Part shown: piece by piece, positions 1 through 64,000 of the stretch
Numbering within the stretch: the first letter of the stretch is position 1
Layout: every line of letters begins with the position of its first letter
Origin: Eledone cirrhosa
Lineage: Eukaryota
NCBI GenBank assembly: GCA_964016885.1
Contig: OZ024742.1
Coordinates: forward strand, 326,616,001-326,680,000
Length of the DNA stretch: 64,000 bases
Reading direction: 5' to 3'
Position numbers and translations under genes: made by a program
Notes under the pieces: model-generated
What the model was told of the DNA's origin: nothing
Seen by the model: the letters and a program-made list of their open reading frames with translations, nothing else
The model's database searches: none

Positions 1-172
1 CATACATAAATATATATTCATATATATATATTCATATATATATATATACATATATATATATACCTATATATCTATATATACATACATAAATATATATACA
101 TATATATATATACATATATATATACATATATATATATATATACATATATACATATATATATATTTACATATA

Positions 173-759
173 TGGTGGCTGCCAACTCGTTTTCGAGTAC
201 GGCCACTACTTTATATCCATGTAGGAGAACCTCTACCGATGCGCTGAACAAGTGTGACTTTTTAGTCCAGCCAGCGTCTTAAAAACTCTGGTACAAACAC
301 TACACTTGTGACAATTATTGACACATAGTGCTGGGCCCATGGTACCATGTGACGACAAGTGCAGAGAGATCTCCAGATATAAAGCAATGCCTGTGCCGTG
401 AAGCTTTTATAGTGAGCAAAGGCACTGCACAAAGCCAGTCCCACTCTCTTAACCAAGATGATATTTACCAAAAAGAAGAACAAGTCAACATCATTGGATA
501 CCATCAGGGTTGCAGGTGTTATATCAGAATTTTCCTTCTCCTAGAATTCTGCCTTGACAAAGGCTAAGGGGTCATCTCTCCCGGTGATTTTGGATGGCCA
601 TTGACTCTTAAGAGCTCCTTTGCCCTTTGACAGGTTTTGTTTTAAGTCCTGCAGGATGTCCAAAGTCACCCTCCTCACCAAGAAACCTTGGTGGGGTTGC
701 CAGTTTAGTCGCCAACGACACGACCATGAGACAGGTTGTACTGGGATACATGTTACCAG
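173..759 (-). mobile_element. Non-autonomous RTE-LINE-derived element (~590 bp, family R), copy 1
   Basis: Near-identical to 7449-8062, 8094-8702, 10168-10577 and 37129-37737. The minus strand ends in ...CTCGAAAACGAGTTGGCAGCCACCA plus microsatellite. It retains a C2H2 remnant resembling the RTE C-terminus at 9439. Confidence 0.75.
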
Positions 760-767
760 ATATATAT

Positions 768-812
<45 letters not shown>

Positions 813-981
813 TATAATTTATGTGGAAAGTCATGTACAAATATATTTGCGTTTGTTCTCAGGAGATATACAGGTATGTATAAATTGATAGCGAGGTCTA
901 AAGATGAATTTTTTGTGCAGGTATGCGTGTTTGTATGTATATGAATGCGTATTTATAGAGATTTGTATATGAATGTATGTC

Positions 982-1019
<38 letters not shown>

Positions 1020-1141
1020 TAATATATAAGAACAAAAGATGGTTAAAGGAGTTCCATGTATTTTATTATGCTTTATATATGTATATATATATATGTATAT
1101 ATATGTATATATATTTATGTATGTATATATAGATATATACG

Positions 1142-1203
<62 letters not shown>

Positions 1204-1941
1204 CGTGAGTATATATATATATTATAGGAGAGAGGTTAACGATTAAGATCAGTAAGCTCATTCAACTTCGTAATTTATACTTTAAACTATTTTATATGTA
1301 TATGTGTGTCTGTGTGCGTGCGTCAGTGTATGTATATGTGTGTGTGTATCTGTGGGTGTCGGTGTCTGTGTCAGTGTGTGTGTGTGTGTGTGTGTGTCAG
1401 TGTCTGTGTGACAGTGTGTGTGTATGTGTATCTGTGTGTGTCAGTGTCTGTGTCAGTGTGTGTGTATGTGTGCGTCAGTGTGTGTGTATGTGTGTGTGTA
1501 AGTGTATCTGTGTGTGTCAGTGTGTGTGTGTAAGTGTATCTGTGTGTGTCAGTGTGTGTGTATGTGTATGCGAATGGGTGTGTGTGCATGTATGTCACTG
1601 TACATTGTCTCTACATATATTTGTCTGCCTGTGTACGATGTCTGTATGGTTATATTTCAGCTTACCTAAAAAATATCAAAACATTTCTATCTCTACGATA
1701 GTATGTTGTTATCAACTGGAACATGTAAGTGGTAGTATCATTTAAACTTCTTTTCCATGGTATTGATTTTTTGCAATAATCCTATAAATCATTTTGACGT
1801 TGACATTATCTTATCAATGTATTTTAACTATGTTATAAAAAGTGAGGAAATTGGTGCTTTATAAGCATAGAGTTTTCACCTGAGTCCATCACTAGTACGG
1901 TAGGGCTTCCTGCAGGAAATGGTAAAAAAGTGAAAAAAGAT

Positions 1942-1975
<34 letters not shown>

Positions 1976-2000
1976 GTGTGTGTATATATATGTATGTACG

Positions 2001-2096
<96 letters not shown>

Positions 2097-2234
2097 ACAC
2101 GGGTGTGTATGATTGTGTATAGAAGATTATATTAATAAAAGGAATTCCAACTTTGTCTGATTTACTCGTTTTATATATATATATATGATTTACTCGTATA
2201 TATATATATATATGATTTACTCGTATATATACAG

Positions 2235-2371
<137 letters not shown>

Positions 2372-2435
2372 CGTAAAATAAGAAAATATTTTTTTTTTTT
2401 AATTTTTAAAAAGTGTTTTACTTACTTAAATTTTC

Positions 2436-2517
2436 ACTCCAACTAATTAGTTTCTGCAATGGGATAAAGACAGTTACGTAATCCAACTGTCGAGAATTCA
2501 TTGCGTCATCAGGGAGT
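2436..2517 (-). ncRNA. Type I hammerhead ribozyme (family A)
   Basis: Reverse complement of 2882-2963. Confidence 0.85.
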
Positions 2518-2881
2518 CTATTCTCAGTTAAGTCTCCAGGCAATGCGCGGACACTGGCGGCTCATATAAAAATAATAATAATTCGGTAGATCGAACAGCT
2601 TGCGAGGACTGGATTCTATGTACCGAAATTCTCACTGCTTCAAGTCAAATGGCCGATTCTAAAGATTCAATCACGTGACACAGAGGCTAGTTAGAAGGAA
2701 TGGGATGGTAAGATGACTGACGCCTACTAACACCCCAAAAAAAAAGTTTTTTTAGAAGTGGTTTTGGCAAGTTTGCTCGACAAATCAGTGTCCTCGCAAG
2801 CTGTTCGATCTACCGAATTATTATTATTTTTATATGAGCCGCCAGTGTCCGCGCATTGCCTGGAGACTTAACTGAGAATAG

Positions 2882-2963
2882 ACTCCCTGATGACGCAATG
2901 AATTCTCGACAGTTGGATTACGTAACTGTCTTTATCCCATTGCAGAAACTAATTAGTTGGAGT
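2882..2963 (+). ncRNA. Type I hammerhead ribozyme (family A)
   Basis: Stem I ACTCC/GGAGT; core CTGATGA; stem II GCAATG/CATTGC with inner hairpin GACAGTT/AACTGTC; GAAA; palindromic stem III ACTAATTAGT; GTT cleavage triplet. Confidence 0.9.
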
Positions 2964-3133
2964 GAAAATTTAAGTAAGTAAAAAATTTTTTAAAAATTTT
3001 TTTAAAAAAATATTTTCTTATTTTACGTCTTTTATATTATTGTTCTGCATTCTCCTGCATTGAACCACCTAGGTACTATGACATAACCTGTGTATTTGCT
3101 AGCATGGGCGTGCATCTGTGCGCTTATGTTAGT

Positions 3134-3212
<79 letters not shown>

Positions 3213-3217
<5 letters not shown>

Positions 3218-3364
3218 GTACATTAACGGAGCCATAGACTCTCGTCATTCCCTGTAAATAGTGTGCTCAAAGGAGAGGAAATTCTGAGCTCTTTAAAATA
3301 CAATATGTTGAAAAGGTAACACACTAGAGAGTGATACAGCACGCTTGTGTGTCACCTTTTCAAC

Positions 3365-3372
<8 letters not shown>
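3213..3372. mobile_element. Fragment of the ~540 bp HHR element at 16273-16818, spanning its end-to-start junction
   Basis: 3213-3300 matches 16733-16818 and runs straight into sequence matching 16273-16325. It ends in a short fold-back. Confidence 0.75.
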
Positions 3373-3419
<47 letters not shown>

Positions 3420-3441
3420 ATGTACACACACACACACACAA

Positions 3442-3483
<42 letters not shown>

Positions 3484-3556
3484 ACGGGTGTGTATATTAT
3501 ATATATGTATACACATACACATATTATACATATATATGTATACACACACACACTCG

Positions 3557-3620
<64 letters not shown>

Positions 3621-3636
3621 CAGACAGACATACAAG

Positions 3637-4000
3637 GATGAAAAACTACATGCTTATCAGCAAAAAATCATGCATGAAGGTGTTGCAAGGAGGCTCTAAA
3701 GTGAGAGTAATATAGATAAGCAAAGTAGTCTATCAATAATTGCTATATTGGCTCCCACCGTGAAGGATATGCTTTTGCAATCTAGAACAGGAAATCTATG
3801 CAAAATACCTGATTCACAAAAAAGATAGGAGTGCAGGCAAAATACCTAGATGTGACAACAAATGTAGACTCTGATGAATTAGCATCGATGTCATCCATGT
3901 CGTAAGCAGTTGTCCAAAGATATCATCACGGTACTATTTACCTATGGGGCATGATGCAGTGGCTAAAACACTGTATAATGCAATCCGTAGAAAATACACA
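3637..4000 (+). pseudogene. Degraded RLE-type (R4/Dong-like) LINE fragment
   Basis: Frameshifted similarity to 6620-7380 (LEQEI, DNKCRL, SSRYYLPMGHDAVAKTLYNAIR). Confidence 0.6.
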
Positions 4001-4340
4001 TATTAAATAGTGTCAATAATCAATGACTTAAAATTAGCTTAAATAGAGCTACAATGATGACAACAGTATGAAAATTCTGTCTCTTATAACATGCTGCAGG
4101 CTGTTGCGATATCTGCAGAATCTGCTAGAAATAGGTGTAAATAAAAAGAGATTTTGTCGAAAATTACGCAAATTGTGATGAGCAGGCCCAATCCTTTGAT
4201 CCGAAGCCTTCAGATTGAATCGGGCAGTGAGATGAGGGTTCCCCTGTACATAATTTTGAAAGAATATGCATGGTGATTGAACTTTACTTTGAAGTAATCT
4301 GTTGATGTTACTTCCACACCAGCCGGCCCCTGGCGTGGAA

Positions 4341-4850
4341 ACAAAAGATGAATCAAAACATATCAAATATGTTTAGAATTTTGTGTTTCTCAATAAGTAA
4401 GCTAAATAGACTTTATCTAGAGCCATAATAACCAAATTAAAATATGTATGTTTCTATATAGAACGAAAGAGCCATCCATATATTGTAAAAGAAACACGGT
4501 ATATTGTATATATACCAAATACATATTCTATAGAAGAATATATATACAGGTGGAATCATAAACAAAACATTATAGCGCTATTTCATACCTGGAGAGTATG
4601 GCTAAAAATCGCTCTATGTAATCGCCCATCGAAAGAAATCAATATATTAGATCATCGAAGACAAACTATCGAACCACATGAGACTCAGGTACTCTTCAGA
4701 GATTTAGTCTCACCATTCTAAGGGAAATATAGAATGAAGATGTTAAATAAATCAATATACCTGGAAATATTCACAGCTAAGTATATTGAGCTTACTTATT
4801 GAGAAAAACAAAATTTTAAACATATTTGATATGTTTTGATTCATCATTTG
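4341..4850. repeat. Fold-back element with ~70 bp inverted arms
   Basis: 4341-4413 is the reverse complement of 4779-4850. A degenerate minus-strand CTGAAGA...GATAG HHR-like remnant lies near 4650-4705. Confidence 0.6.
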
Positions 4851-4970
4851 TATTTAATGGCTGCAAACCTCTTAACTTGTTGAGTTCGGTGGCTATAATC
4901 ACCATTCCTATTTCAGCATGGTGGTCGCGTTGGACATAGCTGTGAATATATATACATACATACATACATG

Positions 4971-5609
4971 ATGGCTTCCCCCTCGTTATCGAGTATGGCC
5001 ATTGCACGATATACCATTATTAATAATTATTAATTAATTCTATCGTGGAATGCCTGTGCGTGAAGATATTTTTTAAAGTGAGTAAAGACAGTACACTGAG
5101 CCAATCCCACTCTCTGAGGGACAGTAGCTATAACCCGAAAAAGAAAGATCAACATCATCGGTAACTACTGAGCCGCAGGTTTTATAGCGGAGTTATTCCA
5201 GTTTCCTGAGTTGCCTTCTCCTAGAAGAATACCCTAACAAAGGCTAGGGGTTCTTCACTCCCAGTGGTTTAACCGCGCGATCGGGTGTCCAGCCCGACTA
5301 TTTCTATGTCCCCGCGCGATCGGGTCTCCAGCCCGAATATTTTTATGTCCCCGCGCATATACATACACATGCACCCATGAATATACACATACATGTGTAT
5401 ATACATATTTACACACTTTTGGATGGCCGTTGACTCTTGTGAGTTCTTCCGCCCTTTGTCAGGTTCTGTTTTTTGTCCTGCAGGGTGTCCTAAATCACCC
5501 TCCTCACCAAGTAAATTTGGTGGGGTTGCCGGTTTAGTCGCCGACGACCCGACCATGAGACAGATGTACTGGGTTACATGTTACCAGTAGCACTCAAGAG
5601 TGACCCGAC
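4971..5609 (-). mobile_element. Diverged relative of family R (RTE-derived non-autonomous element)
   Basis: Shares 5' block (CCTCCTCACCAAG...GTTACCAGTAGCAC) and 3' tail with family R, in a (TACA)n context. Confidence 0.65.
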
Positions 5610-5694
5610 ATAACATACAAACATACATATATACATACATACATACACGCATACATACAAATATACATAGATACATATATATTCATACGTACAT

Positions 5695-6190
5695 GAACGC
5701 ACATTCCGTTTGATCTTCTCGTGCTCTATGCGTCTGTCCTCAAAATTATGGACCCCCAACATTCACCATTCCACACCAAGTTTCTCTTTCAAGAGCTTCT
5801 ATCTCCCAGTCAGCCATCATCAAACCAGTTTTTTTCAATAGGTCCTTTACACTATCTATGAAACGGAGCCTTGGTCTGTGAGGTGGTCTCTTACCTTTAC
5901 AAATATCGTCATACAAAAGTGTTTTCGGGATTCGACCATCCTCCATTCTGCAGAGGTGTCCGGTCCATCGCAAACGTAGTTGGTGGATGATACTTTCAAT
6001 GTCATTGTATCGATGTTTAAAAGTGGTTTTTCTGTGTATGTAAGGGACGTCATTGCACGAAATTCCTTTTCATCAGTCTTCTTCAGACTGATTGTCAGAC
6101 CCAAAGCACAGCTTGCGTTTGAAAAAGAATCCATAAAATGTTGCCTGTCGCTCTGGGAGTGTGCACAGAGATCACAATCATCTGCATACA
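5695..6190 (-). pseudogene. RTE-clade LINE reverse transcriptase fragment (internally deleted)
   Basis: ALYADDCDLCAHS...GLTISLKKT and RWTGHLCRMEDGRIPKTLLY...GKRPPHRPRLRF motifs, typical of RTE/BovB-type RT. Confidence 0.85.
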
Positions 6191-6619
6191 GTGCTACTGG
6201 TAACATGTAATCCAGTACAACCTGTCTCGTGGTGGGTCGTCGGTGACTAAACTGGCAACACCACCAAGCTTGTTTGGTGAGGAGGGTGATATTTGGACGC
6301 CCTGCGGGATGAAATACAAGACCCGGAGAAGGGCGGAGGAACTCAGCAAAGTCAACGGTCATCCATATAGTACTTTTTTTCCACCTGGGAGTGAAAGGCC
6401 CCCAGTTGTTGTCACAAAACCTTTCTAGAAGAAGGAAACTCTTAAAAAACAAACCTGTGGCTTCGGAAGAATCCGATGATGTTGACCAGTCCTCCATTTC
6501 GGGTAGTGTTTTCGATGTTCAGAGAGTGGGTTTGGACATACATACATACATACATACATACATACATACATACATACATACATACATACATACATACATA
6601 CATACATACATACATACAT

Positions 6620-7380
6620 GGAGTTCCGACAAGTTTATGATATCACACCTCTATGAAATACAGGAACAAGAACTCCTTACCAAATGTCTGCTGCACAAAA
6701 GGGGAGGGCCATCAGCTGACAATAAATGTAGGCTATGTAAAACAAAGATCGAGGATGTAAGCCACATTGTTGCCAGCTGCGAAAGAATGTCATCTCGCTA
6801 CTACCTCCCCATGAGACACGATGGGATAGCTAGAACCATCTGGAACGCACTTCGGAAAACAAAATTAGCAACAAACGAGGAAGAATATATTAAGACAGAT
6901 GGCACTAAGGAATACTGGTGGAACCGGAAAATAAAAACTGACACCAAATTAAAGCACAACCGGCCTGATATTGCTGTTTGGGACCACACATTGAAAACGT
7001 GTTCTGTTGTGGAGATCAGCTGCCCACTTGATGTAAACGTTGTGAGAAAAATACAGAAGGAGGACATATACGGACCATTATATGAGGAGTTTACAAATCC
7101 AGTATCCAAGATACACCTTTAGCTTCATACCCATCATTATTGGAGCTACGCGTTAAATACCAACCAGCTTGGACTAAAGTATGACTGAACTTGGATTTGC
7201 GGACAAAGAGCGCAGCTCCCTAATTCATAGTCTACAAATGGCTGCGATAGCTAGCACCTTCAAAATTTGCAAAACATTCTTGCGATTCAAGGGATGACAA
7301 TTTCTTTTCTTTTACAACCTTGCCACCAGGAAGGTGGCCGGTCAAAAAAATATACTCGAAATTAAGAGAAAGAGATAACA
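6620..7380 (+). pseudogene. 3' part of an RLE-type non-LTR retrotransposon (R4/Dong-like)
   Basis: CCHC knuckle CRLC..EDVSHIVASC, RHD motif, RPDIAVWD..VVEISCP..K PD-(D/E)xK endonuclease. Flanked by (TACA)n. Confidence 0.85.
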
Positions 7381-7448
7381 TACATACATACATACATACA
7401 TACATACATACATACATACATACATACATACATACATACATACATACA

Positions 7449-8702
7449 TGGTGGCTGCCAACTCGTTTTCTAATACGGCCACTACTTTATATCCATGTAG
7501 GAGAACCCCTACCGATGCGCTGAACGAGTGTGACATTTTAGTCCAGCCAGCGACTTGAAAACTCTGGTACAAACACTACACTTGTGACAATTATTGACAC
7601 ATAGTGCTGGGCCCATGGTACCATGTGACGACAAGTGCAGAGAGATCAGAGATTTCCAGATATAAATCAATGCCTGTGCCGTGAAGCTTTTATAGTAAGC
7701 AAAGGCACTGCACAAAGCCAGTCCCACTCTCTTAACCAAGATGATATTTACCAAAAAGAAGAACGAGTCAACATCATTGGATAGCATCAGGGTTGCAGGT
7801 GTTATATCAGAGTTTTCCTTCTCCTAGAATTCTGCCTTGACAAAGGCTCAGGGGTCATCTCTCCCAGTGATTTGGGATGGCCATTGACTCTTAAGAGCTC
7901 CTTTGCCCTTTGACAGGTTTTGTTTTAAGTCCTGCAGGATGTCCAAAGTCACCCTCCTCACCAAGAAACCTTGGTGGGGTTGCCAGTTTAGTCGCCAACG
8001 ACCCGACCATGAGAAAGGTTGTACTGGGATACATGTTACCAGTAGCACCAACTGGTGACCTAACATACATATATACATACATACATACATATATGGTGGC
8101 TGCCGACTCGTTTTCGAGTACGGCCACTACTTTATATCCATGTAGGAAAACGCCTACCGATGCGCTGAACGGATGTGACTTTTTAGTCCAGCCAGCATAT
8201 TGAAAACTCTGATACAAACACTACACTTGTGACAATTATTGACACATAGTGCTGGGCCCATGGTACCATGTGAGGACAAGTGCAAAGAGATCTCCAGATA
8301 TAAAGCAATGCCTGTGCCGTGAAGCTTTTATAGTGAGCAAAGGCACTGCACAAAGCCAGTCCCACTCTCTTAACCAAGATGATATTTACCAAAAAGAAGA
8401 ACAAGTCAACATCATTGGATACCATCAGGATTGCAGGTGTTATATCAGAGTTTTCCTTCTCCTAGAATTCTGCCTTGACAAAGGCTAAGGGGTCATCTCT
8501 CCCGGTGATTTTGGATGGCCATTGACTCTTAAGAGCTCCTTTGCCCTTTGACAGGTTTTGTTTTTAGTCCTGCGGGATGTCCAAATTCACCCTCCTCACC
8601 AAGAAACCTTGGTGGGGTTGCCACTTTAGTCGCCAACGTCCCGACCATGAGACAGGTTGTACTGGGATACGTGTTACCAGTAGCCCCAACTGGTGACCTG
8701 AC
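7449..8702 (-). mobile_element. Two tandem family R copies (7449-8062, 8094-8702)
   Basis: Direct repeats separated by a short (TACA)-like tract. Confidence 0.8.
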
Positions 8703-8714
8703 ACAATACATATA

Positions 8715-8850
8715 TACATACATATATACATACATACTGCAGATACTCCACCCAGATTATACCTTCAGATTTATGCCTGTGATTATTGGGGCACTGGGAT
8801 ATGTTAGTAACTGCCTCGATACAAATCTTGAGAAGCTAGGCTTCACATGA
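8715..8850 (+). pseudogene. Short RLE-LINE C-terminal fragment
   Basis: LQILHPDYTFRFMPVIIGALGYV..LEKLGF, homologous to the region after 7090. Confidence 0.6.
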
Positions 8851-9438
8851 ACAGAAAGAACATACACATCCACACATACAATAATATCCATACCTACACA
8901 TGCATATATGCAGACATACATATCTACCTAGTTAATGTTGTGTAAATTCTAATGAGAGAGTCTTGTAACTATGCTAGAAACCGACTCTCTTTCTATTGGC
9001 AAAGATTTGTGAAATTATAAAACCAGAAGAACATACATACATACATACATACATACATACATACATACATACATACATACATACATACATACATACATAC
9101 ATGATGATGGCTGCCCCCTCGTTATCGAGTATGGCCATTGCACGATGAAAAAAAAAATTAATAAATAAATAAAAAATGAAATTAAAATAAAAAATAAAAA
9201 GAAATATATATATATATAAACACATATATATATATGTATATATATATACATACACACATACATACACATATACACACACACACATATACACACACAGATA
9301 CATTAATAACAATAATAATAATAATAATAACAACAATAATAATAACGACAACAACAATAATAATATACATATACATATATATATACACATACACGCACAC
9401 ACATAAGCATATCTATACACACACACACACGATAGCAA

Positions 9439-10100
9439 CTAACAGCGCTGCGATCGAAAGTGGCTTTTTAGCCCAGCCAATGACCTAAAATGTCTTGCAC
9501 AGAGTCGGCAACCAAAACATTCACTGGGAATAGTCGGCTGTGGTTGGAGTTCGTGTACTTTTGCATGTCGCTTGAGCCCTCCTGCTGATTTACATTCTCT
9601 ACCACATGTTTGGCAAGCATGATGAGTAGCATCTCCAACAGCAGCCTGGTAGTCAACCACTGGTCTTACTTTATGACTGCGAAGATGACTTTCGAGTCCA
9701 GCTTTGCTTAGGCAGAGTCTCGCACAGACGCTGCATGTCAGCACCATAGGAGGACCCTCGCCGTCTGGAAGTGCAACAGCAATGCCCTTTCTCACATCCC
9801 GCTTTACTTTCTCGTATGCGATTAGAGGTGCCTCAAAGGCAACTTTTCCCTCATATACAGTCTTTCTCCATTTATTACGATCAGCAGCAATATTTTCCCA
9901 TGTATCAGCAGAGATGTTAGCGTCTTTCAGAGAGGCTTTCAAGGAATCCTTATACCTCTTTTTTGGTTTATGTGGCGGTCGTTTTCCTTTAACCAACTCT
10001 CTATAAAAGAGTTGTTTTGGTATTCCAGAATCCTTCATCCTGGCAAGGTGACCACTCCAACGGAGTCGTTGCTTAAGCACAAGAGCTTCTATACTGTCAC
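9439..10100 (-). pseudogene. 5'-truncated RTE-clade LINE C-terminus with three C2H2 zinc fingers
   Basis: LRWSGHLARMKDSGIPKQLFY..GKRPPHKPKKRYKD, then CSVC..H..H, CQTC..H..H and CRLC..H. A matching 3' tail lies at 9105-9146. Confidence 0.85.
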
Positions 10101-10167
10101 ACATACATACATACATACATACATACATACATACATACATACATACATACATACATACATACATACA

Positions 10168-10577
10168 TGGTGGCTGCCAACTCGTTTTCGAGTACGGCCA
10201 CTACTTTATATCCATGTAGGAGAACCCCTACCGATGCGCTGAACGAGTGTGACTTTTTAGTCCAGCCAGCGACTTGAAAACTCTGGTACAAACACTACAC
10301 TTGTGACAATTATTGACACATAGTGCTTTACCTTTGGTACCATGTGACGACAAGTGCAGAGAGATCTCCAGATACAAAGCAATGCCTGTGCCGTGAAGCT
10401 TTTATAGTGAGCAAAGGCACTGCACAAAGCCAGTCCCACTCTCTTAACCAAGATGATATTTACCAAAAAGAAGAACAAGTCAACATCATTGGATACCATC
10501 AGGGTTGCAGGTGTTATATCAGAGTTTTCCTTCTCCTAGAATTCTGCCTTGACAAAGGCTAAGGGGTCATCTCTCCC
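10168..10577 (-). mobile_element. 5'-truncated family R copy
   Basis: Matches 173-582. Confidence 0.8.
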
Positions 10578-11272
10578 AGATACATCTCTCCCACATACAT
10601 ATATACATACATACATACATACATACATACATACATACATACATACATACATACATACATACATACATACATTCAGAAATAATGTCACACATGCATAAAT
10701 AAATACAAACATATATATACACAATAAACACAGTTACAAAAATAAACGTACTCACACACATATGCACTCACGTGAATAACTAAACACATGCATATATATA
10801 TAAACACAGGCTTGCTATCAATGTTTCCATTATGACACCTCGTAAAACTACTTGGCTTTTCCGGTCTGTGACATTCCTCATTAACGAAGCCTAAACCAAC
10901 AAAAATACCCACGTACACACGTACACCAACATACATACACACATACATACATACATACATACATACATACATACATACATACATACATACATACATACAT
11001 ACATACACACGTACACCAACATACATACACACACACACACATACATACATACATACATGCATACATATATACACACGTACACCAACATACATACATACAT
11101 ACATACATGCATATATACATACAAACGTACACTAACAAACATACATATGTACATACATACATACATAAATTCATACATAATTCGTCATTGCAATATATAC
11201 TGACAATATAGATTTACATGTATAAAAACAATAAACACACGTACAAACACACACACCCACTCGCCTATACGC

Positions 11273-11323
<51 letters not shown>

Positions 11324-11524
11324 ACACACACATATATATATATATATATCATCATCATCATCATCACCTTCCTAACACCAACCTCATTTACAGTGAGTGT
11401 TGGGTGATTTTTTTCTGTGACGCCTACACGACCGCTTTAGAGTGTAGACTGGGTGCTTTTTTGCCGTGGCACCACCACGACCACTTTTCAGTGGGAGGGG
11501 TGGGGGCATATTGTCTATATATAT

Positions 11525-11910
11525 AATTGGTGTTGGATGCTTAAAGAGTCCGTATGCGGTAGGCTGTATGAGCACTCGATGCCCTCGTATAGCAGAGTAT
11601 GATATCACAGAAAAAAGAGAATCAGTGTTTTTATGAAAGGAATTTATTGGACATATTACAATTGTTTCTGGGGCGACCAGCTCGAGGAACGATCGATATG
11701 GTGATCAAACCTGACTCTGAAATTCTACGAAGCAGATTTTCCAATAGTAAAATCTGCTTCGTAGAATCGAGACGTATCCGAGGACCGCGCGATTTCAGAA
11801 TCAGGTTTGATCACTATATCGATCGTGCCTCGAGCTAGTCGCCCGAAAAACAATTGTAATATGTCCAATAAATTCCTTTCGTCGCAACACTGATTCTCTT
11901 TTTTCTGTGT
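11525..11910. mobile_element. Fold-back HHR element, related to 19615-19850
   Basis: Arms ~11606-11722 and 11792-11909, with central hairpin TTCTACGAAGCAGATTTT/AAAATCTGCTTCGTAGAA. Degenerate + strand HHR at 11772-11864 (ACGTAT CCGAGGA...AACAATTGTA ATATGT). Confidence 0.65.
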
Positions 11911-11925
11911 ATATATATATATATA

Positions 11926-12026
<101 letters not shown>

Positions 12027-12095
12027 TATGAAGAGAGAAGAAACATTTAGATATAATTAGTAATAAAATGTATCATACCTAAACTGCTCCTAAAT

Positions 12096-12185
12096 TCCTC
12101 GACTACGTAGTTTCGTGGCATAAACAAAAACAATATATCATAAAGATATAGAGTCCCTGCGAGGTCTGCCGACTTATCAAGAGGA
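12096..12185 (-). ncRNA. Type I hammerhead, U3-A8 core variant (family B)
   Basis: Reverse complement of 12813-12900. Confidence 0.8.
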
Positions 12186-12812
12186 TACCTCATTTTACTA
12201 GTCTCAAGAACGCGTCTACACGACGTGAGAAAGAATCCCAAAAGGCGGAGGGGGAGATAGTCACGCGATATAACGGTCGAGAAACAGAGCTAAGCCTCTT
12301 ATAACCACGAAGAAAATACCACGGAGGCGGAGGGGGTATTCGTATCGAGGCCGCAGAAGAGGTGGCGAAGAAGGCTAGAAGTATGAGTAATGGAAGCTTT
12401 CCAGTTGTCCCCACACCTCAAAGATTGCTCGACCAGAGGGAGTTATTAACAACATATTTAGAAACACACAGATACATGCGGACACACACATATATACATG
12501 AATGCATCCGCACCCAACTGTGAGTTAAGGGTGCTTCTAAATATATTGTTAATAACTCCCTCTGGTCGAGCAATCTTTGAGGTGTGGGGACAACTGGAAA
12601 GCTTCCATTACTCATACTTCTAGCCTTCTTCGCCACCTCTTCTGCGGCCTCGATACGAATACCCCCTCCGCCTCCGTGGTATTTTCTTCGTGGTTATAAG
12701 AGGCTTAGCTCTGTTTCTCGACCGTTATATCGCGTGACTGTCTCCCCCTCCGCCTTTTGGGATTCTTTCTCACGTCGTGTAGACGCGTTCTTGAGACTAG
12801 TAAAATGAGGTA

Positions 12813-12900
12813 TCCTCTTGATAAGTCGGCAGACCTCGCAAGGACTCTATATCTTTGATATATTGTTTTTGTTTATGCCACGAAACTACGTAGTCGAGGA
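12813..12900 (+). ncRNA. Type I hammerhead, U3-A8 core variant (family B)
   Basis: Stem I TCCTC/GAGGA; core TTGATAA; stem II GT(C)GGCA/TGCCAC; GAAA; palindromic stem III ACTACGTAGT; GTC cleavage site. Confidence 0.85.
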
Positions 12901-13134
12901 ATTTAGGAACAGTTTAGGTATGATACATTTTATTACTAATTATATCTAAATGTTTCTTCTCTCTTCATAATGTATTTTTAACTCTGATACTGGTTCAGTC
13001 TGGTTCAAACTGAATTGGTCTGTCCCAGTCATTCATTGAGCAACATCGGTGAAGTTGGCACCCTTAACTCACAGTTGGGTGCGGATGCATTCATGTATAT
13101 ATGTGTGTGTCCGCATGTATCTGTGTGTTTCTAA

Positions 13135-13194
<60 letters not shown>

Positions 13195-13208
13195 ATATAT
13201 AGATATAG

Positions 13209-13420
<212 letters not shown>

Positions 13421-13470
13421 TTAAAATGTGTAGGGACGAGGTGTAAAGGTATCATCATTATGTTTATTCA

Positions 13471-13559
13471 GATGTGACGCACGTTTCCTAAATGATCAGC
13501 TCAAGGTAGGATCCATATGAATCAGGCCCGACTTTGGAACCAATAGCTCATCAGACACT
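13471..13559 (-). ncRNA. Probable hammerhead with long stem II, within island 13425-13780
   Basis: GTGT CTGATGA GCTA...TAG GAAAC GTGC GTC ACAT. The base of stem II is imperfect. Confidence 0.55.
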
Positions 13560-13782
13560 TGGTTTCACTAATGACGGGAGATATCCCTGAACACCCTTAA
13601 ATGGGCAGTTCTCATTCATCTAAGGTGTTCTGTTGTTCTTTGGTTTGATTGGTTGGTTTGAGGGAGAATAGAGTAGAGAAGAGACGGGAAGAAGTAGAAA
13701 AGGGAGGACAAGAGATAAAAAGAGAAATAAAGGAGAGGAGCGAGGGAGGAAAGGAAAGAAAATAAACAGAATGGAACTAAGG

Positions 13783-14413
<631 letters not shown>

Positions 14414-14525
14414 GCGTGTGTGTCATTTTGCATACTATGCTCATATATGTGTGTGTGTGCGCTGGCGCGCGTGTGTGTGTGTGTGAGAGAGAGAGTGTGA
14501 GTGTGTGTGTGCGTGTACACACACT

Positions 14526-14579
<54 letters not shown>

Positions 14580-14651
14580 TATATATATATACAAGCAAAT
14601 TATAAATGTAAACATGTAAGTATGTTTTTGAAACGGTGCGCGAGTTTGAAA

Positions 14652-15642
14652 ATTAGAAATTAGAAATTATAAGCTTTCACCGTATTTTAGACTAAAGAAA
14701 TTTCTAGCCTGATAGTGGGGTTTATAACCCTCGGATAAATGGAAAAAGATGTGTGTGTGTGCGTATGAAAGGCAAGAGGGCACTGAACACTCAGTAGTTA
14801 ACATAGGAACAAAGCAAGACAGGGAAAATATCCACATAACTAAAGAAATAGCTGCTGTTGAAATGATTGTAAAATGAAGGAAAGTTAAAGCACATAAATT
14901 CTATGTTGACTTTTGTCGTAATATTTTACAATTAGAAGGGAATAATAGAAATTGTTTGCCCTGAAATACTTAAAAGCATTTTAAAATATCCTAAATTGGT
15001 TTTAAAAAAAAAAATATTCCCATATGTTTCAGTTTGCAGTCCATGAATCCAAAATAGATGTTCAACTGAATCGGTCAGAATCTTTTGTATTACATATCCT
15101 GAGGCCATTAACGTTGACTATTGGTAATGTCATAAAAGACTTTCTCCAGATGCTTGATCTGTGATGGTTATTCTTCCAAAAGGGATGGCAGTAGCTGCTT
15201 CCTTCTTCTATATTGGTCAAAACGGTTTTGGGCATATTCCTGAAGAATTGAAGAAAAATGTAAATATAGTAATAAAATAAATTAAATAAAGCAATCAATA
15301 AAATACCTAAAACAATAAGTACATAAATCCTGCTAGCCTTAGCCCTTTTGATACTAAACCACTACTAGCTTTACACTATAAAACTTATTTTAAAATATAT
15401 AAATTAAACTCTTTCATCATGATTTTCAGTAAAAATCTTTTGTAAATATATCTTCCAAACACCAAATGAATGATAAAGCAATTTTATTAAATTCTAAATT
15501 CTAAATTCTAAATTCTTGATGTGGGTTCGACTCCCATGTACGGCAACACTCATCTTTTTCCATTTCTCCGAGGGTTATAAACCCCACTATCAGGCTAGAA
15601 ATTTCTTTAGTCTAAAATACGGTGAAAGCTTATAATTTCTAA

Positions 15643-15650
<8 letters not shown>
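14652..15650. repeat. ~100 bp inverted repeats (14652-14751 / 15551-15650) enclosing ~800 bp
   Basis: Near-perfect reverse-complement arms. A B-box-like GGTTCGACTCC lies at ~15524. Confidence 0.7.
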
Positions 15651-15680
<30 letters not shown>

Positions 15681-15682
<2 letters not shown>

Positions 15683-16260
15683 ATGTGCAACCAGCAGTAT
15701 TCTTCTCACCCATATTTTTCATATATTTACCCAAACTGCAATTCTGTGTTTGTCTCTTCCTCTCTTACTGCTCCCACGTTCTCTCTGTTTCTCTTACTTT
15801 CTTTCGTCCCCTCTGCCATGCCAGTTAACTCTTTCTCTCTACTGACCTCTTCCTCGCACTCCCACTCACTCAGTCCCTGTTTCTCCCCTTCTTTCTTCCT
15901 CCCGTTCGCTGTGAAAACGGTTTTCATTCTTTCTAACACCGGATTCACTAGCGAAAGGTCTGTTGCTGACTCACTCATATATTCACACAGCTTATGCTGA
16001 AAGAATAACTATGTTGCTTGTGTTTATTTCCATCTTCGGTTAGCTTCCCCCTGTGTTGTTTACTTGTCTCACTCGCTTTATGCGTTTCTATTGTCCTAAT
16101 AACTTATTTTAGTTATTATCGCTCCAACGTGAGGTATATGATTTTTAATGCGATGAAATACCTATGATCGTTTGGTAAATCATTGATGAGGGACTCATTT
16201 TATAACATGTTATCCATGTGCAACCAGCAGTATTCTTCTCACCCATATTTTTCATATATA
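15681..16260. repeat. 533 bp-period terminal direct repeat element between (TA)n tracts
   Basis: CCATGTGCAACCAGCAGTATTCTTCTCACCCATATTTTTCATATAT at 15681 and 16214. Confidence 0.75.
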
Positions 16261-16444
16261 TATATACATATATAAAATACAATATGTTGAAAAGGTAACA
16301 CACTAGAGAGAGATACAGTGCGCTATCAATAAAACAGGGAAAAACCACCAGCGTATGGAATCTATAACCTATGAAAGGCAGACTAAAGACACGATAATTA
16401 AAAGTATAAATTAAAGCGTAAATAAATCCCTCTATAACTATATA

Positions 16445-16526
16445 ACACACGTACAAATCCAAAGAGATCTGTTTCGCCAGTAAGTTGTTGACAGAAATGA
16501 AATAACCTCGTTTCCTCAGCGTGTGT
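16445..16526 (-). ncRNA. Type I hammerhead in the ~540 bp monomer 16273-16818
   Basis: Stem I ACACACG/CGTGTGT; CTGAGGA; GAAAC; stem III ACAGATCT/GGATTTGT; GTA site. The base of stem II is mismatched. Confidence 0.7.
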
Positions 16527-16813
16527 AAGGCTATACATTTCAGACAACACTAAGAGAATTTTAAAGTGACTGTCCAGCTACACGTGGGAGAGAGAAGTCA
16601 CAGCGTGTTTAAGGGCAGTGAACCAGTGGCCTCTGAGGGACGAGCTGCTAGAAAGGGCAGCCCAAAATCACTCAGAGAAGTGTGCTCAACCAAACAGAGA
16701 AAGAGGAAAGACTGTTATAAGGAGCGAAATATCACGATAAATTAACGGAGCATTAGACTCTCGCCATTCCCTGTAAATAATGTGCTCAAAGGGGAGGAAA
16801 TCCTGAGCTCTTT

Positions 16814-16870
<57 letters not shown>

Positions 16871-16948
16871 ATACACACACATATATATATATTATTGAGT
16901 AAAATGACAGGAGGCTGGACTGGTGAAATTCCTTAAAGGTTTATTATA

Positions 16949-17008
16949 AACACTATGCACATTTCAATGACCGGGCTCTGCAAGAACCCGGTGACTTCAT
17001 CAGGTGTT
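16949..17008 (-). ncRNA. Type I hammerhead ribozyme
   Basis: AACAC CTGATGA AGTCACCGGGTTCT-TGC-AGAGCCCGGTCATT GAAA TGTGCA TA GTGTT. All three stems form. Confidence 0.85.
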
Positions 17009-17138
17009 GCGAAATGTATCTAGTAAAGGAATATGATAATGGTACACACAATCCAAGAGGCTGAAAAGTAGAGAGAAATGTTTAAGACCTGAAGGCGGCC
17101 AGAAGCAGCAGTTGCCAGCCTGGGTGACTGTCTTCAAG

Positions 17139-17217
<79 letters not shown>

Positions 17218-17545
17218 GTGTGTGTGTGTGTATAGATATATAGATATATATGTATATATGTGTGTATACATATATAAATGTGTGTATACAATATATCTAT
17301 ATATCTATATAATATATATATATGTCTAATTATATATATATACTCTTTGAATTTAATATATACTCCCGTAAGGTTGAGTAAAACTTTAGGCAGTATCCGG
17401 CTGCGCTTTATAGCAAGCAGCCTACTCGCTGACAGGCACCAATCACAAACTTTCTGCCTTGACCACTGGCCACGTGATGGTTCTTAGCCATTTTGAATTC
17501 ATTTCTGGCGGGGATCATGGTAGAAGAAACTTAGTCCAGTCTGGG

Positions 17546-17635
17546 GTATCTCCTGATGAGATCCGAGCCTCGTGGATTTATCCAAGACAGGGTATATCCA
17601 AAAAGTGGATCGTAACCACTGGTTGGTAGAGATAT
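17546..17635 (+). ncRNA. Hammerhead with one core mutation (GTAA for GAAA)
   Basis: Stem I TATCTC/GAGATA; CTGATGA; stem II GATCC/GGATC; stem III ACCA/TGGT; GTA site. Confidence 0.7.
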
Positions 17636-17958
17636 AAGAATTCTGGTAAAATTTATGTGCATTTTTTCTTCAAACTTCTATTTTGTACCTAATTCCGTGT
17701 AGTTAACTATTTGTCTAGTCAATTTCTACAGGCTAGGAGAAATATTAGGTAAGTGTCATATAGCTGTACATCGCGGAAAAGAATCTGTATCATTTGTCTA
17801 TTATTTCTTAATAAGTACATTTTAATTTCATAGCCTCGTTTAAATTATTTTTTGTGTGGTTAATTAATACTGATTGGGAGAGGAAATACTGTATATATTT
17901 TATCTAATGATTCTTTGGACTTACATTTTTATATATCTATATATATATATATATATAT

Positions 17959-18135
17959 GCCCCGACGGCTGAGCTCAAGCCGTTTCGACGGCTAATTCTG
18001 TACAGAATTAGCCGTCGAAACGGCTTGAGCTCAGCCGTCGGGGTCTTACTTACTCCTATTACCCACTCTACTACCCTAAGTATTGAGTACTTTGGTGCGT
18101 TATGGTCCACCTGGTTCCTTACCACTTTTCCTTCG

Positions 18136-18136
<1 letters not shown>
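17959..18136 (+). mobile_element. Family F: palindrome-capped element carrying the 3' half of a hammerhead
   Basis: Perfect palindrome ~17960-18043 containing GAAACGGC-TTGAGCTCA-GCCGTC GGGG. Homologs at 20285-20480, 31950-32068 and 62829-62980. Confidence 0.7.
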
Positions 18137-18176
<40 letters not shown>

Positions 18177-18439
18177 CGATTTCATATCAAAAACCTCGCA
18201 AAACTAATATATATATATATATATTATTACTTATCATTTATTTTGTTTGACCTGTTTAGCTTGATTTGTTCTTTGGCTTAGGTGGTTAATGCCTTCTTAA
18301 CCAGTTTTTCAGTTTGTATGGCGTTTTAACATATTGTTTAGCTCTAGTATTTTAACTATTGAGCGCTTGCCAGCATTTCCACGATTTTGCGTTTCGTTTC
18401 GCTTTTTCTACCAGCCGAAATACGATTCTCGCTGAATTA

Positions 18440-18504
<65 letters not shown>

Positions 18505-18858
18505 ATTTGTGTGTGTGTGTGAGTGTGTGTTTGTGTGTGTATACATATATATATAAATGTGTGTGTGTGTACATATCTATTTATATATATGTTTGTGCGT
18601 GTGAGCGTGTGTGTGTGTGTGTGCGTACGTATGTGTACATGTGTGTATATGACCCGTCTTCATCTTTATATCAACACTGTTACAGTTCAACTATAGAGGT
18701 GCTAATGAATCACAACGGTAAATGTAGGTGTATGTATCTAAATACATTCTCAAACAAGTATTAGGATGAAAAGGAATGTCGTGCAATGACGTCCCTTACG
18801 TACACAGCAAAACCACAGTAACAAGTGCACACATACACACACATGCGACTAGGCATGC

Positions 18859-18920
<62 letters not shown>

Positions 18921-18963
18921 GCATATATTTTCACTAGCTCTGACAGTTTGACAGGTGAACAGT

Positions 18964-19013
18964 GAGCTGTACTGATGAAGGGTGATACCCAGAAACATTA
19001 GTGTCTGCAGTTC
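18964..19013 (+). ncRNA. Type I hammerhead ribozyme
   Basis: GAGCTGTA CTGATGA AGGGT-GAT-ACCCA GAAAC ATTAGT GTC TGCAGTTC. Confidence 0.9.
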
Positions 19014-19402
19014 TGTTCGCATGCCAACACAAGAGCAAGAATGAAGTGTGTATTCTACTAACATGGCTATAAAATTGAGGCTTGTTTGCATAATTGCAAA
19101 CGAATCGAATGTTATTATTAATATTCGAAAAACTCAGATTACATTTATTGTATTCAGCCATGAAGAGCGAACATTTTCTTTTTTATTTGAATTTGGCAAA
19201 GCCGGCCATTTATCGCTCGTATACAGGAAACTGACTGGCCAGTCTGCTGATATGCAAATCTGGCTGATCAGTGGATCTGCTAATATGCAGATCTGACTGA
19301 TCAGCCAGTCTGTTAATATGCAAATCAGGCTCATCAGTCACTGTGTAATTTTGAAAATAGCATATATTTTCACTAGCTCTGACAATTTGGCAGGTGAACA
19401 GT

Positions 19403-19451
19403 GAGCTGTACTGATGAAAAGTGATACCAGAAACATTAGTGTCTGCAGTTC
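19403..19451 (+). ncRNA. Second hammerhead copy, stem II eroded
   Basis: Same core and stems I and III as 18964-19013. Confidence 0.7.
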
Positions 19452-19568
19452 TGTTCACGTTCCAACACAAGAGCAAGAAGGAAGTTGTTCAGTCTACTGA
19501 CATGGCTATAAAATTGAGGTTTGTTTGCATAATTGCAAACGAATCAAATGTTATTAATATTCGAAAAA

Positions 19569-19612
<44 letters not shown>

Positions 19613-19635
19613 TACATGCGTCTACATCTGAAAAC

Positions 19636-19727
19636 ATATATCTGAGGAGCTCCCGATTCCAGAGTCAGGAACGAATATTATTCGATCGTTCCTCGAGATG
19701 ATTGGCAGTGAAACATATGTAATATGT
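19636..19727 (+). ncRNA. Type I hammerhead with extended stem II
   Basis: ATATAT CTGAGGA GCTCCCGATT..AGGAACGA/TCGTTCCT..GATTGGCAGT GAAAC ATAT GTA ATATGT. Confidence 0.75.
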
Positions 19728-19846
19728 AATTAAATATGTATATGATGAAATACTGATTCTTTGTTATTATTATTATTGATACTCTGCCCATCGAATGCTC
19801 AACTTGGCATACCGCCCGGGAACGCAATTCATTTGCACCTCTACTA

Positions 19847-19912
<66 letters not shown>

Positions 19913-19956
19913 TTAGAATTGGTGCTCTGAAATAACGATATATATATGAATGTTTA

Positions 19957-20230
19957 TGTAGTGTATTTTGCAATACACTGTATGCTTAATTAAAAGCATT
20001 TCGAAGACCTTACGCTATTGTTTTAGAGTAGTGACAGTCTCACTTACTTTAAATTTTCAGCAAACAGGGGAGATAAAGCTGACAGAGCTCTGTTTCGTAC
20101 TTGTTGGTACTTATCACCCCTATTTGCTAAAAATGTAAAGTAAGTGAGACTGTCACTACTCTAAAACAATAGCGTAAGGTCTTCGAAATGCTTTAATTAA
20201 GCATACAGTGTATTGCAAAATACACTACAT
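19957..20230. mobile_element. Fold-back element with a 5'-clipped hammerhead in the loop (20077-20116, minus)
   Basis: Arms 19957-20070 and 20117-20230. Loop on the minus strand reads TGATAA GTAC-CAACAA-GTAC GAAAC AGAGCTCT GTC. Confidence 0.7.
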
Positions 20231-20235
20231 GTACA

Positions 20236-20284
<49 letters not shown>

Positions 20285-20288
<4 letters not shown>

Positions 20289-20480
20289 AAGGAGTTGTGG
20301 TAAGGAACCAAGTGGACTATAACGCACCAGAGTACTCAATACTTAGGGTAGTAGAGTGGGTAATAGGAAAATGTATGGCCCCGACGGCAGAGCTCAAGCC
20401 GTTTCGACGGCTATTTCTGAACCACAAAATAGCCGTCGAAACGGCTTGAGCTCTGCCGTCGGGGTCATACATTTTCATAT
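20285..20480 (-). mobile_element. Family F copy
   Basis: Homologous to 17959-18136; palindrome ~20367-20477. Confidence 0.75.
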
Positions 20481-20713
20481 TTCTATATATATTATATGGA
20501 TATATGTGTGTGAGTGTCTGTGTGTGATGAATTTATATCCGTATCTATACAGAATAGATGTAACCTAGATTGCGTAAATCTGTATATATATATTTACACA
20601 GCCAAGTTATATAGACGTCTAAACATATAGACGTGTAAACATGCTAAATATATGTATTTCCCTATAAATTTAAGTGGGTTTTTTTAAGCCTAGTTAGACA
20701 TTTATCAGACGGA

Positions 20714-20814
<101 letters not shown>

Positions 20815-22414
20815 GATAGATAATTTAATATATCAACTAACATAAGCGCACAGATGCACGCCCATGCTAGCAAATACACAGGTTATGTCATAGTACCTAG
20901 GTGGTTCAATGCAGGAGAATGCAGAACAATAATATAAAAGACGTAAAATAAGAAAATATCTTTTTTAAAAAAAAAAATTTTTTTTTAATTTTTTTACTTA
21001 CTTAAATTTTCACTCCAACTAATTAGTTTCTGCAATGGGATAAAGACAGTTACGTAATCCAACTGTCGAGAATTCATTGCGTCATCAGGGAGTCTATTCT
21101 CAGTTAAGTCTCCAGGCAATGCGCGGACACTGGCGGCTCATATAAAAATAATAATAATTCGGTAGATCGAACAGCTTGCGAGGACTGGATTCTATGTACC
21201 GAAATTCTCACTGCTTCAAGTCAAATGGCCGATTCTAAAGAATCAATCACGTGACACAGAGGCTAGTTAGAAGGAATGGGATGGTAAGATGACTGACGCC
21301 TACTAACACCCCAAAAAAATTTTTTTTAGAAGTGGTTTTGGCAAGTTTGCTCGACAAATCAGTGATTTGGAGATAAATATAGATAATTTAATATATCAAC
21401 TAACATAAGCGCACAGATGCACGCCCATGCTAGCAAATACACAGGTTATGTCATAGTACCTAGGTGGTTCAATGCAGGAGAATGCAGAACAATAATATAA
21501 AAGACATAAAATAAGAAAATATCTTTAAAAAAAAAAAATTTTTTTTTTTAATTTTTTTACTTACTTAAATTTTCACTCCAACTAATTAGTTTCTGCAATG
21601 GGATAAAGACAGTTACGTAATCCAACTGTCGAGAATTCATTGCGTCATCAGGGAGTCTATTCTCAGTTAAGTCTCCAGGCAATGCGCGGACACTGGCGGC
21701 TCATATAAAAATAATAATAATTCGGTAGATCGAACAGCTTGCGAGGACTGGATTCTATGTACCGAAATTCTCACTGCTGGAGTGAAAATTTAAGTAAAAA
21801 AATTTAAAAAAAATTTTTTTTTTTTTTTAAAGATATTTTCTTATTTTACGTCTTTTATATTATTGTTCTGCATTCTCCTGCATTGAACCACCTAGGTACT
21901 ATGACATAACCTGTGTATTTGCTAGCATGGGCGTGCATCTGTGCGCTTATGTTAGTTGATATATTAAATTATCTATATTTATCTCCAAATCACTGATTTG
22001 TCGAGCAAACTTGCCAAAACCACTTCTAAAAAAATTTTTTTTCGGGGTGTTAGTAGGCGTCAGTCATCTTACCATCCCATTCCTTCTAACTAGCCTCTGT
22101 GTCACGTGATTGATTCTTTAGAATCGGCCATTTGACTTGAAGCAGTGAGAATTTCGGTACATAGAATCCAGTCCTTGCAAGCTGTTCGATCTACCGAATT
22201 ATTATTATTTTTATATGAGCCGCCAGTGTCCGCGCATTGCCTGGAGACTTAATTGAGAATAGACTCCCTGATGACGCAATGAATTCTCGACAGTTGGATT
22301 ACGTAACTGTCTTTATCCCATTGCAGAAACTAATTAGTTGGAGTGAAAATTTAAGTAAGTACAAAAATTTTAAAAAAAATTTTTTTTTTTTAAAGATATT
22401 TTCTTATTTTACGT

Positions 22415-22420
<6 letters not shown>
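20815..22420. mobile_element. Family A multimer: ~1.7 minus-strand monomers (563 bp period) fused to ~1.1 plus-strand monomer
   Basis: HHRs at 21012-21093 (-), 21575-21656 (-) and 22263-22344 (+). Inversion junction at 21778/21779. Confidence 0.9.
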
Positions 22421-22489
<69 letters not shown>

Positions 22490-23074
22490 TATATAATTAA
22501 TATATATATATATATATTAATTGACGTGTGTATGGAGTTATATACTATATGTTTATGTATAGTAAACTTACATAAGCTCCGTCATGGATATATTAAGCTG
22601 TGATTATAAGAAAGCTACATGAGTAGTCAGAGACGTATTTTAGTATTTTTATTCATCATCTGTAACGTCTACTAACTCAGTGCTAAGACAAGGATAGGCT
22701 ACAACTTATATACAAATAAAATACCCATTTGCATATAGTGTGAGCTTCACCACCTAGCTATGAACATTGTAAACTTCATTATGAATCACGCTGAATCAAT
22801 ACTAGAGCTAATTAACCCTAGCCGGTCAAGCTCGCATTGTGTACAAATGTTCCTCTCCAGCAAAAGTTTTATTCACAAATATTATATAAGCTGTAGAGTG
22901 TTGTTAGACACGTGATGGAATAATGGACGTAAAGGAAGTGAGTGAAGGATATGGAGAAAAAGAGAGAGTAGAAAAGGGGGGATCAGAGAAAAGAGGTGGA
23001 GTCACGTTTTGATTGAATTAAATAAAAATGAAAGCGGACTATCTATCTATGTCTATCTATGTCTATCTATCTAT

Positions 23075-23821
23075 CTCCCTGGCCTGGCAGTGCTGCCGAG
23101 GAGCTCTACCAGTTCGAGACAAGCTCTACAGACACGGGCGTCCGGGCAGGGACCCTTCGAAAAAGATCTGTCCGAGATGCGTGCGCGACGAGGAAACCGT
23201 CGCTCACGCATTTGTACACTGCCCGGGCGTTACCGATCTGTGGGGCTATGTAGAACGACTATTGTCGCGGGTGGGACCAATCCGGTTGACCACCGAGTCC
23301 ATTGTCATAATCAAACCGCCACCCACCTTCAAAAACGAAGGAGAGGCGGTTTTCCTTTGTGTGATAGCTATGGCGAAAGAGATTGTATGGTGGACGAGGT
23401 TAAAAGGGCTGAGGTCAGACACCTTTCTCTCCGGCGAACAACTGATTCTTTTTTTCAAATACCACTTTGGAAGAAGAATCAGGATGGAGAGAGAGGTGCT
23501 GTACCCTAGCAAGTTTTATGAAAGGTGGGTGAAAGTAGCGAGAATGGTCCGAGTGAATGGGCCTTCTCTCTATATCAGCCTGTAGGTTGAGGAAAAAGAG
23601 GAAGAGAGGAAGGGGTTACAAACTCTTCGTACTCCTGGAGATGAGGGTTGCACATGTTTTTCGGGAGTATGTGTTACCCATATGAAATGTCTCCCCCTAT
23701 TGGGGAAAATCGACTAACTGTTTAATTACATTTGTGATAATATTTTACCCGTTTTATTGTATATAAACTTCCCCCTTTGTATTTGTCCCCTTCTTTTGTG
23801 CCCCTGTGGCTAATAAAGAAA
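23075..23821 (+). pseudogene. 3' end of a Tx1/L1-like LINE (zf-RVT/CCHC domain plus 3' UTR)
   Basis: LAWQ..RGALPVRDKL..CPRC..EETVAHAFVHCP, stop at 23585, tail CCCCTGTGGCTAATAAAGAAA. Flanked by CTAT repeats. Confidence 0.8.
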
Positions 23822-23876
23822 CATATCTATCTACCTATTTATTTATATCTATATATCTATCTATAAATCCAAATAG

Positions 23877-23935
<59 letters not shown>

Positions 23936-24174
23936 GACAGACAGTCAGACAGATAAATAGATAGATAGATAGATAGATAGATAGGTAAATAAACTGAGAG
24001 ATAGATATGTAGAGAGAGAGAGGGAGAGAGAGAGAATGAGAGGGAGATAGATAGATATAGATAGAGAGAGAGAGAATGAAAGAGGGTGAGATAGAGAGAG
24101 AATGAGATAGGTAAAGGGGGAGAGGGAAAGACAGATGATAGATCGATATATGGTATATATATATATATATATAT

Positions 24175-26767
24175 AATGGAAAATTTGAACAGGAACAAAA
24201 CAGAGAGGCAGTACAACGAATGTTTATTAATTTCACGCTCTTGAGAGTGGGGTGGTGGTGGGAACGACGTTTCGGGCATAAGCCCTTCTTCAGGTGAAAA
24301 GTGTGTGGGAAGAGAGTTCAAAGGGTGTGTAGGGGAATGGTGGAGAGACATATAGCAAAAAGGGTGTGGGAGGAAACGGTGCTAATGAAAATAAAAATAA
24401 AAACATGATCAAAATAAAATTAAAATGGGGTAAAACAGGTGGTGGAAGGGTGTGGGGCGTGTAGGGCTGGTGGCGGGTGGAGTGGGGAGAGGGAGACGGG
24501 GTGTCCGAGCGGGGAGGGCTGAAGGTGGTGTGTGTGTGTGTGTGTGTGTATGTGAAAGCAAGGGTTGGGGGAAGAACGGGGTTGCATGTTCAGGAAGAGG
24601 TGTGTGTGGGGTGTAGGTCGGAGTGTGTGTGCGTGTGTGGATAGAGGGGTGGGGGGAGAGGAATCCGGAGGCTGAATGTGTAAATATGTGGCGGAACGCA
24701 CGTGTGTGTGGTGTTTAAGCGTGTTGTGGGTGTAGGTGGCGTGTGGGAAAAAACATTTTTTGGGGGTGTGGGTGAGTCATGAAGGTGATTCCGTAAGAAG
24801 ATGTGGAAAGGTTGGTAAAATCCTAGGATGGTAGTTGATTCCACGGTCAAGGTTCACATACGAGGAATCCGTGAAGAGATGGTTGGAAGAGGGGAGATGT
24901 GGGGTGCGCGCGCAACAGGAAGTGGTCAAGGCAGTAGGAGTGCTGTGTGTCTATGTGTGCGGGGAGGTGGTCAGAAAGCATAGCAGCAGTAGGGTGGAAT
25001 GGTAAAGGGGCGAGGATGGGTAGGTTTGAAAGTAGGAGTAGGGAGGGGGTGTGGGTGGAGCGGGGAGAGAAGGGGGTGGGGGTCGATGGAGGGAGTGTGG
25101 TGTACTGGTGTGTGTGTAGTTTGATGAAGGGGGTGTTAGTGGGTGTTAGTATACAGGAGGTGGAGAAAGGGTTGAATGCGGGTGGGGGTCAGTGGTGGTA
25201 GAGTGTGTAGAGTTGGTGATCTAAGAGGGTGTGTGTGTACGTGTGCGTGGAGTTGGGGGGTGTTAGTGATGTTAGTTGCGTGTAGGGTGGGTGGTGTAAG
25301 TGGGTCCGTGTGTTCGTGTGCTTGGGGTCAGGGGGTGTTAGTGATGTTAGTTGCGGGGTGGTGGGGTGGATGTGTGGGGGTGAGGGTTAGTGGTGGTAGT
25401 AGGGTGTGTGTTTAGTGTGAGCGCGTGTATGCATGTGCCGGTGGGTGGGTGTGTGTGATAAGGAGGGGGGAGAAGAAGGGTTAGTATGTTAGTTGGGGAA
25501 GGGTGGTCGGATGAGGGGTGGAGTGAAGGTGTTAGTATTGTTAGTTGTGGGGTGGGCGGTGAAAAGGAGGGGTGTGTTAGTGGTGTTAGTGGGGGATATA
25601 TGTGGGGGAGGGGGGCGGTCGAAGGCTAAAGGAATAAGGGTGGGGAGTTCAGGCCGGGGGGAGTGTGGGTCTGTAAGATGAAGATGGTTCTTTGTTCAAC
25701 TCTGAGGAGATTGGCGGGTGTTCCGTGGCATTGGAGTAGGCCACAGACTGTGAGATGGCGTGCGGAATGTCCAGGGGCACCAAAGTGGCGGGAGATGGGG
25801 GAACTACCACCGAGACGAATATCCCGGAGGTGCTCAGTGAATCTGTCCGCCAGGCGACATCCCGTCTGTCCGACGTAAGTCGCGCGAAGTCCGTAGACTA
25901 GGTTGGAGGAGGTGCAGCGGAAGGCATGCCGGACAGAGAGAGAGTTGCCGTTGGGACCCTGGAAGGTGGTGGTGGTGGTGATGTGGGGACAGGTGTTGCA
26001 GCGGGGCCTAGAACAGGGAAAGGAACCGGGGGAGAGAGTGTGGGTTGGGGGTAGGGAGCTGTGGACGAGGAGGGTGCGGAGATTGCGTGCGCGTTTGAAG
26101 GAGGGGGGTGGGGGTGGGAAGATGTGGGAGGTGGAGGGGTCGGACTGGAGGCGTCGGAAGAGGCGGCGGATGGTGTGGTGGGGGGGTAAGGTGGATGGGT
26201 GGTAGGTGATGAGGAAGGGGAGACGGTGGGTGGGTGTGCGGTGGGGTGAGGGTGGTGGAGCGGTGGACAGCACGGGCGCGGGTGAGAGCGGTGTGGACGA
26301 GAGGGGGGGGGGGGGGGGGGGGTAACATCTACGGATGAAATGGCTGACTAGGGAAAGGGCCTGGGACTCGAAGTCAGCATCTCGGCTACAGAGGCGGCGG
26401 ATCCTGAGGAGTTGGGAGTAGGGAATAGAGTGTTTAGTGTGTGTTGGGTGGGAAGAGGTGAAGTCGAGGTAAGAGTGGGAGTCGGTGGGTTTGAAGAAGG
26501 CGGAGGTGACGAGGGAGTGGTGGGAGGGGTCGAAGGCGACGGTGGTGTCTAAGAAGTGGACGTGGGTGGTGGAGATAGAGGTGGTGAAATGGAGGGAGGG
26601 GTGGAAGGAGCAGAAGAAGGAGAGAAAGGAGTCGAGCTGTTCTCGGGTGAGGGTCGTGGCTCCGATACAGTCGTCGATGTAACGACCGTACAGTTCGGGC
26701 GTGGGGCCGGTGTACTGGGCAAAGATTTGGGCCTCAACATGGCCAACAAAAAGGTTGGCATAGTTCG
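24175..26767 (-). mobile_element. 5'-truncated Penelope-like element (Neptune-type)
   Basis: RT motifs YANLFVG..YGRYIDDC..FLD..KPTDSHSYL..SIPYSQLLRIRRLCS (26340-26765). Linker CSRPRCNTC and GIY-YIG-like NLVY..YVGQT..RFTEH..GLN (25626-26273). Confidence 0.9.
24263..24296 (-). ncRNA. Minimal PLE-type hammerhead in the 3' region of the Neptune-like PLE
   Basis: CTGAAGA AGGGC-TTAT-GCCC GAAAC GTC. Confidence 0.75.
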
Positions 26768-26983
26768 GATGTCCTTAGAATCATTTGATAAGATATATAC
26801 TCAATTTCCTATAAAAATAATAGATAAATAAACGATAGCCATCTATTCGCGGTCAACAGCCATAGAATATTTACCCAGCATTTCAATAGCCCGTGGAAAT
26901 CGTTAAATATATCGTCAACCATACACAATTAGGTATAAAATTAAAGTTAGAAGAAAAAATGCATATACACATACCAGGATTAC

Positions 26984-27065
26984 GTTTCTACACTTTAGGG
27001 TTTCGTTCGCTTTCGGAAATATCCTATCAAGGATAAATTCTCGAGCTTCGAACTTATCAGGAAAC
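26984..27065 (-). ncRNA. Hammerhead-like motif with CTGATAA core
   Basis: Stem I GTTTC/GAAAC; stem II GTTCG/CGAAC; GAAAC...GTA. C3/A8 is a mismatch, so it may be inactive. Confidence 0.65.
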
Positions 27066-27141
27066 AAACTCACTTGGACAAAGATTTTTCTTAAATGATC
27101 CCCGCCATGTATATATATATATATATATACGATATATATAT

Positions 27142-27282
<141 letters not shown>

Positions 27283-27529
27283 GACAGAGAAAGAGAGAAT
27301 AAATAGTCGACTTTGAACTACAGAGAGGAGACGGAGAAACAGTCAATGTTTTAAGTGAATTGCGGAAGTCTTCTGCGATTGAAGGAAATTCAGAATAAAA
27401 TGAAAAAGAAAAAAATGGTGTATTTATATAGATAAGTGTATTTAAGGAACGAAAGAAAAGTTAAGATGTTTCCTCCATTGTGAAATTAAGAGAGTGAACC
27501 TGATACGTGAATGGGTCAATAACTGACAC

Positions 27530-28100
27530 ACACATGTTCACACATACCAAGACATACCCTCATCAGGCATACCCACAACATACACACACACACACACACA
27601 CATATTCACACATACCAGGCATACCCACAACATACACACACACACACATATTCACACATACCAAGACATACCTTCATCAGGCATACCCGCAACATATCCC
27701 CCACCCCACCCATACACACACATACCAAGACATACCCTCATCAGGCATACCCTCAACATATCCCCCACCCACCCATACACACATATATACACACATACCA
27801 TGACATACCCTTATCAGGCATACCCGCAACATAGCCCCACACACATACACACACATATTCACACATACCAAGACATACCCTCATCAGGCATACCCGCAAC
27901 ATACACACACGCACACACATATTCACACATACCAGGACATACCCTCATCAGGCATACCCATAACATGCTCACACACACACATACCAAGACATACCCTCAT
28001 CAGGCATACCCACAACATAGTCCCACACACATACACATATTTACACATACCAAGACATACCCTCATCAGGCATACCCGCAACATACACACACACATCTGC
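27530..28100. repeat. Minisatellite, ~55-62 bp units (ACATACCAAGACATACCCTCATCAGGCATACCC + CA-rich spacer)
   Basis: About 9 visible units. Confidence 0.85.
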
Positions 28101-28809
28101 ACATATACAATAGCCTTACATTAAAACATATTCAGACATACACACAACAGATGCACACCATAACACTAACCCACACATACGGAAACCGCACTCTCACATC
28201 CTCACATCCACATATCCACACAGCCACACAACCACGCAACTACACATACTCAAACACTTACATGGATATCTATACATGCCCACACACCTATACATAAATG
28301 CACACCATAGCACTAATCCACACATACGCAAACCGCACACATACATGCATATATCCACACAAACACACAACCACACAGCCACACACACTCATACCCTTAC
28401 ATGGATAGCTATACATGCCCACACATCCATACTTAAACCATACACACAACAGATGCACACCAGAGCATTAACCCACACATATGCAAACCACACACACACA
28501 CATCCACATATCCTCATATCCACACTGCCACACAACCACACACACACTCATACCCTTACATGGATATCTCTACATGTCCACACATCCATACATAAACCAT
28601 ACACACATAACAACACAAACGTAAGTCAACAAAGGCGTCACTTCGTGGTGAATCAATATGATATAAATAGAAGGTAAATCTCCTTCATCTCACTCTTTAC
28701 CAATAACGGGGCCCTGGATTCCTTGTAATTAGGGGGGGAAATGAGGGTGTCACGGCTGGAAAGCTTTGATCATTGATCGGCTTAATCAGAACTTCACAAT
28801 GGCTAAATA

Positions 28810-29215
28810 ACTGTTTCTACTTTTGCCACAAGGCCAGCAATTACCCAGTGCAAAACTGGTACTTTATTTCATCGATCCCGTAAGGATGAAAGGCAAAGTT
28901 AACCCCGGCGGGATTTGAACTCAGAATGGCAAGGGCCGTAACTCTTTGCTGCAAAGCATGGCGTCCGACCCTCTACCGATACTGCCAATCCATAGATGAT
29001 GGTTTCTGGTTTAGGCACAAGGCCAACAATTTTGGGAGAGGGAAAAGTCGATTAAATCTACCCCAGTGCATTACTAATACTTTATTTTATCTACCCTGTA
29101 AGGATGAAATACAAAGTTAACCTCGGCGGGATTTGAACCCAGAGCATAAAGGGCCGTAACTCTATACTACAAAGCATGGTGTCCAACTCTCTACTGATTC
29201 TGCCAATCAATTGCC
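28810..29215 (-). mobile_element. Two copies of tRNA-derived SINE family 1
   Basis: Reverse complement of the 47710-47897 consensus. Confidence 0.8.
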
Positions 29216-29616
29216 CTCACAATGGCTAAATAATATATATACGTACACATCCAAACACGTACACACAGACACACACTACGTATAGCTATACATAAACATA
29301 CACGGAAACACACACACTACACATAGATAGCTATACATACATATACACTACATATGGATAGCTATACATACACACAAACAAACACACACACACACTACGT
29401 ATAGTTAGCTATACATACACATATACACATACACACACTATACATAGATAGCTATACATATACATACACACAAACACACACATACTACATATAGCTAGCT
29501 ATACATACACATATACACATACACACACTACATATAGCTAGCTATACATACACACACTATATATAGCTAGCTATACATATACATATACACATACACACAC
29601 TATAAATAAACATTAC

Positions 29617-29890
29617 GGAGGCTCGTGACCTAGTGGTAAGGGTGTTGACTTACGATCGTAATGTCGTGGGTTCGATTCCTGGGTTGCGCGTTGTTTCCTT
29701 GAGTAAGACACTTCATTTCACGTTGCTCCAGTACACTCAGCTGAAAATGAGTACCAGCAATAGCTGGAGGTTTAACCCTGCGATGGACTGGCGTCCTGTC
29801 CAGGGGGGAGTCTTGTACTCTCAGTCGCTTCACGCCATGAAACCGGGATAAGCACCGGCCAAATGAGCCTTCTGGCTTAAGACAGACTTT
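29617..29890 (+). mobile_element. tRNA-derived SINE family 2
   Basis: A box TGACCTAGTGG, B box GGTTCGATTCC, body CCTTGAGTAAGACACT and CCTGCGATGGACTGGCG. Relatives at 54740-54890, 60101-60316 and 63349-63570. Confidence 0.85.
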
Positions 29891-30086
29891 AGACTTTATA
29901 CATATACACACACTATATATACATAGATAGCTATACATAAACACATACTCACACTATACATAGATAGCTGTACATATACATACACCCCTGCATCGACACA
30001 GACAAATACAATCATTTTAACTTCCAAAAAGATGTTAAAGTGATTGACAATAAAAGGGGAGGGATGCATGGTTATATATGGATCAG

Positions 30087-31505
30087 AAGGTGGTGGTGTT
30101 GGTGGTGGTGATGATTGTGGTGGTGGTGGTGGTGGTGGTGGTGGTGTGGTGGTGGTGGTGGTGGTGGTGGTGGTGGTGGTGGTGGTAGTGGTGGTGGTGG
30201 TTGTGGTGGTGGTGGTGGTGGTGGTGGTTATGGTGATGGTGGTGGTGGTGGTGGTGGTGGTGGTGGTGGTGGTGGTGGTGGTGGCGGTGGTGGTGGTGGT
30301 GGTGGTTGTGGTGGTGGTGGTGGTTATGGTGATGGTGGTGGTGGTGGTGGTGGTGGCGGTGGTGGTGGTGGTGGTGGTGGTGGTGGTGGTGGTTATGGTG
30401 ATGGTGGTGGTGGTTGTGGTGGTGGTTGTGGTGGTGGTGGTGGTGGTGGTGGTGGTGGTGGTTATGGTGATGGTGGTGGTGGTTATGGTGGTGGTGGTGG
30501 TGGTGGTGGTGGTTGTGGTGGTGGTGGTGGTTATGGTGATGGTGGTGGTGGTTGTGGTGGTGGTAAATTTCCCTCCTGCCGCCAGGTGGAGGATAGTGTG
30601 AGCTGGATATGGATTAGAAGCTGTTATTCAAAAGAAGATCCCAATTTTACCGACACTGACAAAGAAAGGTTGTGGTGTGGTGTGAATGGGGAATAGTATG
30701 AGCAGGACATAACATAATGGGGAATAGTATGAGGGACAATAGCAGGACATAACGGGGGCCAGAGAAACTGGTTAAAAAGTGGCGAGAGAGGGGTTAAAAG
30801 GTGGAAAGAGAGGGCTTGAAAAGTAGAGAGAGGAGCTAAAAGCTGGAGAGAGGGGCAGCAAGTGGAGAGAGAGGGGCGTAAAAGGTGGAGAGAGAGGGGT
30901 AAAAGGTGGAGAGAGAGGGGTAAAAGGTGGAGAGAGAGGGGTTAAAAGGTAAAGAGAGAGATTGGTAAAAAGTAGAGAGAGAGGAGTAAAAGAAAAAGAG
31001 GGGTGTGAAATGTAGAGAGAGGGGAGAAACGGTAGAGAGAGAGGGACTAAAGTAGAGAGAGAGGAGTAAAAGAAAAAGAGGGGTGTGAAATGTAGAGAGA
31101 GGGGACTAAAGTAGAGAGAGAGCGGGTAAAACGTGGTGATGCTGGTGTTGGTGTTGATGATCATGTTCGTAGTGGTATGGTAGTGGTGGTGATGATGGTG
31201 GTGATGGTGGTTGTGGTGGTGGTGGTGGTGGTATTCATAGTTATAGTAGCAGTGATAATAGTGATGGTAGTGGTAGTGGTAGTGGTGGTGGTGGTGGTGG
31301 TGATAGCGGTGGTTGTAGTTGTAGTGGAAGTAGTAGTGGTAGTGGTGGTGGTGGTAGTGGTGGTGATGATAGTGGTGGTGGTTGTAGTAGTGGTAATGGT
31401 AGTGGTAATGGTAGTAGTAGTGGTAGCAATAGTTGTAGTGGTCGTAGTAGTGGTAGTGGTATTTGTAGTTGTAATGGTAGTGGTAGTAGTAGTGGTAGTA
31501 GTAGT
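30087..31505. repeat. (GGT)n tract 30087-30564, purine-rich minisatellite ~30775-31130, (GGT/AGT)n tract 31132-31505
   Basis: Directly visible low-complexity repeats. Confidence 0.9.
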
Positions 31506-31949
31506 TGCGAAAGCACTGGTGCTTGATTGGTGACTGCAAAGACAGGGAGAAAAGGAAGGTAAAGGTAGATAGGCTTAAGGTAAGAATGGTACGGGGAGGG
31601 GCTGTTGATGAGTCAACTTGTCAGGTTCTTTACATAAACTGTTATCATATAAATACTTTACCTACCTTTAACAGGTGGACCAGCCTTTATAAGTATCTAA
31701 CCCCGCTGTCCGGGTGACATGTCTGTGGTGTCTCCTCCACATGGACAGAGGTCATTCTCTGACCTCTATCATATATTCATCTTCTTACATATACTCCCAT
31801 CGCTGGTTCGATTCTCAGGTAAATTCATTTAATATCAATTTTTGTTTCACACACACACACACACGCGCACACACAGACACACACGCACACACAGACACAC
31901 ACACACAGACACACATACACACACACACACCTATATATATATATACATA

Positions 31950-32068
31950 TATAGGAAAATGTTCAAGACCCCGTCGGAGTTTTGAACATTTTCCTATTAC
32001 CCACTCTACTACCCTAAGTATTGAGTACTCTGGTGCGTCCACCTGGTTACTTACCACACTTCCTTCAT
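31950..32068 (+). mobile_element. Family F copy with a short fold-back centred on the GTC site
   Basis: ATAGGAAAATGTTCAAGACCCC GTC GGAGTTTTGAACATTTTCCTAT, followed by the shared body. Confidence 0.7.
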
Positions 32069-32079
32069 TATATACATAT

Positions 32080-32123
<44 letters not shown>

Positions 32124-32160
32124 TAAAAAACGAAGCACCATAGCTATCATTATACACACG

Positions 32161-32245
<85 letters not shown>

Positions 32246-32324
32246 ATCCCGGGTTCAATCGGGGGTAACCACAGAAAGTAAGGTACTCAATACATAGCAG
32301 AGTATAAATATATAATATAGAAAT

Positions 32325-32376
32325 GGCTTCTACAAGACTAGAACTGTTTCATTCGGAGAAAATCATCAGGAAAGCC
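32325..32376 (-). ncRNA. Hammerhead in fold-back hairpin 32314-32440
   Basis: GGCTTTC CTGATGA TTTTCTCCGAAT GAAAC AG..TTGTA GAAGCC. Confidence 0.6.
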
Positions 32377-32487
32377 TTTCTTGATGGATGATTTCCTCCT
32401 AATGAAACAGTTCTAGTCCTGTAGAAGCCATTTCTATATTAAATAAATAAATATATATATATGAGTAAGAATATTTTCGAAAAAGCA

Positions 32488-32540
32488 AGTTATATATATT
32501 TCAAGTCTACCAAAATTGTTGGTACGCTATCATCAGATAA
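32488..32540 (-). ncRNA. Hammerhead in a solo fragment related to the pLTR of the PLE at 56535-60675
   Basis: CTGATGA TAGCGTACCAA..TTGGTAGACTT GAAATATATATA. The flank 32490-32615 aligns to 56583-56712. Confidence 0.65.
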
Positions 32541-32611
32541 AATACGAAGTGTGTTTTATAAATGTTGATATAACCAAGGATAATATACCTTAACGGTTCA
32601 AGTTATCTCTG

Positions 32612-32687
<76 letters not shown>

Positions 32688-33169
32688 TTGTATTTAGTTA
32701 TTTATTTATTTATTTATTTGTATTTATCTGTACAACTCTCCTTCACTTCCTCCAAGCCTAAATCTAATTTGATTTTGTATTTTTACTTGCCCCTATGTTT
32801 TGTTTAATTTACCAACTATATATATATATACGTGTGTATGTATGTGTGTCTATGTATGTATGTACGTATGTATGTATGTATATATGTATCTATGTATGTA
32901 TCTCTGTATGTATGTATAAATACATACACCTTTTCCTTGTCGTCGATGTCTTATATATAATTGACAAAAGATCTCCTTTGAAGAAAATGAACATATCTCG
33001 TCTGATTCACTAAATTCATTTTGCATACTATGCTCATATATGTGTGTGTGTGTGTGTGTGTGCGTGTGCGTGCGCGCGAGAGAGAATAAAGGGATAACCG
33101 ACGCAGCAAAACGCTACAGTAAATTGAAGATATATTAGTCTAACGCTTGATAAAGCGGGAAGAGAGCCA

Positions 33170-33200
33170 TAGCGTTTCGGTCGTTAGTTCTACATCAGAA
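33170..33200 (-). ncRNA. Degenerate minimal PLE-type hammerhead
   Basis: CTGATGTAGAACTAACGACCGAAACGCT, similar to 46851-46883. Confidence 0.45.
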
Positions 33201-33537
33201 GATGAAATGAAAAATAGAAGCAACAATAGAAAGATAGAGGAGAGTGAGAAGAGGAAGAAAAGAGGAAAGAATTATTGGAGAGTAAGCTAATGTGTGTTGT
33301 CAGTTAGACATTTTGGGGAAACGCAGAAACACACACACACACACACAATTCCCTAAAGGAACCTTAACCCTGGCCCTAACGCAATGAAGCCGGTAAATCT
33401 GACGAGATAATTTTATTTACTTCAATGGAAGTCTGTTGTTTTATTGTTCTGAATCTGATATTTTTTTTTAACTTTCTCAACATAAAAATTATGCTTGGTG
33501 TTATAAAATATAAATAGTGGGCTGATAAATTAGTGGC

Positions 33538-33601
33538 TGAATGATGATGATTATGGTGATGATGAAGATGGGGAGGGTGATGACGATGATGATGATTATG
33601 G

Positions 33602-33633
<32 letters not shown>

Positions 33634-33664
33634 GGGAGGGTGATGACGATGATGATGATTATGG

Positions 33665-33696
<32 letters not shown>

Positions 33697-33912
33697 GGGA
33701 GGGTGATGACGATGGTGATGGTGTTTGCGCTGGTGATCATGATTGAACTAGTAACGATGATGATGATGAGGAGGAGGAGGAAGAGGAGGAGGATAATGAT
33801 GTTGATGATGAGGTGGTGGTCGTGGTGGTAGTGATGTCGATGATGATGGTGATAGTGTTTGTGCTGATGATCATGATTGCAATAGTAATGATTATGATCA
33901 TGATCATGATGT
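33538..33912. repeat. (GAT)n-rich compound microsatellite
   Basis: Directly visible. Confidence 0.9.
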
Positions 33913-34321
33913 CTTATGTGTAGAGCTATCCAGCTTCTTTGCCGACCAACATGATGTATGTGTTGCTTCCATTGAACCCGATTCTGTGTCAGTCCTTTGT
34001 ACGACAAAAGAAGCAGATTCGGTTTCTACAGGATATGTCTAGCCATCTTTTCATCCAGCGCTCCAATCATTTTCTGGGGCTTTGGAAATCTTCATTGTAT
34101 ACGCTGTCAACCATAGATATCTGTGGTTTGGTTTGCGAAGGTTGGATGGACGTCAGCCCTGTCTAAGATATATGATCAAAATAATTCTAGATGTGACTAT
34201 CCTATCAAGTTGCACTAAGGACCTCATTGGATCTTTTTAAGACGGAAGAGTGTAATTTGAAGGATACTTGACGGTAAACTATGGCATAGGGGCTGATTCG
34301 TTTACTTGCCTTCCTTTGTAA

Positions 34322-34416
<95 letters not shown>

Positions 34417-34420
<4 letters not shown>

Positions 34421-35362
34421 GACGTAAAATAAGAAAATTTTAAAGATTAAAAATCAACTTACTAAAGTTTTCACTCCAACTAATTAGTTTCTGTAAGGGG
34501 ATAAATATAGTTACATAATATAACTATAGAGAATTCTTTACGTCATCAGGGAGTCTATTCTCAGCTAAGTTCCTAGGCGATGCGCGGACACTAAGAACCC
34601 ATATAAAAATAATAATTCAGTGGATGGGATAAAGCTAGCGAGGACTAAATTCCAGAGCACTGAAAAAATTCACTGCCTCTGGTCAGTGGCAGATTCTAAA
34701 TTTTACGTCTTTCATATAATTGTTCTGCATCCCCCTGCATAGAACCACAAAGGTACTAAGACATAACATATATATTTGCTAGCATGGGTGTACATCTGTA
34801 CATATATGTTGGTAGATGTACTAATTCTCTATATTTATCTCCAAATTATTTGTTGAGCAAAACTTGCCAAAATTTACTGCTGATTCATGGTAGTAGTAGG
34901 CTCTTGTCATAATACCACCCCGCTCCTAACTGATTAACCTCAGTATCACGTGATTGATCCTTTAGAATCTGCCACTGACCAGAGGCAGTGAATTTTTTCA
35001 GTGCTCTGGAATTTAGTCCTCGCTATCTTTATCCCATCCACTGAATTATTATTTTTATATGGGTTCTTAGTGTCCGCGCATCGCCTGGGAACTTAGCTGA
35101 GAATAGACTCCCTGATGACGTAAGGAATTCTCTATAGTTATATTATGTAACTATATTTATCCCCTTACAGAAACTAATTAGTTGGAGTGAAAATTTTAGT
35201 AAGTTGATTTTTAATTTTTAAAATTTTCTGATTTTACGTCTTTCATATAATTGTTCTGTATCCCCCTGCATAGAACCACAAAGGTACTAAGACATAACAT
35301 ATATATTTGGTAGCATGGGTGTACATCTGTACACATATGTTGGTAGATGTACTAATTCTCTA
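34417..35362. mobile_element. Diverged family A subfamily, fold-back insertion
   Basis: HHRs at 34473-34554 (-) and 35107-35188 (+). Same terminal point AAAGACGTAAAATAAG as the 2366 copy. Confidence 0.85.
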
Positions 35363-35427
<65 letters not shown>

Positions 35428-35573
35428 ATGCTTTGGGAGGGTCATGTTGCCAATAAGAAACATACGCACCAGTTGCTTTCACTTCAATTTATTATAATAA
35501 ATTTATAAATTTAGGAATTTATAAATTTCTGGTTGGTTGGTTGGTTCAACAACCAGATGATTGTTTATATATT

Positions 35574-35616
35574 GTCAAAGTTCTTTCGTCACACATTCTG
35601 TGACCTCTTCAGTGAC
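35574..35616 (-). ncRNA. Hammerhead inside fold-back element 35422-35731
   Basis: GTCA CTGAAGA GGTCACA-GAATG-TGTGAC GAAAG AA CTT TGAC. Element arms are ~35422-35486 and 35667-35731. Confidence 0.7.
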
Positions 35617-35785
35617 TGGGGATTCTTTTCTTTGTTTTTTGTGCCTCTCCTTTGTTCTGTCCTATGCGAAGTGAAAGCAACTGGTGCGTGTGTTTCTTAT
35701 TGGCAACATGACCCTCCCAAAGTATAACAATATCGGTTTCAACACACGTTTTCAGATAAAGAATCTTGCTAAACAAATTCAGAAA

Positions 35786-35843
<58 letters not shown>

Positions 35844-36052
35844 AGGGAGTGTAAATAAACGTAATGAAGGAGTAACCAATCGTCCTAGTTAATTTATTTC
35901 ACTATATATATATAATATATATATATAGAGAGAGAGATAGATATACTTGAGGAGAGTCATATTGTTGTAATAATATTGCCAGAAATAATAACAGAATACA
36001 CTCAATGTTTCCTCCTATTCTGTTGTGTTTATATATATATATATATATATAT

Positions 36053-36176
36053 ATTATAAGACAGATTAAAGTTTAAGCAAAGAATCGCTGCTTTCACCCT
36101 TAATGGACTCTTCAGAAGATCCCGTTAAGGGTGAAAGCAGCGATTCTTTGCTGAAACTTTAATCTGTTCTTATAAT
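36053..36176. mobile_element. Short palindromic element containing a 5'-clipped hammerhead (36071-36115, minus)
   Basis: CTGAAGA GTCC-ATTAA-GGGT GAAAGCA..TGCTT. The arms are near-perfect reverse complements. Confidence 0.65.
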
Positions 36177-36408
36177 AAATATTTGCTCTACGGGTTTTTA
36201 TATATATACATATACATATATATATATATATATATAATATAATAAATACAATATCGGAGAAAGCTTTTTAGCGATACTCCGGCCAAATTCTAACTCACTC
36301 AACAAACATTAGGAAATAAGTGATTATATTCCCAATTATGTGTTCGGGGTGCTAACTAAAAGTATTGCGTGGAAAATTGGCTGTATTATTTCATATGAGA
36401 CATATCTA

Positions 36409-36501
<93 letters not shown>

Positions 36502-36833
36502 CAAAATAGGAGGCTCGAGAGAAAAAGGAAAGGAAAAAAACAACGGAAAGAAGACAGTCCCATAATTGGTATCAACCTTAATACCCGAAACTGTAGAGAT
36601 TTCCACTGGTTAATTGGGGAGATGAGACTGTCCGTCTTTCCTTTGTTTTTTATTGTTTTTTTTTTACCATTGTGTTTGTCCATTGCGCTCCCTAAATTCA
36701 TATTCTAAAGACTTAGTTATGCGGGCTATTTTTGTAACTATCTTTATATATATAATTAGGCTGCTCAGTCGTTAATATGCATATGGAAAGTATATACTTT
36801 CAAACGTTCAATCGACTGACAGGAAGGTATACT

Positions 36834-36870
36834 GTGCTGATGACAGCTAATAATCTAGAAACTAGTTCAT
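36834..36870 (+). ncRNA. Minimal hammerhead-like motif
   Basis: GTG CTGATGA CAG..CTA GAAAC TA GTT CAT. Palindromic stem III AACTAGTT; weak stem II. Confidence 0.55.
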
Positions 36871-37078
36871 CGCTCCTTTGTCAGTGTTGAACAAAAGGGC
36901 AACGATGGTTGCCGAACACTGTACGGCTAATAATTCGGGCTGTTTGTTTACAAACAAACCGAGCATTATAATAAATGTTCGGTAAACCCATACGTACATA
37001 TATATATATGTGTGCATGTATGTATGTATATACATACTACTGTATGTCTGTATACATATATGTATGTACGTATACATA

Positions 37079-37128
<50 letters not shown>

Positions 37129-37131
<3 letters not shown>

Positions 37132-37737
37132 TGGCTGCCAGCTAGTTTTCGAGTACGGCCACTACTTTATATCCATGTAGGAGAACCCCTACCGATGCGC
37201 TGAACGAATGTGACTTTTTAGTCCAGCCAGCGACTTGAAAACTCTGGTACCAACACTAGACTCCTGACAATTATTGACACATAGTGCTGGGCCCATGGTA
37301 CCATGTGATGACAAGTGCAGAGAGATCTCCAGATATAAAGCAATGCCTGTGCCATGAAGCTTTTATAGTGAGCAAAGGCACTGCACAAAGCCAGTCCCAC
37401 TCTCTTAACCAAGATGATATTTACCAAAAAGAAGAACAAGTAAACATCATTGGATACCATCAGGGTTGCAGGTGTTATATCAGAGTTTTCCTTCTCCTAG
37501 AATTCTGCCTTGACAAAGGCTAAGGGGTCATCTCTCCCGGTGATTTTGGATGGTCATTGACTCTTAAGGGCTCCTTTTCCCTATGACAGGTTTTATTTTT
37601 AGTCCTGCAGGATGTCCAAAGTCACCCTCCTCACGAAGAAACCTTGGTGGGGTTGCCAGTTTAGTCGTCAACGACCCGACCATGAGACAGGTTGTACTGG
37701 GATACATGTTACCAGTAGCACCAACTGGTGACCTGAC
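37129..37737 (-). mobile_element. Family R copy
   Basis: Matches 8094-8702. Confidence 0.8.
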
Positions 37738-37783
37738 ATATATATACATATACATACATATACATATACACACATATGTATAT

Positions 37784-37834
<51 letters not shown>

Positions 37835-37886
37835 TACATATATATACATACACACATATATATATACATACATATATACAATGTAT

Positions 37887-38028
37887 GCACATGGCCCAGT
37901 GGCCAGAGCACCGGCCCCGCAATCGAAAGGCCGCGAGCCCAACTCCCAGACCGGGCGACGTGCTCCCCCCCCCCCCCCCCCCCCCCAGCAAGACACCCCA
38001 CCCCACACCGCTCCAGCCCACCCAGCTA
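37887..38028 (+). mobile_element. SINE family 2 copy with massive T>C substitution
   Basis: Aligns to 60102-60216 with about 20 T>C changes. Confidence 0.75.
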
Positions 38029-38031
38029 TAG

Positions 38032-38239
38032 TATCTGGAGATCTCTCTGCACTTGTCGTCACATGGTACCATGGGCCCAGCACTATGTGTCAATAATTGT
38101 CACAGGTGTAGTGTTTGTACCAGAGTTTTCAAGTTGTTGGCTGGACTAAAAAGTCACACTTATTCAGCCCATCGGTAGGGGTTTTCCTGCATAGATATAA
38201 AGTAGAGGCCGTACTCGAAAACGAGTTGGCAGCCACCAT
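38032..38239 (+). mobile_element. 5'-truncated family R copy in the opposite orientation
   Basis: Reverse complement of 37129-37335. Confidence 0.8.
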
Positions 38240-39339
38240 GTGTATATGTATGTATGTATATATGTGTGTATGTATATATGTATGTATGTATATATGTATG
38301 TATGTATATATGTATGTATATGTATGTATATGTATGTGTATATATATGTGTGTATATATATGTATGTATCATCCTCATTTTACGTCCACTTTTTCCCTGC
38401 TTGCGGGGGTGGGACGGGAACTGATTCTGGCTTGATTTCTACAGCTGGATGCCCTTTCTGGCACCGGCCTCATTTGCAGTGAGTGCTGGGTGCTTTTTTG
38501 CCGTGGCGCCTCCACGGCCGCTTTGCGGTGGGGTGGTGGGGACCCCAGTCCCTATCGTCTCGTTTCATATATATATATATACATATATACATACATATAA
38601 CGACCGAATGTGTGTCCACTCTATTCGATAAGCTTCGTCTCTTAATTATATATATATATATATACACATACATATGTTTGTGACTGTATGTATGTATATA
38701 TGCACACATATATCCAATGTATAGTTATGTGCGTATATAAAGGTATATATATATGTTTATACATATATAGTTAAATGGGTGTAATATTATTGAAAACTAT
38801 TGATTGCACGTAATTCAAACACGTAATACATATTTTGTCACAAGAGGACATTGCAAACAAGACCCTTTTAGTTATATTTTTGTTTTATTGGTTTTTGGAC
38901 ATATGTAAATATCCACCTTAGTAGACACACCAAAATATCAATGTAGCTACGTTTCGCAAGCTTCCGGCATTAGTTCATATTCTCGCTAATCGGGTTCATT
39001 TCTATCTAAACGCAAAGATTCATTCCTTCATTTACAACTAAAACAAGGTTGAAAATGTATTAAATGTTACCTTTTTGGGGTTTTATACGTGTGTGCACGC
39101 ACACACACAAAGGTGCACAAGCAAACACACAGACACAAACAAACGCATACACACACACAGAGACACACACACATACTCTCTCACACACACACATACACAC
39201 ATAACACACTAAAACAAACACATACACAAAGAAACACACCTATATAAATGCATACATATTTATGTCGAGCAATTTGCAGAAATACGATGTATCCGGGAAT
39301 GTGTGTATGTATGTATATATATATATATATATATATACG

Positions 39340-41621
39340 GATTAACAAATAATAGTTAAATGCAGTCCACTTAGGTGAAGTCCAGTTATGGTATTCCAGG
39401 TAGTGGATGATATAAACGCTTGGCTTGGTTTGACTCAACAAGGCATTTTCATAGTGATGCTGCGGGTATGCCGTAATTCCTATGTTGTAAACACTTGGAG
39501 TAATAATAAATCAGGAAAGAAGGTTTACATGGTTTGCTATACAAAAAAGATTTTAATCACATAGCTTACATTTGTTTCACTGAACTGGTCTGTCTAGAGA
39601 TCGCTATTCGCTTAATTTTGCGTTACTCGATCGCCAATACAGAATTATAACCAGTCAGATCTTCGGAGCATGCGAGAATGAAGAAAATACACAGGCAAGA
39701 AAAGAAAAGAAAATACAGGCTACTATATGAAGTAGTAATGGCATTCAATTAGAACAATAACAACAATTACAACAATGCTATCAATAAACTATTTAAGGAG
39801 ACCCTGACATTACTTAGGTGGGGGTATATAATGTATCTAATGTTACGGCGTGTAAAACTAGCTGTCATAAGGCAAAATGAAGCGTTGGCATGTACAAAGT
39901 ATCGTAGTGTATATCAATTTTAAATTATAAAGATAAGCTAGTTTTTACAGTCTTTCTCTTCATCTTCAACAGTATACATGAGTGGGACCACTGTCAAAGC
40001 TAAATAGTTGTTGAGTTAATACAGAGGTTAACGAATTAATATACGCATATATTTACGCACACACACACATACACACACACACACGCGCTATTTTGTGCAG
40101 CTTTTACATTCCTGTTTAGTACTCTGTTATAAGTCGGTTGTGATATATGCCCAATGGGGTTTTACTGCTGCGCGTTTGTATGCGCTTGTGGTTGTGATGT
40201 TGTGATGAGTTTGTGCTTATGTATAGGTGCAATTGATTTACTAGAGATATTTCTGTGGTTGATCTTGCGTATGTGTGATTCTATGTTAGCTGCTGTTGAG
40301 AATGAGAGTTTTATAGTAGATCTATTGAGTATTTTGTGATATCTATGCGAGATAGGGAAGTGTTTATCTATTAGTTTAAAGAATGTAGAGGGCAGTCTAG
40401 TTTTTATAGAGGAGTTGAATATTGGGTTGAACCATAGGTATTTTCTTTGTCTGTTTCTTCTATAGTTTCTTGGGTTTACGTTATTAGTGTTTTGGCCGTT
40501 TACTCCAGGTGTTACATGTCTAACCCTATGTCTAGTCAAGCTATTCCTATTATTATGTGAGCGGTTGGAGTAGTAATTACTAGGATTGTTTATGTTGTCC
40601 TTATTCACTATATACTGTAGTTTATCTTTATGGCCGGCCCTACTTAATGCTGCATTATAATAGTCAGCATGCTCGTTAAAGATTTCTAGGTTTGAGGATA
40701 AGCGGGATATTCGGAGGGATATACTACGTGCTATGGATTTAATTATGGATTTGGGGTGATTTGAGTTGTAACTAATGTAGGCAAGATTTTCATTATTTTT
40801 GTGGAAAGGTTCTATTAGTCCAGTATTTAGATTTAGAGTTACATCTAGAAAATTTACCTTCTTATGGTTTAGTTCGTAGGTAATACTTAGGCCTAGTTTT
40901 TTGAAGAATATTCTAATATTTTTCCTTAGTCTTTCCATGCTCTGGTTGTTTAGGTTCCTAGCTATAAGTAACGTGTCGTCCCTATAAATTCCTCCTTGGA
41001 GGTTACTGAATTCCTTATGTAGGTTGTGTGCTATGAATAGCCCCACGATATCTGTGATTTGCGCAGAATCATTTGATCCCATTGTTATATCGAAGCTATT
41101 TATTCTATCCTTTCTTACCCAGTAGTTATTTTCAAATTTTATGATAGTCCTTCTAGCCGCTATTATTATTTCAATTTCATCATGGGTAAGATCAGAGTTA
41201 TTTTGGGCAAATATAAGCGCCTTATCTAGGGTAGCTGGGGATATGGATGCATAATAGTCGTCTATATCAAATTGTATGAAGTTACACGTCTCCCTATTTT
41301 GTATTTTATTGAACCATTTAATTGCCTCGTTAGTGTTGCCCCATAAATTGATTTCTAGTTTACCCTTTATTTGTGTGATTACCCTATCTAGAATGTTCTT
41401 GCTAATTTTACCTATGTCTGACTTGGATGGGCATATTAATCTAATGGTGGGATTAGTTTCAAAGTTATTTTTGTGATCCTTCAGGTTAAATGTTACTTTA
41501 CCTTCTTTTTGCCATAATTACAATTAGCACGCTTATCTCTTTGCATGTATGTATATTTTTGTACGAGTGTATATTGATGTGTATGTATGTGTCTATGTAC
41601 ACATGCATGTGTATATATGTG

Positions 41622-41658
<37 letters not shown>

Positions 41659-42214
41659 ATGTGTGTGTGTGCGTAAATATATGCGTATATTAATTCGTTA
41701 ACCTCTGTATTAACTCAACAACTATTTAGCTTTGACAGTGGTCCCACTCATGTATACTGTTGAAGATGAAGAGAAAGACTGTAAAAACTAGCTTATCTTT
41801 ATAATTTAAAATTGATATACACTACGATACTTTGTACATGCCAACGCTTCATTTTGCCTTATGGCAGCTAGTTTTACACGCCGTAACATTAGATACATTA
41901 TATACCCCCACCTAAGTAATGTCAGGGTCTCCTTAAATAGTTTATTGATAGCATTGTTGTAATTGTTGTTATTGTTCTAATTGAATGCCATTACTACTTC
42001 ATATAGTAGCCTGTATTTTCTTTTCTTTTCTTGCCTGTGTATTTTCTTCATTCTCGCATGCTCCGAAGATCTGACTGGTTATAATTCTGTATTGGCGATC
42101 GAGTAACGCAAAATTAAGCGAATAGCGATCTCTAGACATACCAGTTCAGTGAAACAAATGTAAGCTATGTGATTAAAAATTTTTTTGTATAGCAAACCAT
42201 GTAAACCTTCTTTC

Positions 42215-42218
<4 letters not shown>
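39340..42218 (-). mobile_element. Penelope-like element fragment flanked by ~560 bp inverted pseudo-LTRs
   Basis: Arms ~39511-40080 and 41650-42218. HHRs with CCGAAGA core at ~39563-39670 (-) and ~42058-42166 (+). Confidence 0.85.
40162..41490 (-). CDS. PLE reverse transcriptase (5'-truncated, no GIY-YIG visible)
   Basis: Open frame LKDHKNNF..RLICPSKSDIG..FDIDDYYASI..FDITMGSNDSAQITDIVG..GGIYRDD..NFLDVTLNL..SNHP..WFNP. Confidence 0.85.
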   Translation of the reverse strand, partial: FNLKDHKNNFETNPTIRLICPSKSDIGKISKNILDRVITQIKGKLEINLWGNTNEAIKWFNKIQNRETCNFIQFDIDDYYASISPATLDKALIFAQNNSDLTHDEIEIIIAARRTIIKFENNYWVRKDRINSFDITMGSNDSAQITDIVGLFIAHNLHKEFSNLQGGIYRDDTLLIARNLNNQSMERLRKNIRIFFKKLGLSITYELNHKKVNFLDVTLNLNTGLIEPFHKNNENLAYISYNSNHPKSIIKSIARSISLRISRLSSNLEIFNEHADYYNAALSRAGHKDKLQYIVNKDNINNPSNYYSNRSHNNRNSLTRHRVRHVTPGVNGQNTNNVNPRNYRRNRQRKYLWFNPIFNSSIKTRLPSTFFKLIDKHFPISHRYHKILNRSTIKLSFSTAANIESHIRKINHRNISSKSIAPIHKHKLITTSQPQAHTNAQQ

Positions 42219-42291
<73 letters not shown>

Positions 42292-42312
42292 ATATATATA
42301 TATGTATATATG

Positions 42313-42367
<55 letters not shown>

Positions 42368-42469
42368 TATATATATATATGTATATATATATACAAAATG
42401 TCAAATTATAGGCATACCTTTTATTCTCTATTCCAATGAAGGAACAACGTCTGCAACGTTAAGACATTT

Positions 42470-42805
42470 CCTACTATATGAAGAGTTAAACTAATATTCC
42501 CGTCGAGGTTTACTTTACCTTTGGTCCTTACGGAGTCGATAAAATAAAGTACCAGTAATACACTGGCATAATTGCTGGCCTTGTGCCATAAGTAGAAACA
42601 ATTATATATCATCAGCAGGCGGTGGATTGGCTGTATCGGTAGAGGGTCGGACAAAATGGTTTGCAGCAAAGAGTTACAGCCCTTTATGATCTGAGTTCAA
42701 ATCCCGCCGAGGTTAACTTTGTCTTTCATCCTTACGGGGTCGATAAAATAAAGTACCAGTAATGCACTGGATATTTGCTGGCCTTGTGCCAAAAGTAAAA
42801 ACAAT
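42470..42805 (+). mobile_element. SINE family 1: partial copy plus full copy
   Basis: A box TGGCTGTATCGG, B box GAGTTCAAATCC. Confidence 0.8.
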
Positions 42806-42905
42806 TATATATCATCATTGTACTGTGTTATTCTCATTGTTGACTTTCCGCACGTATATATATGTATATAACCTCTATGAATCAAATTTTGCGCCTGCCT
42901 ACCTG

Positions 42906-42963
<58 letters not shown>

Positions 42964-43159
42964 TAACTGAAATATCAGAAACCATTACTCCGAGCTTCAC
43001 GTGGTCGATTTTTAAAACAACGTTGTTTTAAATAACTGTATGTATGGAAATATATACAACATATACAATATATTCAATTAATACATATTTAATCTTGTTG
43101 CCAAACTATAAGTATGTATAGACCCGTAAATCTTAATGGAGTCGTAGGCGCTGAAATGA

Positions 43160-44399
43160 CATGTGGTGTGTTTGGGGTATGTTATACCTTTCCGTGTCTA
43201 AACACAGTGGATTTCTTACAGAGAATGGGGGAAAGAGTGATGGCGAGCAGGTGAGAACCAAATACAAAGAAAGAATCGACCACAGTATTGGACTGTTACT
43301 TTGCTTATCGACATTAAAAACATTAGAACTCAGAGCGAATACAGCATAGCAATCTACCCAGTGTTTCTAACTACTTTACCAATTAGCTGCCTTTTGAAAA
43401 TACAATCTGTGAAACCAAGAACTTTGAAAGAAAATGAGTGCAGCGCAAATTCTCTGGTAGTGTAATGATTACGTCTCTTTATGTTCTGAGTAATCAAGAT
43501 GGAGAAATAATTTTTTCTATATCGACCCCCGTAAGGATGAAAGGCAGAATTAACATCGGCGGGATTTGAACTCAGGTCGTAAAGGGACGTAACTCTATGC
43601 TGGAAAGCATGGCATTCGACTCTCCACCGATACTGCCAATAAATAATTGTTTCTATTTTTTGTACAAGGCCAGCAATTACCCAGTACATTACTGGTACTT
43701 TATTTTATCGACCCCGTAAGGATGAAAGGCAAAGTTAACCTCGGCGGGATTTGAACTCAGTTCGTAAAGGGATGTAACTCTATGCTGGAAAGCATGGCGT
43801 CCGACTCTCCACCGATACTGCCAAGAAATAATTGTTTCTACTTTAGGCACAAGGCCAGCAATTACCCAGTGCATTACTGGTACTTTATTTTATCGACCCC
43901 GTAAGGATGAAAGGCAAAGTCAACCTCGGTGGGATTTGAACTCAGATCGTAAAGTGACGTAACTATGCTGGAAAGCATGGCGTCCGACCCTCTACCGATA
44001 CTGTCAATCCACCGCCTTTTATCCTTACGGGGGTCGATATAGAAAAAATTATTTCTCCATCTTGATTACTCAGAACATAAAGAGACGTAATCATTACACT
44101 ACCAGAGAATTTGCGCTGCACTCATTTTCTTTCAAAGTTCTTGGTTTCACAGATTGTATTTTCAAAAGGCAGCTAATTGGTAAAGTAGTTAGAAACACTG
44201 GGTAGATTGCTATGCTGTATTCGCTCTGAGTTCTAATGTTTTTAATGTCGATAGGCAAAGTAACAGTCCAATATTGTGGTCGATTCTTTCTTTGTATTTG
44301 GTTCTCACCTGCTCGCCATCACTCTTTCCCCCATTCTCTGTAAGAAATCCACTGTGTTTAGACACGGAAAGGTATAACATACCCCAAACACACCACATG
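43160..44399. repeat. ~380 bp inverted duplication enclosing a tandem trimer of SINE family 1 (43522-44016, minus)
   Basis: 43160-43538 is the reverse complement of 44021-44399. Confidence 0.85.
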
Positions 44400-44699
44400 C
44401 CAAGAAATAATATCTGCCCTTCACCCTTGTGGTAACACTAAATTATGTACTGGTCTACTTTTACTTTTTTTTCCATTTTTGAAAATATTTTCAATGCTTA
44501 CGTCTGCAGAAATAGTTCTGTTCATATTTTTTTAATGGCCATCGAGTTGTGTGAGAGTGTGATAGACGCGGTTGATCATCTTGAATAACTATTACTTAAT
44601 AGCTGAAGGGAAAATGTGAGCATGGTGGAAATTCTAGACGATTAACGTCTGTGAAGAAAGGATTTGGCTTAGTAGATAGTGTGACGTCAAAATATATAA

Positions 44700-45285
44700 A
44701 GGCGGTGAATTGGCATAATTGTTAGATCGTAGAACAAAATACCTTGCAGTATTTAACAATGAGCCTTTATGTTCTGTGTTTAAATTCTGCCGACAAGTTT
44801 AGCTTCCTTTCTTCCGACGATCGATAAAATAAATTACCAGTCAAATGTTGGTTTGATTTAATTAACCCTGTACTTTCCTAAAATTGTGCCTAAATAAAAA
44901 AATCAATAAATATTTGATAACTAATTTTAGAGGAAGAAATGGCAGAGTCGTTAGTGAGTCGGTATATGTTCCCAGTCTTTACATTCTCAGTTCAAATCCA
45001 TCGAAACACAGCGTTATTTTTCATTTTGTCGGTGTGGGGTGTTAATGATGTAAATTACCAGCAAAGTATTGGGTTTGATTTAATTGATTATATCCCTCTT
45101 CAAAATTTGAGGCCAGGCATCTATTTTAGAAACCAATATTTATTTAATAAGCCACTCTAGGTGGTGAATTGGCAGAGTCATTAGAGTGTCGGATTAAATA
45201 CCTCGATAATTGTTTCTGCTCTGTGACATCAAATTATGTCGAGGTTAACTTTATCTTTCATCTTTTGGGGGTTGATGAATAAATA
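44700..45285 (+). mobile_element. Cluster of three old, diverged SINE family 1 copies
   Basis: GGCGGTGAATTGGCA-type heads and remnants of the TTTCATC..GATAAAAT body. Confidence 0.6.
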
Positions 45286-45967
45286 ACACGCCAGGGGCGG
45301 AGACGTTTGTTTGGCATAATACTTAAATCGTCTGACAGAATGGTTTGTGGTGTCCGTCCCGGCTTTGGGCGACGTTCTGGGTTTCAACTCTACGTCCTGT
45401 CACCGGAAAATCAATAACCTTTCTGTCAGAAGTTGCAACCGGCAGATAGTATCAGCAATGGAAAGATCAATGGAAACAATTCTTTTCGTCTGAGGTCTGA
45501 ACTGACGATTGGCTTCTTTCCTTTCTTTTTCGCTTTGTGAACAATAACCTCATTGGTTATAGGTTTCCAATGGGTCAATCACTGCTTCAAAGCAATTACT
45601 ATGCTTACAGTGACAAAAGAATATCTTTACCATTCGTGCAGAACAAATTTCTCACAATAAAGTTTCGTTCAAAAGCACCAATCTCTTGGTATGTGTGCAT
45701 ACGTGGATGTGTAGGGGGGTGTATGTGTGCATATATATAATGTGTGTGCGTGTCTCTGTGTGTGTGTGTCACAGGTGTATATTCAGGATGGGCTAATAGA
45801 GTCTGCACTATTACTGTATATTTCAAGTCTTCTGCATTGTTTACATTGTCACTAAACGGTATTTCATGGTCGTTTTATAGAACAATGGTCTCAAGTTTAT
45901 CGTATTAAATATCTGCTCAACCATTCATTATCGATAGTTGATTTTATTGTTATTTCTATAATTACAG

Positions 45968-46474
45968 AAGCGGGCATCGTGTCTACCAGCTTAAACTTCA
46001 CCTCAGCCAAATTCATTCCTGTTTTCGTCAATAATACTCAAACAAACACAGGCAATGTCGTCAAAGGTTCCAATTTAATTGTTCTAAACAAGGTTAATGA
46101 GACCATTTCTCCAGTGGTGCATGAAACCCGTCGACGGACGTATTTCAATGAAACGGCGGGACTTACTCTCATCGGTTCTTCAACACGCAGTAACCTAAAT
46201 AACCTAAGCAGTCAATCGGTTTTCAATAATATCTCGTACAATGGAGTTCTCTCCCCTGTGAACTCTGGCGAGTCTTTGCGGATAACAAAAAGAACAGCTA
46301 CATCAACAACAACAGCCACTGTATTCGTTCAAGGCGATGATAACTTGCAACATACTTGTAACCCAGAGACCAATGAGAAATGCAAAGTGCAGATCTTTGA
46401 GCGATGTTCTAAATCAGAAAATTGTGAATGTCTTAGAGGGTACATGGTCTCCACAATTTCTGGTTTATGTGTTG
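45968..46474 (+). CDS. Internal exon of a mucin-like extracellular protein (Ser/Thr/Asn-rich stalk plus six-Cys EGF-like module)
   Basis: Acceptor ...TAATTACAG, donor G|GTAAGT, 507 bp symmetric phase 1-1, open frame ending CNPETNEKC..ERC..ENCECLRGY..GLCV. Confidence 0.8.
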
Positions 46475-46850
46475 GTAAGTACATGTCATTCATATATTTA
46501 CATCACTCACAAATGTACGCATTTATATAAAATACATGCATGCATTTACCACATGTGTCTCTGTGTGGTCGATCAACCTGCTAGAAATAGCAGCCACATT
46601 CTTATAAACTCCATCTTGAAAAACTAAGAACACATTCGATAATAAGACCCTGATAGCACACTGCTTGCAAAACACAAAGATGGGATAATCATCGCTTGAA
46701 CGCTTTTGACCATATGTCTGCTCAAACAGGGTTGAAGTAGTGATAAACAATATAATCATATATATATATATATATTATTTGTATCTAAAGACATTTTTTT
46801 CCAATTCCATCCCACCCGTCCCCTCAATCCATTTTATTTCTCATTCTTTA

Positions 46851-46883
46851 TTCTGATGAAGGACTAGCGTCCGAAACGTTAAG
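46851..46883 (+). ncRNA. Minimal PLE-type hammerhead
   Basis: CTGATGA AGGAC-TAGC-GTCC GAAAC GTT, with palindromic AACGTT. Confidence 0.8.
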
Positions 46884-47032
46884 ACCCTCTTCCTGCTATA
46901 TCAAGTGTTAACCTAATATATACCTTCCATATACTGTACCGATTGTGTTGTTATTTCTGTTTACCTTTTACATACATATATGTATGTTTGTATGTATGTA
47001 TGTATGTATAGTATTCTTTGGTTGAATCGCAA

Positions 47033-47116
47033 GTCTGAAGAACGGATCTATAATGAAGTCGGGTCCATAACTTCTATGGGTGACCCTAAGCCAATCCTCT
47101 GTGAAACGCGCGTAAC
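47033..47116 (+). ncRNA. Hammerhead with branched stem II
   Basis: GT CTGAAGA ACGGA..GGGTC/GACCC..TCTGT GAAAC GCGC GTA AC. Confidence 0.7.
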
Positions 47117-47709
47117 AGGTCAAAAAAAACTCACTGCATGTAAATGAAACTGCTTCAGCATAGAGTACCACCACCAGTAATTCACTGATTCACATACTCT
47201 ATGTATGTTTTAATATATATAGATTTCTTTGTCTGTAGATGTGTGTTATGTAAATATAACTGCAAAAATTACAATTGTGTGTATATATACTCTATTGTAT
47301 ATCTTATAGTTTTTATTTGTTTACATGTTTCTTTACATATGTATTTAGGTACAGCCTACTTAACTGGTATGAATGTGTATTTAGATATATTTCTATGTTT
47401 CTGCATATGTTGAGTGTGTATGTGTATGCGCATATATATGTATGTTCATGTGTGTACAGGTATATAAATGGAAAGAATACGGAATAATGTTTGAAAGGGT
47501 TTAGATAAATTGACTATGCATAGAATACAAAGTGTTTAAGGTCACTAACCAAAAATAACCACAATTAGTCAGTACTTGCCTTTACTACCTTATCCTCTAT
47601 CTGGTCATGTTTCACAATATCTAGCTTAAAAGCATTCGTGTGACGAAAAACAATCTTTAGGAACCCGGCACGCAGCTATTTGTGGTAGGCATTCAATATC
47701 AGAGTGAAG

Positions 47710-47897
47710 GGCGGTGGATTGGCAGTATCGGTAAAAGGTCGGACGCCATGCTTTGCAGCATAGAGTTACGGTCCTTTATGATCAGTGTTCAAATCCTGCC
47801 GAGGTTAACTTTGCCTTTCATCCTTACGGGGTCGATAAAATAAAGTACCGGTAATGCACTGGGTAATTGCTGGCCTTGTGCCTAAAGTAGAAACAAT
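47710..47897 (+). mobile_element. Full-length tRNA-derived SINE family 1
   Basis: A box TGGCAGTATCGG, B box GTTCAAATCC, tail GGCCTTGTGCCTAAAGTAGAAACAAT. Many more partial copies between 48240 and 63690. Confidence 0.85.
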
Positions 47898-48682
47898 ATC
47901 AGACAGAGTGACGCTTTATTAGAGCAACATCTCGGTCATAGCAATGTAAACATCCAAAAGACCTTACACTTAGTGGGGTAAAAGCCATGACAGGAGAAAC
48001 AGCTTATTTATCTTTGTTTGTCGAACCACTATGTCACACGACATAAATTCAACTGCAGTAATAATCACCTACGATCCTCCACCCATTGTAAGATTTTTAA
48101 TCATTTGTGTTCCTGTAGTTTAGTGATTAGTCATAGCCATGGGTGGGGTTTTAATCCATATTCTGAATTTGAACTTAGAATGTGAAGTAGCGAAACAGAT
48201 ACAGACAGTATCACACATGACACTTTAACAATTCCGTTATAAACTGGTACTTGAAAAGTGAAAGGCAACTTTGATCTTGGCAGGGTTTGAACTCAGAGAG
48301 CAATGAGACGGAATAAATACTGCAAGATATTTTCCTAACTCCACCCCGCCGTCAAATATTGCTTCTTTTTATCCAATATTTTTGTAAACATTAAAGAATA
48401 TTATGAATTATTATTGTCTCTTGGACAGCCCTTGTGGCCAATAAATGAAATCATTATTGTCTCTTGGAAAATATACGCCCAAAATCTTTACTGTTTTTTT
48501 AAGTAGGAATGGTAATACAGACGATGTGAGTAGTAATTATGTTTGAATATTTAACAAATTCCTGTCAATTTCTTACGAAGAATACAGGCTTAGATATTGT
48601 CCAATATGAAAATTAATTGAAATTTGAAACAAATGTGTCATGCAGCTTAAGACCAGACAGATAGTGTTATCCCCTTCAAAGT

Positions 48683-48878
48683 CAGACCTGCCAAATCTTC
48701 CCGTCCAACAGGAAGATCTCCCACCCACTATGTGGTGGGTGAGAGATGTCTTATCTTGTGATAATGGGTATAGCTTTCATTATGTAAAATCTCCCCATTT
48801 TGCCTCATTTCTCCCCGTTTTGGGGCCCATTTTTAACATGGTACTCACCGTTTAGGTTATTAGAGGTTGGCACGTCAG
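48683..48878. mobile_element. ~190 bp MITE with TIR CAGACCTGCCAA (hAT-like)
   Basis: Copies at 53918-54109 and, inverted, at 50742-51109, where a SINE interrupts it at ~50838-51014. Confidence 0.7.
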
Positions 48879-51667
48879 TACAAGAGCGCCATTCCATCGA
48901 ATTCTTCAAAGCGCCATTCCATCGAAAAGCTTCAAACTTTAATGATTCTTATCACTGTTTACTCTTCGTTCATTATTTCCTATAATCTCCAGGAATCTTA
49001 TATTTAGATCGTTGACCCAAACCCTAATATAATTGTTTCTACTTTTGGCACAAGGCCAGCAATTATCCCAGTGCATTATTGGTGCGTTATTTTATCGACC
49101 CCGTAAGAAGGAAAGGTAAAGTTAACCACGGCAAAATTTGGAGGAATGTGACAGGCTGGCCAACTGACTAGGGCCTGCAGTATTCAACGAAGCTTACTCG
49201 CTTAAAATTCTACTTGTTATATTTTTGTACTGTTACTTAAACGTATATCATATACACTTACATGTACATGTGTATATCCGTAAACCATACATAAATATCA
49301 TGTATTTAATACTGGTTACTGCAATGCGTAATGAGTTCATTGAAATTCGGTTATGGAAGGAAATGCTTGCCCAAGGTTCCACGCTGTTAGACTGCAAGCG
49401 AAACCACATAGCTATAAAGGGACCATCTTAGTCATATACCCTTGATTGTTTATTATTTCTTTCATTTCACGTCTGCCTTCCAATTCCACCAAGTTTGGCT
49501 TTTTAATTACTTTCTTTTCAAGCATGGTCGAATGGTTAGGAAGTTTTCTTTGCAATCATAAGATTCTGGGCTCGAAACCGATAGAGATCAGCTGCTTCCA
49601 ATCCATGTATTCAAGGCCTAGAACCTATTGATTTTATCTAGGCACAATGCCTGCAATTCTGATGGGAGAGGCAAGTCTATTAAATCAACCGAATACTTGA
49701 CTGGTACATTATTTTATCGGCCTCGGAAAGACGACATGCAAAATTGACCTTGGTAAGATATGAACTCAGAACATAACGATCCGCAACAATTACTAATAAA
49801 CAGTGTTGTTTGATGCTCTTAAAAGCTCTGCCAATCCACTGCTATCAAAGTGAAGAAATCATTGACCAATAACAATATACAGAGGTCAATTTACTGAATT
49901 ATATACCCCCTCCCAGAATGTATTGGTTTTCCTCATTACAAGAAAGCCGTGCATTTATAAGTGTATGAATAAAGTCTATTATCTCGGCCACATGACATAA
50001 CTGTGAATGTCGTGTTTAACAACAGTGTTTATTCAAATACATTCGCTGTCGTTGCACACAATCCTTTCCGTTCAGAAGAGGTTTTATCAAATGAATAGCC
50101 AAACTATTACATTGCTTGAACTATTAGCCACCTTAAATAGACCTAAGCACGCAAACAATAATATTAGCATAACAATGACATCATATTACAGTTATTCATT
50201 TCATTGACGATCCCCGAAGCGTAAAAAGCAAAGTTACACAGTGGAGTTTGAACTCAGAACTCCGAGTGATGAATCACAGTACGCTCCATTTTGGGCAACT
50301 CCAATGTTTTCTTCCCTCAGAGATTTGGCAGAATGATTAGTGCGTTGGACAAAATACTTACTGGCGTTTAGTTTCGACACTTTACGTTCTAAATTCAAAT
50401 CATACCGAAGTCAATTTTGCCTTCCATTCTTTTTAGATGGATAAAATAAATAATTGCTTCTACTTTTGGCACAAGGCCAACAATTATCCCAGTGTATTAC
50501 TGGTACTTTATTCTATCGACCCCGTAAAGATGAAAGGCAAAGTTAATCTCGGCGGGATTTGAACTCTGAACATAAAGCATGGCGCCAGACCCTAATACCA
50601 GTCTAGAACTGAGGTCGATTTAATCGACTTTTCCCCACACCTCCAAATTTCTGGCTTTATAAAGCATTTTTGATCTTTGTCTAAACAAAACCAATCGGTA
50701 TTGTTACTGTGTTGTGTAGCTCGAGGAAATAGTTACGTTCATCAGACCTGCCGACCTCTAACAACCCAAACGGGGACTACCATGAAAAAAGTGCGCTAAA
50801 ACGGGGAGAAATGAGGCAAAATGGGGAAATTTACATAATTGTTCCTACTTTTTGGCACAAGGCCAGCAATTACCCAGTGCATTACTGGTACTTTATTTTA
50901 TCGAACCCGTAAGGATGAAAGGCAAAGTCAACCTCAGCGGGATTTGAACTCAGATCGTTAAGGGACGTAACTATGCTGGAAAGCATGGTATCCGACCTTC
51001 TACCGATACTGCCGAAAGCTATACCCATTTTCACACGAGAAGACAACTCTCACCCATTCAAAAATGTGTGGGAGATCTCCTCGTTGGAGTGGGAGAGTTG
51101 ACAGGTCTGCAGATCCTATATTGTAACATTTTGCATAGTCAAGAAAAAAATAGCGTAATATTTTAGCGATTACTTTAATGCAGTTCTGTTTCTGTATATT
51201 ATTTCAATCCCTGGGAGAGTAAACTTGCACTTGGCAATCAGGGTAAACTAAGTGATGTGCGGACATATATATAATATGTTTCACATCACTTTTTTTATTC
51301 TTTATTTCCAATTGTTGTTTCTTATCACATTCAATGTAAAAATCTTATCGAAGGAAATCCGACGCAGTCACGAGACCTACTGGAAATAGCAGCCAAATCA
51401 CCATGTTATCACCATCTATTGTATTAAAATATGAAGGGCACATTAATTAATGTGTGCTATAATAGTGACTAGATAGATGGATAGCTGAACGGATGGATGG
51501 ATAGATAGATTTGTGTATGGATCGATAAATTAATGTATGGATCGATAAATTAATGTATGGATCAATAAATTAATGTATGGATCAATAAATTAATAGATGG
51601 CTTTATGGAGGGATTGAATGATGGACTAACGGAGAGTAGATTAATGAATGGATTGGTGGATATATAT

Positions 51668-51703
<36 letters not shown>

Positions 51704-51780
51704 AATATATATATTAGAAAGTGAGGTTCTTTTTACAAAATGAAAAATAACCGAGGTGTCCTACACGAGTGAAAGTATAA

Positions 51781-52066
51781 AGAAAAAAGGATGAAATCGA
51801 AAATGCAACTGGAGTCTTATTTAAAAAAAATATATATATATTTATTTGGTTCCTTTACCGGTTTCGCAGTTCTTCTGCTTTTCAAAAGTAGAGTTGAGAT
51901 GGACGGTCTGTGGTTTTTATCAGATGTGAGAAAAACCACAGACCCTCCATCTCAACTCTACTTTTGAAAAGCAGAAGAACTGCGAAACCGGTAAAGGAAC
52001 CAAATAAATATATATATATTTTTTTTAAATAAGACTCCAGTTGCATTTTCGATTTCATCTTTTTTT

Positions 52067-52070
<4 letters not shown>
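51781..52070. mobile_element. ~140 bp-arm palindrome carrying a hammerhead 3' half
   Basis: Arms 51781-51918 and 51930-52070. The right arm has GAAAC CG GTA with palindromic ACCGGT. Confidence 0.6.
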
Positions 52071-52131
<61 letters not shown>

Positions 52132-53289
52132 TGGCTGGCTAGCTGGATGGATGGATAGAAGGATGGATTGGTGGATAGGTGGGAGGGTGGATGGATTGGT
52201 GGATAGGTGGGTAGATTTTTGGATCTATATGTTGGTGGATTTATGGATTTGTGGCTAGCCGTCTGGATGGATTGATGGGTTGGTGGATGGGTAGGTGGAT
52301 GAATTGTTGAATAAATAGATTCGCAGATTCCTGGATTGATGGAAGAAGGATGACTGTAGGAATGAATCAATGGATAGCTTCATAGACGGTTAGAATTTTT
52401 TGTTGTATGCCTAGATTAATGGATGTTGGATGTATGAAGAGGTTGATAGATATAGGAATCAGTCTATGTATGTAGTGTATACGCTTCAAAACCCAATAAA
52501 AATGTTAAAACAGAAAAGATAAACTAGTAGAATTCTGTTTTCTTTTGCCATACTTCACATACCTGAAGGTATTGTTGTCAACATTATTGCACGATCTTCA
52601 CCAACCACCATCATCATCATGACTAATCATCATCATGAACAACAACCACTTCTATCCTTCTTACAAATACTATTTCACTTTAAATTGCCCTCTATATCTA
52701 TATGATGTATGTACACAGGGTTTTTGTCACTATCCTAACCACCCCTAACGTTCTAGTTTAGTTCCTCTTATGAGTCAGTCGTCTTTGTATAAACCCTAAT
52801 AATGAATGCAATGATATTTCATTGTTTGTTTATTGGTGGAGGGATTTCTTTCCTCTCGGAAAAGATTGTTTGCTCAAACTTTTGTGGCTTATGAAGAGTG
52901 AGTTGGTGGTTGAGGAATGAGGTTAGGTTAAATACTGTACTTGAACTACCTTCACTAACAACAGTAGAAGCAATACAACCATCATCATTGTCTCCCTCAT
53001 AGTCATCAACGGTATTATCATCATCGTTGTTGTCGGCATTGTCATTTTGATCACCATGTGATCTCCAGAAGCAGCCGCGTCACTGAATGTTTAAGAAGGT
53101 CGCGTGAATCCGAATTCAATACCACTGCGCAGACCTTGGGACGTGTGTCTTCTATCGCACACACAAACACACACAAACTCACACACACACACAAATATGT
53201 ATGCGGGGTGGTGAATCAAGTACACAAAGACAAAAATACTAGACTAATGGTATATTTAGTATCATGCTTATAGAAAGTTGTAAAATCGT

Positions 53290-53322
53290 TTCAACGTTTC
53301 GGACACTAGTGCTTCATCGGAA
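53290..53322 (-). ncRNA. Minimal hammerhead-like motif with CCGATGA core
   Basis: CCGATGA AGCACTAGTGTCC GAAAC GTT. Confidence 0.55.
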
Positions 53323-54439
53323 TATAGATACAAAGAAAGAAACGTTGTTCGGGAGAATGAAGAAAAAGAAAGACAGACGAGAGGAAAAAATGAAACTGGA
53401 GAGAGCAGAAAATATGTGTAATTACTACTCAGCTAATATGTGTTTGTGTGTGTGTGTGTGCGTGTATGTATGTATGCATGCATGTATGTATGTATGCATG
53501 CATGTATGTATGCATGTTTGTATGTATGTATGTATATTTGTATGCATGTATATATTAAAACCTTGTGTTCAGCAGTGAATTTCCCCCGTTTCACTTGCAA
53601 ATTGTGTATTGGTTTCTCCCCTTTGTGAACCGAGGGGCTTTAATCATTGATTGAAACGGTGTATTTTAAATATCCTCCTGGATAGAACACTAATCTATCA
53701 CAGGAAGAGTCAAACCCAGCGTCTACAACACTACGCATTAGTTGGTATGAAAATCAAAAGATGGCTCTCATAGCATTTGAACCTGACAAGAAGAAACTAG
53801 CTACTAACGTCTATAAGATGTTCTGTTCAGCCGACAACTTTGTCGGAAAACAGACAGCCATCGAGATGCCAGTGAATATCTGATGCCCCTCTCAAAAAAA
53901 AAGCTCAATTATCTAGTAGACCTGTCAATTCTCCACGTCAGACGGGACGATTTCCACCCACTTTAGGGTGGGTGAGAGATGTCTTCTCTTGTGAAAATGG
54001 GTATAACTTTCATTATGTAATATCTCCCCATTTTGCCTCATTTTTCCCCGTTTTGGGTCAGTTTTTTCATGGTACTCACCGTTTGGGTTTTTAGAGGTTG
54101 GCAGGTCTGCTCTAGCCCCGTCGAGTTTGAAAGACACCGTTCTCTCTCTTACCGTGGTCTCATTCCACCTTTGAAACGTTTTCTCTGTGAGTCCCTGCTA
54201 CAACCATTACAATCTGTTGTTCTATTTTCTCGTACATTTCTTGTGAACTATACTTTTTCGTTTGATCTGAGATATGAGGTATTTACACTGAGAGCTATTT
54301 ACATTGCGAACTATTTACTTTGTTCATTCTATATGTTCAAGTTGTTTGACTTCCCTTCTTTTTTCTTTTAATTAATTCTTAACAGAATTCCTTTTAATTT
54401 ATTTTTCTCCTCGTCTTTTTTTTTTCTTAATCTTCCCAG

Positions 54440-54552
54440 CTGTCCAGTATTTCTGGGCAAACCTCTATATCAAAAGACAACCTCTCTTGAATGTCGAATT
54501 AGACGAAATGTCAGGTGAATACCTAAAACTTGAGAAACAACTAAAGTTCGAG
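54440..54552 (+). CDS. Probable next exon of the same host gene (start of a SEA-like domain)
   Basis: Long polypyrimidine tract plus CAG, donor GAG|GTAATA, phase 1 to 0 compatible with the 46474 donor. Encodes VQYFWANLYIKRQPLLNVELDEMSGEYLKLEKQLKFE. Confidence 0.65.
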
Positions 54553-57495
54553 GTAATATATAATTTTATTTTCTTAAGTTATTGCGACGTGAGTAATAAA
54601 GTGGATGACAGAATAGAGAGCGCTAAATAAAATGCTTCGTGACATTTGGTTTTATTTTTAGTTTAATTTCTGTAGGAGGCATCTTTACCTTTTTTAGCAT
54701 TCACGAGTTGCTAAAGTAAAGCACTAATTTGGTAATAAAGCGCGCGGCATAGTGGTTAAGGTGTTGCCCTCACGATCGTAAGGTCGTGTGTTCTACCTCT
54801 GGACCGTAAGACATATTGCGTCCTGGTGAAAGATAATTCATTTCACACTGTTCCAATCTACTGAGCTGAAAAATGAGGACAAGCGGCAGTTGTAAGTTAC
54901 CATTGCGACAAATTGGTATATTTCTGATTTCAAATACTATAAGAATGAATTTAGTCTTTAGTTCCTCGTGGCTCTATAAAAGTAACTATAAACCATGTGC
55001 TACTATCGATTCAATCGATTGCACTTCCTTACAAAAGTGTGCCAATGTAAAAAAATCAATACCAAGATATAGGACCGTTAATGGCAGAATCTCTAGAGTA
55101 TCAGAATATATACCTTTTAATATTTAGTTATCTCGGGGTGGTGGGTTGGAAAAATTAGTAGCACATTGTATTATTTGTTCTGGCTCTTTACATTCTGAAT
55201 TCATATTCCGCCGGGGCCAACTTTGACTTTCATCCTTCCAGATCGATAAAATCAAGTAGTGGAGTTGACTTAATCAACTTCGCTCTCTCCCCACCAAATT
55301 TCCTAGTCTTGTGCCTATATTAGAAATCAATATTTAGTGATCACCCATCACCCTTAATTCTGACAACAAATGTAATAATATAATATACAAATTTCAATGT
55401 AAACCTGAAAGGTGAAAACTTGATGATTCTAGCAGTTACATCAGACACAGAAGTACAATAATTTCTCGTCGGTTGAACATGCATTTATAAGGACCTATTG
55501 CAATACAGTATAATACAGTATGGTTTCGTAACTCCTGATAGAATCCTAGGGGCGCCGTATTGACATTCAACGTTTCTTGGGTATTTTAAGCCTGGCGGAG
55601 CCCATCTCTCTCTCTAGGCCTGAATACAGTAGATTTCTTCCAGAGAAAGACGGAGACTGAGAGAGAGGAAACAATAAAGATATATAGATTAAGAATTAAC
55701 CCCAGTACTAAACTGGTACTTTTTTTATCGACTTCGAAAGGATGAAAGGCAAAGTTGACCTCGACGGGATTTGAACTCAAAAAGCAGAGAGCACAAAAAT
55801 GCAAAGATTACTATGAAAAGTTTACTAACAAAATACAACTCGAATTTCTGCATATATAAACCACGAAATTCTACCGAGTCAGAAAGGAATGTAACCTGAT
55901 ATTCAATGTATCCATTAGGTGTTATGATGTAATTGAGATCGCAGAACTTGGATTAACTTTGCCTTTTATTCTTACGGGGTCGATAAAATAAAGTACCTGT
56001 AATGCACTTGGGTAATTGCTGGCCTTGTGCCAAAAATAGAAACAATTATTTATTATGGACATTCTGAAAAGGCTTACATCCCCACCCCTATTATATGAAT
56101 TAATAACATTAGAATTCTTACTGGTACAAGTTAATTTCCTCGGCTCAACGGAATGAAGCTCCTACTTAGTAGAAGTATTTAATCACCAATTTATCAGACA
56201 GTAATGTGGGTAGTAATCATATCTAGCAGCAGTTACCAACAGCTTTGAGCCACTGGTTCCACAATGTAATCTAAATCAACCTATGAAGAAATACCTCAAT
56301 CGCCATCCACAGAGAATCAGTGTTGTTTAAAAACTGTCGAAACTTTATTTTACTCCGGATCTAACATGTGAACAAACAGGAGGGTATTTTCTCATAAGTC
56401 TGAAACTTCAAGTAATGCCACCCTGAATCAAAATCTTTATATAGATATAACCTCTACAAAAAACATTGTATATAATTTTCTGTCGTTTGAATAGCCCCCC
56501 CCCCCCTTTTTTCTCTCGCTCTCTATATATATACGATATTAAATAAATGGAAACTATATTTATAAAACCATATTTATTTTATTATATATATTTCAATATT
56601 TCTATTGAAAAAACATTGGTACGCTTTCCTCAGATAAAATACAAAGTTTGTTTTATAAATAGAGACATAGCCATGAAAATCATACCTTATCAGTTGCATA
56701 TTCTCTGGATAGTGGAAATATATTAGGGATTTTTCAAACATATGGGTGAATATGTAAATAATTGAAAAACAACCGTTTATTTAAACGACTATGGAGAGAG
56801 AGAGAGAAGAGGAGAATGATAAAATAGTGCGAGAGAGAGAGCAGAAAGAAAAAAAGGGAAGATGAATAAAAATATATTCTAAGTATATATCTTAATATTA
56901 CGTGTATTGACGTTTATTAGTTGTTTAAAATTTGTTTATAATATATTTTTCTTCTGTTCTAAGTAGATAAATAAATAAATAAATAGCATGTTATAGATAA
57001 TTGTTCTAATGAGTTATGAGGGATATTGGTTTTGTATTTTATGTAAATAAATATTAAGTTAAATTAAATTAAATTAACTGAGTTAAGAAGAATATTTATA
57101 TTTAAATGATTGAAGATGGGAAGATACAGAAAAAAACTCCGGTTTAATTTATTTATTCGTTAGTATGAGACTATTTAGTCAAAATAAGTATAGATGTTGA
57201 AGATACATTTAGCCAGAATCAGTTAGTGGTTATAAATCTATTGAAAAAATATTGAAAAAATATTGAGAAAGTATTGAAAAAAAAATATTGAAAAGAAATA
57301 TTGAAAAAGTATTGAAAAAATATTGAAAAATTTGAGAAAATTAAAAAAAATAATAATTTATAAGAGATAAGTAATTTTTAAAGAAATAAAAATTAAAACA
57401 ATAAAAATTATTAAAATTAAAATTTAAAAAAAATTAGAATTATATACGTATATATTTTATGGAATTTGAAATAATATTGATTTTATGAAATAATA

Positions 57496-59390
57496 TTGAT
57501 TATTCAAAACATCAAATTCAAGAAAAACGAATTTGTAAGCCAGGAATACCTTAAAGGCCTCAAGAATAATATAGACAATCTTGAAAAAACTGAGAAGATC
57601 CTCGTAAAATCTGACAAAACTAACAATCTATACGGAATGCAAAAGGACGAATACAATAACCTTATATTGAAAGAACTAAGGAAAAACTACAAAATAACAA
57701 CTAATGAAGATCTTGAAATGGTAAATAGAGAAGCTTCTGAAATAATTCATAAATTAGGCATCGAAAATAGGTCCGAACCCTTTATACCTAGAAGACCGAA
57801 AATTAACCTGAATGACCACAAAAAAAACTTTGAAATAGAACTACCAGTCAGACTTATAGCACCATCTAAATCAGATTTAGGCATAGTTTGTAAACATATA
57901 TTAGATAGAATTATACCGCAACTTAAAGAAATATCTAACCTAAAACTATGGAACGGTACTAACGAGGTTATAGTTCAATAACATAAAATTTAAACATAAC
58001 AAAAAATTCATTCAAATGGATATTGCAAACTACTACTCCTCTATTACTCCTAGTTTACTTAATAAAGCTCTTATCTATGCATCTAAACATACAGATTTAT
58101 CTAGCGAAGAAATGCATATCATTTTAACTGCACGGAAAACTTTAATTGAATTCAACAATCATCTCTGGACAAGAGCCGATAGAAAGAATAATTTTGATAT
58201 GACCATGGGATCATCTGACTCGGCGCAGATAACGGATCTTGTGGGGCTATTTATTAATAATACACTGCATAGAAAAATACCAGAGATGACCGGTGGTTTA
58301 TATCGTGATGATATGCTGTTTTTAATTGAAAATCATAGTAATTGTGAAATTAATAGGAAGAGAAAATCCATAATACAATTCTTCAATAGCTACAACCTTA
58401 AGTTAGAAATAGAGAATAACTATAAAATTGTTAACTTTTTAGACGTAGCATTAAACCTTAACACAGGGCTCTACTATCCATTCCAAAAAATTAATGAGAA
58501 TCTAAACTATGTAAGTTTTAACTCTAATCATCCTAGATCTATCAAGAACACTATTGTCAATTCTGTCCAACAACGGATTTCACGCATCTCCGCTAATAAA
58601 AACATTTTTGACGATAAGGCAGAATATTATAATGAAGCTTTAAATAGAGCAGGGTATATAAATAAGATTAAATACATCGACAACAGTAATAAGGCAAATC
58701 ACCCTACTATTAATTGTAATAATAATAAAAAATTTATCTTTAAACTCTAAAACTAACAGAACTAGAACTAGAAATATTATTTGGTACTCACCCCATTCTC
58801 ATTAAGCGTAAAAACACCTTTAGCAAAGCTATTCTTTAAAGCACTAGATAAATGTTTTCCTAAAGCGCAGAGATACCACTCAATCTTTAACAGACATACT
58901 ATAAAACTATCCTACTCTACTACTATGAACATAGCACAAAATATAAGTAGAATTAATAATAGAAATTTAAACCCTAACCAAAATAACCAAAATAGCAGTA
59001 ATATCTCTAGCAATATCCAACATAATAGTACCGTTCCGAACAACAACTCCGCAAAATGTAACTGTAAAATTAAATCAAACTGTCCTTTACAAAATAAGTG
59101 TTTAGATAAAAACGTGGTCTATAAATGCACAGTTAAAACTAGTGATAATATATTTAACTATGTCGGTACAACTTCTACAGAATTTAAAAGTCACTGGAAT
59201 AACCACAATTGTTCTTTCCGAAGATTTAATTTAAAAATCTTCAACTTCTCTTTCAAACCTGATATGGAACTTAAAATGCAAGAATATGGACTATTCATTA
59301 GCTTGGGAAACAGTTTCAAAAGCACCCGCGTACCGAAACACAGCTTTATCTAGATTCTGCAAATTGTGTATTGAAGAAATTTATTTAACA
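57496..59390 (+). pseudogene. PLE RT plus GIY-YIG endonuclease, frameshifted
   Basis: KSDKTNN, RLIAPSKSDLG, DIANYYSSI, MGSSDSAQ, GGLYRDD, FLDV; linker CNCKIKSNC (CxCx5C); NVVY..YVGTT..NNH. Confidence 0.9.
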
Positions 59391-60571
59391 CCGCCAGAAT
59401 TCAACATTCAGAACTATATATAGCTTATAATTATACTTATAATATTCCTACTAATTTCCATAACAATCTCATCCACTTGGTTTTAATATATTGATATCTC
59501 TAAATCATAATATCTGTAACATTTGTTGTAATTCCACTTCTTAAAGTTTCATAAAATATATACGTATATAATTCTATTTTTTTTTATTTTAATTTTAATA
59601 ATGTTTATTTCTTTAATTTTTATTTCTTTAAAAATTACTTATCTCTTATAATTTTTTTTTTTTTTTATTTTCTCAAATTTTTCAATATTTTTTCAATACT
59701 TTCTCAATATTTTTTCAATATTTTTTCAATAGATTTATAACCACTAACTGATTCTGGCTAAATGTATCTTCAACATCTATACTTATTTTGACTAAATAGT
59801 CTCACACTAACGAATAAATAAATTAAACCGGAGTTTTTTCTGTATCTTCCCATCTTCAATCATATAAATATAAATATTCTTCTTAACTCAGTTAATTTAA
59901 TTTAATTTAACTTAATATTTATTTACATAAAATACAAAACCAATATCCCTCATAACACATTAGAACAATTATCTATAACATGATATTTATTTATTTATTT
60001 ATTTATTTATTTATCTACTTATAACAGAAGAAAAATATATTATAAACAAATTTTAAACAACTAATAATCGTAAATACACGTAATATTAAGATATATACTT
60101 GGCGTGTGGTTGAGTGGTTAGGGAATTGGATTCGCAATCGTAAGGTTGTGAGTTCAATTCCTGGACCAGGCGATGCGTTATGTCCTTGAGCAAGACACTT
60201 TATTTCACGTTGCTCCTTCTACCTGGAGTTGCGACCGATAGATAGTATTAGCAATTGGAAAGACCAACGGAAACATTGTTCCCTCGGTCCGATTTGACGA
60301 AAGTCGATCGTTCCTTTATACTTAGAATATATTTTTATTCATCTTCCCTTTTTTCTTTCTTCTCTCTCTCTTGCACTATTTTATCCTTCTGCTCTTCTCT
60401 CTCTCTATATAGTCGTTTAAATAAACGGTTGTTTTTCAATTATTTACATATTCATTTGCATATTCACCTATAAGTTTGAAAAATCCCTAATATATTTCCA
60501 CTATCCAGAGAATATCCAACTGATAAGGTATGATTTTCATGGCTATGTCTCTATTTGTAAAACAAACTTTG

Positions 60572-60634
60572 TATTTTATCTGAGGAAAGCGTACCAATGT
60601 GTTTTGGTACCCTTGAAATATATATAATAAAATA
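60572..60634 (+). ncRNA. Type I hammerhead in the PLE 3' pseudo-LTR
   Basis: Stem I TATTTTAT/ATAAAATA; CTGAGGA; stem II AAG-GTACCAA/TTGGTAC-CTT; GAAA T-ATAT-A TA. A damaged mirror copy lies at 56575-56641. Confidence 0.85.
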
Positions 60635-60768
60635 AATATGGTTTTATAAATATAGTTTCCATTTATTTAATATCATTGAATATTTACTCCAGTAACTTGT
60701 TGAGTGCTCTAAATCAGTTATAAACATTTATATTTGTCGGAATTCCAACAAATTAAATATCCCTTCTA

Positions 60769-60897
<129 letters not shown>

Positions 60898-61519
60898 TGT
60901 ATATATATATATATGCATGGAAAGAATAGACAAAGATATACCTATTTTTTCTTCGACTGCAATTTCATTGACTGGTCTGCCGCAATTATGCACCAGAAAC
61001 GTGCACCAGTGCTGTGAGGCCTTCCATTCTTCAAGAAAACCCCTCAAGTTAGTAGATTATGCATATGTATGTTTCATCATGTATTGGCGAAGGATGAAAA
61101 AAGGTATTCAAGCAAAAACAATCGAGCTACAGACAATACCTTTCAGTCGTGTAGCAAGAAATTTGTTTGTTACCTGTTGCCAGCGATCTAAATTTGAAAC
61201 CTCTATCGATTTCGAAAATGAATGTTTCAGTTTTTGAACCTTGAAACGGCCTGCTCATGAAAGTAATAGGCGAACAGCTAAGCATTCCACAAACATGTGT
61301 ACCAATGCAATTCTCAAGACGATTCAGCGTGACGCATTGTGGTACAAGGCTGGTCCTTTCCATCACAAGAACAACTCATATTTCCAGTTGAATAGATGGA
61401 ACAACGGAAAAATAAAATGCCTTGCCCAATGATAAAACACATACCTAAGAATCGAATCAGTATCAGGACACACTAACCCCTAAAACAGGTGCCTTTACAC
61501 TAATAGGTATATACATAAA

Positions 61520-62460
61520 TATACTGTGAAGTTACATACTGTTGGTTAATAATGTGCACTTTTAACATATCTCCAATAATCTGTGATATTCGCTATCTTA
61601 ACAATGTCTACATGATTTTTTTTATCAATTTTGTTAAGCAAAGATTTTGTTCATTTTCTCTTTATTATTTTTATTCTTCGGAGATTTTCTTTAAGCAGTT
61701 TTTATTTGGTAGACATAGGTTTTGTATTTCTCTTAGAAACCTTTTTTTCAATCTGAGTTCTGAAGTCAGTATTTGTGTTCTCGCCAATATGTTTTATTCT
61801 AGAATTGTATGGAAGGTGTACATATCATGCAAGACGTTTTCTCTTTTTCTCGTTAGTATGATTCTTACTTTTTACTGTGTAGTATTTTTTTTATTTTTCA
61901 GATAGAATTTCATTTTCTTTTGTATTTCTACTATCAATTTTCTTGAGAAATACTTTTTTAAGTTTTCTCTAGCTATATTTGTATAATCTGTTGTTTGTTT
62001 TTGTTTTTGATTTTTGTTGATGTTTTTTAATGTATTTACTTTTATCAGTCTGCAGAAACAATTTTATAGAAAGTGTAAAATTCGCATTTTCTTTTTATTA
62101 TTTTTTTTTTAGATTCTGATTGTGGTAAATATACTTTGTTTATGACTACGTCTAATGATGTGTTCCTAATGTCATCATAAATTGATTATAATATTTTTAG
62201 ACTCGAATAGTCCTAAGTCCTGAATGAAAATAATATCTCCTCATATAATAATGTCCTAATGTGTTAATGTCTGTAATTTTCTTCCTAACATATAATTCTG
62301 TTATGAGGTATGAGACAATCCTTCTTTTGTATATTAACTATTCCTATATTATTTGTCATCACATATAGAATTGATGTAGCCTGTATTGTTCGTTTAATCT
62401 TCAATATCTGTCGATTAATCTTATTCTTTTGTTCCAGTGTATTAATTTAAACACTAATTA
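61520..62460 (-). pseudogene. Possible highly degraded PLE coding remnant
   Basis: A-rich minus strand with scattered LDVV, VHLPY and CRHC-like motifs, heavily interrupted. Confidence 0.3.
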
Positions 62461-62687
62461 TGTATTCATACCCACCACCATTTTCAGGGGCGGGGGGGGG
62501 GGGTATCTCCCTCTAGGCAGCGAATTTGTAGAGTCATTAGAACGTCAGATAGAATGCTTTGTGGCATTCGTTTCGGATCTCTACGCTCTTGGTTTAAATC
62601 CCGCCGAGTTCAACTTTACTCTTCATCCTTTCGAGGTCGATAAAATACTAATAGTTGGGTACTAGAATCGAGATTTCCTCTACATCG

Positions 62688-62721
<34 letters not shown>

Positions 62722-62726
62722 CTCTA

Positions 62727-62980
<254 letters not shown>

Positions 62981-63717
62981 CATATATATATATATATATG
63001 GAAAAAATCGGTGGTATTGAGGTATAGAGAGAGATAGACTCCACCACTTTTAAAATACCCAGGTTATGCTGTATGCAACCATGGCGCTCTTAGAACTCCA
63101 CCTGGAGTTCATGGCTTATCTCCCTCTATTATGATAATCAATCATATTTCTCATGCTAAATACTAGATTATTCATCATACTTTGTCTTGAAATATCCATT
63201 TATAATTGTTAGTTGATTTTCAATACATGACACATTACTCTAAAGTTCATATGCTTCCGTGTGCCTCTGCTTTCTTGGTGGAGATACATCGTTATTCTCC
63301 CTCTCCCAGAGATATATATGTTATGTATTGTTATCAATACCATAGTGAAGGCGCCTGGCTTAGTATTTAAGGTGTTAGGCTCACTATCATAATGTCATTG
63401 ATTCGATTCCCAGACCGGGTGGCAAGTTGTGCACTTGAGTAAGGCATTTTATTTGACATTCCTCTAGTCTATTCACTCCACCTGCGATGGGCTGGCGCCT
63501 TGTCCAGTGAGAAGTTTCGTACTTCCAATCGTTTAACGTCACATGGAACCAGGATATACTTCGGTTTATTTTATCGACCCTTGATGGACAAAAGCTGAAG
63601 TTGATATTGGTGGAATTTGAACTCAGAACGAAAAGAGGCGGAATAATTTCCGCAAAGCATTTTTGCCGACTCTAATGATTCAGCTAGTACACCACCCAGG
63701 AAGAACACTATCTGATT

Positions 63718-63992
63718 CAGGCATGGGCAACCTTTTTTGAGAAGCGGGCTGCATGAGATATGGCTCATCATTAGGCGGGCCGCCAGCGCTAATTTACATT
63801 CGTGCCCACATTTAAAAAAGGGCGGTAACTCAGGTTGTTTTGATTTGTACACGCTGTTTCCCTCGATCGTAAAAATGATAGAAAGATAAATTACCACTGA
63901 AAAGTTTGGGTAAAAAAATCAGAAAGATTCCACTAAGCCGACTTAGGCGAGCCATTCAGAAAGCTTCGCGGGCCGCGGGTTGCCCATGACTG
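63718..63992. mobile_element. Non-autonomous hAT (Charlie-like) DNA transposon
   Basis: TIRs CAGGCATGGGCAACC / GGTTGCCCATGACTG. Confidence 0.75.
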
Positions 63993-64000
63993 GTCTACTT

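Follow-up and report, generated by a model that had tools for sequence, protein, structure and literature searches.

A head-to-head retrozyme junction at a predicted hammerhead cut site in Eledone cirrhosa, and a modest family-wide excess of breakpoints at that site

We analysed a window of 64,000 nucleotides from Eledone cirrhosa (GenBank assembly GCA_964016885.1, contig OZ024742.1, positions 326,616,001 to 326,680,000 of the forward strand), in which an element made of two head-to-head arms lies between (TA)n microsatellites (Table 1). Judged by its sequence, the element is a non-LTR retrozyme with a 561-nt unit and a predicted type I hammerhead ribozyme. It belongs to a known kind of element, and what is gained here concerns mechanism, not a new class of element. 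The unit has a GC content of 35%, its longest ATG-initiated ORF is 29 aa, and it holds no ORF combining a reverse transcriptase (RT) with a GIY-YIG domain.

Table 1. Features of the two-armed element and its flanks (positions of the window)
Feature	Position	Strand	Basis
Left (TA)n target microsatellite	20714..20811	.	TRF array 20714-20833 and sequence
'204 arm', ~970 nt; 5' end at monomer 363, 3' end at ~+204 joined to (TA)n	20810..21778	-	blastn
Predicted type I hammerhead, intact, cut 21017/21016	21012..21093	-	CTGATGA at 21088; extent taken from the plus copy
Predicted type I hammerhead, intact, cut 21580/21579	21575..21656	-	CTGATGA at 21651
Head-to-head junction, T21778 common to both arms	21778..21779	.	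sequence and blastn
'82 arm', ~640 nt; full 561-nt monomer and ~82 nt more, 3' end at (TA)n	21779..22424	+	blastn
Variable A/T tract immediately 3' of the cut (monomer +7 to +55), where 5' ends cluster across the family	21785..21835	+	stop rates
Predicted type I hammerhead, GUU cut 22339/22340	22263..22344	+	sequence parse and fold
Right (TA)n target microsatellite	22418..22517	.	TRF

In monomer coordinates, the minus arm consists of 363-561 (21778-21580), 1-561 (21579-21017) and 1-204 (21016-20810). It crosses two intact predicted hammerheads before joining (TA)n at 20810. The plus arm begins with GGAGTGAAAAT at 21779, that is, at +1 of the predicted cut. It runs through one cut-to-cut monomer (21779-22339, 561 nt) and about 82 nt more before the (TA)n; the BLAST match ends at 22424 and the TA array starts at 22418.

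The layout agrees with what a sequence-only reading of the window had described. The two minus-strand units are indeed 563 bp apart (anchors 20819 and 21382), and the plus arm does start on the first base 3' of the GTT triplet, with 21779 matching the sequence that follows 22337-22339. The single T of microhomology claimed for the junction was also found (T21778 fits both arms), as was the full 561-nt monomer running through the next hammerhead. In the plus copy the triplet GTT occupies 22337-22339 and is followed by GGAGT at 22340-22344.

An Rfam scan of the window gave no match at the gathering score, and the hammerhead call is that of a manual parse using hammerhead numbering and the NUH rule. 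For the plus copy, the parse by hand gives a 5-bp helix I, CUGAUGA, an extended helix II, GAAA, a palindromic helix III and the GUU triplet. The element carries three intact motifs, one per tandem unit. Helix II is paired in 15 of 15 variants, and at 2 of its 6 pairs the changes compensate each other. The covariation score over these variants was 0.219 against 0.095 in shuffles, a difference inflated by their relatedness; they were picked for diversity and all carry the core by construction. A C.A mismatch lies at the base of helix II, and this mismatch together with the GUU triplet suggests a slow ribozyme. Helix III corresponds to a 12-nt palindrome at -12 to -1, which ends exactly at the cut.

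Similar motifs occur elsewhere in the window. CTGATGA followed by a short hairpin and GAAA was observed at 17003 (minus strand), 17553, 18972, 19411 and 46853, and these sites resemble minimal Penelope-type hammerheads of other families. Two inverted-repeat elements between (TA)n arrays (19950-20250 and 20330-20480), one of them with a hammerhead-like palindrome, probably represent other Penelope-derived families.

Across the 3.0-Gb genome we counted 925 exact joins of +82 to (TA)n, 1,121 exact joins of +204 to a TA or TC microsatellite and 5,261 intact predicted cut sites. On contig C1, 186 elements were traced: 92 through an exact +82 end, 73 through an exact +204 end and 21 through an intact ribozyme. 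Each search contributed the first 100 places on its list, apart from the final 7 of the +82 search and a few of the +204 search, and 6 loci gave no anchor. The 3' ends of the family adjoin (TA)n or (TC)n, a join on which part of the sample was selected.

The two-armed shape was observed in 105 of the 186 traced elements. Their arms end at +82 paired with +204 in 92 cases and at +82 twice in one; 12 were left unresolved. Two single insertions (G000:C3:9136067-9143316 and C7:66873361-66877673) have arms of about 11 and about 7 tandem units. A target-site duplication is unreadable inside (TA)n. An assembly artefact is unlikely, because the shape recurs in all of these elements, with different junctions. 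Four contig-only runs found the repeat in organism A, plus traces of it in three others; none of the listed pieces spans the junction and the runs are uninformative.

The paired +82 and +204 ends, the inverted 5'-truncated arm and the microsatellite bias fit the insertion signature of Penelope-like elements (PLEs), described in the accessible part of PMC8557442 as an inverted 5'-truncated copy, a tail and a (TA)n bias. According to the available portion of PMC11167929, the PLE protein cuts both strands and extends them, with two internal sites serving as RT starts. By analogy, the two arms were likely made by a Penelope-like RT priming from both ends of the cut target.

Two further copies of the family lie in the window and are two-armed as well. 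The arms of the copy at 2362-3161 start at monomer positions 213 and 393, away from the cut, and those of the copy at 34413-35372, which belongs to an older subfamily (~76% identical), at 339 and 65. Assuming uniform ends, one would fall into the 2-3 nt at the cut with a chance of 0.7-1.1% per two-armed element and of 2-3% across the three family elements of the window.

In the traced sample, 8 arm 5' ends out of 257 (in 7 elements) fall between -2 and +1 of the cut, where the background stop rate predicts 1.4 (Poisson P = 9.5e-5), the 3-nt width having been set after the cut-site searches had been seen. The 257 ends come from the 165 elements selected by their 3' ends; with the 21 ribozyme-selected elements added, 8 ends stand against 1.5 expected. 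Stops occur at the background rate in the neighbouring windows (+2 to +6, and -3 to -13). Stops at the cut number 8 against about 272 read-throughs, or about 3% of passes.

Away from the cut the breakpoints are non-uniform too. The A/T tract from +7 to +55 holds 69 ends, or 0.0044 per nt against a background of 0.0017 (2.7-fold), and five 3-nt windows inside it equal the cut count of 8. A second hot spot, monomer 525-527, falls on the loop of the hairpin that the extended helix II forms and takes 7 of the 257 ends. Most inverted junctions overlap by 1-3 nt. The first sample (loci L031-L120) had one end at +1, one at +2 and no clear peak; 7 of the 8 cut-site ends come from later, +204-selected loci.

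Such a pattern could mean that the excess is a by-product of uneven joining, governed by microhomology and the adjoining A/T tract, and that the junction in our window is coincidental. The tied windows, the hot 525-527 segment, the short overlaps and the flat first sample would all be expected on that account. Yet the background rate from +2 to +6 sets the cut peak apart from the A/T tract, ends are enriched at the G-rich start and not in the 13 A/T-rich nt upstream of the cut, and nine double-ended loci (see below) stand against one in the control. We therefore consider this explanation improbable.

Pausing offers another route to an end at +1. At the 3' edges of 14 predicted helices (one of 16 bp) we observed 0-4 ends each, against 9 at the cut, and general RT pausing at hairpins was rejected for this reason. 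A narrower version holds that the RT pauses, or the cDNA is trimmed, at the 12-nt palindrome of uncleaved RNA, acting either as helix III or as an intermolecular dimer duplex. A stall at the 3' edge of the palindrome would likewise yield a +1 end. About 97% of passes read through, and joins through the whole palindrome do occur, among them several rows of the -20 to -10 control described below; both are in keeping with a pause. However, the palindrome is an A/U-rich hairpin of 4 bp (12 bp as a dimer), and stronger helices of 8, 11 and 16 bp collect 0-3 ends at the 3' edge, a number close to the background of 1.4. In addition, the double-ended +1 junctions, with their blunt or A/T-spaced joins, resemble run-off products. 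This alternative seems to us unlikely, if less so than uneven joining.

A genome-wide search was made with a pattern that requires the post-cut sequence and leaves the normal upstream bases free. It returned 43 rows, or 36 events after 7 duplicates were dropped by eye; 30 rows were verified by script. Matches to only 0-2 upstream bases (3 of 11 positions) account for 21 of the 36 events, and the other 15 are spread over the next 8 positions. The excess at the cut is thus 3.7-fold (P = 8.8e-5, or 1.9e-4 without one same-strand deletion). An earlier, narrower search had given 14 rows, 8 of them with the start at +1.

A control at -20 to -10 gave 186 raw rows, above the cut count, and only 11 of 30 of its loci are of matching subfamilies. 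The detection chance is about 0.6 at this control and 0.25 at the cut, and the normalised rates are about 10 events per position against about 30; the control falls to about a third of the cut rate only after this normalisation. A second control, at -38 to -30, gave 11 rows. The check proposed in the sequence-only reading, enrichment of 5' breakpoints at GTT^GGAGT, has therefore come out positive, at about 4-6-fold in two differently ascertained sets.

We also found nine loci in which both arms start exactly at +1, where the same search design at position 541 found one (P = 0.011). Three of the nine have no spacer, four a single A/T, one AT and one AA/TT. Five are minimal (+1 to +82 and +1 to +204), in three the +82 arm is longer by one monomer, and one is of ambiguous structure. 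In three of the nine, then, the arms differ by a whole monomer and both stop on one base; the plus arm of the window element resembles those with the longer +82 arm. In the traced sample, 5 of 92 elements have two arms that end within 2 nt of one linear position, where permutation gives 0.55. The double-ended loci and the coincident arm ends together point to physical RNA 5' ends.

Bases added at run-off could account for the A/T spacers, by analogy with R2, for which the accessible text of PMC3774820 reports that bases are added when the RT runs off its template. The T that precedes GGAG could be templated, a microhomology or an added base, the two bases before the cut being U as well. In some junctions the microhomology extends into GGAG.

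Run-off could be taken further, with multimers arising through end-to-end jumps of the RT on cleaved monomers and every internal junction being a record of cleavage. This would account for the multimers and the +1 stops together, and the base-adding habit of the R2 enzyme makes it conceivable. Internal junctions, though, are exact in 273 of 285 cases; 11 more differ by substitutions only and one has an extra base, whereas the terminal +1 junctions often carry an extra A/T. These near-universal exact internal junctions disfavour end-to-end template jumping, which we regard as very improbable.

An autonomous partner was sought among 50 loci (30 of them GIY-YIG loci and 20 long-ORF regions), and none was contiguous with or homologous to the unit. 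The genome holds 10,596 GIY-YIG candidates, of which 150 were scored. Two loci, L323 and L344, were rejected as partners: family sequence lies nearby and no join to the ORF was found, at L344 as a separate insertion beyond a TA array. Among the ORFs of the window, none of the 10 of 29 that were scanned encodes a Penelope RT.

One locus, L336 (G000:C1:145869800-145876800), carries a near-intact Penelope-like element with a frame of 938 aa holding RT as well as a GIY-YIG domain at its C terminus. A direct repeat of 1,050 bp flanks the ORF and carries a hammerhead. On our own reading of its cysteine linker, the family appears Neptune-like. Its predicted minimal hammerhead has the U3-A8 core variant described in the accessible part of PMC4209133, and its 3' ends lie at about +80 and about +145 after the cut. 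An RT/GIY-YIG protein of this type is a candidate driver of the 561-nt family, and a candidate only. Alignments of the regions after the cut revealed no convincing homology. The alignment of the unit with the PLE scored 48 against a maximum of 43 in 200 shuffles, over unrelated A/T-rich stretches outside the tail; the corresponding alignment with family B was equalled by 3 of 200 shuffles.

For the L336 family, with 334 rows, we tallied the first 100; 35 of them fall at the cut, where 21 would be expected (2.0-fold, P = 0.0012). This count was made by eye with 30 rows verified, duplicates kept and some rows representing local duplications. It gives weak support in the same direction. A second retrozyme family (L337:6010-6919 and L085:550-1190) has a unit of 457-459 nt with a full type I hammerhead, and its 3' ends, read by eye at two loci, lie at about +85 and about +195, a spacing near that of the 561-nt family. 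In three unrelated families the predicted cut lies upstream of the first RT start by about 80 nt, suggesting a conserved geometry between ribozyme and primer.

The window itself contains, at about 51700-52070, head-to-head 3' ends of the candidate autonomous Penelope-like family. Each has a predicted minimal U3-A8 hammerhead, and the ends lie about +80 and about +145 after the predicted cut, in (TA)n. Other features of the window include matches to zf-RVT at 23022-23585 and 6313-7122 (plus strand), which are 3' fragments of LINE-type elements, and an open frame on the minus strand (9439-10200) that matches C2H2 zinc fingers several times and is likely an exon from a zinc-finger gene of the host. 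Long near-perfect inverted repeats were observed at 39506-42223 and 43157-44402, with arms of 579 and 389 nt; the former encloses an open frame of 451 codons with no Pfam match.

Taken together, the excess at the cut site is best explained by run-off from the 5' end of self-cleaved RNA, and we think this explanation probably right. A Penelope-like enzyme would cut the (TA)n target, and each target DNA end would prime reverse transcription at one start site, +82 or +204. The two cDNAs would then be joined head to head through 0-3 nt of microhomology or a few added bases. Most templates, being uncleaved multimers or ligated circles, would be read through at the ribozyme site. In a few percent of passes the RT would run off a self-cleaved 5' end, often leaving an extra A on the cDNA that is read as T before GGAG. 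Germ-line cleavage would thus be a minor route and not a required step.

For the junction at 21778/21779 itself the claim has to be weaker. An excess of 4-6-fold means that about three quarters to five sixths of cut junctions stem from the excess process. Discounted by the chance that cleavage is not the cause of that excess, this leaves about even odds that the plus arm of the window element stopped at a self-cleaved RNA end. The minus arm crosses two intact ribozymes, so one RNA with both starts in the same unit cannot give both arms; the element calls for either two RNAs or a partly cleaved multimer with the start sites in different units.

The sequence-only reading had treated this junction as evidence that cDNA synthesis ended at a self-cleaved 5' end and that the ribozyme was active in vivo. 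The modest family-level excess speaks for cleavage; as proof, a single junction was overstated. The inversion is no product of cleavage either, being the ordinary shape of a Penelope-like insertion.

More broadly, the breakpoints may form a genome-scale, nucleotide-resolution record of germ-line hammerhead cleavage in Penelope-mobilised RNAs, with cleaved linear RNA being reverse-transcribed from both target ends; we weigh the case for and against this as equal. If it is true, breakpoint mapping becomes a read-out of in vivo activity for such ribozymes in any genome. A reproducible cut-site excess is a cheap test, from sequence alone, of what the hammerhead does, and it puts a number on cleaved RNA as a template: only a few percent of passes.

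Earlier work bears on this from several sides. The role of the hammerhead in Penelope-like elements is stated to be unclear in the accessible part of PMC8557442. According to the available portion of PMC11167929, insertion in vitro did not depend on cleavage, and none of the RNA reads had its start at the cut. One of nine predicted retrozymes cleaved, according to the excerpted text of a preprint (bioRxiv 10.64898/2026.07.22.740005; Li, Clavereau and Pollet 2026), and in vivo processing of animal retrozyme RNA is documented for other species in the accessible part of Cervera and de la Pena 2020 (PMC7229834). We found no breakpoint map of this kind in the literature covered, and in their accessible parts neither PMC7229834 nor the preprint maps insertion ends or 5' breakpoints; the supplements of the preprint could hold data on insertion ends.

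As far as the accessible parts of PMC7229834 and bioRxiv 10.64898/2026.07.22.740005 describe them, metazoan non-LTR retrozymes share with our element non-coding tandem units with one type I hammerhead each, low GC, a palindromic helix III, the lack of LTR features and the co-occurrence of Penelope-like elements. The 561-nt unit is longer than the 170-400 nt RNAs of the former source and inside the 51-972 bp range of the latter. Accumulation as linear and circular RNA is a further mark of non-LTR retrozymes.

With Neptune-type Penelope-like elements, as presented in the available portions of PMC8557442, PMC11167929 and PMC4209133, the family shares partial tandems, an inverted 5'-truncated arm, two 3' ends, (TA)n targets and a hammerhead located shortly upstream of the RT starts. 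It differs from them in that its unit has no ORF, its tail is about 122 nt instead of 30-40 nt, its hammerhead is full instead of minimal, and its tail region has no sequence homology to the candidate driver. The closest parallel to the junctions themselves is R2, in which, following the accessible text of PMC3774820, 5' junctions likewise fall at a ribozyme cut and show microhomologies or bases added after run-off. In R2, however, an HDV-like ribozyme sets the 5' end of full-length copies, while here the hammerhead would set only about 3% of ends.

What the first reader, a model, noticed from the sequence alone, without database searches (positions are those of the whole stretch)
37887..38028. 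SINE copy with strand-specific T>C hypermutation: possible genomic fossil of an ADAR hyper-edited RNA
Seen: against the sister copy at 60102-60216 there are about 20 T>C changes (AGGTTGTGAGTTCAATTCC to AGGCCGCGAGCCCAACTCC; CACTTTATTTCAC to CACCCCACCCCAC). Surviving Ts are mostly in TC or TG contexts, i.e. As with a 5' G or C on the minus strand. Known: ADAR disfavours a 5' G neighbour, and coleoid cephalopods edit extensively. Inference: an A-to-I edited antisense SINE RNA was reverse transcribed, perhaps as the inverted 5' part of the adjoining family R retrocopy at 38032-38239.
Basis: partly seen in the sequence, partly recalled or inferred. Interest (0 to 1): 0.8.

Follow-up and report, generated by a model that had tools for sequence, protein, structure and literature searches.

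The report
RNA-edited SINE written into genome
A short jumping-gene copy, split by an inversion, has about two thirds of the adenosines on one strand changed to guanosine, and eight other loci in the genome show the same one-strand change, most likely because the RNA-editing enzyme ADAR altered the RNA before it was copied back into chromosomes, which would make normally transient RNA edits heritable.

Summary
Confirmed, and larger than reported. Against its own young SINE subfamily, 37887-38031 has 34 T>C at 43 T positions and 3 other changes; ordinary sisters have 18 of 1468. The missing 3' half lies inverted at 38376-38566 with 17 more, so the mutated strand flips with the inversion. On the antisense strand these are A>G with 5' G disfavoured (7/17 against 36/51). 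The adjoining R copies are unedited. Eight other loci carry edited copies. Four are inverted pairs with A>G on both arms of one strand, and in one the changes stop where pairing stops. The closest copy was edited independently. Best reading: ADAR hyper-edited a double-stranded SINE RNA, which was reverse transcribed into a (TA)n tract, probably with twin priming. Not shown: read support (inconclusive), this copy's partner arm, its parent locus, target duplications. The scan noted the same phenomenon before on other DNA, in this genome and others. I found no paper on germline non-LTR cases; ADAR-hypermutated proviruses are the precedent.

The parts
36998..37127 (.). (TA)n/(TATG)n tract: tail of the left R copy and likely target or priming site; boundary not definable
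   Evidence: the sequence to its left is the end of an unrelated young repeat
37128..37740 (-). Full-length R element (613 bp; fixed 3' end, simple-repeat tail, variable 5' ends), unedited; either the 3' end of the copied RNA or an older neighbour
   Evidence: 17 substitutions (2.8%), 1 A>G in element sense; 25 of 35 R hits start at the tail end
37741..37886 (.). (TA)n/(CATA)n spacer between R and the SINE head; alternative priming site
37887..38031 (+). SINE 5' half (reference positions 5-136), hypermutated T>C, which is A>G on the minus strand
   Evidence: 34 T>C of 43 T, 3 other; 28 of 35 outside the C run
37965..37986 (+). C22 run grown from an edited T-rich stretch; a run of like length stands at the same place in the independently edited copy L032
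38032..38239 (+). 3'-terminal 208 bp of an R copy, inverted relative to the left R, joined by its truncated end to SINE position 136; unedited
   Evidence: (10 substitutions, 2 A>G)
38240..38375 (.). R tail (TGTA)n running into the SINE's ATG-type tail
38376..38566 (-). SINE 3' half (reference positions 136-325), inverted; 17 T>C in SINE sense, seen as A>G on the + strand
38567..38599 (.). (TA)n flank joined to the inversion breakpoint

Best explanation
This SINE copy carries one-strand A-to-G hypermutation on both of its halves, most likely because ADAR hyper-edited a double-stranded RNA that held the SINE in antisense and that RNA was then reverse transcribed into germline DNA. Shown: the spectrum, the strand, the 5' context bias, the flip of polarity across the inversion, unedited neighbours, and four sister loci edited on both arms of an inverted pair. 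Inferred steps: (1) a transcript read through an R element's tail into an antisense SINE; (2) the SINE paired over its whole length with a sense SINE, in the same RNA beyond the part that was copied or as a separate RNA; (3) ADAR converted about 65% of its adenosines and left the unpaired R alone; (4) target-primed reverse transcription began at a (TA)n/(TATG)n tract and copied the RNA up to SINE position 136; (5) a second, internal priming (twin priming) copied the rest of the SINE and 208 bases of R in the opposite direction; (6) slippage on the new homopolymer gave the C22 run. Step 5 is the weakest (about 0.6 on its own).
For: Spectrum and background. 5' context over six antisense-edited loci: U/A 102/180 against C/G 60/242, p 3e-11; G 17/100. 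Five sense-edited arms: U 23/37, A 37/82, C 18/93, G 6/65 (three of these arms were found with patterns that force edits after U or A). Upstream G depletion is the shared hyper-editing motif, and a weak downstream G preference is reported for invertebrates including octopus (PMC5625713, passages). Inverted pairs with A>G on one strand: L036 22 + 28-33, L034 12 + 15, L126 6 + 7, L163 10 + 7. In L126 the long arm has 7 A>G within the paired positions 74-149 and none in 150-325. R beside the edited SINE is unedited. Window and L032 share 32 edited sites against 31.3 expected from context and half (p=0.45), with 13 and 11 private. Inversion: the halves meet at position 136 with at most one base of overlap, the flank joins the internal breakpoint and R's truncated end joins the other half, the order drawn for twin priming (PMC2837659, passages). 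R copies have a fixed tail end and variable far ends. R lies within 1.5 kb of 5 of the first 6 edited loci against 9 of 82 ordinary ones.
Against: No read support: the edited 5' half was skipped as a repeat in both layings, and at 98% likeness no contig of two runs covered the private variants of the right R piece (the tool says a hole proves nothing). No partner arm beside this copy, nor within 1.5 kb of L032, L033, L035, L128. No unedited parent found. No target-site duplication can be read in the microsatellites, and microhomology at the junctions is 0-1 base. Of 27 loci where a SINE tail meets an R tail, picked nearly blind to editing, none is skewed, so that arrangement alone does not cause editing. 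L036, L126, L128 and L163 have no R within 1.5 kb, so R is not the only vehicle. 80% editing in the 5' half is higher than the roughly half that I recall for long duplexes in vitro (recalled, no call). In L034 the full arm has 10 of its 12 changes outside the part matched by the surviving partial arm, which needs the partner to have been longer in the RNA. ADAR activity in this animal's germline was not tested; the organism's identity was not tested.
Confidence: 0.82

Rival explanations
1. The deaminase acted on DNA, not on double-stranded RNA: the first-strand cDNA of an ordinary sense SINE RNA, or the template strand in an R-loop, was deaminated inside an RNA:DNA hybrid, and the inversion came later.
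For: The edited strand here is the one that would be cDNA for a sense SINE RNA; the changes cover the SINE and nothing else; no partner arm is present. ADARs can deaminate DNA in hybrids in vitro (PMC5389660, abstract).
Against: Four loci have both arms of an inverted pair changed on one strand, one arm sense and one antisense; in L126 the changes end with the stem; L128 is edited in sense. A hybrid would expose the whole cDNA, including R, which is unedited.
Confidence: 0.07
2. Same ADAR-edited RNA, but inserted colinearly or copied onto its own locus by cDNA gene conversion, with 38032-38566 inverted later at the DNA level. This changes step 5 only and overlaps with the best explanation.
For: No target duplication and almost no microhomology to prove twin priming; microsatellite-rich DNA rearranges readily (general knowledge); L032 has the same R-SINE-R order uninverted.
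Against: One breakpoint would have to fall exactly on the truncated end of R: beyond the inversion there is (TA)n and an unrelated repeat, not the rest of R.
Confidence: 0.25
3. A base-calling, polishing or assembly artefact near the poly-C run.
For: No reads confirm the letters; homopolymer lengths are unreliable in assemblies (general knowledge); clustered sequencing errors have entered reference genomes before, though of G-to-A type (PMC2873906, passages).
Against: The change follows the SINE across an inversion and switches strand with it, spares R 1 base away, carries ADAR-like context, and recurs at eight other loci on six other contigs and the same one, six of seven such arms without any long C run.
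Confidence: 0.05
4. A C-rich SINE subfamily, or descendants of one edited ancestor, rather than separate editing events.
For: The window copy and L032 are 92% alike over 77 bases, share a C run of like length at the same place and the same R-SINE-R order; two other pairs share more edits than the stratified null (L033-L036 p=0.003, L033-L034 p=0.011, 2 of 15 pairs).
Against: Overlap with L032 equals the context expectation, each has many private changes, and they differ at a subfamily position; only 1 of 40 scored hits exceeds 90% besides the locus itself; two degenerate patterns found no high-copy family.
Confidence: 0.05

Closest known systems
ADAR-linked A-to-G hyperediting in avian retroviruses RAV-1 and avian leukosis virus, and in HTLV-2/STLV-3 in culture (as reviewed in PMC8586724, passages; the original papers were not read)
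   Same: Clustered one-strand A-to-G changes attributed to ADAR and preserved by reverse transcription.
   Different: Here the substrate is a host non-LTR repeat, the product sits in a reference assembly at several chromosomal loci and is probably inherited, and both arms of the duplex are sometimes preserved.
APOBEC 'DNA-edited' LTR retrotransposons (PMC4866542, passages; PMC2873906, passages)
   Same: Deaminase hypermutation fixed in genomic retroelement copies, recognised by strand and context.
   Different: Those are G-to-A on the sense strand, made on cDNA; that screen kept G-to-A and not A-to-G alignments, covered LTR elements, and found its 19 invertebrates clean.
Hyper-edited SINE transcripts, with octopus as an extreme case (PMC5625713, passages; PMC9068888, passages)
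   Same: Same substrate (inverted SINE pairs), same upstream G depletion, editing of repeats outside the nervous system.
   Different: Those edits are seen in RNA against an unedited genome; here they are in the genome sequence.
Twin-primed, 5'-inverted L1 insertions (PMC2837659, passages)
   Same: Two oppositely oriented pieces of one RNA, flank joined to an internal site.
   Different: No readable target duplication, almost no microhomology, no L1 involved; the enzyme that moves R is unknown.

Membership tests
ADAR hyper-editing cluster | Dense A-to-G changes of one type on one strand | tested here: met
   45 of 70 sites outside the C run, 3 other changes in 300 positions
ADAR hyper-editing cluster | Depletion of G immediately 5' of edited A | tested here: met
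   window 7/17 against 36/51, p=0.04; six loci 17/100 against 145/322, p=3e-7; sense arms 6/65
ADAR hyper-editing cluster | Edits limited to sequence that can be double-stranded | tested here: met
   R unedited; L126 edits end with the stem. L034 fits only if its partner was longer in the RNA
ADAR hyper-editing cluster | A complementary partner for this very copy | tested here: inconclusive
   none beside it; present at 4 of the 9 edited loci
ADAR hyper-editing cluster | Dependence on the ADAR enzyme | not testable with these tools
   needs knock-down or in vitro editing
Twin-primed retrotransposon insertion | Two inverted pieces of one RNA, flank joined to the internal site, truncated end joined to the first cDNA | tested here: met
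Twin-primed retrotransposon insertion | Target-site duplications | tested here: inconclusive
   both ends lie in (TA)n tracts
Twin-primed retrotransposon insertion | Microhomology at the internal priming site | tested here: not met
   0-1 base; filed therefore as 'works like', not as a proven member
tRNA-derived SINE | Short, high-copy, A and B box-like head, simple-repeat tail | tested here: met
   325 nt, ATG-type tail, box-like motifs in the majority sequence (box consensus recalled); 1855 first-look candidates. ARAGORN calls no tRNA. Family name not established
APOBEC DNA-edited retroelement | G-to-A on the sense strand | tested here: not met
   2 G>A in both halves together

The most novel reading that the evidence does not exclude
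In this animal's germline, microsatellite-targeting retroelements repeatedly copy ADAR-saturated double-stranded SINE RNA back into chromosomes. The copies edited end to end without a partner arm record antisense read-through RNA paired in trans with free SINE RNA, and the edited T runs seed new poly-C/G microsatellites, so RNA editing acts as a heritable mutagen that destroys SINE promoter boxes and creates new repeats.
Probability: 0.3. Interest if true: 0.85.

Novelty: new variant of a known kind. Interest (0 to 1): 0.7.

Why it matters
A-to-I edits are taken to be transient. These copies would be single-molecule records of ADAR acting on retroelement RNA in the germline. They make testable the proposed but unexplored role of cephalopod editing as a defence against transposons (PMC9068888, passages): how often mobilised RNA is edited, how fully, and whether edited copies are dead. 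The edits also mark the RNA strand, so they show how inverted and fold-back insertions were built. Published genome screens for deaminase scars were set to G-to-A and would not have kept these (PMC4866542). The effect on the genome is small: nine loci found among at least about 1,900 candidates of this subfamily.

Tried and rejected
Reads: 24 runs listed; six were laid in two calls (X1-X4; X1, X3, X5, X6), all as contigs. The edited 5' half was skipped as a repeat both times and the 3' half was swamped by ordinary copies, so nothing follows. Rfam: only microsatellite noise below gathering scores. ARAGORN: no tRNA. Parent locus: L083 looked promising (shared R variant, five-A run) but has its own changes and 27 loci share that arrangement; L187-L189 share some R variants but hold no copy of this subfamily. 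Empty site: the two flanks belong to different repeats; their co-occurrence in L169 is coincidence. Partner LINE of R: the endonuclease-bearing LINE fragment near L035 does not end in R's 3' end; not found. Pattern hits dropped as not edited: of 23, 17 are a tandem satellite on C20, L107 an older SINE and L108 a microsatellite, and 4 were edited loci already held; of 3, L127 had only the forced sites; of 3, L162 had 4 changes; of 2, L164 had 4. L037 (2 T>C) was dropped's top hits. One C>T-skewed copy (L085, 6 of 9) turned up among 180 distinct SINE hits; I searched for no other substitution type, so the excess of A>G/T>C among held loci is ascertained and no test. A 3' G preference is absent on antisense arms (33/89) and present on sense arms (46/92, partly forced by the patterns). 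Literature: ten searches; some searches were aimed at genomic A-to-G edited retrocopies and listed none by title or abstract start. An endogenous MMTV half with A>G excess lacks ADAR context by its authors' account (PMC12548423, passages). The library lacks most subscription papers and I opened no supplements; supplementary note S4 of PMC4866542 on invertebrate mismatch types could bear on novelty.

Full report
Observation. The window lies on contig C3 of a 3.0-Gb animal genome. The stretch 37887-38031 is the 5' half of a 325-nt SINE of a young subfamily. The reference is the majority of 16 ordinary copies chosen from the 29 other loci. Against it the stretch has 34 T>C at 43 T positions and three other changes. 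Nineteen ordinary copies have 18 T>C at 1468 positions and 1.8% other changes; this copy has 3 other changes in 300 positions. It is therefore young and hypermutated in one direction only.

Anatomy. The SINE is split at position 136. Its 3' half lies at 38376-38566 on the minus strand with 17 T>C and 2 other changes. Between the halves lie the last 208 bases of an R element and its tail, inverted relative to the full R at 37128-37740. Undoing the inversion of 38032-38566 gives R, microsatellite, whole SINE, microsatellite, R tail, the order that L032 shows uninverted. On the + strand the 5' half reads T>C and the 3' half A>G, so the changes predate the inversion. R is 613 bp; 25 of 35 hits start at its tail end while the far ends vary, the mark of target-primed copying, and that fixes its sense as the minus strand here. 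In that RNA the SINE is antisense and every change is A-to-G. Both R copies are unedited (1 of 17 and 2 of 10 substitutions are A>G). The halves meet with at most one base of overlap; the (TA)n flank joins the internal breakpoint and R's truncated end joins the other half. That is the twin-priming order (PMC2837659, passages), but target duplications cannot be read and microhomology is 0-1 base.

Context. On the edited strand the 5' neighbour matters: A 17/18, U 7/11, C 12/22, G 7/17 in the window; U/A 102/180 against C/G 60/242 over six loci. Upstream G depletion is the common hyper-editing motif, and octopus is among the species with the weakest downstream G preference (PMC5625713, passages).

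Other loci. One DNA search and four patterns gave eight further edited loci: L032 (50 T>C), L033 (27), L034, L035 (15), L036, L126, L128 (27 A>G in sense) and L163. One search found none. Four are inverted pairs with A>G on both arms of one strand: L036 (22 and 28-33), L034 (12 and 15), L126 (6 and 7), L163 (10 and 7). In L126 the long arm has seven A>G inside the paired part and none in the 176 unpaired bases; the fold-back is predicted as one long stem. Sense arms show 5' U 23/37, A 37/82, C 18/93, G 6/65, with some bias from the patterns. These pairs are the strongest evidence: neither a sequencing fault nor deamination of a cDNA strand gives sense and antisense arms changed on the same strand and only where they pair.

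Independence. The window copy and L032 share 32 edited sites, as expected from context and half (31.3, p=0.45), with 13 and 11 private; neither can be the other's parent. Both nonetheless carry a C run of about 22 at the same place, which I read as convergent slippage on a fully edited T run; smaller expansions occur at edited A runs in L034 and L036. A lost common ancestor is not excluded, and 2 of 15 other pairs share more than the null.

Against, or open. Reads did not decide. This copy has no partner arm and no parent was found. R is enriched near edited copies (5 of the first 6 against 9 of 82), but four edited loci have no R nearby, and 0 of 27 SINE-tail/R-tail loci are edited, so R is one vehicle and not the cause. 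In L036 and L126 the RNA ends in the SINE's own tail. Whether the left R was part of the RNA is undecided.

Comparison. It works like ADAR-hypermutated proviruses (PMC8586724, passages) and parallels APOBEC-edited LTR elements, whose screen kept G-to-A only (PMC4866542, passages). As an ADAR cluster it meets spectrum, context and confinement; enzyme dependence is untested. As a twin-primed insertion it meets the order but not the microhomology test. Five searches aimed at genomic A-to-G edited non-LTR copies listed no such paper. Earlier notes of this scan report the same phenomenon in Penelope, CR1, L1 and SINE-hairpin copies: 78 notes fit in this genome and 13 in at least 7 genomes. I saw them after forming my reading and did not check their loci.

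Verdict. Real as far as the assembly goes; most likely a heritable record of ADAR editing of SINE double-stranded RNA (0.82). New variant of a known kind; interest 0.7.

Noticed in passing
window 25629-26774 (-): 382-residue stop-free frame with a reverse-transcriptase-like YIDD motif and a proline-rich end that includes the G20 run at 26303-26322; Penelope-like by my recall.
   Followed up: no
window 40165-41517 (-) and 57974-58747 (+): Stop-free frames of 451 and 258 residues that look like retroelement polymerase pieces; not scanned.
   Followed up: no
window 172-759, 7448-8067, 8093-8703, 10167-10577: Four more R copies, two in tandem; L130/L131 hold a long tandem array of R. Truncation near R position 411-413 recurs in 7 of 35 hits, perhaps a shorter subfamily. 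Its mobilising enzyme is unknown.
   Followed up: partly
L109-L125 (G000:C20 about 11.10 Mb and 11.78 Mb): 45-bp tandem satellite built from SINE positions 81-127.
   Followed up: partly
L037, L040, L042, L057, L059: Many copies of this SINE have internal tandem repeats of positions about 172-229.
   Followed up: no
L129 (around L035:1-708, minus strand): 3' fragment of a LINE with a zinc-binding motif (weak zf-RVT match, E 0.005, below cut-off) and a restriction-like endonuclease look, inserted at a (CATA)n tract.
   Followed up: partly
window about 36755-37085: Young high-copy repeat (98-99% to 39 other scored copies) ending in (TA)n, into which R and other elements often insert.
   Followed up: partly
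L126, L163: Direct fold-back SINE insertions with almost no loop; the edits show the hairpin existed already in the RNA.
   Followed up: partly
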